Origin: Eledone cirrhosa
Lineage: Eukaryota
Direction of reading: 5' to 3'
Assembly (NCBI GenBank): GCA_964016885.1
Contig: OZ024740.1
Span: 363,320,001 to 363,384,000, forward strand
DNA length: 64,000 nt
The notes beneath the pieces are model-generated. The model was given only the letters and a program-made list of their open reading frames with translations, was not told the DNA's origin and made no database searches. Shown in pieces: positions 1 through 64,000 of the stretch (the stretch's first letter is position 1; every line of letters begins with the position of its first letter). The position numbers and the translations under genes are program-made.

Positions 1-168
<168 letters not shown>

Positions 169-200
169 AAATAAAGATCCGAAGGCATGGTATAAATTTC

Positions 201-296
201 CAATCATTTTAATCACGACACATGTTTTAATAAGAGATAGATCGATCGTGCGGCCATGATCGATTATCACTGATCTCCTCAGGTGAAAATGAATTG
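201..296 (-). ncRNA. Second hammerhead copy, with core GAAA mutated to AAAA
   Basis: Reverse complement reads tcacCTGAGGAgatcagtgata...tatctcttattAAAACATGTGTCgtga. Confidence 0.6.
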
Positions 297-1542
297 TCTT
301 CAAATCCTTGATATGAGGGAGAAAAATTCAACGATGCTCACTCACTAGAGTTCCCCCCCCCCCTCCTCCGCTATGAAGATTAAGTAGTAAAACACGCCGA
401 CTGCTATCGTCCTCAGTTAGGGTAATAAAACTATCAAGTCTCTATCTCTCAATAGCTGTAAAAGACGCTGGACGGGTCTAATCTCAACATCAAATCTTTA
501 GAATTACAGTCGGTCACAGTTAGTGTGAGTGAGTACACACACACTCACACATCATATATATATATACCAACATAGTATGACTGGTCACGGTCCTATCAAT
601 TGAACACTACACTAGGTTTTGATCCGTGATCATCTAACCATGGAGTGCTCACAGTTACTGGTTGGACAATATTACTTACACACCATTAATGGGTTTACAC
701 ACATCCTCGGGATTTTGCTATTCTTTTTTATTTTATTTTATTTTATTTTATTTTATTTCTGTGTTGGGTAACACACCTCCACCCCTCAAACACCTATCTT
801 AAAAGCCCAAGGGCCCATATGACGGGAAATCGCACATACTGACACCTTAACTCAAATACCCAACCCTACACAGAGCCCCTTGGTGGCCTACATGGCGGTT
901 GCTTGCACGCACAGATTTGGGGACTCAGATTCTCAATGGGACAACAGCACATACAGAGTTCGATATGAGCTGACTACTTGCTCTTCACATGGATGTGTAT
1001 ATACCAAAACATACACTTTTTTAGACGATGCGGATGTGTATATACCAAAACATACACTATATAGAAGATAAGGATGTTACAATTCAATCGATACACGTAT
1101 AGCAGAACATTGAACTGAATTTACTTGCGTGTGTATAAGGTTGCGGTTGACCCAATTTCTCCAATTTACATCGTCAAATTGAGATTTGACCAATATAACA
1201 TTTGTTGTTTTGTAAACTAACTTTCGGTGAATATTATGTTGGTATATATTTATATATATATATATTTTCTTCGACCTCGCGTCGGTGTGTGTGAGTGTGT
1301 GTGTACTCACTCACACTAACTGTGACCGACTGTAATTCTAAAGATTTGATGTTGAGATTAGACCCATCCAGCGTCTCTTTTACAGCTATTGAGAGATAGA
1401 GACTTGATAGTTTTATTACTCTAACTGAGGACGATAGCAGTCGGCGTGTTTTGGCTGCTTAATCTTCATGAGGGGGGGGGGGGACAAAACTCTAGTGAGT
1501 GAACATCGTTAAATTTTCTCCCTCATATCAAAGATTTGAAGA

Positions 1543-1638
1543 CAATTCATTTTCACCTGACGAGGTCAGTGATAATCGATCATGGCCGCACGATCGATCT
1601 ATCTCTTATTGAAACATGTGTCGTGATTAAAATGATTG
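1543..1638 (+). ncRNA. Type I hammerhead ribozyme motif (Penelope-type minimal stem III)
   Basis: tcac-CTGACGA(1557)-long stem II (gataatcgatc/gatcgatctatc)-GAAAC ATGT GTC(1622)-gtga. Stem I tcac/gtga extends through catttt/aaaatg. Confidence 0.75.
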
Positions 1639-1801
1639 GAATTTTATACCATGCCTTCGGATCTTTATTTTGATATAAATACTCCGTTTTACCTCATCTA
1701 GCTGTTCCCATAAATGGAATTGGAGATATACAAAAGCGTGGAGAACTTAATATTATTAACAAAACTTTATTGGACCGTTTGACACAACCAATAATACACC
1801 T

Positions 1802-1863
<62 letters not shown>

Positions 1864-2269
1864 GGGGGGGAGTATGTGTCTGGGTGTATATATGTATGTA
1901 TATATATTATCGAAATGCTGAATGTTTGAGAGTTGAAAATGTGATCTTCCCATACGCAGAACATAATGGTTATAACAGTAGATCAATATAGATAATAGTT
2001 GAAAAAATAGTTGAAAAACCTGAACAGACGCGCCTGCAATGAAGCATGCCCCCGTTTCGCTTGAATACTGTAGATATTTCTGTCCACTAGGGCGATCTGG
2101 ACTAAATATTGCAAAAAATCTTTCCTGGAGATATAAAGTTTCTCATATAAGCCACAATAGAAAATGATAGTGTAAAACGTTAGATATAAAATAATTCTAT
2201 GAAATCACCGACTGGGATGAAGACGGGGAAATAGTTAGGATAATGTAAGTTATTTTCAGCATCTATTAT

Positions 2270-4547
2270 CACCGGGCTGCAAATAAAAATTCTTTTAAAT
2301 CGTCTAAGTTTTTTCAACTAATATAGGACAATTTTGTACCGCTGAATCAGGAAATGACATCCGTTTCTCTCGATCAGGTCAGGTTTTTGTGCTAAGTCGA
2401 TTTTAAAAAATCCGATCTTCTGACTATATCGATTACATTTTTGTGACATTTTCGGTTGATTTTTGTTAATATTTCTCATTCGAAATAGATTTTTAAGAGA
2501 AAAAATCGTTTTCTAACACAATTCATTAATTAAGTGTTATAAAAATTGATTAGTGTACATTGAATAGTAGAGATTGATAAAGGTAAGTACATGTAAATTG
2601 CATGTTGGATCATCATTGTTCAAATTTCAGGGCTTGAACTTCCGTTTCTTCGAACTATAATGCTCAGCGGCAAGGACGTCTCTTTTCAGAGTCCAACAGT
2701 AATCAGCCATCAGGACTGTATCCCAGCGTCCCTGATACCTGGTCTCCATTTCTTTCATGTTCTGATGGAATTTCTCCTCTTGCTCGTCGCTCATTTATTC
2801 CAGATTCTCAGGAAACCGATCCATATGTGAGAATAAGTACTGCATTTTGATGCTCAATTTGCATCCAAGGTTTCTGAAAGCAGTCAGCATATTGGTGACA
2901 GGTTCTGTGTAGTTCCTGTCCTTGTTGCCAAAAAATGTTCTTCACGACCAGAACAAAAACCTTCCACGCTTCCAGTTCTATTTCGTTCATAGACGTTTCA
3001 AACTCTTGATCTCTGATAAGCTGACGGAGTTGAGGGCAGTCAAAGATGCCATCTTTCAACTTCTCCATGGTCAATCCTGGAAAAGCGTGGCACAAGAAAG
3101 TGAAGCAGCCACCCTGCTTGTCCAGAGCTTTGGTGAACTGTTTGATCAAGCCGAGCTTGATGTGCAGCGGTGGGGAGAGTATCCTGTCTCTGTCTCCCAG
3201 AGGGTTGTTTATGATATTACTTGCTCTGCAAGGCACCAATTCCTCCTTTCCAGGCCAGTCCTTCTTCGTGTAATTCTGAGCTTGGGCCCTACTATCCCAC
3301 ATGCACAGAAAGCACGGGCAATTGGTGAACCCAGACTGTTGTCCCAACAAAACGTTCACCATCTTCAGGTCAACACAAATCAACTACTCATGATGATCAT
3401 AACGAATCGAATTTTCTCCAGCACGTATTTCACTGCTTCATACGTCTCCTTAAGTGTAGTCGAGTGAGCGAGGCGTACAGCGGCAAACTGGTTGCCATTG
3501 TGCAGTACAACACATTTCAGAGATTACTTGCTGTTGTCAATGAACAGTCTCCAATCTTCAGGTTGGTACTGTGGCACACCAAGCTTGTACAGAAGCTGCA
3601 CAATGTATGTACAGTACACCAAGTCGGAAGTACTCCAAACGGAAGTACTCTTGATGTCTGTAACGGCAGAAAGTGATGCGAGCACTGTCAGAGAGGAGGC
3701 TTTTTTCCTTCAATCTGGATGCCAACAGTTCAGCAGAGAACTTTGACAAGCTGAAATCGCGAATTAGATCATTTAGCTCCTTTTAAGAATAAAAATATGG
3801 GCATCATCGTCAAGAACCACTTCTTTTTCTTAAATTCCTTCAATACTGGAGGAATCTTCGTCACTAATATCAGGAGTTTCTCCAAAGACAGATACTGATT
3901 TCATCACAATAAGCTACAGGATGACGTGCTGATTCAAGATCAGGATACACTTGAGGCTGCTCCGGTTCTTTCTATTGATCCCAGTCAAATTAATAGCGCA
4001 GAAGTAGCAGTCAGTGCCATGGTTTGTCGGCTCCCTCCAAATCATGGGAATTCCAAAGTTCAGAAGCTATTCTTGCCCTTGGTCCAACGACGCAGATACT
4101 CGGTGCATGTCTTGCATACCATGTGTGACGCCCAAGTTTCATACCCAAATAAGCATGGTAAGCACGCTTTATGAAACTTGTGACTGGATTCCTGTTGGAA
4201 CAACTGTGTATTCGACGCAGATGTAACAGAATACATCAGGCTTATTTTTGCAAGATCTGGCCGGATCAATTTCATTCACCTGCAAAAGAAAAAAAAAACA
4301 GTTTGTCAAAAGTTGATACATGTAAACTCTTCGGAATTCGTTTATTTAAAGAAATAAGAAAGAAGTTTGCATCATATAAATAGAAAATACTCGTACATGT
4401 AAACAAAAACTTTATAAAGCATCATGTGTCGATACATCAAAAAGTTGACCTGATTGAGCAAAACCAATGTAATTTTTGGATTCAGCACATCAAAATTGTC
4501 CTAAATCAACTATAGAAACTTAAACAGTAAATTTGTTGTTGGCCAGA
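2270..4547 (-). mobile_element. Chapaev3-like (CMC superfamily) DNA transposon with decayed transposase
   Basis: Frameshifted motifs RSCKNKPDVFCYIC, HMVCKTCTEYLRRWTKG, SAELLASRLKEK, CVDLKMVNVLLGQQSG..PCFLCMWDSR, PPLHIKLGLIKQF. Ends are CAC...CCAGAG|TTA, with subterminal inverted repeats at ~2345-2390 and ~4440-4490. Confidence 0.8.
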
Positions 4548-4711
4548 GTTATTTTGTTTATATTCTTAATCATTACGAGACAATTCGTTATATCTACGAC
4601 ACTTTTCAGACCTTTTCCCAAGTACACAGCTCCCACTCAATGTTTTTAATTGAAATGTGTTGGTATCGTTACAAGTTATGTCTCTCCTCCTCTCTCTCTC
4701 TCACACACACA

Positions 4712-4755
<44 letters not shown>

Positions 4756-4789
4756 AAATTGCCAGATCTAATTGATTCTCTGTAAAAAC

Positions 4790-5430
4790 TTTCTGAAATT
4801 GCTTCATGAAAATATGAAGAGTTGGAACTGAGTCCCAATAGCTTCTGTCGTATCACAGGCTACAAACCAACAACAAACAAGCCAAGAAAGAGAAAGAGAA
4901 TTCTGATGCAATTCCAACATCACTCTCACCAAGAGAAAAGTTCAGATGCAGGACCTTCAATGTTATTTTAGATCAGTTGACTCTTGTCTTACAAAAACAC
5001 AGGACACCAATCACGGCATGACAAATTTAAAGCCATAGTAAACGTATTTAGTTTGCTTGATGTTGAGACAAGAACTGAAGCTGTAAAACTTACCACTGCT
5101 TTCCTATGTGATTTTTGTGATGTGTCGATAAAAACATGTCCAGATTGCTGTCTTTTCCAAGCACAGATCGTGTCTCATCCCATCTCAACAGACAGTTTTA
5201 CTCAATGATGAAGCACTTGCTGATATCTTTCCAAGTGTTGATTATTATTAGAATATATTTGTACTTGATGGTCATAAGTTGTTCAAGTGAGACATCATTC
5301 AGCAAATTAACACTCAAAGAATTATCTGAGAACCCTGAAAGACCAAGAGCTCTTTGTCTACTGGATGATGCAATTTAAGGAATTCATTAAAGATTTGTCA
5401 GATGCCAAGTGTAGAGAGAAATACTTTTTG
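4790..5430 (+). mobile_element. hAT transposase remnant (C-terminal dimerization domain)
   Basis: Translation RIYLYLMVISCSSETSFSKL resembles the hAT dimerization motif (..SSERSFSKL); heavily degraded. Confidence 0.6.
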
Positions 5431-5829
5431 TGTGTATTGTAATGATGCATATAGCTGTAAGTAGCTATAGCTTACTGTACTTAATTTAGATAAACGTTTC
5501 TACCGACAGGTGCGTTTAACTTTTCTATGGACGATTTAGCATATCTTAGTACACTTGCCTCTGTGGCAGCCCAGCAACTAACTTGACAGTTTTGCATTTA
5601 ATATATATGTACATTTTAATTTTTTTTTTCTTCTAGCATTATATATGTTTCCCTGTCACAGTTATGCAGTTTCATTTATATATAGTTCAGTTCTTTTGGT
5701 TTTTTTTTTTTTGGTTTTTTGCATTTAACTTTTGTCAATTACAATTATATGCACTAAGTGAACAGAAATTTAGTAATTTCCTGTGTTATAAATGTTCTGT
5801 CCTAGAGACCCATACACAAAAAGAGTAAG

Positions 5830-6290
5830 ACGTTTTGAGAAATCAATGGCATGTTTATGAGATGTGTGTCGTTGAAACTGCATGGAAATGTGTATGCTGC
5901 ATGTGTGAGAAGTACCTTGATTTATGGAAGCAGGACATGGGTAATGAATATGGAACCGCAGAGAAGGCTGGAAAGCGCAGATTGAAAATGGTTCAGTAGA
6001 TGAGTGAACTGTTCCTCAGTGTGCGGAAGACAAAAATGAATTGCAGAGGATGATGGAGATAGAGTCAGTGATGAATGTTATGAAGAGAAATAGTATAAGA
6101 TGGTTGGGACATGTGTTGAAGAACATGAGTGGGAGAAGAACAATGGAAATAAATGGGGAGGGTGATAGAAGAAGGGGATGACTAAAATATATATGTCTAG
6201 AGATGATAGAAGAAGAGATGAAAGTTAGGGGTTTGGTGAAGAGAAATGTAGTCAATACAGCTAAGCGTAAAAAGCTTATCATAGGGTCCA
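5830..6290 (+). mobile_element. RTE-like LINE 3' fragment
   Basis: Degenerate CVRSTLIYGSRTW, RRLESA and IRWLGHVLK motifs typical of RTE ORF C-termini. Confidence 0.65.
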
Positions 6291-6362
6291 GGGTTCGGCT
6301 TCGGAGGGGAACTTTCTAGATGCAAATTCTATGGTCATTCGTGAATGAAAGGTCTTTTCACT

Positions 6363-6364
<2 letters not shown>

Positions 6365-6397
<33 letters not shown>

Positions 6398-6418
6398 GTA
6401 TGTGCCCGTGTGTGTATG

Positions 6419-6509
<91 letters not shown>

Positions 6510-6962
6510 GTCAGGGTAAGATTTTTAACCATCTTCGAACTCAATATAGTGTTGGTGTATTTACACCAATCGAAGCAAAGTGCCATCCGGTTTTGTGGAA
6601 TGAAGATCTCCCGCTTAGGTGAATAAGTATTCAAATAGCAGGGTCGAGTGGATTTATTCTATGTGTATGTCATGAATCCATCTGAACTATATTTCCGTCA
6701 AATCACACATTCAACAGTTGCCTTAGGTCAATGGTAATATGATATGCCTGACCAAAGTCATCTTGCTTTCTTTTCTTTATTATGGTACATTTGGGCTAGT
6801 CTCATGAATGTCCGAGCAAGCTCGACCAGGTGATGATGATGAACTCACATATGTCTAAATTGCTCTTCGCCATTTATGCCTTCACCATTTCCACCGCGTG
6901 ACCCTGCACATCCAAAAATGTGTAAATATGCATATACATGTATGCATGTATATATATATATT

Positions 6963-7031
<69 letters not shown>

Positions 7032-7078
7032 ATGTGTATGCATGTGTATGCATGTGTATGTATGTGTATGTATATGCG
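6365..7078. repeat. (TA)n/(TG)n microsatellites at 6365-6510 and 6925-7078
   Basis: Direct reading. Confidence 0.95.
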
Positions 7079-7109
7079 CGGGGACATAGAAATAATCAGG
7101 CTGGATACC

Positions 7110-7355
7110 CGATCGCACGGTTAAACCACTGGGAGTGAAGGACCCCTAGCATTTGTCAGGGCATTCTTCTAGGAGAAAGCAACTCAAGAAACTGGGATAA
7201 CTCCGACATAAAACCTGCGGCTCAGTAGTTACTGATGATGTTGATCTTTTCTTCTTTTCGGGTTATAGCTACTGTCGCTCAGAGAGTGGGATTGGCTCAG
7301 TGCACAGTCTTTCCTCACTTTAAAACATATTTTCACGCACAGGCATTGCACGATA
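7110..7355 (+). mobile_element. Fragment of the interspersed repeat family also at 8965-9418, 9903-10227 and 62404-63011
   Basis: Shared string cgcacggttaaaccactgggagtgaaggacccctagc...ttctaggagaa...gagtggga...cacaggcattgc. Confidence 0.75.
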
Positions 7356-8289
7356 GCATTAATTGATAATTATTAATAATGTTATATCGTGCAATGGCCA
7401 TACTTGATAACGAGGGGGCAGCCATCATATATGTATGTATGTTCTGGTTTCATAATTTTATAATATTTTACCAATAGAGAGAGAGAGAGTTGGTTTCTAG
7501 CATAGACACAAGAGTCTCTCATTGGAATGTAAACAACATCAATTAGGTAGATATGTCTGCATGTCTGCATGCATGCATGTGTGTGCAGGTATGGATCTTA
7601 TTGTATGTGTGGATGTGGATGTTTTGAGTTACATGTGTGCATGTGCATATGCTTTTTATCTGTACAATAATGTTTGTATGTATGTATGTACGTACGTATG
7701 TATGTACGTATGTATGTATCTTCTATGGGGTAAATGCATTCGATCGATGTTCACAGAGTGGGGTTGGCCCCGTGCAAAGCCTTCCCTCACTTAAAAAAGC
7801 TTCAAGTACAGGCATCGCTTGATATGTGACATTTTTTGTGATGCTTGGCGTTGCTGGCCATAGGCAAGTAACTAGCAGGAGTAAAAAGCCACGTCTATGA
7901 TGCTCATGTACGTATGTACTGGTTTTATAATTTCACAAATTTTTTCCCAATAGAAAGAGAGTCAGTTTCTAATATAGACACAAGACGCTTTCATTGGAAT
8001 TTACACAACATCAACTAGGGAGATTATGTATGCATGTGTAGATATGGATGTTATTGTATGTGTGGATGTGGATGTTTTGAGTTGTATGTGTGCATGTGTA
8101 TATGCTTTGTATCTGTACATGTGTATATGCAGTTATTAGATGCAATATTTTTGGAATGTTTTACACTATTTTGGAATGTTTTACAATATTTTTGGAATGT
8201 TTTTACTGTTCCATTAATGGATTGTACTTATAATTTCCTATGTATGTATGTGACTAATTTTTATTGAACTTCCATTTCAGAAAATAACA

Positions 8290-8808
8290 ATGAAAATAAC
8301 TATGCTTTCTAATGAAATGAAAAGGCATGTTGTGATTGTGGCTTTGAAGGCTAAGCATGGGTGTTTAGACATTTCTGAAAGTTGCAAGACCTTTTGTCCA
8401 CAATATTCGGTGTGAGTTAGAGAAAGAAGATGGAAGCATATTACCTGTATCAAAACTTAAAAAACATTCCAAACGCTCTGATTCTATCAGGACACTGAAT
8501 TTATTCAGGAAGTTAAGCAAAACATTGATGACAATCCAGGAAAATCAATGAGGTCAATAGCAAAAAATGTTGGTGTCAGTAAAAACAATCAGAAATGCTG
8601 TGCATGAAGACATCAGATATAAATCTTACGTGATGAGGAGAGGTCGTTTCATGTCAGAAAAAAAAAAAGTAAAGCGTTTAATCAGATCCAAAAGACTTTT
8701 AAACAAACTTAAAAATCCATCACAAGATGGTGTGATTTGGTTTTTCTCAGATGAAAAAAACTTGGACCAGGACCACAAAACTAACAGAAGAAATGACAGG
8801 TGGCTATG

Positions 8809-8810
<2 letters not shown>
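8290..8810 (+). mobile_element. Tc1/mariner (maT-like) transposase 5' half, truncated
   Basis: MKRHVVIVALKA; HTH region [27 protein letters not shown]; first catalytic Asp motif [17 protein letters not shown], after which the sequence runs into a microsatellite. Confidence 0.85.
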
Positions 8811-8855
<45 letters not shown>

Positions 8856-8864
8856 ATATGTATG

Positions 8865-8919
<55 letters not shown>

Positions 8920-8920
8920 G

Positions 8921-8957
<37 letters not shown>

Positions 8958-8964
8958 GTATATA

Positions 8965-9417
8965 AGGGCTAAGGAGCTCTTAAGAGTCAATGGCCATCCA
9001 AAATCACCGGGAGAGATGACCCCTTAGCCTTTGTCAAGGCAGAATTCTAGGAGAAGGAAAACTCTGATATAACACCTGCAACCCTGATGGTATCCAATGA
9101 TGTTGACTTGTTCTTCTTTTTGGTAAATATCATCTTGGTTAAGAGAGTGGGACTGGCTTTGTGCAGTGCCTTTGCTCACTATAAAAGCTTCACGGCACAG
9201 GCATTGCTTTATATCTGGAGATCTCTCTGCACTTGTCCTCACATGGTACCATGGGCCCAGCACTATGTGTCAATAATTGTCACAAGTGTAGTGTTTGTAC
9301 CAGAGTTTTCAAGTCGCTGGCTGGACTAAAAAGTCACACTCGTTCAGCGCATTGGTAGGAGTTCTCCTACATGGATATAAAGTAGTGGCCGTACTCGAAA
9401 ACGAGTTGGCAGCCACC

Positions 9418-9418
<1 letters not shown>
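8965..9418 (+). mobile_element. 5'-truncated non-autonomous retroposon-like repeat embedded in (TA)n
   Basis: Closely matches the reverse complement of 62404-62850 and ends in gagttggcagccacc(at)n. Confidence 0.8.
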
Positions 9419-9472
<54 letters not shown>

Positions 9473-9631
9473 TATATATGTATGTATGTATATATGTATG
9501 TATGTATATATATATATGTATGTATATATATATATGTATGTATGTATATATGTATGTATGTATATATATATATGTATGTATGTATGTATATATGTATGTA
9601 TGTATATATATATATATGTATATATATATAC

Positions 9632-9700
<69 letters not shown>

Positions 9701-9900
9701 CATACATGTATATATGTATATATATATATATATGTATGTGTGTATGTATATGTATATGTGTATGTATGTATATATATATATATATGTATTTATGTGTGTA
9801 TGTATATGTATATGTGTATGTATGTATATATATATATATATATATGTATTTATGTATATATATATATGTATATATGTATATATGTATGTATGTATATATA
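9419..9900. repeat. Compound (TA)n/(TATG)n microsatellite
   Basis: Direct reading. Confidence 0.95.
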
Positions 9901-9902
9901 TT

Positions 9903-10227
9903 GTCGGGTCACTCTTGAGTGCTACTGGTAACATGTAACCCATTACAACCTGTCGCATGGTCGGGTCGTCGGCGACTAAACCGGCAACCCCACCAAGTTT
10001 ACTTGGTGAGGAGGGTGATTTTGGACACCCTGCAGGACAAAAAACAAAACCTGGCAAAGGGCGGAAGAACTCATAAGAGTGAACGGCCATCCGAAAGTGT
10101 GTAAATATGTATATACACATTACCGCACGGTTAAACCACTGGGAGTGAAGGACCCCTAGCCTTTTTCAGGGCATTCTTCTAGGAGAAGGCAACTCAGGAA
10201 ACTGGGATAACTCCGATATAAAACCTG
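9903..10227 (+). mobile_element. 5' part of the same repeat family (related subfamily)
   Basis: gtcgggtcac...gtgctactggtaacatgta...ggcgactaaac...gaggagggtga matches the reverse complement of 62860-63011. Confidence 0.75.
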
Positions 10228-10760
10228 AATTCTGTTCTTCCCTTGGTCCACTGGTCTCTTTCTGATTGGATGCTTTCCTTCGGCTGGTGATTTCTCATTT
10301 CACCATTACCGCCTACCTGTTGTTCGCCCGGCCTGCCGTCTTAGACTGTTGCAGCGGGTATCTTATTTGCGGTTGTTTTCAGATCCTTCTGTGTCTCCGT
10401 AGAACCCTTTGTGGTCAGTGTTTATATTTTCTTCCTTTTCTTTTTCTCTATCTTCTTCTTCCTTGAGGACACAGCTTAGCAAGGCCATGTGTGGCACTCT
10501 GAGGACATCGGCCTTCTCAATTTCTCTCCTTTTCCTCTCTATTTACGCCAAAGTCATCAGAAAGCCATGGCTCTTCAAGCTCTCCGCAATTATTTTGGTT
10601 GGCAGCGACCCATCAGCCAGGCTTCATCCTTTGATCATCACCTCCAGTTCTATCTTTGTCTAATTTCGTTTGCCCCTATTTGCATTTCCACCTTACATGC
10701 AGTCCTTTTCGCTCTAGAGGGGAGAGAGAGGATGCGCGGGAAGGGTAGGGAGAAGGTTAA

Positions 10761-10809
<49 letters not shown>

Positions 10810-11224
10810 TATGCATAGTGACTTGAACAAACAAACGTTAATTATAATTATTAGTATGTTTCTTTAAATATTGTTCGAGACACCTCAAAAAAACACGTGT
10901 TCATGAGAAAAATAATATAAATAAATATAAATAAAATGAAATAACTAAAAATAAAATGAGATAAAATAAAATAAAATCGCGCAGATTCAAATAAATAGAT
11001 AAATATGATTTTAACGACTATTACTGTGAGCTTTAAATATTAGGTATCAAGTACTAGATAAGCGTATCGGTTTGTTTACAATATACTTTTGATAGATGCT
11101 AAATAAATTTAAATTATATTTCGGGGAACATACATAGTACTCAAATAATTTTCTAATGTATTTGGATCGAACAGAGCAGGAGAAAGACACGCCAAGCATC
11201 CAAGCAATCCATTCGTGTATACAT

Positions 11225-12219
11225 ATATATATATTTATATTAATAAAGCTGACCGCCGTATGTATATAACAAAATTTTCGCCAAACGGCTGGACCAAACG
11301 GCACCAAATTTGCACCATAGATGTAACTTTTTCAAAGTAAGAAAGTGAGGGTATTTTTGTCTTCTAAATTTCGTTAAAAGATTAAAGATATGTTATTGTT
11401 TATTTAATTATTCACTTCTTTAAAATTTTCAAATGTCAACACTTCCGGTTATACGACATTCCTCTCTCTTTCTTAGTCTGTCTTTTTAGATAGATACATA
11501 GCTATAACGTCGCGCCCTTATAATGTGTATCTGTATGCCTGGCTGTCTGCATTATGAAAACCATTCTGTACATTGACTTCGCTATCTGTGTGTGTATGTA
11601 TATATATATATATATATATAGTGTGTGTGTGTATATATATATATAGTGTTAGTATCATAAATAAGAGACAGTTTAATTTGTACATTTTATGACAGCATTC
11701 CTTTATACGTATATTTACATACATAAACATGTTATTTACAGTTGTATAAAAAAAGAAGTATAATTGTTTCTACTTTTGGCACAAGGCCAGCAATTATTCC
11801 AGTACATTACTGGTACTTTATTATATATAATATATATAATACGACATTCCTCTCTCTTTCTTACTCTGTCTTTTTAGATAGATACATAGCTATAACGTCG
11901 CGCGCTTATAATATCCATCTGTATGTCTGCCTGTCTGCATTGACTTCGCTTCTAACCAACTTTTAATTAATTATATATATATATAATTAAATATTCATAC
12001 AGTAATACTGTAGTATATCATTTCAACAGTAATACTGTACTACATATTTTCAACACTAATACTATACTATATATTTTCAACAGTAATACTGTACTACACT
12101 ATTATTTTCAACAGTAATACTATTCTATATATTTTCAACAGTAATACTAGACTATACTCTATATTTTTTATATATATGGATGCCGTAGAACACGCCAGTG
12201 GTAGCCGGGCGCCATCTTG
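11225..12219 (+). mobile_element. Degenerate non-autonomous Helitron-like element with internal repeats
   Basis: Start tatattaataaagctga...aaacggctggacc is typical of short Helitrons. GC-rich 3' end gccgggcgccatCTTGt (CTAG-like). Internal duplication (11451-11585 and 11838-11950) and ~28-bp tandem units at 12000-12165. Confidence 0.5.
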
Positions 12220-14780
12220 TATATATATAATTATGTAGACTATTTGCCACAACGAAAAGAAAAATCCTTCATTATACAAACTGAAAGGCTTATAAACACG
12301 TTATAATAACATGGCTTGTCCCACATGCCTTTCTAACGTACTTGTAAACCAAAATTTACTCGTGTACTCATCAGAGGCTGACTACAATCTGGCAGTCAAA
12401 TTGAATATAGTTTTTACTATATACAATATAGCGGATGATGGAAGAGTTATCAGAACTGGAGGACTTGAAATCTCTTTTATTGAATCATATACCTCATACG
12501 TTTTCAATAATTGACAATTTAGCAGTCAAAAGCATTAACCATTTCATTGTCGTATTCCTAATTATTATAGAATTGTATTTGGAATTAATTAATAGAAAAT
12601 TTACAAAAATTTACAAAAATTATGAAATATTTCATGATTAAGATATTTGCAATCTAGCTTAACAAATGGTTCTTAAATACAACTATGTCGGGATGTTTTA
12701 ATTTAAATAAGAACCTTTTAAAACAACAGATATGCACCAAGACCACACAATGGGGTGGTCGTACTGCTGCTTCAAACAAAGCATATACTTCACCCTGTCA
12801 GGTAGCTGTACGGATGCTACAAAAAAGCACCTAGTCCACCCGTTAAGGTTGTCGCACTGATGTTATAACAAAAGGCATTCGGTCCACCCAGTAAGATAAT
12901 GTTGGTGCCACAATAGAAGCTCCTAGTACACGCTGTGATGTGGTTGGCTTTATGAGTCTTGCAGCTTTAAAACAAAAACCAGGGCAAAAACGAATTGATA
13001 AGTAAGATTTGGTTACCTGACCTGTCTAACCTCAGAACATGACAACCCCTCTAACTCATGCAAAAATGGAAAATAGATGTTAAATATTCTCTAAGAAGCC
13101 ACTATTTCTTATGGCAGTGTTATAGTATAGAACCAAGGAGTTATACCCCTATGTGGGTTTTTTAATTCTTTCCTTCCCTATATATTTATCCGCCCCCTCT
13201 TTTTTGGATGCTCTCCTATCACTCTCATTTATATAAGTTACTTCGGGATCTTTTCCGACACCACAAGTTGAAAAGTTGGTCCAGCCAACGAAACGTGCGT
13301 TCCTGTTATCCTGTACATGTCTTAATGATAATATATTAAAACTCACCCTGTGGGTTTTAGCCGCTCTACGCCTTGCATATTTCTACCAAGTTATTACTAC
13401 TATACACACACACACATATATATATATTTTTTTTATTCCGTTTCTTCGTCATCCCACTCTCCTCTATCTTTCTATTTTACCTTTTGTTTTTCATTCGATC
13501 TTCTAATGAAGTGTTAGCATCCGAAAGGTTAAAACACTTTTATGATGTCACAGGTTTTGACGTGGTTAGGTGTAGACTGTGTAGAGACAAGCTTAGAGAT
13601 GTTTTTAGTGTGGTCAGAGCAAGAAGAACCAAACTCTTGGTTTTCGTCAGCTTACCAAATTACAAACTTTTTTTTTCTTCTTTGTGGGGCAGGGAGTAGA
13701 GTACATAACTGGAAGAAGGGAGCACTGATTGTATAGCCTATCTGTAGCATCCACTGATGTTCAGAATCGTTAGTATATTATACAAAGCGCCTCGTGTTAC
13801 AGTTACGTTTTTTTTTTTTTTTTTTTTTTTTTTTTGTATTTTGTTATTTTGTCTATCCACCTGGAATTGATAAAATAATGATCAGTGAAGTACTGGAATT
13901 GATATAATCAATGTTCAGCATTGTACATATGTTTAAAATCGATATCAAAATGATACAAGAGACTGTCCTTCTTATTTATAAAAGTGTATCCATTACATTT
14001 TTTAGCTAAATCTTAAGGAAGCGACAGTGTTTATGGTTTTCTGCAGGCCTTCTGAGACCAGTGAAGTTGATGTTCTTAATGTTTTACTAAAATTGTTTAA
14101 ATTGTACGAGACATTTTTTAGTATTCCATGCATATTTGATCTACCCATTTGAAATGCTAATGAAATTTATATTTGGATATATTGTAGGGTAAGACGAAGA
14201 GCTCTGGTAAATACAAGATGTATGGGTTTTCCCTGTATATACTCGCAAGCTGGATCAAGAATCGCCGAATATGCAATACACAAAGTGTTAATGGAGAAAA
14301 TGCAACGATGTCTGGCGAATCCAAACTGTATTCCCGATTTCTCAACATCTAAGAAATAGTGATTATGAACTCATTCGACAGTCCAAAACACTATCGATTG
14401 ATTGCTTTTGACTTTACTGTGTGTTGGTGGAGCTACAGATATTTTGTGGCTTAAAGAAAATAAAAATCAGTTATCAAATAAAAGAATTTTAAAACATAAG
14501 CCGAAGAAATGCATACCACGTGTTTGTGTTTATCTAGCTTATTTGGAAACACGAAAACCACTCAAAATGTTCTTTTGTTCTTTGCAATATATATACATAT
14601 ATATATGTGTGTGTGTTGTGTGTGTGTGCGTGTGTGTGTGTGTGGATCTCTTTCTCTCTCTCTCTAATATATGTATGAGACTCTCTTCTTGCCATTTGAA
14701 GCGTTAAACTAATATATTTCTTCCATGTAGTATCGTTTGTTTTGTTTTGTTTTTTCATTATTTCTGTATACCTTTTACAC

Positions 14781-14857
<77 letters not shown>

Positions 14858-15728
14858 CATATATACACAGGTTGACCACAAAAACACTCCGTAGCTGTTG
14901 TGTTTTTGTGGTCACCCTGTAGATTTAGGAAAAAGAAGTTGAAAATACAATTGGAGTCTTTAAGAAAGTTTATTTCCAATAACTTATAATTTTACCAGTT
15001 TCATGATTTTCAAAAGTTAAGAGAGTTGGAGAGATGTGGTTATGCCGATTTGTAACTCGCATCTAACTGATGTTGGGAATTTCTTTCAGTTTTATGCGAA
15101 ACATGTGGCTCAGATTGCAATATGTTTGAAGTACAAATTGATAGGTTGAGGAAGATCACGTGATCAGATATCAAAATGTTGGGGTAATTTCGCGCCATAA
15201 ATATGGTCTCATGGTTCTTTCAAGTTTTTGAAGAACAGTGACTCAAGTTTAAAGTATAATTTGATATGCTGAGAGTCATCACGTGATTAAGCACCAACTT
15301 TGGTGGTACTTTCGCGCCCCAAAAGCGGGAGTGCCGTGGGTTGGTGAATATGGACAGTAGAAATTCATGCCTGTTGTATTCAATAGTCTATGGCAGTTGA
15401 TATTCTTCTTATATATATTTCGATAATCGGTGCTGGGTGAGCCAAGCAATCGACCAATAACGGTGTAATCAGACGAAAACACTCCACGTCATGGGTACAA
15501 AAAAGGCATTACTTATCAATATTAAGAAAAGGAAGAGAGACAGTATCTCATATTCAATATCAGTTTATTTCATTACATCATACATTTCATAGACATCAAA
15601 AATTCGTCATAAATTTTTAAAAAGGTTATTTTTATTTGCTCTTTAAATACCTCTCTGATGACATCGCATTGGGTAACGGTTGCGTGTAATAACTGCATAT
15701 AGAAATGTATCGATACAGAGATATGCAC

Positions 15729-15779
<51 letters not shown>

Positions 15780-16229
15780 TAAACTCTGCCAGTTGCAGAC
15801 TGTGCATTAATATGTGCTCCACAAAGTTCGATCGCCAGCAGCAGAGTTCAAAGAGCAAAGATCAAGACCAGTTCATAAGTTGACATTGTCAAGCCATCGT
15901 TTTGGCTGCCGGCCTTTGCTTCTCTTACAGGCCAACCTTCCTTCCGGGCATAACCTACTCACACCACGAGTTTATCTTTTTATATGACCGTATAGTTAGA
16001 GTATTCTGGACTTGACAATTGATGTAATTGGTCTAAGTTTGGTAATGTTGAGCAGCTCACTGATACAGATGCAGTATCTGGGCCACACGTGCACACATAT
16101 AATTCCAAACATACTGGTCCATACATGCAATAACATCCATACCTGCACACACCTTACACAAACATTTACTTTATTTATGTCTAACTTCCAACGTGATTCT
16201 TTGCCGATAAGCACGCAGTTTTTCATCTA

Positions 16230-19200
16230 GAGATTTGTTGCCTTATTGCTATGCAATTTCCTTAGGTGTGAGTTTTTGGTTATCATACAGGAATTATTTC
16301 TTAAGGAGCTGCTTCCCAACTCTCACGATGTTATCTTCCTCGAGTAGACAAACGTGTTCTATGGCTGGGCTTCTACGCTTGGTGGTTCGTAGATATCGGA
16401 AGGGTATGATGCAACACTCAAAGGTTGTATGGGTTGATGTTAAGCCTCTGCCTTCCTGTTTACATTTCAGGGAGAAGCATCTATGTCACTATTGTTGTGG
16501 AAATTTCCGGTACTGGTTAGAATTTTTCGGGTTTTAACATCAACGACTCGGATATTATCTAGCGTCCAATCAAGTATTCCAAATGTTAACACAGCAAACG
16601 CATTGTGGGCCAGCGGTTTATTGTGTGCAGAGAGTGCCGAAGACCATTTCTTTTCTTATTCGAGTGTTATATTCTCTAGTTACTCGTTCCTTGTTACAGA
16701 TTCCATCATGGGATATTTTCATCTATCCCTAAGTATCTGTAGCAGCCCTCATCAGATCGCAGGGAAATAGTCAAGCCATTTATAGTGATGTTGTTAGATT
16801 GGCTAGTAGCTTTTCCTCACTTTACAATCATATAGGAATATTTAATCTGGCCAAACTCCCTCTCTATATCTTTCGAGAACGCCGTAACCAGGTTAAGGGT
16901 TGTCTTCATACCATTTATATTCCTGGCATAAAATTTTAGGTCATCTACAAAGAAGGTATATCTTAGGTTTGTGTTTCTGACCTCCTGGGAACCAATTAGG
17001 TATCATTGATATTTCTTCATCATAACGGATAAGGGGTTTACTGATAGTGTAAAAGAACCACACATGGGCTATCTCCTTGAAATACACCCCTGTAGTACTT
17101 TATTTTATCTGTGACAATATAGTCCTCCTGCTCAGTATTTAACTCCAGCAACAAGATAGATTTTCTATGGCTCTGATTATGGTATCTCGGACTTTAGCGA
17201 GTGGAAAGGCCTTTAGCATCCAAGAGTGAATAAAGAATTGAATGCTTCCCTGTAATGCAGCTAGACTGTAACCAAGTTCCTCCTGTGAAGCCGCACCTCT
17301 GATATCGCGGTTTTATTAATTCAGGAAACCCAGAAATCTATTCTTCCCAGTTGCTTGCTCGGCTGTGATGATTTTGTTATTGTCTCAGTGATCTGGGGGG
17401 ATTAGGTTTAGATAGGCTGTGTACATTTTATACATTAGCTTCTGGCATGCAATAGATCAGTAGTTTTTTACCAAGTGTTTTCGGAGATCAATCTTTTCTT
17501 TACTAATATCATTAGGCTTGATATATGTGTATCTCCTTTGTATCAGTAGTCAACAATCAAGTCTATTCTTGGTGCTTTCTCATCCTGAAGTTTTTCTATC
17601 ACTGTCTCAAAGATATCATCATTGATGTTGTAAGTTTTTCATGTAATGCAGAGGCAATAGTTTGTACGAATCTCTTTTAATCATACTGCATCTTGGTTGG
17701 AAAGTTCTTTTCCTCACCCTATATTTTTCTCCAGAAGAAATCTGTCTTACTAGAATGACATTTATTGATTTGCGCCGCCATATCTCTATAGATTGATGTT
17801 TGCTTTCGGCTGAATCTTTCAATAATTACACGGGGCAACAGAAAAACATTTTTGTCTGGTGCCTGGAATATTTTAACGAATTCTTAAGTGATTTTGCCTG
17901 TTAAATTCACAAGTAACTTCAGTTTTTCTCTATCAGGTCTAGTTCTTTGGCTAGACCTGATAGAGTAAGTATTTTATTCATACAAGAGGCATATAATATG
18001 AATCAATAAAGAGAGCATAACACAAAACAAAACAAAGTACAAATAAAAATTGAAAATTGAAAATGCACATTGGCAAAGATTTTTGGCAGGAAATTCAAGG
18101 AATAAATTTACGCTTCTTTGTACACCGTGAATGTTGAGCAACATGAGTATCTCGTTTTAAACACCAGCAATAGACTGCCATCATCACAGCATCCCAACGT
18201 CCTTGGTATCGAATTTCAATCTCCTTGATGTCCTGATGGAATTGTTCGCCTTGTTCATCGCTAACATCTCCGAGATTTTCAGGAACAATCATGACTAAAA
18301 CGATAAGGAATTTTGATGCTCATATTCGCGCCAATATCACGAAAAGTTGATATCAAGTTGGTTACAAGGTCTTTATAGTTTTCACTTCTGTGTTTCCCAA
18401 GGAAATTTTGCACTACTTCTGCAAAGGCTAGCCAAGCTGATGCTTCATTTTCGCTCATCGTTTTCCCGAAATTTGTGTCCTTCAAGAGATTACGGATCTG
18501 TGGTCCATCAAAAATCCCTGCTTTAAGTTTTTTCAATCGTCAACTCTGGAAATACACTGCAGATATACTTGAAGCACTCCCCATTTTTGTCAAGAACTTT
18601 GACGAATTGCTTGATCAATCCGAGTTTGATGTGCAAGGGGGGGGGGGGTGATCTTATCTCGCTCAACTAACGGTTCTTCCAATATATTGGCAGCTCTACA
18701 TGGAGCCATATTTGTTCGAGGCGGCCAATCTTTCTTAACATAGTGGTTTACTCGGTCCCTACTGTCCCGCATGCAAAGAAAGCATGGGTATATGGTATAA
18801 CCAGATTGCCCATGAGAAAATTTACCATCTTTAAGTCAACACAGATGACCCATTTATGATCATGATACAGTATCTTCTCTAAAACCAACTTAATTTCTTC
18901 ATATTTTTCCTACAGAGTTGTTGAGTGGCCGAGTTGGACAGAGCCATACACATTTCCGTTGTGCAACAATACGCATTTTAAAGTACGCTTAGAGCTGTCT
19001 ATGAAAAGACGCCATTCCTCTGGTTTCTATTCCTCAATACCAAGTTTATTAAGAAGCCCACTGACACATCTGCAGTAAACCAGCTCTTCCTCTTTTGTGA
19101 AGAAAGGAACTTTTCATGCTGACTCCGATAAAAGGTTATACGGACACCATTCTCTAGAAGATTCTTCTCTTTCAGTCGGGAAGCCAACAGTTCTGCAGAA

Positions 19201-20340
19201 TTTTGGGGAAGGTTCAATTCACGAACTAGATCATTTAGCTCTACCTGGGAGAATAGCTGATGTAAATTCTCAACTGAAAAGTCTTGATCTCTAGTGTTAT
19301 CTTCAGGTGATGAATCTTCTTTGGTTGAGGGTAAAGTTATCTGAGGCAAGACATTGAAGACAGGAACAGGAAGCTATTCACTGTGTGGAACCAGTCTAAT
19401 AGTAGAGGCAAGATTAGGATAGACAAGGGTTTGTCGATTTTTCCGGTTAATACCCTTCAAATTTAGGTTACAAAAATAGCAGTCGTCCACGTGATTATAG
19501 GGCTCCCGCCTTACCATTGGTATAGCAAACCTCATACATTTCCTTGTCCCTTTAGTTCATTGTCGCAAATGTTCTGTACATTGTTTGCAGGCACTATGCT
19601 GTGCCCAATATTTATCTTGGTCTCCCAGCTTCACTGCAAAATATGCCACATACGCCCTTTCAACAAAACACATTTGGAGAATTAACGCAACACTTTCTTG
19701 AAGAGATCTTTTGCTCATTTTCTATTGCTTAGTTCACTTCAACATCTAAAAATTATGGAAAAAGAAAAAAAAACTTATAATTAGAATAAGGTAACGAACA
19801 CTGCGTACTGGAGTACACACATACATAGTGACTATAGGGATGTTCAATAACTTAAAAACTAGATCTGATAGGTCAAAAAGAAGGTTATATTTGGATTCAG
19901 GAGACAGATTTTGTATAGAAAGGATGTCTATTTCCGAAACACCAAAAACCTTGTAGACCAGTGTTATTTTCCTTTCAGCCACCTTCTAATATAGGAGTTT
20001 CTCGCTGACAGCTCTCAATTCTTGTTTGAGGGTGATCAACTTGTATTGAAACGTTCTGCTTGAACTGTCTCCAAACATAATTTATATTTTATTTTTTACT
20101 CTTTGTTGGTGAGGAGTGTAGTATTTTTTCTGTTTTGTATAAATGTAATAATCATTGTTGTATGGTCAATAGTTTTTCGTAAGTCAGCAATCTATTTTTC
20201 TCTTTTTGAAGTATACAATGGCATTTTAGCTGGGGTTTTTTTCCTAAGGTCTTTAGGAAACCAAGATACTAATGCATCTAGTATGCCCCAATATGTCCTA
20301 GCAACCTTTACAGTTGTTGCAAGGCTGTGTAGACATGCCT
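16230..20340 (-). mobile_element. R4/Dong-like non-LTR retrotransposon remnant, interrupted by a Chapaev3-like element
   Basis: Minus-strand RT motifs YYRGVFQGDSP..SVNPLS (~17030-17100) and TFFVDDLKFYARN (~16920-16960), with many stops. The outer boundaries are approximate. Confidence 0.6.
17829..19963 (-). mobile_element. Chapaev3-like (CMC) DNA transposon with TTA target-site duplication
   Basis: TTA|CACGGGGC...ACCAGTG|TTA. Motifs AYFAVKLGDQDKYWA..ACKQC, LNDLVRELNL..SAELLASRLKEKN, KLKAGIFDGPQIR, PENLGDVSDEQGEQFHQDIKEIEIRYQGRWD; frameshifted. Confidence 0.85.
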
Positions 20341-20395
20341 GAGTGATTAAGGCGTACGCTTAAAAAACGTGTGGTTCTGGGTTCAATCTTGCAAG
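20330..20395 (+). mobile_element. tRNA-derived SINE head remnant
   Basis: A-box-like tgcctgagtgattaagg and B-box-like gggttcaatctt at tRNA spacing; no intact cloverleaf. Confidence 0.4.
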
Positions 20396-20912
20396 AGAGG
20401 GTGTACCTAAACTAAAGCATGCGAGTGTTACTTAAATGTGTGTATCCGATCAAGGTCTAAGTACATTGGGTTCACTTTGACGTAACTATATGCACGTGTG
20501 CATAGTCCTATAGTAGTAATATATGGAGGTTCATGTGAACTACAGATTACCGACAAGCACATAAACGCCGACTGACACACTACTGCAACACGCCCATGTA
20601 TGTGTATACGATCTCCCTCAAACACGGAGGTAGATTGATAGAGGAAAGAAAATGAAGAAAAGGAAAGAAAGTAGAAAGGGGGGGAAAAAGAAGAAAAGAA
20701 CAGATCATGTCATATATAAAGATGAAGATAAAAAATTTAATAAAAGCTAGAGGAACTATCTAAGGGAAAGGAGGGGCTAGAGCTCCAAGGGATAGATAAA
20801 TCTGTGTACCTATACAGCAACGTATATATGGGCTTGCGAAGTGCTGTAGTATTTCGGTCGTTTACACGTTGATGAGAGGAAGGGTTTCAAACGTTATATA
20901 CTATAGATTATA

Positions 20913-21769
20913 CTAGCAGAATGGCCCGGCGTTACTCGGGATTCTAAACATAGATTGGCATGTTTATCCCTCCTTTCTGGAACAGTACAGAGAAGTACGG
21001 AATACCTCGGCCTGGGGGCGGTGTCTACATTTTGTGCTTATAAAAAAAATTCGTCGTAGATTACCAGGGGTTTAACTTAATTGAGTGCCTGAGAGTAAAA
21101 TGTTCAACCCACGAAAGCCAAGGCGATAGGGTTAAGTAAAAAAGCATTCGACAAACTGAACATGTATTTGTTGTGCTATGGTACAATGAAAGCAATAGTT
21201 ACAGCGCAGTAAGCATGTGGGACTGCAGTGGTGGAGAGCATGAAGGAATTTAGTTGCATACTTTTAAGATTAGAGGCCCTAACGCAACCAAAATGCTAAA
21301 CAATGCGGTCCCCGGGCAAAAATTTGAAATCTTTTTTGTCAAGAAAATTAGTGAAACATAAGTAATGCATATGCAAAGCTTTTTTAAAATCGGTTGGGTA
21401 CTTCTCGAGTTACAGGCCCTAACGCAACCAAAATGCTTCAAAAAATCGGTTTTTCGCCTAATACGGTCCCTAGGGCAAAAAATGAGAACATCTTTTTTGT
21501 TCAAAATACTTTAAGCGACATAAGTAATGCAAATTTTGAAGAAATCACCTGGATTATTGTTCCGTTATGCCTCAAAAAAGCCTTTAGGGCTTAAAATATG
21601 TGGTTTTTCGCCTAATGCGGTCCCTACGGCATTGAAAATTTGAAATATGTTTTGCTCAAAACACTCACATGACCATAAGTATTACATGTGTAAAGTTTGA
21701 AAAAAATCGGTTGCGTGGTTCTCGAGTTTTAGGGAGACAGACAGAAATTCTCTATTTTAGATATATAGA
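20913..21769 (-). mobile_element. Non-autonomous Helitron, copy A
   Basis: Minus strand starts TCtatatatc with (CTGT)n near the 5' end and ends in hairpin cccgag-taacg-ccggg followed by CTAG. Confidence 0.85.
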
Positions 21770-22366
21770 CTAACAGAATGGCCCGCCGTTGCTCGGGATT
21801 CTAAACATAGCATGTTTATCTTTCCTTTCTGAAACAGTACAGAGAAGTACGGAATACCTCGGCCTGGGGATGGTGTCTACATTTTGTGCTTATATATATA
21901 TATATATTAAAATAACAGATTAAAGTTTAAGCAAAGAATCGCTGCTTTCACACTTAGCGGGATCTTCTGAAACTAAAAAAAATCAATCTGTGAACGCAGA
22001 AGTAAATATTTCAAAAAACGTTGCAAACAAAGGAAAACAGGAAGACGATACTTTGGTTCATGAAGACGTTCCTTGGCAATGAACGGAAAAAAGCGAAGAT
22101 AACACGTCATCAATGAGAACAATGTTTGTTATAATGTCGTAATGCAGACAGCCAGACATACAGACATATATTATAAGGGCGCGACGTTATAGCTGCCTAA
22201 TGCAGTCCCTAGGGCATTGAAAAATTGAAATATGTTTTGCTCAAAACCCTCACATGATCATAAATATTACATGTGTAAAGTTTGAAAAAAATCGGTTGGG
22301 TGGTTCTCGAGCTTTAGGGAGTCAGACAGACAGACAGACAGACATTCTCTGTTTTAGATATATAGA
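21770..22366 (-). mobile_element. Non-autonomous Helitron, copy B, head-to-tail with copy A
   Basis: Same 5' end (TC + (CTGT)n) and 3' end (hairpin + TTAG, a mutated CTAG) but a different interior. Confidence 0.8.
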
Positions 22367-22975
22367 TTAGCTAACTAAATCATTTTAAGAAGGTTTGGCA
22401 TTTTTGTGTCTACATGTGTTGAAAAAATCGGAGCGTTTGTTTATTATGTGAGGCCCACTCTCTATAATTTCCACACCCTCCGAGGTACACAAATCACCGC
22501 TACCCATAAAGGATCCTCCCTCATAAGGGTCTGTGGCGTTAAGCGTCGACCACGACAGAGAATGTTATATCCTGTTTAAGCTTCAATATAAACTCGGATA
22601 GCGCCGTGCTCCCCACTTGTATATTCTCTTAAACGAGTGGCGATAATTGTACCATCTGTCTTTATGACTGGTTAAACCTATATGCTTATATTTTTCGTTG
22701 TTAATAATAACCTTACATTCATATACTATGTTTTTACGGAAGCACCTAATTTGCATAGGGCAGTTTGTTGGATTTCTTCAGTTGCCGTCAATATTGGGAG
22801 TATATGTTGTGTCGGAATTCCATCCATTGGAATGGTGAAACTCCGGGTCCGGATGACCAACACTGATTATCATAATAAATACATAGCTCCTATTATTGTC
22901 GAGCGCTTTATGCTGTAATAGCTGTAACGCGATGGAAACCTTCAATGTCTCTACATTAAGACATAGCACTACCAG
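22367..22975 (-). mobile_element. Inverted 3' portion (GIY-YIG end) of a Penelope-like element
   Basis: Reverse complement of ~30700-31200; encodes EKYKHIGLT..DRWYNYRHSFKRI. It continues on the far side of the Helitrons (tagattata|ttagctaact). Confidence 0.75.
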
Positions 22976-22979
22976 GCAA

Positions 22980-24385
22980 AAGGGAGTTCACCAACAACTA
23001 AAAAAAAAACTCAACCATATAGAGAATGCGCTGGAGCGCATACCCCTTCGATAAAGGAGTACCTTAGGACCAAACGAAATATACATAACCTGGAATCGAA
23101 GTTTATATACTGAAACAAAACCCCACACATTAAGGGTCCCGTTGAATTTAAGAATGAGATTATTAATATAATACAAAATCTAGGACACTCAGGATAAGGT
23201 TTATGGATCACAAGGCTAATTTTGAATTGGAATTGCCTGTTAGGCAAATTGTATCATCCAAATCGGACGTAGGGATTATCAGTAAACACATACTCGATAG
23301 GATTATACCAGCACTGAAGAATCAGTCTCAGCTCCAACTGTGGGGTGGAACCAAAGAGGTTAGGATGGTTTACGTATCTACAAAACAAGGACAGCACTAA
23401 CTTTATGAAACTATCGCACCAATCCTGCTCAATAAAGCACTGATATTCTCCCTATAATATACAACAAACTGTACTCAATACGAGATCGGCGTAATTCTCG
23501 CAGCTAGGAAAACAAATATTAAATTCAATGATGAATTATGGGCACGCAAGGATAGACCTAAGTACTTTGACATCACCATGGGCTCTATAGACTCAGCACA
23601 TGTAACAGACCCCGTTGGCTTAATTTGACCGCCAAATTAAGCGCATGATTCCGGAACTGGGTGGAGGCTTGTACCACATAGATGCACTTTTTACTCTAAT
23701 ATAACACGATAACAGTACCCTAGATATGAAAAAGAAAATAATTATCAAATTCTTCAAAAATTTCGGTCTAAAAGTAAAAGTAGGAAGTAATAGAAAATAA
23801 TAAACTTCCTTGATATCACCTTAAATCTGAACTCTGAACTTTTCCATCCATACCATTAATTAAATAAAAATATTAATTACGTTAGCTATAACTCTAACCA
23901 TCCTAGGGCAGTAACTAAGGATATAGTTAACAGTGCATCTAGGGAATTTCTATGCTGTCTAGTGATAATTACTAGTGATATTTTCGAAAGCAAGGCAAAC
24001 TACTATAATGACACACTAGCTAGAGCAGGATATAGGGATAAAAGTAAATATACACCAACATATAGAAAAACCCTTACTTGCCACAAAGAACCAATACATA
24101 TGTATAACTATGGTAACGACAGAGTGAACTACTCTATAGCTAATAAACACTACATACAACAACCACTTGCTCGTGACCCAAACAGAAATACCACAGATGG
24201 CACCAACATAGATACCAACAATTCATATAGTAACAATATCGATTCTCTCGACAAGTAATGAGTGGGTAGGATAGAATATAATCAGAGTAATAGAAGCCAC
24301 CCCTCTAACAATAAGAGAAATAAAAATGAGATAGACGTTCGTTAACTTCGCCACAAGAAAGCAACAAAAAAAAATGGGGACCAAA
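22980..24385 (+). mobile_element. Penelope-like element RT region, decayed
   Basis: FDITMGSIDSAHVTD, GGGLYHIDAL (LYRDD-like), NFLDITLNL and YVSYNSNHP motifs, frameshifted. Confidence 0.8.
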
Positions 24386-24445
24386 CTCTTCTTCTTCTTC
24401 ACCCATTTATTCCTGTGAGGAGTGTGGGGAAGAATCCCCAAACAC

Positions 24446-24845
24446 TCTATAGGAAGGATGGGGAGTTAAATATTACTTATATCTTTTTATAACTACAAGT
24501 TGAAATCTTCCAAGGATCTTGTTATTACAAACGATTATAAGAAAAATACCTTAGTCGATGAGTTTGTTGCTTCTTACTTGCAGTGACATGCTTCTGACTT
24601 CCATGATATAAATAAATGTCTCTTTAACGCTCAATCCTCTATAAATATAGATTTATTGTCGAAAGTTGATTTTCCGTACAGACAATAGAATATCTCAATA
24701 GGAGATAAGCCGTAGAAGAACAATTGACGCAAAATAGAACATGATTTGTCGATAACAAATTCATACGCGACTTACCATTGGTCTGTTTTAACCGAATTGC
24801 ATATGAAAATGTTGCTATTGCGAGGTATTACGTAGTTCCACTACA
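24446..24845 (-). repeat. 3' LTR (400 bp)
   Basis: Begins TGTAGTGG on the minus strand right after the PPT; matches 28918-29196. Confidence 0.9.
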
Positions 24846-27800
24846 TCACCCTCTGCTTAGACTGGAAAGTAGTCGATAAAAATGAGGAGAAAATTTCTGC
24901 AAAGGTAACATAAGTCAAGCAAAGCAAATACAAAAATGAAGAAAGAGAAATGAAAGAATAGTTCGTATGTAAATGGTTTTACAAAGTTTCTTGGGCCAAC
25001 TTCGAGATGTCATGACGTATGTTGAAGGTAAAGGAGTGTGTGTATGAAATTGTGGTGCTTGCGATGATGTTTGTATTGACACATGGTAGGAAGGGGGAGT
25101 ATGAAGCTATGGTGCGAGAGCATCTGTGTAGGCCCGCTTTAGTCTGTCAATAGAGACTGTGTCTCTATGTCCATTAAAGTCAATGGTGAAATGTTTGTCT
25201 GTAGGTGCTAGTACGCGATTGGGTCCAGAGTAAGGTGGAATGAGAGGACTTCTCACTGCGTCATTTCTGACAAAAACAGATAGATCCCTGAAAAGTTGAG
25301 ATACGAACTGCCTACCACGGTCTGTAGTAATAGTGGTAGGAAATCTGTAGTGCGATATCCATCCTGAAACCAGGGCTCGCGCTACTGATTCATCAGTTAT
25401 GTCACTAAGAGGGATGGCTTCAGGCCATCGGGTGAAATGATCAATGCAGATCAGGATGTATGAATATCCACGACTGACAGGCCAAGGTCCGACGATATCG
25501 ATATCTATGTGGCAAAAACGTGCGGCAGGTGTGCTAAATGTGCCGAGAGCTGCGCGAATATGTTTATGCACCTTCGACTTCTGACAAACAAACAGGAACG
25601 TGACCAAGCAGTAATATCACGTCTCATATTCGGCCAAAAGAATCTAGCTGAAATGAGTTTCACTGTGGTGGAAAATTCTGGGATGTGCCGGACTGTGTAG
25701 AGAATCAAAAACTATTCGACGTTGAGTCTCTGGGACCAGAGGGCGAGGTGAATCTGTCGCAGTATCACACAGAATCTGAGAGTCCAAAGTGGGAACAGGC
25801 AGGTATGTGAATTTGCAGATTGCTAATTCAGGTGAAGAGAGATTCAACGATTCTAGGGCGGGCTGTTCTGCAATATTCGCAGGTGCTGACAAGAAATTGA
25901 TGGGTAGGCGAGATAAGGCATACGCCGCTGTATTTTGTTCACCAGGTATATGACGAATGTCATTCGTAAACTGTGTTATGAAGTCCAAATGACAAGTTTC
26001 TCGAGGTGAGTATTTGTCCGGATTGGAACCAAGTGTGAACGTAAGTGGACGATGGTCGGTATAGATCGCAAATTATCAGCCTTCCAGTGAATGCCGAAAG
26101 CATTTGACAGCCAGGAAAATGGCTAACAGTTCCCAGCCGAATGTGCTATAGCGGGATTCGGCGGGCTTAAGCTGCTTTGAAAAGAAAACAAGAGGTTGAA
26201 GCTGTTGTTGGTGATGCTGTTGCAATACTGCACCTACCGCTCTGCTTGATGGATCCACAACCAGCGAAAACTGGGCACCAGACACAGGGTGTGCAAGAAG
26301 AGATGTGTTTGCTAAATTCTGTTTAGCTTTGGAGAATGCTTCGAGTTGCATAGGTTCTAAAGTGATTGGTTCGTTCTTCTTCTTTCTGTTACGCAGGAGA
26401 TCAGATAGTGGAGCTAAGAGTTCTACGCAATGTGGGATAAACCGACGATAATAATTTAGGAGGCCCAGGAACTGCCGTAGCTGTCGCAAGGAAGTAGGCG
26501 GATGGAGTGCCTGAAGAGCCTTCACTTTTTCAGGAAGTGGGAATATTCCTTCAAAACGACGAGTGAAGCAGCGTCGAAAATTCACTTCGCAGGGTTAATA
26601 CGAACTTGGTACTGCGTAAATCATTCAAACAGTTGGCGGAGGTGCGTGACATGATCCTCCGGTGAAGCACTCGCGATGAGAATATCATCGATGTAATAAT
26701 ATACAAAATCTAGGTCACGGACGACTTAGTCCATAAATCGCTGGAAGGTACTAGCAGCATTGCGTAATCCAAAAGGCATTATTAAAAACTCGAATGCACC
26801 GAAAGGTGTAATAATACCAGTTTTAGGAATGTCCGCAGGATTCACAGGGATTTGATGATATGCTTTGATGAAGTCCAATTTCGAAAAGATAGTACATCCA
26901 TGAAGCAAAGAAGCGAAATCCTGGATGTGAGGAATTGGTCCGGCACAGTGATCAAATTTAATCGCCGAAAATCTCCAGTGGGACGCCAGTCTTCCGAATG
27001 TTTCGGAACCATGTGCAAAGGCGAGGCCCACAGACTGGAAGAAGGGCGAACGATACCCAACTGCAGCATATGATTAAACTCTGCCTTAGCCGCTTTCAAT
27101 TTTTCCGGAGAAAGGCAACGCGGGCGTGAAAGAACTGGAGCACCCTTAGTCTCAATAAAATGCTTGGAAGAGTGAGTAGGGGTATCTACCGCAAAGTTCA
27201 GATTAGTTAATTCAGGAAAGGAATGCAAAAGCGCATGATACGGGTCATCCGAAGCAGCGATGAAGAAGACTGGACTGATAGCCTGGATTACTGAAGCACG
27301 TCCAAGCACAGAAAGATTCGTAGTTGCGTCCAATAAACGACGTGTCCGCATATCAACCATTAGATTATAATGATGCAAAAAATCGGCACCCAGAATAGGA
27401 TATGGCAAATCAGCTATGGTGAAAATCCATGAGAAATCTCTACGGAAATCCAGATCCAAAGAGCGAGAGATTTGTCTATACGTAGGGATAGCAGAATGGT
27501 TGATAGCATGTAGTGATATTTGTGAGAGAGGAGGTTTCTCTTTTAAGAGCTTCAAAGGCCGAATGTTGCACGACGCTCCCGTGTCAATGAGACAGCGTGC
27601 GTGCGGGGAGGAATCTGTGATAAAAAAAAAAAAGGCACGACTGTCAGTACAAGATTGCGAAGAAGACGGTGTGCTTAATTCTCCGGTACTCCGTTTCCCT
27701 GGTTTGGAAAAGAACAAGGCTGGATACATTTATGAGCCGAGGCTTCGAAACGCCTATGGTACCAGCACGTTCGCAAGGTTGAAGGTTGGAAACGACCAAG

Positions 27801-28904
27801 TGAAGATTGCGAACGATTTCGCAACCATTGTCGGGGAGTTCGTGATCTGGAGAAACGAAGAAGTTGTACCTCTTTTGTTAGGTCACGGAAGGCCTTGAGC
27901 GTTGCCTCAGTGGGCGAAGTGGCGCTAGCAGTAACCGATGCGACAGGTGAAGATGAAGAAGAATTTGCCGCAAGTCACGTCGGAGTAGAAGTAGTAGAAT
28001 TGCCGGTGTAATCAACGATCTTATCGGCGGATGAAGCCAACTGATCCACCGAACTGGTTTCCGTCATTGGTGCCAAAATGGCTTGCACATTAGGAGGCAG
28101 CCTAGAGAAAAATCATGGAGCTGTCGGCTGGTGCGTCTTCCGCGGGCTCTCACATCCTACGTAAGAACTGAGTAGGTCTGTAATCGCCGTAATGTACGCC
28201 GTTCACCAAAGTACGGAACTTCTCCACAGAGACAGAAAACGCTGGAGAATTTCCTTTTTGACACTGTTATACGTAGCTTCAGGATACGGGTCAGTAATTA
28301 AGTCTTTAACCGTTGACATTAAGGAAACAGGAATGGCACTGAGAAAAAGATGGAGCTGTCTAGAATCTGAAGATATATTATTTGCTAGGAAATACGATTC
28401 CATCTATGTGATCCAGATCCGCATATCACCAATATACACTGGTAGTGAATTACTTGCCATTGCTGTAATGTAAGTACTGCTTCCCTCGACCGAAAGAAAA
28501 GAAGAAAAAGAAGACGTTTGTTAACTTCGTCGCAAAATAACAACTGGATTATTCCTCGTGAATAAAATATAACACACAGCAATAACATTTATTTATATTT
28601 TTGTCAACATGGCCTGTCGGATTCCTTAGGCCGGGCACAACGCCACATAAAGGTTTCAAAGTCCTGTTGTGCCATTACCACTTAGAGAGTGCGCATGTTT
28701 AGGCCAAAATGAAAATGCGGGAACAAGTGAGGAAGAAGAAGGTGAGATGCCATGTTGGAAAAATTTCTATGTTCCAAAAACGCGTGAAAAGACCATGAAG
28801 AAGATGAAGGCGGCCATATTGCATAAGAATTCCATGTGTGAAGAAAAAAATTGTTCGTTATTGTCGGGTCAACATTTTGTAGTGAGAAGGATGTGTTCCT
28901 TTTA

Positions 28905-28916
28905 GTCGGGTCACCA
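28905..28916 (-). promoter_or_regulatory. Primer-binding site, tRNA-Trp-like
   Basis: TGGTGACCCGAC lies 1 nt downstream of the 5' LTR; CsRn1-clade elements use tRNA-Trp. Confidence 0.8.
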
Positions 28917-28917
28917 T

Positions 28918-29196
28918 TTTATAGGAACGATGAGGAGTTAAATATTACTTATATCTTTTTATAACTACAAGTTGAAATCTTCCAAGGCTTTTGTTTTTAC
29001 AAACGATTATAAGAAAAATACCTTAGTCGATGAGTTTGTTGCTTCGTACTTGCAGTGACATGCTTCTGACTTCCATGATATAAATAAACGAGAAGGTGAC
29101 AATCAATGTATTCATACGCGACTTACCATTGGTCTGTTTTAACCGAATAGCATATGAAAATGTTGCTATTGCGAGGTATTACGTAGTTCCACTACA
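28918..29196 (-). repeat. 5' LTR (279 bp; ~120 bp shorter internally)
   Basis: Near-identical to both ends of 24446-24845 but lacks the middle segment. Confidence 0.9.
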
Positions 29197-30224
29197 ACAC
29201 ATTCCAGCTGCTCTTCTCAGAAGCAACCGTCTCAAACTGACCCGACTGGATCCCCAAGCAGGAGCAGCCAAGCACATGAATGTTATCCAATGATCTTGCT
29301 CTGGGTCTCCTACTGGTTGATTTTGCTCGTAAAATCTGTCCTGAGACATTCTAAACACATGTCCATAGTGTCGGAACTATGACCTCTCAATTCGGAGAAG
29401 TAGCTGCTCAACCTGGAGTGACTCTCTGATCTCCGAGTTACGCACTTTATCGAGTAACCATACTCCAAAGTCCCTTTGGAGGAACCCCATTTTGGCTGTT
29501 TTTATTCACGATCATGTTCTTTCAGTTATTACCTAATATTCATGAGTTAAGGGTTGGCATGAATATCGAATTGAAGATAGCGTGTTTGGCTTTTACACCT
29601 ACCTCTCTTCTTCTGATTACCGAATGCTGAAGTTGGCACATTACTGCACCAGCTCCTGCAATTCTTGCACTTAATTCAGCCTTCTGCCTTCCATCTCTCT
29701 TGAACATGTCCTCGAGATCTTGAACTTCACCTGCTTCAGTTGAACTTCCTCCACATGTACAGTGTACTGAGCAGGCTTCCTTGAGAGGACGGCTGTCACA
29801 GTTTTTGCAGCACTGATTTTCATTCCAGCTATGCAACATCAGCATCAAACCTATCAAGTGCAAGTCGGAGATCACCTTCTGTCGAGTTAACTAGCACCAT
29901 TTTGTCTGTAAATTCCAGTTGACTGATTTTACACTCGCCAGTCATGATACCACTTCCATCCTGGCTGTGCATGTCAATCCTGTTCATGTAAATAATAAAC
30001 AGGAGAGATGACAGTACGCACCCTTCACGGAGTCCGACTCCCACATTGAATTGTTTCAATTTAGCACCATTTATCCGAACACAAATACTCGGGCATTTGT
30101 ATAGAGACACCAGGGCAGCAAGAAACAGACCATTGATCCCATACTACTGCAGAATCTTCCACAGCATGTCCCGACGATTGCAATCATATGCCTTTTTAAT
30201 GTCTACAAAACAAGATAACCAAAA

Positions 30225-31215
30225 ATAGACTACACATACTAATAAGGGCCCGGACCCATAGCATACAGCGCACAAACCACACACCCAAACATCAACACAC
30301 TATTGTTATGGTAGATCACGGAGCAACCACTAGCGTAGGCACACTACTAGGAAATAGACCTCGGAACAACATACACAGAAATGCTGTGCAGATACCATCA
30401 ATACAACGATTTGCAAACGCAAAGTTTCCACTGTATCTAGTCTAAATGCAAGGTCAGGCGTAGCAACTTCTAGATAAAATAACCCCACTACAACTAGTTG
30501 CAATACGAGATGCATTTCCACACCATAATGAACTCCATACTAGCGAAATAACACATTATGACATAAGACAATGACGCAACTAAACCCGCTCACGTAATAC
30601 CTTATGGCAGAGCCCCCCCCCCACCCCCAATAATAACAAATTAGAACAGAAACAAAATCAAAACTTAAGGGCACAAAAGCATACATTAGTAGATAACATA
30701 GCAGCCCTAGAAAGAAATTGAAAAGGACTTAGTAACAGACCCAATTTAATTCATTCTGAACCGGGGTTTAGCCACCCCAGTGGATAGAATTCTGACACAA
30801 CACATACACCCAATATTAACTCCAACTGCAGAAATCCAACAGACTACCCTATACAGAATATGTGCCTTCGTAGGAACATAGTAAGCGATGAAAAATATAA
30901 GTATATAGGTTCGACAGCGTCTAGTTTTAAAGGCAAGTGGTACAACCATTACCATTCATTTAAGAGAATAGACAATTAAACAGGATAGAATATAACATTC
31001 TTTGTTGTGGTTAACGTTTAAAGCCGCATACCTGTATGAGGGAGAATCCTTTACAGTTTGCTGTGATTTGTGCACCTCGGAAGATATGAAAATTGTAGAG
31101 GGTTGGCCCTACATAATAAATAAACACTCTGATTATTTTAACACGTATAGACACAAAAATCCTAAACCTTCTTAAAGTTCTTTAGTTAGCTAATATAATC
31201 TACTAGACTAACACG
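30225..31215 (+). mobile_element. 3' part of the Penelope-like element (GIY-YIG endonuclease remnant)
   Basis: TTLYRICAFVGT..EKYKYIGSTASSFK..WYNHYHSFKR, then C-D-L-C and INKHSD..RHKN-like tail. Confidence 0.7.
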
Positions 31216-31345
31216 TTCACTTTGAAATATTTTTTAAAAAAATCATGTTCATTTAAAAATAATTTTTAAATAATTAAAATATATACAGACATGTATTTAA
31301 TATAAAATGAAATTAGAAGGCCCATATATGTGTGTGTGTGTGTAA

Positions 31346-31434
<89 letters not shown>

Positions 31435-31569
31435 CTTTATGAATGTTCTAAATACTCTTTGGTTATTATTTATAAAGTACTTTGGCTCTGTAATATACTT
31501 GTTATTTTACATTGAGCTACTCTCATACTTGTAATTGGATAATATTTAATATTACCCACATTATATATA

Positions 31570-31609
<40 letters not shown>

Positions 31610-31771
31610 ACTGGATCTACCAACTCATAATATTATAATATATTATAACATTAAATCATAAATTTTTTAACACTACAAGTGAAGTCATTCTTTTCCTTTT
31701 TTTCAAATATACCTAACTGTAACAAGGATCTCACACATTTTCCAATATTCTACCACCTTGTACACGACAGA

Positions 31772-32962
31772 ATGACTAACACACGTTCAGAATCTGTTAC
31801 TGAATCCCTCAAATCGGAGACAATATTACAGGAGATCTCAAAAAAACTCTCCATAATGATAAGTAAGTACAACTCTCTTACTAATGCCCTATATGAAATG
31901 GAACAACAAACACGCAGCTATAGGGAGAAACTCGATTCCCTAACTGCAGACTGCCAGAAACAAGAACAAATTTCACCCTCTGAAATCATTACGCACGACC
32001 AGAATCCACCATTCAAAATGCGTTCAAAGAATGGAATGAACTGAATCTGGAAGAAGAAGCTTTCAAAACAAAGATACCAAATGAGAAATATTTGGAACCA
32101 AATACTAAGCCAAAGAAAACAGGCATACTGGAAAGCCTTGAGGAGTGCAAACCTAGCGGACACATATGAGATATGGCGAAGTAAAAAACAAGTCATCCTT
32201 CCGAGAATATTCCGGATTAAAGAAATAACATCAGAACCAAATGAAGAATCCAAAATAGGACAAAATCTAGCACTCCAGAAACTTGAGACAGAAATCACTC
32301 TACTCCGTCTAAGAGTGTCAAAATTTAAAGAGAAATTCGAAAAATGTGACACCACCATTAGAGAAGAAATAAACAAAAGAAGCATCGCTAATGTACGAGA
32401 AAAACTCTTTGACCTTTGGAAGAATGATGCAACCAGAGAGGAATTGAAATCAAAGAAAATCTTAGAGTCAAGAACACAATGGCTACAAGAATATGAAAAA
32501 AACTATGGGAAAGTCCAAATAAAATCGAAAAAACAAGCCCATAAGAAACCCTCAAATTCGGCAATATACAAAAACACAAGAAATGAAGAATTCTCACACA
32601 ATAAACAAACATCAACCAGAAATCGGAGAATTCCAAACACACAATTATACACAAACCAATTACTGAACACCAGAACCAGATACAACTATCAAAACCCCAA
32701 GAACAATTACCAGCGGCAAAATTGGAGGCATATGATGACCGAACGGAGCAGCAGAAGAACTAGACCCCCATATATCAACCACCAAACAAAATACTACCGT
32801 TCAGAAAATTATCAACAGGAAATGCCAGCGAACAGAACATTTCACCACAACAGAAACACCGCTACCTCAAATGGGAATTATTATTTTTTAGAACAAGGTG
32901 CCTCCCACCAAATGAAAGGAAAAAAGAAAAAAACACCACCCTTCAAGTGGCACCCAACGTGA
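31772..32962 (+). pseudogene. ORF1-like coiled-coil/basic protein upstream of the Neptune RT (one in-frame TGA at 32042)
   Basis: ORFs 31679-32044 and 32081-32962 share a frame. Heptad-like E/K/L-rich helices are followed by an N/R/Q/Y-rich tail. Confidence 0.6.
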
Positions 32963-35134
32963 AAACTCCAAAGGAACCAAAAATAATCAACATATCGGCC
33001 AAAAAAAACTAACACAACAGGAAATAAAATTGCTAGAAAATGCACTGAAATTCACACCAACTCCAAAAGCAGATCAAGCCGACCTCATAAAAGACAGAAG
33101 ATTTTTGTCAAAAATTACATCTAGGAGAATTCTTCCAGGGTGTAGAATACAAGGAGGAATCACTAGTAAGAAACAAAAAGAACTTCAGGCCTCCGTTAAA
33201 TAGAGACAAACACCTGGAGGACTATATAACCTACCTCCGACGATCAGCACAGTCAAATACTGCAGAGACGAAACACAAACACAACATTCCTACAGACCAA
33301 CTGCAAGCACTAAACAAACTACAAAAAGACTCCTCAATAATCATAAAAGAAGCGGACAAAGGTGGAGCAATCATCATCATAGACAAAAACCACTACAATG
33401 ATATGGTCCTAGAACAGCTGAATAACGAGGACTTTTACAGAAAAATCAGCAAAAACGAAGAAAGAAAATTGATGATTAAAGTAGGCAAACTGACGACCAA
33501 GTACCAAAACATCCTCACACTAAAGGAAATCAGTTACGTAACCAGCTTTGAAATGAAAACCAGCAATTTTTATGGTTTAGCGAAGGTTCACAAATCCAGA
33601 GAAATCCAAAATACACAAAAGGCAAAAATACATCATATGTTGAAGTACCAAAACCGACAGATTTTAAATTACGCCCAATTGTTGCCGGTCTAGCCTCAAG
33701 CACACAACGTCTAAGCAACCTATTAGACATCATACTGAAACCCTTATGTAAAAAAGTGCCAAGCTTCATTAGAGATGATATGGAATTCCTGAACTATATC
33801 CCCCAGAAAGTACACCATCTTATATACTAACATCCCACATGACTTAGGAGTTGAAGCTGTTGACTTCTGGATTACAAAACATCCAGACTACATTTCAGAG
33901 AGATTCCCAAAAAAATTTATTTTTGATAACGAACTATATTTACAAATAAAAGAAACGGCTATCGGTACCAAAGTGGCCCCAACATATGCAACACTCGTTA
34001 TGGGCCACCTGGAGGCAAAATTACATTCCAAACTGCAGGAAACATTCAGTCATGACTTCACCACCTACATTAATCACAACTGGAAACGCTACCTAGACGA
34101 CTGCTTCATCTTCTGGAATAGAAGCCAAGAAGACCTTCAAAGATTCCATTCAATCATAAACAATCTTCACGAAGAAATAAAATTCACCATGGAATGTAAT
34201 AAAAAGGAACTACGGTTTCTGGATATCCTTATCATTAAGGAAGGGGAAAATATCAAAACAGACTTATTTTACAAACTAACAGACACACACCAATACTTGA
34301 ATTTCCGTTCAGCACACCCATCACATACCAACAGGAACATTCCTTTTAACATGGCAAGATGCATCTGTACCATAGTGACACACCCCACACTACAGGAAAA
34401 AAGATTATATGAATTAAAAAAGTTCCTTAAGAGACAAGAATATTCAGTGAACCTCATCAACACAACCATCTCCAAAGCCCAGAACATCCCAGTGACAACA
34501 CTGAGAAAAACAAAGCAACAAAATAGAATGGAAAAAACAGTTATCCCTTTTGTCATCACTCACAATCCAAGGAACTTCAACATTGTAAAAGCCGCCAAAC
34601 AATATCTCCCGATTCTCCAGCAGTCCCCCAAAATGAATGCACTCATAAAAGATGCACAAATTATATATAGTAGACGCCAAGCACCCAACCTAAAGAAACT
34701 GCTTACCAAGGCAAAATTTACGTCTAATAATGAAGCAATGCAAGTTAAGAAATGCGGGGACCCTCGATGTGGGACTTGCGAACTCATTGAAGAGGGTGGA
34801 CAAATCTCCTTTAAAAACAACCAGTCTTTCACAGTTAATGCAAACATGAATTGCAAAACAAAAAACTTGATTTACTGTGCAACCTGCCCACAATGTAAAG
34901 AATACTACATTGGTGAAACCGGAATGGGTCTACATGACAGAGTTCGAGTACATAAACAACAAATTAGAGACCCCTCTGTCAGAAACACGCAGTGAACACT
35001 TCGCAACATGCGGAAAGGGAAATTTCACAATTTTCCCCTTCTTTAAGATATGGTCGGACAACAAACACTTCCGAAAATATAAAGAAGAATTCTTTATTAG
35101 AAAATACAAACCACTACTGAACACAAAAAAGTGA
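32884..35134 (+). mobile_element. Neptune-type Penelope-like element RT + GIY-YIG ORF, frameshifted
   Basis: IINIS..LTQQEIKLLENALKFTPTP, IIKEADKGGAIII, FYGLAKVHK, LRPIVAG, AIGTKVAPTYATLVMG, WKRYLDDCF, FLDILI, YLNFRSAHP, Cys linker KCGDPRCGTC, NLIYCATCPQCKEYYIGETG..RVRVH..EEFFIRKYKPLLN. Confidence 0.92.
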
Positions 35135-35316
35135 TATTCCATTTTCAAGCAACAGGATTCTCCCCATTCTCTTTTCTTTAAAAAAATCTCATATTGAAAA
35201 AGAAAAATTGTTGATGACACCAATCGCTGAAGAGAAGAAAAATCCTCAGAGGTACAATAACATTTCATTAATTTACCCTTCCCCACACCAATGTATATAT
35301 GAACTTAAACACCTGA

Positions 35317-36408
35317 GTGGATGTGTGTATAGATATTTGTATGTATAGATGTGTTTTTTTTATATGTGCCTGTAGGTATACAGATATATGTGTAGATGTT
35401 TACGTGTATGTGTGCATATGTGTGTGTGTATATTTATATATGTGTGTATGTATGCACGTGCGTATGTGTGAGATAGATATGTGTATATATATGTATGTGT
35501 GTGTATATATGTATGTGTGGATATGTGTATAATATATTTATATGTATATATATGTAGTATATATATATATGTATGTAAAAAGAAAAATATATATATATAT
35601 GTAGGAGGTATAAAATGTGTTTATGTGGAATATATATGTGTATGTATGTGTATATAAAATGTGTGGAGAATATATATATATGTGTATTTGTATGTGTGTG
35701 TGTATGTATATATGTGTGTGTATATATATGTGTGTATGTATGTATAAAATATATATGTGTGTATATGGGAGAAAAAAAAAATATATATATATCACGGAAA
35801 AGAAGCACCCAGCACTCACTGTAAATGAGGCTGGTGTTAAGAAGGGCATCCAGCTGTAGAAATCAAGGCAGAATCAGTTCCCGTCTCACCCTTGCAAGCA
35901 GGGAAAAGCGAACGTAAAATGAAATGATGAAATGATGATGATATATATATGTATGTATGTGTGTATATATGTGGGAGATATATATAATATGTATGTAGGA
36001 TATGAATAGGATGTATATGATATATGTGTGGGATATATGTGTGGTATATGTATAGGATATATATGGTGTGTATATAACAAACATGTATGTATGGTATATT
36101 TGTAAAAAATATATATATGTGGGGTGTGTATAGGATATATATATATATATTTATGTAGAAAAAATATGTGTGTATATGTGGTGCATATATATGTATGTGT
36201 TTGAAATATATGTATATGTAGTATGTATAGGATATATATATGTATGTGTATGTATGTGTGTGTATGTATATATATATATATGTATGTGTGTAGGTATGTA
36301 TATGTATGTATGTAGAAAATATATATTTGTATGTATGTGAGATATATATATATATGTGTGTATATGTATGTATATATATACATATATGTGTATATATGAG
36401 TATATATA

Positions 36409-36444
<36 letters not shown>

Positions 36445-36640
36445 AAAAAATATATATATACACACATATATATATACATATATATACACACATATATGTA
36501 CACATATATACACACACACATACATATACATCCATTTATACACATACATGTGTATATACACACACATGTATGTGTATGTATATATATATATACACACACA
36601 CATACATGTGTGTGTATATACACATGTATGTGTATACAAA
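35317..36640. repeat. Degenerate TA/TG low-complexity region with an embedded SINE at 35795-35942
   Basis: Direct reading. Confidence 0.9.
35795..35942 (+). mobile_element. SINE 3' part with RTE-derived tail
   Basis: aagcacccagcactcactgtaaatg...gaagggcatccagctgtagaa...cccttgcaagcagggaaaagcg..cgtaaaatg(atg)n; inverted copy at 44607-44760. Confidence 0.75.
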
Positions 36641-36809
36641 ACCCACACGTGGCCTTCTTCTTATCCATTATTTGCCCTTTCTCATACATGTCCAAGTCTA
36701 AATATGTGAGAAAAGCTGAACTGTAAGATTCCAACAGCAGATGTAGTAGGTAACTAACAAAACTTCTAAATATACAACTAAAAATTATTATTACTGCATA
36801 TAAAACTTG

Positions 36810-38980
36810 TTAATTCAAGTAAGGGCTAGGTGGAGCAAAATACAGAAGTCAGCATGGAGCAGAAAGACATGGAGGCTGAGAGAGCCCTCTGTAGATAACA
36901 AGTTTAGAGAAATCTTTCTTGACGTCTATGACAGTAAGGAAGAGGAGTTAGCAACATACAACATAGAGAAAAATTGGGAATTTCGACGGGACAACATGCT
37001 GGAAACCATGAGCCACATCTGCGGTTGGAGCAAAGTTCCATCAAGATGGAGGATGACATGGTGGTGGAATGACAAGGTAGATCAGACCATTAAAACAAAA
37101 AGACAAGCCTGGACAAAATAGAAGAACAGAGGAGATGGAAAGCAATACTAGATAGCTAAAAGGCAGGTTAGGCATCAAGTATATCTAGCAAAGGGAGAGC
37201 CAGAAAAGAAGTTTGCACATGTTCTGCATCAGGTGGATCAGAGGCGTGAAAAGTTCAGGATTGCAAGACAGTGTACTAGAGAGAATTGTGATGTTGGAGA
37301 AAAGAGTGTCTGAAATGATAATGGTACACTTGCCCTGTGTGATGCTAAAAATAAACAGGCATGGAACAATACTATGAGATGCTTATTGAGGAAAATGAAG
37401 GGGGCAATGAAGGTCTATCCCATGGAGACCCTACTGAGGGACCAGCCATGAAAGTTGACAACAGTATGATAGATAGAGCAATTAAGGACATGAAGGTAGG
37501 GAAAGCAGCTAGACCGTCCAGTATAGTCATTGAGATTCTAAAAGTATTTGGCATGGAGGACACAAACTAGTCAAATGTATAGTTAACCAAGTTGTACAGG
37601 GTGGTGACATACTCAACGACTTGTGCGGCAATGTCATTGTAAATTGCTACAAGGACAAAGGAGATGCACTACAGAGGCATCAAGTTGACAAACCAGACCA
37701 TGTAAGTAACTGAAAGAATTATAGCACAACAAATTAGGGAAAGAATCAAGTTAGATGAGATGCAGTTTGGATTTATGCCTGGTAGGCGTACTACCGATGC
37801 CCTCTTTCTGGTTGGACAACAACAGAAGTACTTAGCTAAGAGTAAACCACTGTATCTAGCATTTGTAGATCTGGAGAAGACCTTTGACAGGATCCCACAT
37901 TGTATAATCTGGTGGGCATTTAGAAATTAGGTATAGATGAAAGGCTTTTGAGAGCCATGCAGAATGAAAATTGGCAATGAGTACAATGACAAGTTTGATA
38001 TGCAGGTGGGGGTTCACCAGAGATCAGTCCTCAGTCAAATCCTGTTTATCATTGTCCTTCAGGCCATCACTGAGTAGTTTATAATTGGCACTCTATGGGA
38101 GCTCCAATATGCTGATGACCTAATCCTCATAGATTAATCTGTAAGAGAGTTAAAGGCAAAATTTCAAGCATAGTAGAAGAACGTAGAGTTGAAAGGTCTA
38201 AAAGTATATTTAGCGGCCAGGTTCATTATATCAGAAATGAGTGGGCAGAAATTCCATAAGATGGAATTTCTGCCCACTCCTTTCTGAAATGTAAACTAAG
38301 GATGCACAAGAGATGTGGGATTGCAGGTAGGCTAAACGTAAAGATAGACTTTACATGCAGATGTGCAGGGGGAATGAGGACAAAGAGCACATGTGAAATA
38401 AATTCCTTCAGCTGCCAGGGGAGCTTCCTAGTTGTTGACAGCTTGCACTATTTAGGGGATCAAATTAGCAATAGGAAAGGATGCGTTGAAAGTGTGATAT
38501 CAAGTATAAGAACAGGCTGGAAGAAGTTTAGAGATCTATCACCACTGCTTACAACAAAATGCTTTTCTATCACAGTGAAGGGTAGACTGTATGATGCCTG
38601 TATGCAAACTGCAATGTTACATGGCAGTGAAACATGACTCAAGAACACCTATGGAGGCTAGAAAGAAATGAGCTGAGTTGCTCTGATGGATGTGTAATGT
38701 TAGTGTGCATGAGCAGCATAGCATAAGCAAACTGAGGGAAAGACTTGGCATAAAAGGAATTGGATGTAGTGTAAAAGAGAGAAGACTGCATTGGTATGGA
38801 CATGTGATGCACATGAAAGATAGCAGCTGCATAAAGAAACCCAAGTGGCTGGGATCCATGGAAGAGGCGGACTCGGAAAGATATGGGATGAGGTTGTGAA
38901 GACCATCCTTAAAAAACTAGACCTCGCAACAGAAATGACTAAAGACTGCAGGGCTGGCGCTATGCTGTGCTGATGAAGAC
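36810..38980 (+). mobile_element. RTE-clade LINE, decayed RT region
   Basis: TWWWNDKV, QFGFMPGRRTTDALF, AFVDLEKTFDRIP, GVHQRSVLS, YADDL, Cys-rich MHKRC..FTCRC, AMLHGSET, RLHWYGHV. Confidence 0.88.
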
Positions 38981-39499
38981 TCAAACAACAGCATACAATG
39001 TAGCCTCACCTACCCCAATGTTCCCCCTTCCACTACCACTCCCTAATGTTTAATCTATACAATAAATTTATCCAGTACATGCAGTAAAGTGGTTGGTGAC
39101 AGGAAGAGCATACAGTGATAGCATGCTTGCTAAACAAAGGGTTGGGAGGACCCTCAGTAGTTTCAAACACATGACAACCTCTCCTGTGCACTTGATAAAA
39201 TGTGAGACAATACATGAGGGAGAACAGATCCCTGGCTTGTCTGGGAGATCAGTAGCCCATATCAGTACTGGCTTAGTTTATGCAGACCTGTCCAACCCTT
39301 TCTAACATGGAAAGCAGACGTTAAAATGATGATGATGATGATATATATATATATCATGTTTAATATAGAAATAGCTTCTAATCATGTAGAAGCCATTTCT
39401 ATATTAAACATGATGTTTACTCTCTACTAATGTATTATTGAGTACTTTACTAACTGTGGTTTCCCCTGATTGAACCCGGGACTCACATTGTAATGTGAT

Positions 39500-39845
39500 C
39501 GGGTAGGTGTCACAACAGCCCACACTGTAAAGTGGAAGTACAAAATACATGGCAAAAAGCACCCAGCACACACTGTAAATGTGGTTGGCATTAGGAAGGG
39601 CATCCAGCCATAGAAAACCAGCCCACACTGTAAAGTGGATGTGTGAAAGACATGGCAAAAAGCACCCACCACACACTGCCAATGTGGTTGGCATTAGGAA
39701 GGGCATCCAGCTGTAGGAAACCAGCCAGAAACCCTCCTATATGAGCGAGACACGGTCACCCAATCCAACATGCCTCAAAATGGGACAACCCTTTCTAACC
39801 CAAGCTAACAAGGAAGATAGACGTTAATCGATGATGATGATGATA
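39500..39845 (+). mobile_element. SINE/RTE 3' repeat with internally duplicated units and (GAT)n tail
   Basis: Repeated cacactgtaaa(g/t)g..ggttggcattaggaagggcatccagc units; similar structure at 63545-63880. Confidence 0.7.
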
Positions 39846-42241
39846 TATATATATATATACATATGTATATATAACTATGCCCAAATAAACATACGTGATT
39901 AACTCAGAAAAGAAAAAGGGAGAAAATATAGAATATGAGTACGAAACTGGAGAGAACAAGAAAAACTGAATGAAATAAGGATAATATATAATAAAGGATA
40001 ACATAAAAATAAACAAAAAATACAGAGATAAAAAAATAAAGTAAAACAAAGGAAGTAAAATGGTTGACCTTCACATTTGTCCTCAGTCAAGGAGACCTGG
40101 TCAATTACCCAAACTGACACATTCTTTTGTTTCTTTAATCTCCAGTACTCTCTTCTAATGGGACTAGATGGTATCATTTATATTTCAGTATTTTTGCTGC
40201 TATTATTGTTGCTATTGCTGCTGATGTTCTAGCTGCTTCTTTTGGTGGTTTTGTTTTTGTTTTATTTTCTATTTGTTTTGTTTTGTTTTTTGTTGTTTTT
40301 CTTCATTCAACTTAGCAGATTATTTAAGAGTTACTTGTGAAAAAACCAACTCTTAATATAGTAAAGTAACATTGGTGGTATACGTGCTGGGCTCTTCATC
40401 ACTGCCCACTAGGGTCCTTGGTGACCAAACACTGAATGACAATTATATTTTAGGTTAGAGGTCAGCTCTGAAAGCAATAAAGGATGAAGGGTAAATCAAC
40501 AGAAAAATGAGATTACATAATTGCCATTTTATGTAAGCACATACCGGAAAAAATAAATTAAAAATTGAGATTTACAGATCACACCTATGTAGGTTCAGCT
40601 AGCCTCCTAGGAGGTTGGCTCTCACATGACGTTTATTGGATGTTTTAATAAGTGCCCCAATCTTATCATAAAAGGCAATATGTAATCAAGTATCTTGCCT
40701 AAGAATACAACATGCCACCTGGTTCAGGAATTGAACCCATAACCTTAAAATTGTGAGTCCAACACCTAAACACAAGCCCACAACTACAGTATATTGTTTA
40801 TTTAATTAAACACCTACAAACACATTATTTACTGTTTTATATGATTACATACACTTTGTAACTCCTAAAATATTCAGTTAAAGCTCATAAAATGGTAGAA
40901 AATACTGGAAAATGCTGGACATGAAAAATCTTTAGTGCATTAAGACTAGAACCTGATTAACCCTTTTATTATCAAACCATCTGATAAACCCCTGGTTCTA
41001 GAGTACATAAATTTATTTTTAAATATTTATAATTATCTAAAGATCTACCATCATAATTTTATGTTTTAAGTTATATTGCAAACACCAGCTTAATAAAGAG
41101 AAAGTTAGTTATATTTCTAAATCTTTCCACATTCTTGATTATTTCAAAAATCAGGGTCAGTGTCATTCACTAGAAATATGGTAATGAAAAGCTTAAAGTG
41201 TATGTATTTATCTAAAAACTATCCATTATCATTCTATATAATAATTGTTATGTTCTAAACACCAACTTAAACGTGAAAAATTTAATTTTAATTCTAAATC
41301 CCTCCAAATTCTTGATTATATTAATTTTTTTTTTTTGGGGGGGGGGGGGGGGTCATAGGCTGTGTCTTTCAATAGAAATATGGTAACAAAATGGTTAATT
41401 GCCATTTCTAGTCTTAGTCCCTGTATTGACACATTCCTCAAAATGTTTCTATATTCTGCATCAGAAGCACAAGCTTTTTGTGAATAATCCAGAAAACTGT
41501 CTGAACCAAAAATTATGGAGCGAAATACAATAAAATATTTCAAATGAGGGAGAACATCTAAAATATTGGAATTTTTAGCAAAATTCCTGAAGGTTGACAA
41601 CACTATCATTATAGCTTTCTCAGTTACATTACTCAATTGTGCAGCAAGAAAAGATTCTGGAACCATGGCATTAGAGTGATTTGCTGTTGCATTCCTTAGA
41701 TCACTACAAGAATTTGAACCCCAAACTACAAGCTAACAAGAACTAACATGAAGCTGAATTGTTTATAGCTAGTTTGAATTGAACCAACAAATGTTACGTG
41801 ACTTAACTATCGTAATCACACAATAGCAGCCAGGAAATATAAACAGTTGATCTTTCAGCTTTTAGTTTCACACTATACTGACCTATCTAAATATACATAC
41901 GTCATTTAGAAATTGGAACTGTCTTAAAAACTTAATAAAATCCTTTCAAACAACACCCATCAGATGACTATTTCTGCTATTACTACTTTTTTTTTATTTT
42001 AATTGAATGACGTATTAGGAAACACAAAAATTACATGAGGAGGTGCTAACCAGCTGAAATATAACAGCACACAATTCTGAATTGTGTGGTGTTAACAGAA
42101 TCACATCCTCTTTAAAAGGAAGGTGACAACCAATACCTGCAATTTGTTTACTTGAGATTTATGCCTTCTATTTCACTTTCTTAAAATTATTGTTTTTCTT
42201 ATATTGTGTAAGATGTTGCATTTATGAAAAAAAAAGAAGTT

Positions 42242-42476
42242 TAACCCTTTAGTATTTGCATTACTTTATATTTACTATTGTATTTTTGTGGTAAAAGCTT
42301 TATCTCACATAATATCGAATCTATGAGATTTTGATATTATTTAATTTGAGAACAATACCTTAACATTGGTGTGAGTGGTCAGTTACAGCTGGTTTCAACA
42401 AGGTGAGAGAATTCTGGTTTCAAAGAGGTGAGCGAATTCTGGTTGGATACAGCCAGTTTAAATGATAAAGGATTAA
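42242..42476. mobile_element. piggyBac-like MITE
   Basis: TTAA|CCCTTTTAGTATTT ... AAATGATAAAGGA|TTAA. Related TTAA-CCCTT remnants at ~40958-41399 and ~61595-61816. Confidence 0.55.
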
Positions 42477-43795
42477 ACTAAAAATTAGTAAAAAGTATCT
42501 CTTGTTTTGTGTAAATCTAGTAAATATTTTGGAATGCAGTAAATTCTTAAACAAGTTTTTCTGATCCAGCTTCAATTTCCAATATAATTAATTTTGTTTG
42601 ACGTATATAGAAAATATTCTTTAGAATGGACCCTCCACTGGTTCTGATAATCAGTATTCCAATATTTCGATGAATGAGACAGCCTGTTCATAAGATTAGT
42701 AAGTGGCTGAGCATTCCACAGCACATGCACCCTTAACATAATTCTCAGGGAGATTCAGCATGACAAGACTTTCACTTTGAATTACAGACCATGACAAATT
42801 TCTAAGCAGTTTCCATCAATACAATTTCATTCACAAGGCTTGGATTGATCCAAAGTTATTATAAATGACACTTACCCAAGATACCACACAATGAGATCAA
42901 ACCTTGGACCTACTGATTGCAAAGTAAACTTCTTGACAATTTGACTATGCTTTGAAAGGTAAAGACGTTATCAGGGGCAGTTTAAGCATGCATTGAGCCC
43001 CTGGTGGAAAATTTCACCGAGGCCATTGCATATCATTTAGGGTAGCAAAAAAAAAAAGGAATTTGGAGTCCTTTAAATATTGTGGAGCACCTGGTTACAG
43101 CACAATCAATGCTGCTCCTTAATCTGCCACTAGATGACAGGGAATATGGATAATCAATCATCAATAATCACTAATTGATGAATAGACAAATAATCCAATG
43201 TCTTTATCACCATCATCTTGCAGACCAAGACTGAACACGAAACCACATGGTTGTGAAGCAAGCTCCTTAACCACAGTCATGCTTGCAACAATATGTGATA
43301 AAAGAACAGCACATTGTAATATTTTGTATAAAAATCAGTACCATCTGATGTAGTAGTTTATATGAGAAAAGTAAAAGAATATGAAAGTGATGAAATTTAC
43401 ATATGAAACCTATGCAGGTTTAGCTAGCTTCCTACGAGATTGTATGGTATAAGAGATATATTGGATGTTTTAACAATAGGAGGCCCAGATCTAGCATTTT
43501 GTTGTTACAGCTTACACCTATGTAGGTTTACCTGGCCTCCTGCAAGTGTGTATCTCTAATGAGGTTTCTAGAGTATTTTGATAATAGGAGTTCCTGTCCT
43601 ATCATAAAAATGAATCAGAAATGAAGTGTCTCAACAACACAATGTGCCACCAGGCCAAGGAATCCAATCTATGACCATATAATGTTGAGACTAACACCCT
43701 AACCACTAGACCATGCACCTTAAGAGAAAAACAAAAGGAATCAGAGAAAACAAACATTTTGTTAAATATAAAATAGTTTAATTCTCGATGTTTCT

Positions 43796-44085
43796 TCAGC
43801 GTAGTTTGGAGATTTTCAAAGGAATAAAATCGTTTGAATCTGAATTTTCCTCCCCCTCATCCTCATTGTCATCATCAATAATTATTGGTCGTTTGTTGTG
43901 TGTTTTTCTGCGAAAAGAATTTTTAGAATCAATGTCAGGTATTGGAAGCGAGGATGTTTCACTGTTGGTCTTAATCTCAGATTGTGAAGATGGTACCGTT
44001 GACATTAACTTGTTGCTATCATCTGACACCACCCGGAATTCTAGGCACACTTCATGGCTGGCAGTAATGAAGATAGCTTTAGGAC
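43796..44085 (-). CDS. RECQL: RecQ-like helicase 1, terminal coding exon
   Basis: Acceptor ttcttgaatgcag|GTCCTAAAGCT gives G-P-K-A, continuing the RQC domain as in human RECQL (..YLKIGPKA..), then an acidic/basic tail to TGA. Confidence 0.8.
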
Positions 44086-44606
44086 CTGCATTCAAGAACA
44101 GAAAACAGTATTCTATATAATATTCTTGCATTTAGACAACAGATGAGAAGTAAATAACATCATTAGAATTAACTCTTAACATCCTGTACCACATGGAACT
44201 GCATTAACAAGACAGTCTTGAAAAGTACAAAACAACACTATGACTACATCACATTGAAGTCTTTAGTTTACTGCAAATGTTCCTGTTTGTTCACTAATAA
44301 AGATACAATAAGCATTTGAATTAACATACACACAAAAGCATATTAGTAAGACATTCTCTAAAAGTACAAAATGACACTATGTTTGCATCACATTTACAGC
44401 AAATTTCCCCAACAATCTGTTCAATATTAAAGATACTACAGACATTTGAATTAACATAACCGTTTTAGATATTTTTAGTTAAATCTCTATCAGAATCAGT
44501 ATTGTCTTACACTCTCTCATGCACCCCACTCATATTATTTCGCCCTCAAAAAATAACAACTTGACCAGTGTCAGATAGATTTTAAGAATAAGTTAAGATA
44601 TTCCAA

Positions 44607-44900
44607 TCATCATCATCATCATCATCATTTCATTTTACGTCCGCTTTACCCTGCTTGCAAGGGTGGGACGGGAACTGATTCTGGCTTGATTTCTACAGCT
44701 GGATGCCCTTCCTAACACCAACCTCATTTACAGTGAGTGCTGGGTGCTTTTTTTGCCGTGGCACCTCCACGACCACTTTGCAGTGGAATGATATGGACCC
44801 CAGTCCCTATCATCTCATTTCTACAGCTGAGTAAACTGGAGCAATGTGAAATAAAGTGTCTTGCTCAAGGAAACAACACATCACCCGGTCGCTCAAGGAA
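44607..44900 (-). mobile_element. SINE copies (RTE-tailed, plus a tRNA-SINE core)
   Basis: Inverse of 35795-35942, followed by aagtgtcttgctcaagga(a)acaac, a core also seen degenerate at ~40690, ~42870 and ~43625. Confidence 0.65.
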
Positions 44901-45602
44901 ACAATATTATATTATATTTAAATTCATAAATGTTTTCAGCTCTGCCTTTAAAAATGTTAAATTCCATTACCCTACTGTAATGTAGTTGATGAAAAGAGAG
45001 ACAAGTTAGATTCATATGACATAGGGGCAATTGGAAAATTTATTCTGAACAAGGAAAAAGAAAGTGGAAGGGAGCTGATTGTCAGATCAGATTAATCCTT
45101 TAGTGTTCAAACCAGCCAAAATTATTTCCCCTTTATTTGTTCAAACTGGCCAATTCTGATTGCAGACACCCAGACTAAGATATTCTAAAAATAAACAATA
45201 ATGTCATCAAAATCTCATTGATTTTAGATTAATGCACGATAAGGGCTTTACTGCAAAAAATAACACATAATACAGTGAAATAATTTGAAACAACACTTAT
45301 TTTTTTTGACATTGGAAGTATAACTGATTTTTTGTGTGTATCAACATGGCTTATGAAAGTAGCGATACCGACTTTGAAGGTTTTACACACGATAACATTC
45401 AAAATGAAAGAAAACATCAGTGATTTATCTTCAAATGAATCAGATTTATATATCTTTGAATTTTCATGTACTCTTACACAATATACTGTGTAGATTTACA
45501 TTACAGAATGTGTCCAATATATAAGTTCATTAACAGGTGTGATGTAGGTGTAAGACATTATTATACCGCAGATGTACATATTTATGAGGGCAAGATCCTC
45601 TG

Positions 45603-46270
45603 CTAGGAGCACCAAAGAAAAAAACAGTCAAAATATATGTCTGAGATAAAGTGGAAGGGTTCAGTCAGAAACCACACAACATCATGTCCCAATCCATTTT
45701 TTTTCTCTCTGTTATATTTTTTCTCCATGTAAATATCAAAGTTAGCACAGTTGCCTGTGTCTGATTCCCACACCTTGATGCCCCATTTGGTGGGCTTAGC
45801 TGGCATATACTGTCTAAAATGTACCCTACCCTTATACCCAATCATTGCTTCATCAACACTGAGATTTTTTCCAGGTATATATACAGTTTGAAATTTTTCA
45901 GATAATACAATTAATGGTTTGACTTTATAGAGAGGATCGTAATTCGATTCATTTCTACTGGGAGCATTTGAAGTATCGACCAGGTGCAATTACTGATTTA
46001 ATTTCAAATGCCTTGTTTTCAGCATAATACTTGATATATAAGGGTCACTAAACCTTATATCAGTGCTCCAGTAGTTCCAGTCTTGGAAATTGTTTTATTT
46101 TATTGATTGAAAAAAATGCTTGAATCTCCACAGTGTCTGCCAGTTGCCATAGCAGATCGGCTTTTCCCTGATTTGAAATTTCTTTTTGAGCATATCGATT
46201 TATCTCTTTTGCCACAACTTCAAAGAAAGTCTGTGGCAAAAAACAAAAGAAAATAATCCAGTGCTTTAGC
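45603..46270 (-). pseudogene. piggyBac transposase fragment (core up to the second catalytic Asp)
   Basis: ORF 45603-45989 plus upstream frames; frameshifted and truncated. Confidence 0.88.
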
Positions 46271-49200
46271 ACCAGGAGGTAATGTGTGTTGTGGACCAGT
46301 ATTGGGAGATAATGTGTGTTGTGGATCAGTATTGGGAGGTAATGTGTGTTGTGGACCAGCATCAGGAGGTAATGTGTGTTGTGGAACAGTATTGGGAGGG
46401 AATGTGTGTTGTGGACCAGTATTGGGAGGTAATGTGTGTAGTGGACCAGTATTGGGAGGTAATGTGTGTTATGGACCAGTATTGGGAGGTAATGTGTGTT
46501 GTGGACCAGTATTGGGAGGTAATGTGTGTTATGGACCAGTATTGGGAGGTAATGTGTGTTGTGGACCAGTATTGGTAGGTAATGTGTGTTGTGGACCAGT
46601 ATTGGGAGGTAATGTGTGTTGTGGACCAGTATTGGGAGGTAATGTGTGATGTGGACCAGCATCGGGAGGTAATGTGTGTTGTGGACCAGTATTGGGAGGG
46701 AATGTCTGTTATGGACCAGTATTGGGAGGTAATGTGTGTTGTGGACCAGCATCAGGAGGGAATGTGTGTTGTGGACCAGCATCAGGAGGTAATGTGTGTT
46801 GTGGACCAGTATTGGGAGGTAATGTGTGTTGTGGACCAGCATCAGGAGGTAATGTGTGTTGTGGACCAGTATTGGGAGGTAATGTGTGTTGTGGACCATT
46901 ATTGGGAGGTAATGTGTATTGTGCACCAGTATTGGGAGGTAATGTGTGTTGTGGACCAGTATTGGGAGGTAATGTGTGTTGTGGACCAGTATTGGGAGGT
47001 AATGTGTATTGTGGACCAGCATTGGGAGGTAATGTGTGTTGTGGACCAGCATCAGGAGGTAATGTGTGTTGTGGACCAGTATTGGGAGGGAATGTGTATT
47101 GTGGACCAGCATTGGGAGGGAATGTGTGTTGTGGACCAGTATTGGGAGGTAATGTGTGTTGTGGACCAGTATTGGGAGGTAATGTGTGTTGTGGACCAGT
47201 ATTGGGAGGTAATATGTGTTGTGGACCAGTATTGGGAGGTAATGTGTGTTGTGGACCAGTATTGGGAGGTAATGTGTGTTGTGGACCAGCATCAGGAGGT
47301 AATGTGTGTTGTGGACCAGCATCAGGAGGTAATGTGTGTTGTGGACCAGCATCAGGAGGTAATGTGTGTTGTGGACCAGTATTGGGAGGTAATGTGTGTT
47401 GTGGACGAGTATTGGGAGGTAATGTGTGTTGTGGACCAGTATTGGGAGGTAATGTGTGTTGTGGACCAGTATTGGGAGGTAATGTGTGTTGTGGACCAGC
47501 ATCAAGAGGTAATATGTGTTGTGGACCAGTATTGGGAGGTAATGTGTGTTGTGGACCAGTATTGGGAGGTAATGTGTGTTGTGGACCAGCATTGGCAGGT
47601 AATGTGTGTTGTGGACCAGTATTGGGAGGTTATGTGTGTTGTGGACCATTATTGGGAGGTAATGTGTATTGTGGACCAGCATTGGCAGGTAATGTGTGTT
47701 GTGGACCAGTATTGGGAGGTTATGTGTGTTGTGGACCAGCATTGGCAGGTAATGTGTGTTGTGGACCAGTATTGGGAGGTTATGTGTGTTGTGGACCAGT
47801 ATTGGGAGGTAATGTGTGTTGGGGACCAGTATTGGGAGGCTATGTGTGTTGTGGACCAGTATTGGGAGGGAATGTGTGTTGTGGACCAGTATCGGGAGGT
47901 AATGTGTATTGTGGACCAGTATTGGGAGGTAATGTGTGTTGTGGACCAGTATTGGGAGGTAATGTGTGTTGTGGACCAGCATCAGGAGGTAATGTGTGTT
48001 GTGGACCAGCATCAGGAGGTAATGTGTGTTGTGGACCAGCATCAGGAGGTAATGTGTGTTGTGGGCCAGTATTGGGAGGTAATGTGTGTTGTGGACGAGT
48101 ATTGGGAGGTAATGTGTGTTGTGGACCAGTATTGGGAGGTAATGTGTGTTGTGGACCAGTATTGGGAGGTAATGTGTGTTGTGGACCAGCATCAAGAGGT
48201 AATATGTGTTGTGGACCAGTATTGGGAGGTAATGTGTGTTGTGGACCAGTATTGGGAGGTAATGTGTGTTGTGGACCAGCATTGGCAGGTAATGTGTGTT
48301 GTGGACCAGTATTGGGAGGTTATGTGTGTTGTGGACCATTATTGGGAGGTAATGTGTATTGTGGACCAGCATTGGCAGGTAATGTGTGTTGTGGACCAGT
48401 ATTGGGAGGTTATGTGTGTTGTGGACCAGCATTGGCAGGTAATGTGTGTTGTGGACCAGTATTGGGAGGTTATGTGTGTTGTGGACCAGTATTGGGAGGT
48501 AATGTGTGTTGGGGACCAGTATTGGGAGGCTATGTGTGTTGTGGACCAGTATTGGGAGGGAATGTGTGTTGTGGACCAGTATCGGGAGGTAATGTGTATT
48601 GTGGACCAGTATTGGGAGGTAATGTGTGTTGCGGACCAGTATTGGGAGGTAATGTGTGTTGTGGACCAGCATCAGGAGGTAATGTGTGTTGTGGACCAGT
48701 ATTGGGAGGTAATGTGTGTTGTGAACCAGTATTGGGAGGTAATGTGTGTTGTGGACCAGCATTGGGAGGGAATGTGTGTTGTGGACCAGTATTGGGAGGT
48801 AATGTGTATTGTGGACCAGCATTGGGAGGTAATGTGTGTTGTGGACCAGCATCAGGAGGTAATGTGTTGTGGACCAGTATTGGGAGGGAATGTGTGTTGT
48901 GGACCAGCATCAGGAGGTAATGTGTGTTGTGGACCAGTATTGGGAGGTAATGTGTGTTGTGGACCATTATTGGGAGGTAATGTGTATTGTGGACCAGCAT
49001 CAGGAGCTAATGTGTGTTGTGGACCAGTATTGGGAGGGAATGTGTGTTGTGGACCAGTATTGGGAGGTAATGTGTGTTGTGGACCAGCATCAGGAGGTAA
49101 TGTGTGTTGTGGACCAGTATTGGGAGGGAATGTGTGTTGTGGACCAGTATTGGGAGGTAATGTGTGTTGTGGACCAGTATTGGGAGGTAATGTGTGTTGT

Positions 49201-52200
49201 GGACCAGTATTGGGAGGGAATGTGTGTTGTGGACCAGTATTGGGAGGTAATGTGTGTTGTGGACCAGTATTGGGAGGGAATATGTGTTGTGGACCAGTAT
49301 TGGGAGGAAATGTGTGTTGTGGACAAGCATCAGGAGGTAATGTGTGTTGTGGACCAGTATTGGGAGGTAATGTGTGTTGTGGACCAGTATTGGGAGGGAA
49401 TGTGTGTTGTGGACCAGTATTGGGAGGTAATGTGTGTTGTGGACCAGTATTGGGAGGTAATGTGTGTTGTGGACCAGTATTGGGAGGTAATGTGTGTTGT
49501 GGACCAGTATTGGGAGGTAATGTGTGTTGTGGACCAGTATTGGGAGGTAATGTGTGTTGTGGACCAGTATTGGGAGGTAATGTGTGTTGTGGACCAGTAT
49601 TGGGAGGTAATGTGTGTTGTGGACCAGTATTGGGAGGTAATGTGTGTTGTGGACCAGTATTGGGAGGGAATGTGTGTTGTGGACCAGTATTGGGAGGTAA
49701 TGTGTGTTGTGGACCAGTATTGGGAGGGAATATGTGTTGTGGACCAGTATTGGGAGGAAATGTGTGTTGTGGACAAGCATCAGGAGGTAATGTGTGTTGT
49801 GGACCAGTATTGGGAGGTAATGTGTGTTGTGGACCAGTATTGGGAGGGAATGTGTGTTGTGGACCAGTATTGGGAGGTAATGTGTGTTGTGGACCAGTAT
49901 TGGGAGGTAATGTGTGTTGTGGACCAGTATTGGGAGGTAATGTGTGTTGTGGACCAGTATTGGGAGGTAATGTGTGTTGTGGACCAGTATTGGGAGGTAA
50001 TGTGTGTTGTGGACCAGTATTGGGAGGGAATGTGTGTTGTGGACCAGTATTGGGAGGTAATGTGTGTTGTGGACCAGTATTGGGAGGGAATATGTGTTGT
50101 GGACCAGTATTGGGAGGAAATGTGTGTTGTGGACAAGCATCAGGAGGTAATGTGTGTTGTGGACCAGTATTGGGAGGTAATGTGTGTTGTGGACCAGTAT
50201 TGGGAGGGAATGTATGTTGTGGACCAGTATTGGGAGGTAATGTGTGTTGTGGACCGGTATTGGGAGGTAATGTGTGTTGTGGACCAGTATTGGGAGGTAA
50301 TGTGTGTTGTGGACCAGTATTGGGAGGTAATGTGTGTTGTGGACCAGTATTGGGAGGGAATGTGTGTTGTGGACCAGTATTGGGAGGTAATGGGTGTTGT
50401 GGACCAGTATTGGGAGGGAATATGTGTTGTGGACCAGTATTGGGAGGAAATGTGTGTTGTGGACAAGCATCAGGAGGTAATGTGTGTTGTGGACCAGTAT
50501 TGGGAGGTAATGTGTGTTGTGGACCAGTATTGGGAGGGAATGTGTGTTGTGGACCAGTATTGGGAGGTAATGTGTGTTGTGGACCAGTATTGGGAGGTAA
50601 TGTGTGTTGTGGACCAGTATTGGGAGGTAATGTGTGTTGTGGACCAGTATTGGGAGGGAATGTGTGTTGTGGACCAGTATTGGGAGGTAATGTGTGTTGT
50701 GGACCAGTATTGGGAGGTAATGTGTGTTGGGGACCAGTATTGGGAGGGAATATGTGTTGTGGACCAGTATTGGGAGGAAATGTGTGTTGTGGACCAGTAT
50801 TGGGAGGTAATGTGTGTTGTGGACCAGTATTGGGAGGTAATGTGTGTTGGGGACAAGTATTGGGAGGTAATGTGTGTTGTGGACCAGCATCAGGAGGTCA
50901 TGTGTGTTGTGGACCAGTATTGGGAGGTTATGTGTGTTGAGGACCAGTATTGGGAGGTAATGTGTATTGTGGACCAGTATTGGGAGCTAATGTGTGTTGT
51001 GGACCAGTATTGGGTGGTAATGTGTGTTGCGGACCAGTATTGGGAGATTATGTGTGTTGTGGACCAGCATCAGGAGGTAATGTGTGTTGTGGACCAGTAT
51101 TGGGAGGGAATGTGTGTTGTGGACCAGTATTGGGAGGTAATGTGTATTGTGGACCAGTATTGGGAGGTAATATGTGTTGTGGACCAGTATTGGGAGGTAA
51201 TGTGTGATGTGGACCAGTATTGGGAGGTAATGTGTGTTGTGGACGAGTATTGGGAGGTAATGTGTGTTGTGGACCAGTATTGGGAGGTAATGTGTGTTGT
51301 GGACCAGCATCAGGAGCTAATGTGTGTTGTGGACCAGTATTGGGAGGTAATGTGTGTTGTGGACCAGTATTGGGAGGTAATGTGTGTTGTGGACCAGCAT
51401 CAGGAGGTAATGTGTGTTGTGGACCAGTATTGGGAGGTAATGTGTATTGTGGACCAGTATTGGGAGGTAATATGTGTTGTGGACCAGTATTGGGAGGTAA
51501 TGTGTGATGTGGACCAGTATTGGGAGGTAATGTGTGTTGTGGACGAGTATTGGGAGGTAATGTGTGTTGTGGACCAGTATTGGGAGGTAATGTGTGTTGT
51601 GGACCAGCATCAGGAGCTAATGTGTGTTGTGGACCAGTATTGGGAGGTAATGTGTGTTGTGGACCAGTATTGGGAGGTAATGTGTGTTGTGGACCAGCAT
51701 CAGGAGGTAATGTGTGTTGTGGACCAGTATTGGGAGGGAATGTGTGTTGTAGACCAGTATTGGGAGGTAATGTGTGTTGTGGACCAGTATTGGGAGGTAA
51801 CGTGTGTTGTGGACCAGTATTGGGAGGTAATGTGTGTTGTGGACCAGCATCAGGAGGTAATGTGTGTTGTGGACCAGCATCAGGAGGTAATGTGTCTTGT
51901 GGACCAGCATCAGGAGGTAATGTGTGTTGTGGACCAGTATTGGGAGGTAATGTGTATTGTGGACCAGCATCAGGAGCTAATGTGTGTTGTGGACCAGTAT
52001 TGGGAGGGAATGTGTGTTGTGGACCAGCATCAGGAGGTAATGTGTGTTGTGGACCAGTATTGGGAGGGAATGTGTGTTGTGGACCAGTATTGGGAGGTAA
52101 TGTGTGTTGTGGACCAGTATTGGGAGGTAATGTGTGTTGTGGACCAGTATTGGGAGGTAATGTGTGTTGTGGACCAGTATTGGGAGGGAATGTGTGTTGT

Positions 52201-55200
52201 GGACCAGTATTGGGAGGTAATGTGTGTTGTGGACCAGTATTGGGAGGGAATATGTGTTGTGGACCAGTATTGGGAGGAAATGTGTGTTGTGGACAAGCAT
52301 CAGGAGGTAATGTGTGTTGTGGACCAGTATTGGGAGGTAATGTGTGTTGTGGACCAGTATTGGGAGGGAATGTGTGTTGTGGACCAGTATTGGGAGGTAA
52401 TGTGTGTTGTGGACCAGTATTGGGAGGTAATGTGTGTTGTGGACCAGTATTGGGAGGTAATGTGTGTTGTGGACCAGTATTGGGAGGGAATGTGTGTTGT
52501 GAACCAGTATTGGGAGGTAATGTGTGTTGTGGACCAGTATTGGGAGGGAATATGTGTTGTGGACCAGTATTGGGAGGAAATGTGTGTTGTGGACAAGCAT
52601 CAGGAGGTAATGTGTGTTGTGGACCAGTATTGGGAGGTAATGTGTGTTGTGGACCAGTATTGGGAGGGAATGTGTGTTGTGGACCAGTATTGGGAGGTAA
52701 TGTGTGTTGTGGACCAGTATTGGGAGGTAATGTGTGTTGTGGACCAGTATTGGGAGGTAATGTGTGTTGTGGACCAGTATTGGGAGGTAATGTGTGTTGT
52801 GGACCAGTATTGGGAGGTAATGTGTGTTGTGGACCAGTATTGGGAGGGAATGTGTGTTGTGGACCAGTATTGGGAGGTAATGTGTGTTGTGGACCAGTAT
52901 TGGGAGGGAATATGTGTTGTGGACCAGTATTGGGAGGAAATGTGTGTTGTGGACAAGCATCAGGAGGTAATGTGTGTTGTGGACCAGTATTGGGAGGTAA
53001 TGTGTGTTGTGGACCAGTATTGGGAGGGAATGTGTGTTGTGGACCAGTATTGGGAGGTAATGTGTGTTGTGGACCAGTATTGGGAGGTAATGTGTGTTGT
53101 GGACCAGTATTGGGAGGTAATGTGTGTTGTGGACCAGTATTGGGAGGTAATGTGTGTTGTGGACCAGTATAGGGAGGGAATGTGTGTTGTGGACCAGTAT
53201 TGGGAGGTAATGTGTGTTGTGGACCAGTATTGGGAGGGAATATGTGTTGTGGACCAGTATTGGGAGGAAATGTGTGTTGTGGACAAGCATCAGGAGGTAA
53301 TGTGTGTTGTGGACCAGTATTGGGAGGTAATGTGTGTTGTGGACCAGTATTGGGAGGGAATGTGTGTTGTGGACCAGTATTGGGAGGTAATGTGTGTTGT
53401 GGACCAGTATTGGGAGGTAATGTGTGTTGTGGACCAGTATTGGGAGGTAATGTGTGTTGTGGACCAGTATTGGGAGGGAATGTGTGTTGTGGACCAGTAT
53501 TGGGAGGTAATGTGTGTTGTGGACCAGTATTGGGAGGTAATGTGTGTTGGGGACCAGTATTGGGAGGGAATATGTGTTGTGGACCAGTATTGGGAGGAAA
53601 TGTGTGTTGTGGACCAGTATTGGGAGGTAATGTGTGTTGTGGACCAGTATTGGGAGGTAATGTGTGTTGGGGACAAGTATTGGGAGGTAATGTGTGTTGT
53701 GGACCAGCATCAGGAGGTCATGTGTGTTGTGGACCAGTATTGGGAGGTTATGTGTGTTGAGGACCAGTATTGGGAGGTAATGTGTATTGTGGACCAGTAT
53801 TGGGAGCTAATGTGTGTTGTGGACCAGTATTGGGTGGTAATGTGTGTTGCGGACCAGTATTGGGAGATTATGTGTGTTGTGGACCAGCATCAGGAGGTAA
53901 TGTGTGTTGTGGACCAGTATTGGGAGGGAATGTGTGTTGTGGACCAGTATTGGGAGGTAATGTGTATTGTGGACCAGTATTGGGAGGTAATATGTGTTGT
54001 GGACCAGTATTGGGAGGTAATGTGTGTTGTGGAACAGTATTGGGAGGTAATGTGTGTTGTGGACCAGCATCAGGAGGTAATGTGTGTTGTGGACCAGCAT
54101 CAGGAGGTAATGTGTCTTGTGGACCAGCATCAGGAGGTAATGTGTGTTGTGGACCAGTATTGGGAGGTAATGTGTGTTGTGGACGAGTATTGGGAGGTAA
54201 TGTGTGTTGTGGACCAGTATTGGGAGGTAATGTGTGTTGTGGACCAGTATTGGGAGGTAATGTGTGTTGTGGACCAGCATCAAGAGGTAATATGTGTTGT
54301 GGACCAGTATTGGGAGGTAATGTGTGTTGTGGACCAGTATTGGGAGGTAATGTGTGTTGTGGACCAGCATTGGCAGGTAATGTGTGTTGTGGACCAGTAT
54401 TGGGAGGTTATGTGTGTTGGGCACCAGCATCAGGAGGTAATGTGTGTTTTGGACCAGTATTGGGAGGTAATGTGCGTTGTGGACCAGTATTGGGAGGTAA
54501 TGTGTGTTGGGGACCAGTATTGGGAGGCTATGTGTGTTGTGGACCAGTATTGGGAGGGAATGTGTGTTGTGGACCAGTATCGGGAGGTAATGTGTATTGT
54601 GGACCAGTATTGGGAGGTAATGTGTGTTGTGGGCCAGTATTGGGAGGTAATGTGTGTTGTGGACCAGCATCAGGAGGTAATGTGTGTTGTGGACCAGTAT
54701 TGGGAGGTAATGTGTGTTGTGAACCAGTATTGGGAGGTAATGTGTGTTGTGGACCAGCATTGGGAGGGAATGTGTGTTGTGGACCAGTATTGGGAGGTAA
54801 TGTGTATTGTGGACCAGCATTGGGAGGTAATGTGTGTTGTGGACCAGCATCAGGAGGTAATGTGTTGTGGACCAGTATTGGGAGGGAATGTGTGTTGTGG
54901 ACCAGCATCAGGAGGTAATGTGTGTTGTGGACCAGTATTGGGAGGTAATGTGTGTTGTGGACCATTATTGGGAGGTAATGTGTATTGTGGACCAGCATCA
55001 GGAGCTAATGTGTGTTGTGGACCAGTATTGGGAGGGAATGTGTGTTGTGGACCAGTATTGGGAGGTAATGTGTGTTGTGGACCAGCATCAGGAGGTAATG
55101 TGTGTTGTGGACCAGTATTGGGAGGGAATGTGTGTTGTGGACCAGTATTGGGAGGTAATGTGTGTTGTGGACCAGTATTGGGAGGTAATGTGTGTTGTGG

Positions 55201-58200
55201 ACCAGTATTGGGAGGTAATGTGTGTTGTGGACCAGTATTGGGAGGGAATGTGTGTTGTGGACCAGTATTGGGAGGTAATGTGTGTTGTGGACCAGTATTG
55301 GGAGGTAATGTGTGTTGTGGACCAGTATTGGGAGGGAATGTGTGTTGTGGACCAGTATTGGGAGGTAATGTGTGTTGTGGACCAGTATTGGGAGGGAATA
55401 TGTGTTGTGGACCAGTATTGGGAGGGAATGTGTGTTGTGGACCAGTATTGGGAGGTAATGTGTGTTGTGGACCAGTATTGGGAGGTAATGTGTGTTGTGG
55501 ACCAGTATTGGGAGGTAATGTGTGTTGTGGACCAGTATTGGGAGGTAATGTGTGTTGTGGACCAGTATTGGGAGGTAATGTGTGTTGTGGACCAGTATTG
55601 GGAGGGAATGTGTGTTGTGGACCAGTATTGGGAGGTAATGTGTGTTGTGGACCAGTATTGGGAGGGAATATGTGTTATGGACCAGTATTGGGAGGAAATG
55701 TGTGTTGTGGACAAGCATCAGGAGGTAATGTGTGTTGTGGACCAGTATTGGGAGGTAATGTGTGTTGTGGACCAGTATTGGGAGGGAATGTGTGTTGTGG
55801 ACCAGTATTGGGAGGTAATGTGTGTTGTGGACCAGTATTGGGAGGTGATGTGTGTTGTGGACCAGTATTGGGAGGGAATGTGTGTTGTGGACCAGTATTG
55901 GGAGGTAATGTGTGTTGTGGACCAGTATTGGGAGGTAATGTGTGTTGGGGACCAGTATTGGGAGGGAATATGTGTTGTGGACCAGCATCAGGAGGTAATG
56001 TGTGTTGTGGACCAGTATTGGGAGGGAATGTGTGTTGTTGACCAGTATTGGGAGGTAATGTGTGTTGTGGTCCATTATTGGGATGTAATGTGTGTTGTGG
56101 ACCAGCATCAGGAGCTAATGTGTGTTGTGGACCAGTATTGGGAGGGAATGTGTGTTGTGGACCAGTATTGGGAGGTAATGTGTGTTGTGGACCAGCATCA
56201 GGAGGTAATGTGTGTTGTGGACAAGTATTGGGAGGTAATGTGTGTTGTGGACCAGTATTGGGAGGGAATGTGTGTTGTGGACCAGTATTGGGAGGTAATG
56301 TGTGTTGTGGACCAGTATTGGGAGGTAATGTGTGTTGGGGACCAGTATTGGGAGGTAATGTGTGTTGTGGACCAGCATCAGGAGGTAATGTGTGTTGGGG
56401 ACCAGTATTGGGAGGTAATGTGTGTTGTGGACCAGTATTGGGAGGTAATGTGTGTTGTGGACCAGCATCAGGAGGTAATGTGTGTTGGGGACCAGTATTG
56501 GGAGGTAATGTGTGTTGTGGACCAGCATCAGGAGGTAATGTGTGTTGTGGACCAGTATTGGGAGGTAATGTGTGTTGTGGACCAGTATTGGGAGGTAATG
56601 TGTGTTGTGGACCAGTATTGGGAGGTAATGTGTGTTGTGGACCAGTATTGGGAGGGAATATGTGTTGTGGACCAGTATTGGGAGGTAATGTGTGTTGTGG
56701 ACCAGCATCAGGAGGTAATGTGTGTTGTTGACCAGCATTGGGAGGAAATGTGTGTTGTGGACAAGCATCAGGAGGTAATGTGTGTTGTGGACCAGTATTG
56801 GGAGGTAATGTGTGTTGTGGACCAGTATTGGGAGGTAATGTGTGTTGTGGACCAGTATTGGGAGGGAATGTGTGTTGTGGACCAGTATTGGGAGGTAATG
56901 TGTGTTGTGGACCAGTATTGGGAGGTAATGTGTGTTGTGGACCAGTATTGGGCGGTAATGTGTGTTGGGGACCAGTATTGAGAGGTTATGTGTGTTGTGG
57001 ACCAGTATTGGGAGGGAATGTGTGTTGTGGACCAGTATTGGGCGGTAATGTGTGTTGGGGACCAGTATTGGGAGGTAATGTGTGTTGTGGACCAGTATTG
57101 GGAGGTAACGTGTGTTGTGGACCAGCATCAGGAGGTAATATGTGTTGTGGACCAGTATTGGGAGGGAATGTGTGTTGTGGACCAGTATTGGGAGGTAATA
57201 TGTGTTGTGGACCAGTATTGGGAGGTAATGTGTGTTGTGGACCAGCATCAGGAGGTAATGTGTGTTGTGGACCAGTATTGGGAGGGAATGTGTGTTGTGG
57301 ACCAGTATTGGGAGGTAATGTGTGTTGTGGACCAGTATTGGGAGGTAATGTGTGTTGGGGACCAGTATTGGGAAGTAATGTGTGTTGTGCACCAGCATCA
57401 GGAGGTAATGTGTGTTGTGGACCAGTATTGGGAGGTAATGTGTGTTGTCGACCAGTATTGGGAGGTAATGTGTGTTGTGGACCAGTATTGGGAGGTAATG
57501 TGTGTTGTGGACCAGCATTGGCAGGTAATGTGTGTTGTGGACCAGTATTGGGAGGTTATGTGTGTTGGGGACCAGTATTGGGAGGTAATGTGTATTGTGG
57601 ACCAGTATTGGGAGCTAATGTGTGTTGTGGACCAGTATTGGGCGGTAATGTGTGTTGGGGACCAGTATTGAGAGGTTATGTGTGTTGTGGACCAGTATTG
57701 GGAGGGAATGTGTGTTGTGGACCAGTATTGGGCGGTAATGTGTGTTGGGGACCAGTATTGGGAGGTAATGTGTGTTGTGGACCAGTATTGGGAGGTAACG
57801 TGTGTTGTGGACCAGCATCAGGAGGTAATATGTGTTGTGGACCAGTATTGGGAGGGAATGTGTGTTGTGGACCAGTATTGGGAGGTAATATGTGTTGTGG
57901 ACCAGTATTGGGAGGTAATGTGTGTTGTGGACCAGTATTGGGAGGTAATGTGTATTGTGGACCAGTATTGGGAGGTAATGTGTGTTGTGGACCAGTATTG
58001 GGAGGTAATATGTGTTGTGGACCAGTATTGGGAGGTAATGTGTGTTGTGGATCAGTATTGGGAGGTAATATGTGTTGTGGACCAGTATTGGGATGTAATG
58101 TGTGTTGTGGACCAGTATTGGGATGTAATGTGTGTTGTGGACCAGTATCAGGAGGTAATGTGTGTTGTGGACCAGTATTGGGAGGTAATGTGTGTTGTGG

Positions 58201-58449
58201 ACCAGTATTGGGAGGTAATATGTGTTGTGGACCAGTATTGGGAGGTAATGTGTGTTGTGGACCAGCATCAGGAGGTAATGTGTGTTGTGGACCAGTATTG
58301 GGAGGTAATGTGTGTTGTGGACCAGCATCAGGAGGTAATGTGTGTTGTGGAGCAGCATCAGGAGGTAATGTGTGTTGTGGACCAGTATTGGGAGGTTATG
58401 TGTGATGTGGACCAATATTGGGAGGTTATGTGTGATGTGGACCAGTATT
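46271..58449. repeat. 30-bp tandem satellite, ~400 copies, consensus GTGGACCAGTATTGGGAGGTAATGTGTGTT
   Basis: Direct reading: ~12.2 kb / 30 bp. Two 28-bp units at ~48860 and ~54860; recurrent variant ...CCAGCATCAGGAGG... Confidence 0.99.
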
Positions 58450-58702
58450 TTGAATAAAATTGGGAAGATGTATTGGTGTGGTGTTTCTCAACCATGTTGC
58501 TGTAATATTTTCAATGGCGTCCTGGAGATCTCCTTTGCTTTCACTTTCAAAACAACAACCATCATCAGATGAACAATCAGAGAATATATAAATCTGATTC
58601 ATTTGAAGATAAGCCACTAATATTATCTTTTGTTTCTTCTTCATTTTGGATGCCATCGTGTGTAAAACTTTCAAAGTCAATACCGTTACTTTCACAAGCC
58701 AT
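58450..58702 (-). pseudogene. piggyBac transposase N-terminus (acidic), frameshifted
   Basis: ATG at 58702: MACESNGIDFESF..SSNESD.., then ATWLRNTTPIHLPNFIQNTGP running into the satellite. Confidence 0.75.
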
Positions 58703-59280
58703 GTTGATACAAACAAAAAAATCTGTTGTACTTTCAACATTAAAAAAACATGTGTTGTTTCAAGCTGTTTCACTATAATAATTTTAATTTTCATAGTAAA
58801 GGCCTTATCTCGCAGTAATCACAAATTAACGAGAGTTTGATGATGGTACTGTTTATTTTTAGAACAATATTTTAGTGTGGGTGTTGTTGGCCGGTTTGAA
58901 CAAATAAAAGGGAAATAATTTTGGCCAGTTTTAGCCATTTTGAACACTAAAGGGCTAAGGAAACAATGTTTTTGTTGATCTTTCCATTACTATCTATCTG
59001 TTGGTTATTAGATAGAACCAAGGAAACAACCTTTCTATTGGTCTTTGCATTGCTGATATTAAATACCCATCACAGCACCTAGCAAAAGAAAGGAATCAAT
59101 CATCAGATAACATTAAGAAACTGTTTCCATTGGTCTTTCTATAGCTGATACTAACTGCCTGTTAAACCTCCTGGCAGAAAAAAGGAGCCAATTGTTAGAT
59201 TAGCCCAAGGAAACTATGTTTCTGTTAATCTTTCCATTGCTAATACTATCTGTTAGTTGTAACTCCTAGAAGAAGGAGCA

Positions 59281-59795
59281 ATCATCATCCTCATCATTTT
59301 ACGTCCGCTTTTCCCTGCTTGCAAGGGTTGGATGGGTCCTATTCAGCACAGCATCTCTCCACCTGTCACGGTCCTTCGTCATCTCATCCGTGAGTTTCAG
59401 CGATCTGAGGTCTGCTCTCACCACCTCCGCCCATGTTTTTCGTGGTCTACCTCTACTGCGTCTTCCCTCCACTGGGACTTCCTGGCACTTCTTCACCCAT
59501 CGGTCTTCCTCCATGCGCATTATATGTCCATACCATCTCAGCCTTCTCTCTTGCACACCACAACTTATTCCTCTTATACCCAGTTTCATTCTCAACTCGT
59601 CTACGCTTGGTCGTTCACGCACATTGATATTGCACATCCAACGGAGCAAACTTGCTTCATTTCTCTCCAGCCATCACATATCTTCTGCAGTTGCTGCCCA
59701 TGTCTCACTACCATGTAGCACCGCGCATCTCACACAGGCATCATATAACTGTCCTTTCGTATGCAGGGAGAAACCCTTCTTTGTCAACAGCAATG
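59281..59795 (-). mobile_element. RTE LINE 3' end with (GAT)n tail
   Basis: [37 protein letters not shown]; its 3' end is shared with the SINEs. Confidence 0.88.
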
Positions 59796-59938
59796 TGAAA
59801 TAAAATATTTAATTAATAACAAAACATGCTGCTGAGTCCAAGAATTGAATCTATGAACTTATGATCATGATTCCAACACCCTAACTACTAGGCAACCATG
59901 CCTTCACAACAAAACAAAGATAAAATAAAAATACTTAC

Positions 59939-60208
59939 CAGCCATGATATAGCTGATTGTTGAATATGGAGTGAAATGGAAATCTTCTTTTAGGTATCCT
60001 TTCATCAGCATCATAGCTATCATTCTCTCACAGGTCTCTCTCGTTAAGGTGGGTGCCTTTATCTCTTTTACGCGGAGAGCTGGACTTCCTTTACCAAACC
60101 AAGCATCCACCAATTTTGTCAAAGTGTGGAACTGTTCTATCTGCTGACCATGCTTTACCAAAGTCAGAATATCTTTGGCATACTTGTTGACATTCTTTGT
60201 TTTAATTG
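59939..60208 (-). CDS. RECQL: RecQ-like helicase 1, penultimate coding exon (RQC winged helix)
   Basis: TLTKLVDAWFGKGSPALRVKEIKAPTLTRETCERMIAMMLMKGYLKEDFHFTPYSTISYI resembles human RECQL (KLIDSWMGKG..LRV..APTLPRE..YLKEDYSFTAYATISY). Acceptor tttcattggcag and donor G|gtaagt, both phase 1. Confidence 0.92.
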
Positions 60209-60899
60209 CTGCCAATGAAAAAACATTCATATTAATATTTTTTTTTATCAAACCATTGCTCTTAGAAAGGGCCTAGCCTAGTAATCTATGTGCTGCCATC
60301 ACTGTATGATGGCAGAAGATGCTCAGCCTTGGTCATGTGCTACACATGTCCATGAGGAGACCAATAAAGGAAGGACATATGAGTCAAACCAGACCAGTCC
60401 CTGGCTTGGGAGGTCTACCGGAAAAGGAATTCAAGGAAGAGATTGGTTTAAATGCCAAGAAAATGTAATACTGTTAACTTATGCTAGATTGCTACAGATG
60501 TATAAATGCAACTTATGAAGTAGCTATTGGTTCAGCTGAATATTCTCTCCATCTGTAGCTCCTCTCATACACACTTTACATATAAATATAGCTGTCACAT
60601 TATTTAATAATCCCCTCACACTACTACATATTCATATTGTATGTTTAATTGAGTTCACTCCAATACCATTCCTGTTTTTGCCAACTTATTAAATGCTTTA
60701 CCACTTACCATCACCTTCATAATTTTGCCTTTATACACTACTTCTACCTATTTATCTTCACCCTCAGTCCATCCATACATAATCTCTGCTATTAATACCA
60801 AGTCACCAACATGCAGTAAATCCCATGATAAAAACCTTGTTTACACTTTGGGCTAGTACCTCCATCATAAATATAGTAGTGGCCTTAATACTGACATCT

Positions 60900-61240
60900 G
60901 GTGTACTCCAACCTTCAATTCAAACTTGTCACTGTTCCATGCTCAAAGAGAGGAAGACAAACAATAAATTGCAGGAGATGACAAGCATAAAGCCAGTAAT
61001 GAATGTTGTGAAGAGAAATGGAATGAGATGGTTGGGTCATGTGTTGAGGGAGAATGAAAGTGACTGTGTGAGAATGAATAGAGCCAGTGATGAATGGGGA
61101 GGTAGAAGAAGGGGAAGAACAGGAAAGACATGGCTAAAAATGATAGAGAAGGAAATGAAAACCAAGGGATGATGTAGGGAGATGCAGGTGATAGAGCAAG
61201 GTTAACTCTTGCTTTAGCAGATAAAATGGCCTTAAAATGC
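60900..61240 (+). mobile_element. RTE-like LINE 3' fragment
   Basis: MRWLGHVLRE..GRRRGRTGKTW; similar to 6040-6290. Confidence 0.7.
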
Positions 61241-62403
61241 TTTGTGTTGTTGTATATAATTATGTAATATAAACAAGTAGCACTTGTTTATATTACATAA
61301 AAATACATAAAAGCATATTATGTTCATAAGTACATAAAAGCATATTATGAGTGTAGAATGCTTAATAAAAAGGAAATGGTAATTATACTGGTCTCATCAT
61401 AACAGTTCTAAAACTGATGCTCTTAAAAACCAATACCACCCACCTGAACCCCCCATTGTTTCTATGATTCAAAACCAATTTAAAGTGTCCATATTTAAAT
61501 TTAAAAACTCCAATATAATTTTATATAAGAACCTTGTGTTACGTTATGTTCCAAACATGAGCTTAAGACTTTTGATTCAAGATAGTCAGAAACTAACCCT
61601 GATTCTATGATACAAATCTGTTTATTTTAAAGTGTTTATATTTATCTAATAAAAATTACTATCATAATTTAATGTAAGAATTATTATAATGTCCCAAACA
61701 TCATCTTAATAATCAGAGCCTTAGTCATAATAATTATTAAGCCTTGATTATTTTCAAAATTATTTGAAACTTATAGGCACTGTCTTTCATTAGAAATACA
61801 GTAACACAAAGGTTAATGAGTTATATTGTTGTCAAATCATTTAAATCTTTTTGTGTTCCAAACTTCAGTTATTAATTATCTCACATTGAAGTGCTGTACA
61901 AATACAACAATGTTTGTTTACATAAAATTGTAGTGAGGTGTGGTGTGGTGTGATGTGGTGTGTGAGGCATGAAGTCTTGCAGAGTGATGGTAAAATGTGA
62001 AACTAACACTGAAAACATACCACACACACTCAGTTTGTGACTTGTAGGTTCTAATTCAAAATCATACCAAAGTTAGCCAATTGCAGCTTTGTTATTTTTT
62101 ATGACAAATCAGTCAAGTTGGTGGGGAGGGGCCGTACTAATACTGATAGTGTTAATGGTGGGTAAAATATTTTGTAAAATAACACGGCCATTTTTGTTGT
62201 TATTTGTGGTGAAAGTAATACTACTAAATTTCCTAACGCATGTTAAGTACTTTTTAACTACTTTAAGTAGACAAGTTTTCTTTCTTTCATTTCATTTAAA
62301 TATGACATTAAGGGCTGATAATTCTGATATTTATTTATTTACTGTCGGCTGGAACACATAATAGAGTAATAGTTATATACACACACACACATATATATAT
62401 ATA

Positions 62404-63011
62404 TGGTAGCTGCCAACTCGTTTTCGAGTACGGCCACTACTTTATATCCATGTAAGAGAACCCCTACCGATGCGCTGAACGAGTGTGACTTTTAGTCCAG
62501 CCAGTGACTTGAAAACTCTGGTACAAACACTACACCTTTGACAATTATTGACACATAGTGCTGGGCCCATGGTACCATGTGACGACAAGTGCAGAGAGAT
62601 CTCCAGATATAAAGCAATGCCTGTGCCGTGAAGCTTTTATAGTGAGCAAAGGCACTGCACAAAGCCAGTCCCACTCTCTTAACCAAGATGTTATTTACCA
62701 AAAAGAAGAACAAGTCAACATCATTGGATACCATCAGAGTTGCAGGTGTTATATCAGAGTTTTCCTTCTCCTTGAATTCTGCCTTGACAAAGGCTAAGGG
62801 GTCATCTCTCCCAGTGATTTTGGATGGCCATTGACTCTTAAAAGCTCCTTTGCCCTTTGACAGGTTTTGTTTTTAGTCCTGCAGGATGTCCAATGTCACC
62901 CTCCTCACCAAGAAACCTTGGTGGGGTTGCCAGTTTAGTCGCCAACGACCCGGCAATGGGACAGGTTGTACTGGGATACATGTTACCAGTAGCACCAACT
63001 GGTGACCTGAC
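62404..63011 (-). mobile_element. Complete ~600-bp copy of the (TA)n-embedded repeat family
   Basis: Contains in one piece the parts found separately at 9903-10090 and 8965-9418; flanked by (TA)n on both sides. Confidence 0.8.
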
Positions 63012-63012
63012 A

Positions 63013-63053
<41 letters not shown>

Positions 63054-63093
63054 ATATATACATAATATATACATATATATATATATATGATAC

Positions 63094-63142
<49 letters not shown>

Positions 63143-63169
63143 ACATATATATATACATATATATATATA

Positions 63170-63885
63170 TCGAGAGAAGGCTACGTTGGTATGGTCACGT
63201 GATGCGCATGAAAGACGACAGCTGTATAACAAAGTGCAGGGCAATAAAGATAGACGGTAGCTACAGAGTAGGCAGACCCAGAAAAACCTGGGACGAGCTG
63301 ATAAATTCTGACCTCACACACTTACACCTCTCCAAGACAATGTCACTGGACCGAGACCTTTGGCGGTACTCAGTAATAGAGAAGACCCGCCTTACCTAAA
63401 TACAAAGTAAAACCTACTACAGCCAGTAGGCATCTCTAACAAAATACACCCCGGTCCCACCACCCCCCACCCCATCCACACCGCCCCTTCAATGTAAAGT
63501 TATGTTGGTGCCACAACTTCCAGGCCGAAACAAATGAGATCGTGTAGACACAGTCCACGCTGTAATGTGGTCGTGTAGGCAGCACGGTAAAAACCTCCCA
63601 GCCCCACACTGTAAATGTGGTTGGTGTTAGGAAGGGCATCCAGCTGTAGAAAACCTGCCAGACAGTCCACGCTTTAATGTGGCCGTGTAGGCAACACGGT
63701 AAAAACCTCCCAGCCCCACACTGTAAATGTGGTTGGTGTAAGGAAGGGCATCCAGCTGTAGAAAACCCGCCAGATAGTCCTATGCGAGCAAGACAAACAC
63801 TCTTGCCTCAAGTGGGAAAACCCCCGTCCAAACCCATGCAAGCGTGGAACACGGACGTTAAACGTTGATGATGATCATGATGATA
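63170..63885 (+). mobile_element. RTE 3' fragment followed by SINE-type tandem units and (GAT)n tail
   Basis: [27 protein letters not shown], then duplicated aaaaacctcccagccccacactgtaaatgtgg units. Confidence 0.75.
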
Positions 63886-64000
63886 TATATATACACACAT
63901 CATCATCATCATCATCATCACCGTTTTACGTCCGTTCTTCCACGCTAGCATGGGTTAGACGGGTTGTCCTGTTGTGGGCAGTGTCTGGTCGGCTGACCAT

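Follow-up and report, generated by a model that had tools for sequence, protein, structure and literature searches.

The locus described here raises the question of how a decayed piggyBac transposase gene of Eledone cirrhosa came to hold a long tandem array, and whether the repeated unit is a piece of the gene itself. The locus lies in a window of 64,000 nucleotides, the whole stretch of DNA that was analyzed, and its features are collected in Table 1. On the minus strand, the reading runs from TWLRNTTPIHLPNFIQ through NTGPQHTLPP-type units to GAKALDYF. TRF reported the array (A1) at 46275-58449 with a period of 30, 406.0 copies, 92% matches, and a score of 20864, and tiling resolved it into 406 units, 404 of 30 bp and two of 28 bp, with a mean deviation of 4.1% from the most frequent letter in each column. 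Blocks of A1 are duplicated at lags of 10, 11, 15, 23, 94, and 200 units; stretches of 26, 19, and 18 units recur unchanged at lags of 94, 200, and 23, respectively. The preliminary description had counted two 2-bp deletions in the array; both are present, but they represent one event that was copied in the identical 19-unit block at lag 200. The 405 junctions carry the haplotypes C-A-A (319), T-G-G (65), C-A-G (15), and others (6). Array lengths given here, for A1 as for the other arrays, rest on the assembly; A1 was not bridged by the short contigs, which may derive from the source sample, and RAD data of another study gave hardly any coverage at this locus.

Table 1. Features of the piggyBac locus, in positions of the window
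Feature	Positions	Strand	Basis
5' part of the piggyBac copy; terminus CCCTTTAG at 58954, ATG at 58702	58450..58954	-	sequence comparison
Target site beside the 5' terminus, TTAG (TTAA with one change)	58955..58958	-	sequence
Array A1, 30-bp units, each an NTGPQHTLPP segment; unit 1 at 58449	46274..58449	-	TRF, tiling
28-bp unit (2-bp deletion), unit 120	54852..54879	-	tiling
Unit 320, 28 bp; carries the 2-bp deletion of unit 120 through block copying	48854..48881	-	tiling
Downstream arm of the imperfect 6-bp direct repeat, GGTGCT in the window copy	46268..46273	-	alignment to sisters
Decayed transposase core of the older subfamily B, interrupted by stops and frameshifts	45556..46273	-	PF13843 DDE_Tnp_1_7
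Element 3' remnant beyond an internal deletion of ~717 bp, junction near 45555/45556	45468..45555	-	sister alignment
TTAA and 5' end (~375 bp) of another copy (B-type), inverted relative to the first	45092..45467	+	alignment

The gene is broken outside the array too, by stops, the internal deletion, and the loss of its true 3' terminus. Its frameshifted N-terminal coding region ends in ..PNFIQ and groups with a younger/intermediate subfamily, and the window's own frame matched PF13843 with an E value of 6.8e-14 at 45750-45938. GAKALDYF follows the array, as had been described, but the stretch from there to KEINRYA crosses a frameshift. A 375-bp inverted match at this locus could be taken for a long terminal inverted repeat. 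We rejected this reading because the match is the 5' end of the second copy, which is 78% identical to the first 5' end, and because sister copies carry short terminal inverted repeats; a long self-inverted repeat was absent in the four sisters tested.

Sisters of about 2.5 kb carry CCCTTTAG at both ends as short terminal inverted repeats beginning CCC, and TTAA stands at both ends of L005, L007, and others. PF13843 (DDE_Tnp_1_7) was detected in four of five sister frames with E values down to 2.6e-54, a match to piggyBat had an E value of 1.4e-27, and identity to intact relatives reached 68%. The family thus resembles piggyBac and PGBD4-like transposases (PF13843; PDB 9c0f piggyBat, 6x67) in its TTAA target, CCC..GGG ends, and DDE_Tnp_1_7 core. 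Unlike working elements of that kind, the copies examined are decayed, and those with an array are non-autonomous; no intact ORF was found among 19 sisters, the longest stop-free stretch being 342 aa. First looks yielded 1152 and 1232 family candidates, figures that are not copy numbers. Before counting, we dropped L001, L091, and L121, which are the window itself, L093, whose alignment coordinates and identity are those of L092, and L106, L125, and L128, which occupy the places of L009, L008, and L015.

It had been proposed that alignment to other copies after removal of the array would leave one unit, and one unit is what we found in 47 of the 50 sister copies that keep the site. L104 carries an exact reciprocal 30-bp deletion at the unit site, and L002 a deletion near it. 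No tandem copies of the unit were found in 28 intact relatives from other organisms, which have one aligned segment there, apart from one relative that did not align at this place. The unit is therefore a single native segment of the piggyBac transposase, of which sisters and intact relatives hold one in-frame copy, and the concern that intact members might lack the NTGPQHTLPP segment can be set aside.

The array is found in more than one element. Five copies on three contigs (A1 to A5) carry it, with 406, ~1609, 156, 87, and 6 units; four of the arrays are long and head to tail (12.2, 48.3, 4.7, and 2.6 kb in the assembly), and the five together make up about 68 kb. This speaks against the single in-place event of the preliminary description. 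The commonest unit is identical in all five arrays, and both junctions are kept in A1 and A5. A3, A4, and A5 have TTAA at both ends and unrelated flanks. Genome-wide counts of junction patterns equaled the sums of the local counts (571 = 150 + 363 + 43 + 15; 173 = 40 + 133; 975 = 264 + 586 + 83 + 40 + 2; 9 = 4 + 5), and no exact junction match was found in the genome outside the five element copies. Because all matches lie inside these copies, the search at this stringency shows no satellite separate from the element, and the unit is not a widespread satellite unrelated to piggyBac.

An imperfect 6-bp direct repeat, AATACT/GATGCT, flanks the segment in register at a spacing of 30 bp. The upstream arm AATACT starts unit 1, and the downstream arm is GATGCT in most sisters and GGTGCT in the window; the arms match at four of six bases in most sisters, and L015 and L099 have all six bases in common. 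Use of this repeat as the seed is probable, and the exact deletion in L104 speaks for it. The earlier proposal of a duplication seeded by microhomology thus likely stands as to a short homology, but not as to upstream CTTCCCAAT as the source of the main monomer, since that sequence is 12 bp out of register. The second monomer does mirror the downstream flank, as had been proposed: the T-G-G monomer equals the 3' boundary of the element itself. We rejected the idea that both monomers came solely from a C-G junction through CpG decay. Such decay would account for C/T at column 30 in sisters, but it leaves over the linked change at column 4; C-G junctions number only nine, all in A1 and A2. Instability driven by hairpins was also rejected, as four of four 120-nt stretches folded worse than shuffled sequences (z +1.3 to +2.0).

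The array is not a protein repeat at present, in agreement with the preliminary description. In-frame stops occur in 25 of 403-406 units of A1 and in 42 of 82 units of A4, and all three stops that a single change can produce are present in A1. Synonymous changes account for 12 of the 49 variant types in A1 versus 23 of 90 possible, a share equal to chance, and selection on the peptide was not detected from the array variants. Since the variants are neutral and the first unit has a stop, the codon phase, to which a meaning had been attached, is incidental.

Variants and flanks bear on the relationship of the five copies. 23A, 16T, and 25G are common to A1, A4, and A5, and all three are missing from A3; A1 and A5 both open with two units bearing 23A and a change at column 15, which is T in A1 and C in A5. 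Among 47 single-unit copies, 23A occurs in one, 16T in none, and 25G in 20, so that 25G could have come by conversion. Each array also has private variants, which with the duplicated blocks of A1 indicate homogenization within arrays and higher-order structure, and A2 contains 422 distinct 30-mers. The 3' parts of all five array copies are B-type, whereas 42 of the 51 non-array copies examined are A-type. B copies lie 5.5-9% from their own majority and A copies about 2-6%, and the array copies are 85-91% identical to each other, no nearer than to other B copies. In trees that took in 13 of the 42 A-type copies, AU tests rejected one clade of array copies for all columns (p 0.0024) and for the 5' flank (p 0.0029) but not for the 3' flank (p 0.34). 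Because the flank trees reject a single array clade, recombination or repeated births had a role. In the window copy, the 5' half groups with one subfamily and the 3' half with another, so that its intact junctions do not imply one ancestral element as had been thought, and its ~717-bp deletion, whose junction resembles that in the non-array copies L002 and L003, is common to these two and absent from A2 and A4.

We consider it probable that the array was born once by slippage in an old subfamily, was spread by transposition as a short non-coding array, and grew locally by block duplication. Slippage between the seed arms would have duplicated the segment in a subfamily B element, with retention of the upstream arm giving the main C-A-A junction and retention of the downstream arm the T-G-G junction. 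A short array like that of the six-unit copy, already containing a TAA stop, may then have moved in trans within a non-autonomous element. Unequal exchange may underlie the observed duplications of blocks of 10-200 units and could have taken the arrays to 87 to ~1,609 units, and recombination between copies would have produced the mosaic halves of the window copy. We propose no function for the array, which behaves as neutral, self-amplifying DNA.

Other accounts explain part of these data. If the AATACT/GATGCT site were a slippage hot spot, four independent loci could each have duplicated their own single unit once inserted, expanded it, and converged on the C-A-A monomer. The L104 deletion indicates that the site slips on its own and therefore favors such repeated births, as do the nearby deletion in L002, the rejection of a single clade, the private variants in every array (A3 has few in common with the others), and the greater age of B copies, which allowed more time. 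Nevertheless, we regard this account as unlikely, given that 23A and 16T are shared, that A1 and A5 start alike, and that junction matches are confined to the five copies when first looks gave 1152 and 1232 candidates and the sampled copies are mostly A-type. It is rather improbable that, after one birth, ectopic gene conversion or unequal exchange through flank homology, instead of transposition, passed the array among dead, already inserted copies. The mosaic 5'/3' ancestry of A1 and A2, the deletion shared with non-array copies, and the lack of special closeness among array copies are what such conversion would leave; however, a star-like radiation of B copies under transposition gives equal flank distances as well, and the commoner A copies should also have served as donors or recipients, yet the array copies have B-type 3' parts without exception.

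A partial assembly effect, with A1 and A2 being alleles that were laid out in tandem or with lengths and block repeats mis-assembled, is very unlikely. A1 and A2 do occupy corresponding sites of a direct duplication of 165-250 kb whose blocks are mostly 1-4% apart, and the contig depth of 19.6 on shared sequence versus 10-13 on A1-specific sequence is as expected for two alleles, but two paralogues yield the same 2:1 ratio, the 550 kb contain no N gaps, and the two arrays are opposite in orientation and different in unit order, with A2 holding its many distinct 30-mers. Such an effect would also leave A3-A5 and the origin of the unit untouched. The flanks of A1 and A2 themselves are 8-14% apart where most surrounding host blocks are 1-4% apart, which counts against the explanation that we favor, of one birth followed by transposition and local growth. 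Capture or insertion of a satellite foreign to the transposon is extremely improbable, because sisters and intact relatives of other organisms contain the unit as native, in-frame transposase sequence, and because no array lies outside element copies. More tentatively, one genome may keep a series of satellite birth from one transposase segment, with 0, 1, 6, 87, 156, 406, and ~1,609 units, in which the transposon spreads a six-unit seed and the array takes its second monomer from the 3' boundary of the element and serves as a crossover hub joining halves of different piggyBac subfamilies.

Reportedly, a few 9-bp units are kept in a working gene in hobo. The hobo TPE repeats are similar in being an in-frame tandem repeat within a DNA-transposon ORF (PMC4807377), but the Eledone array has hundreds of units, stops, and neutral variation. 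A satellite derived from a transposase is not novel in itself, since PMC7320549 already describes one, the Chenopodium satellite CficCl-61-40, derived from the tnp2 transposase of a CACTA element (Jozin). There, as in Eledone, several loci have arrays in deletion derivatives of the element, and the start monomer of these adjacent arrays is a transposase fragment, of ~40 bp in Chenopodium. That case concerns CACTA and plants and became a major satellite of pan-chromosomal distribution, amounting to 3.8% of one genome; its motif was not found in complete tnp2 domains, and the mechanism was left open (PMC7320549). The Eledone case differs in involving piggyBac and five loci, in keeping the junctions in A1 and A5, in a unit that is native in sisters, and in showing a seed repeat and a reciprocal deletion. 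Satellites of Lathyrus sativus come from short arrays inside LTR retrotransposons and likewise expand at few sites after being carried by a dispersed element, but the elements are retrotransposons and expansion is mainly at primary constrictions (PMC7004042). In the Haber-Louis model of minisatellite birth between direct repeats of 5-10 bp, as is likely for Eledone, short direct repeats on either side of a segment lead to its duplication, and local expansion follows; among human TE-derived minisatellites, LTR12 repeats were also spread by transposition. Most of the human cases are Alu/LTR and have 2-3 units (PMC3389668), whereas the Eledone seed matches at only four of six bases and the arrays reach 48 kb.

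Our literature searches, by title or abstract start and with few subscription papers covered, found no satellite derived from a piggyBac transposase, and the word "piggyBac" had 0 occurrences in the review texts searched. The Eledone array thus adds a piggyBac case, new and unusually complete, to a TE-to-satellite route that is already known, and neither a new function nor a new mechanism is indicated. As far as the searches reach, piggyBac coding sequence joins the known sources of satellite monomers. The start of tandem repeats of 10-100 bp is still poorly explained, and only 6% of human TE-derived repeats could be assigned to known models (PMC3389668). This family preserves, side by side and with datable flanks, the state before duplication, the product of deletion, a stage of six units, and four arrays that have expanded. 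Sister species and populations therefore offer a direct test of how the array was born, in which order the events occurred, and why growth was confined to some loci.

The tandem array of NTGPQHTLPP-type units before GAKALDYF that the preliminary description proposed for the window (A1) is real, and its documentation is better than at first thought. TRF found it as one array (period 30, 406.0 copies, 92% matches), and tiling of the minus strand gave 406 units, of which 404 are 30 bp long and the other two 28 bp; they depart by a mean of 4.1% from the most frequent letter of each column. The upstream frame terminates in ..TWLRNTTPIHLPNFIQ, and the units that follow it encode NTGPQHTLPP or DAGPQHTLPP. 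Three linked positions at the unit junctions read C-A-A in 319, T-G-G in 65, and C-A-G in 15 cases (n = 405). Identical unit runs were 26 at lag 94, 19 at lag 200, and 18 at lag 23. The two 2-bp deletions described earlier are present; since both lie within the lag-200 block, they represent a single event copied with it.

The array has counterparts: four further copies of the same piggyBac carry arrays (A2–A5). The 571 genome-wide matches of a junction 29-mer divided into 150 in the window, 363 in A2, 43 in A3, and 15 in A4, and totals for three further junction patterns (173, 9, and 975) equaled the sums of local counts. The 29-mer missed A5; a subfamily-B pattern independent of the array sequence found nine places, A5 among them. 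At exact-match stringency, the genome-wide junction patterns revealed no array outside these five copies, though diverged short ones could escape. TTAA ends are present in A3, A4, and A5. Similarity among the compared array flanks is limited to short A1–A3 matches of 55–106 bp. A3 contains a higher-order block of ~75 units and no in-frame stop or frameshift across 155 units; its gene start is deleted.

Location and extent of the features (positions without contig are local to the window; C1, C4, and C5 are contigs, with the window on C1)
Feature	Location	Extent	Remark
A1	46275-58449 (-)		
A2	194 kb from A1, opposite strand	48.3 kb, ~1,609 units	
A2 3' side	C1:363,620,690-363,621,560		permuted; N-terminal core absent
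A3	C4:371,183,660-371,188,400	156 units	
A4	C5	87 units	
A5 (copy L122)		six units	both junctions intact
Second piggyBac copy, 5' end	45096-45467		inverted relative to window copy
SINE-like insertion	44598-44904		very high copy; missing from duplicated locus beside A2
LTR-retrotransposon pol, decayed	25107-27729 (-)		integrase rve E 1.5e-10, RT-RNaseH E 2.6e-24
Reverse-transcriptase fragment	33793-34995 (+)		
Direct duplication	C1:363,361,700-363,525,000 vs 363,567,800-363,810,000		offset 196-288 kb, without N gaps
Inverted duplication, strong, local	C1:363,285,000-363,297,000		~3,500 unique 21-mers

In the host genome (3.0 Gb), the left flank of A1 gave at least 96 matches (40 scored of 1152 candidates), and 40 of 1232 candidates were scored for the right flank. 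Complete sister copies are ~2.5 kb long with ends TTAA-CCCTTTAG, encode PF13843, and match the structures of piggyBat and another piggyBac transposase, presumably of the T. ni type. The unit lies immediately ahead of the Pfam core. The W..F..GP..L..A..LDYF region is clear in close relatives, and none of 28 intact relatives (at most 68% identity) had a tandem copy there, one protein being unaligned in it. The window copy is dead, with stops, frameshifts, a ~717-bp deletion, and a missing 3' end. Most of copies L094–L120 represent an abundant non-autonomous derivative of ~1.1 kb, 3–6% from the majority, with a common internal deletion from reference 855 to 2326.

As the preliminary description anticipated, family copies without an array mostly hold one unit: 51 distinct ones were examined, the site was absent from one, and 47 of the 50 that keep it have a single unit. 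The unit is partly deleted in one copy and removed by a 39-bp deletion in L002; in L104, the loss between AATACT and GATGCT amounts to exactly 30 bp. Judging from the sequence, the in-register imperfect repeat AATACT/GATGCT is the likely seed of the array; CTTCCCAAT, suggested earlier, is 12 bp out of register. Retention of the upstream arm would give the C-A-A junction and that of the downstream arm T-G-G. Two single-unit copies, L015 and L099, end in a perfect AATACT repeat and may represent either arrays that collapsed or the state before duplication.

A1 and A2 have equivalent positions in the two parts of a ~165–250-kb direct duplication. In most of its unique blocks, substitutions amount to 1–4%, and insertion differences are many, but the element flanks of A1 and A2 differ by 8% (16/194) and 14% (13/91). 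The opposite orientations could be accounted for by an old inversion between the two inverted 5' ends. The duplication may be segmental or two haplotypes assembled in tandem. Contig depth, possibly that of the source sample, was 19.6 on shared sequence versus 10–13 on A1-specific sequence; because this fits alleles and paralogues alike, the array loci were counted as four independent ones. A SINE motif in the window appears octopus-like. On the permuted A2 side, the segment normally after the gene end comes before the core end; the sequence beyond is presumably mariner-like.

One birth followed by recombination is the reading we lean toward. It is favored by a commonest unit identical in all arrays, with T-G at the 3' boundary where retained, by B-type (older subfamily) 3' parts in all five array copies while 42 of 51 non-array copies are A-type (younger), by 23A (a stop), 16T, and 25G common to A1, A4, and A5, and by 23A in the first two units of both A1 and A5. 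Against it, AU tests, on trees that took in 13 of the 42 A copies, rejected a single array clade when all columns (p 0.0024) or the 5' flank alone (p 0.0029) were used; the 3' flank gave no rejection (p 0.34). A1 and A2 combine an A-like 5' flank with a B 3' flank, the A1 deletion recurs in non-array L002 and L003 but not in A2 or A4, and A3 lacks 23A, 16T, and 25G, the last being frequent in single-unit copies. Repeated births are improbable, and ectopic transfer of the array is slightly more so.

The array shows no sign of function. The codon phase noted earlier requires a unit length divisible by three, which chance provides in one case out of three, and the synonymous variant types (12/49 in A1, 23/86 in A2) are near the possible 23/90. 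Stops occur in 42 of 82 A4 units, and the array strands folded no better than shuffles.

Local expansion of short element-borne arrays (PMC7004042) and a direct-repeat model (PMC3389668) have been described. According to PMC9659126, non-coding parts prevail among TE-derived satellites, and the ORF-derived cases in the portion covered include no piggyBac; nor did the literature searched yield a piggyBac case of a transposase-derived satellite. The main Chenopodium satellite likewise derives from a DNA-transposon transposase, from a ~40-bp fragment of CACTA tnp2 rather than piggyBac (PMC7320549). The piggyBac array is a further case of an already known kind of satellite origin, and its value lies in the completeness of the series.
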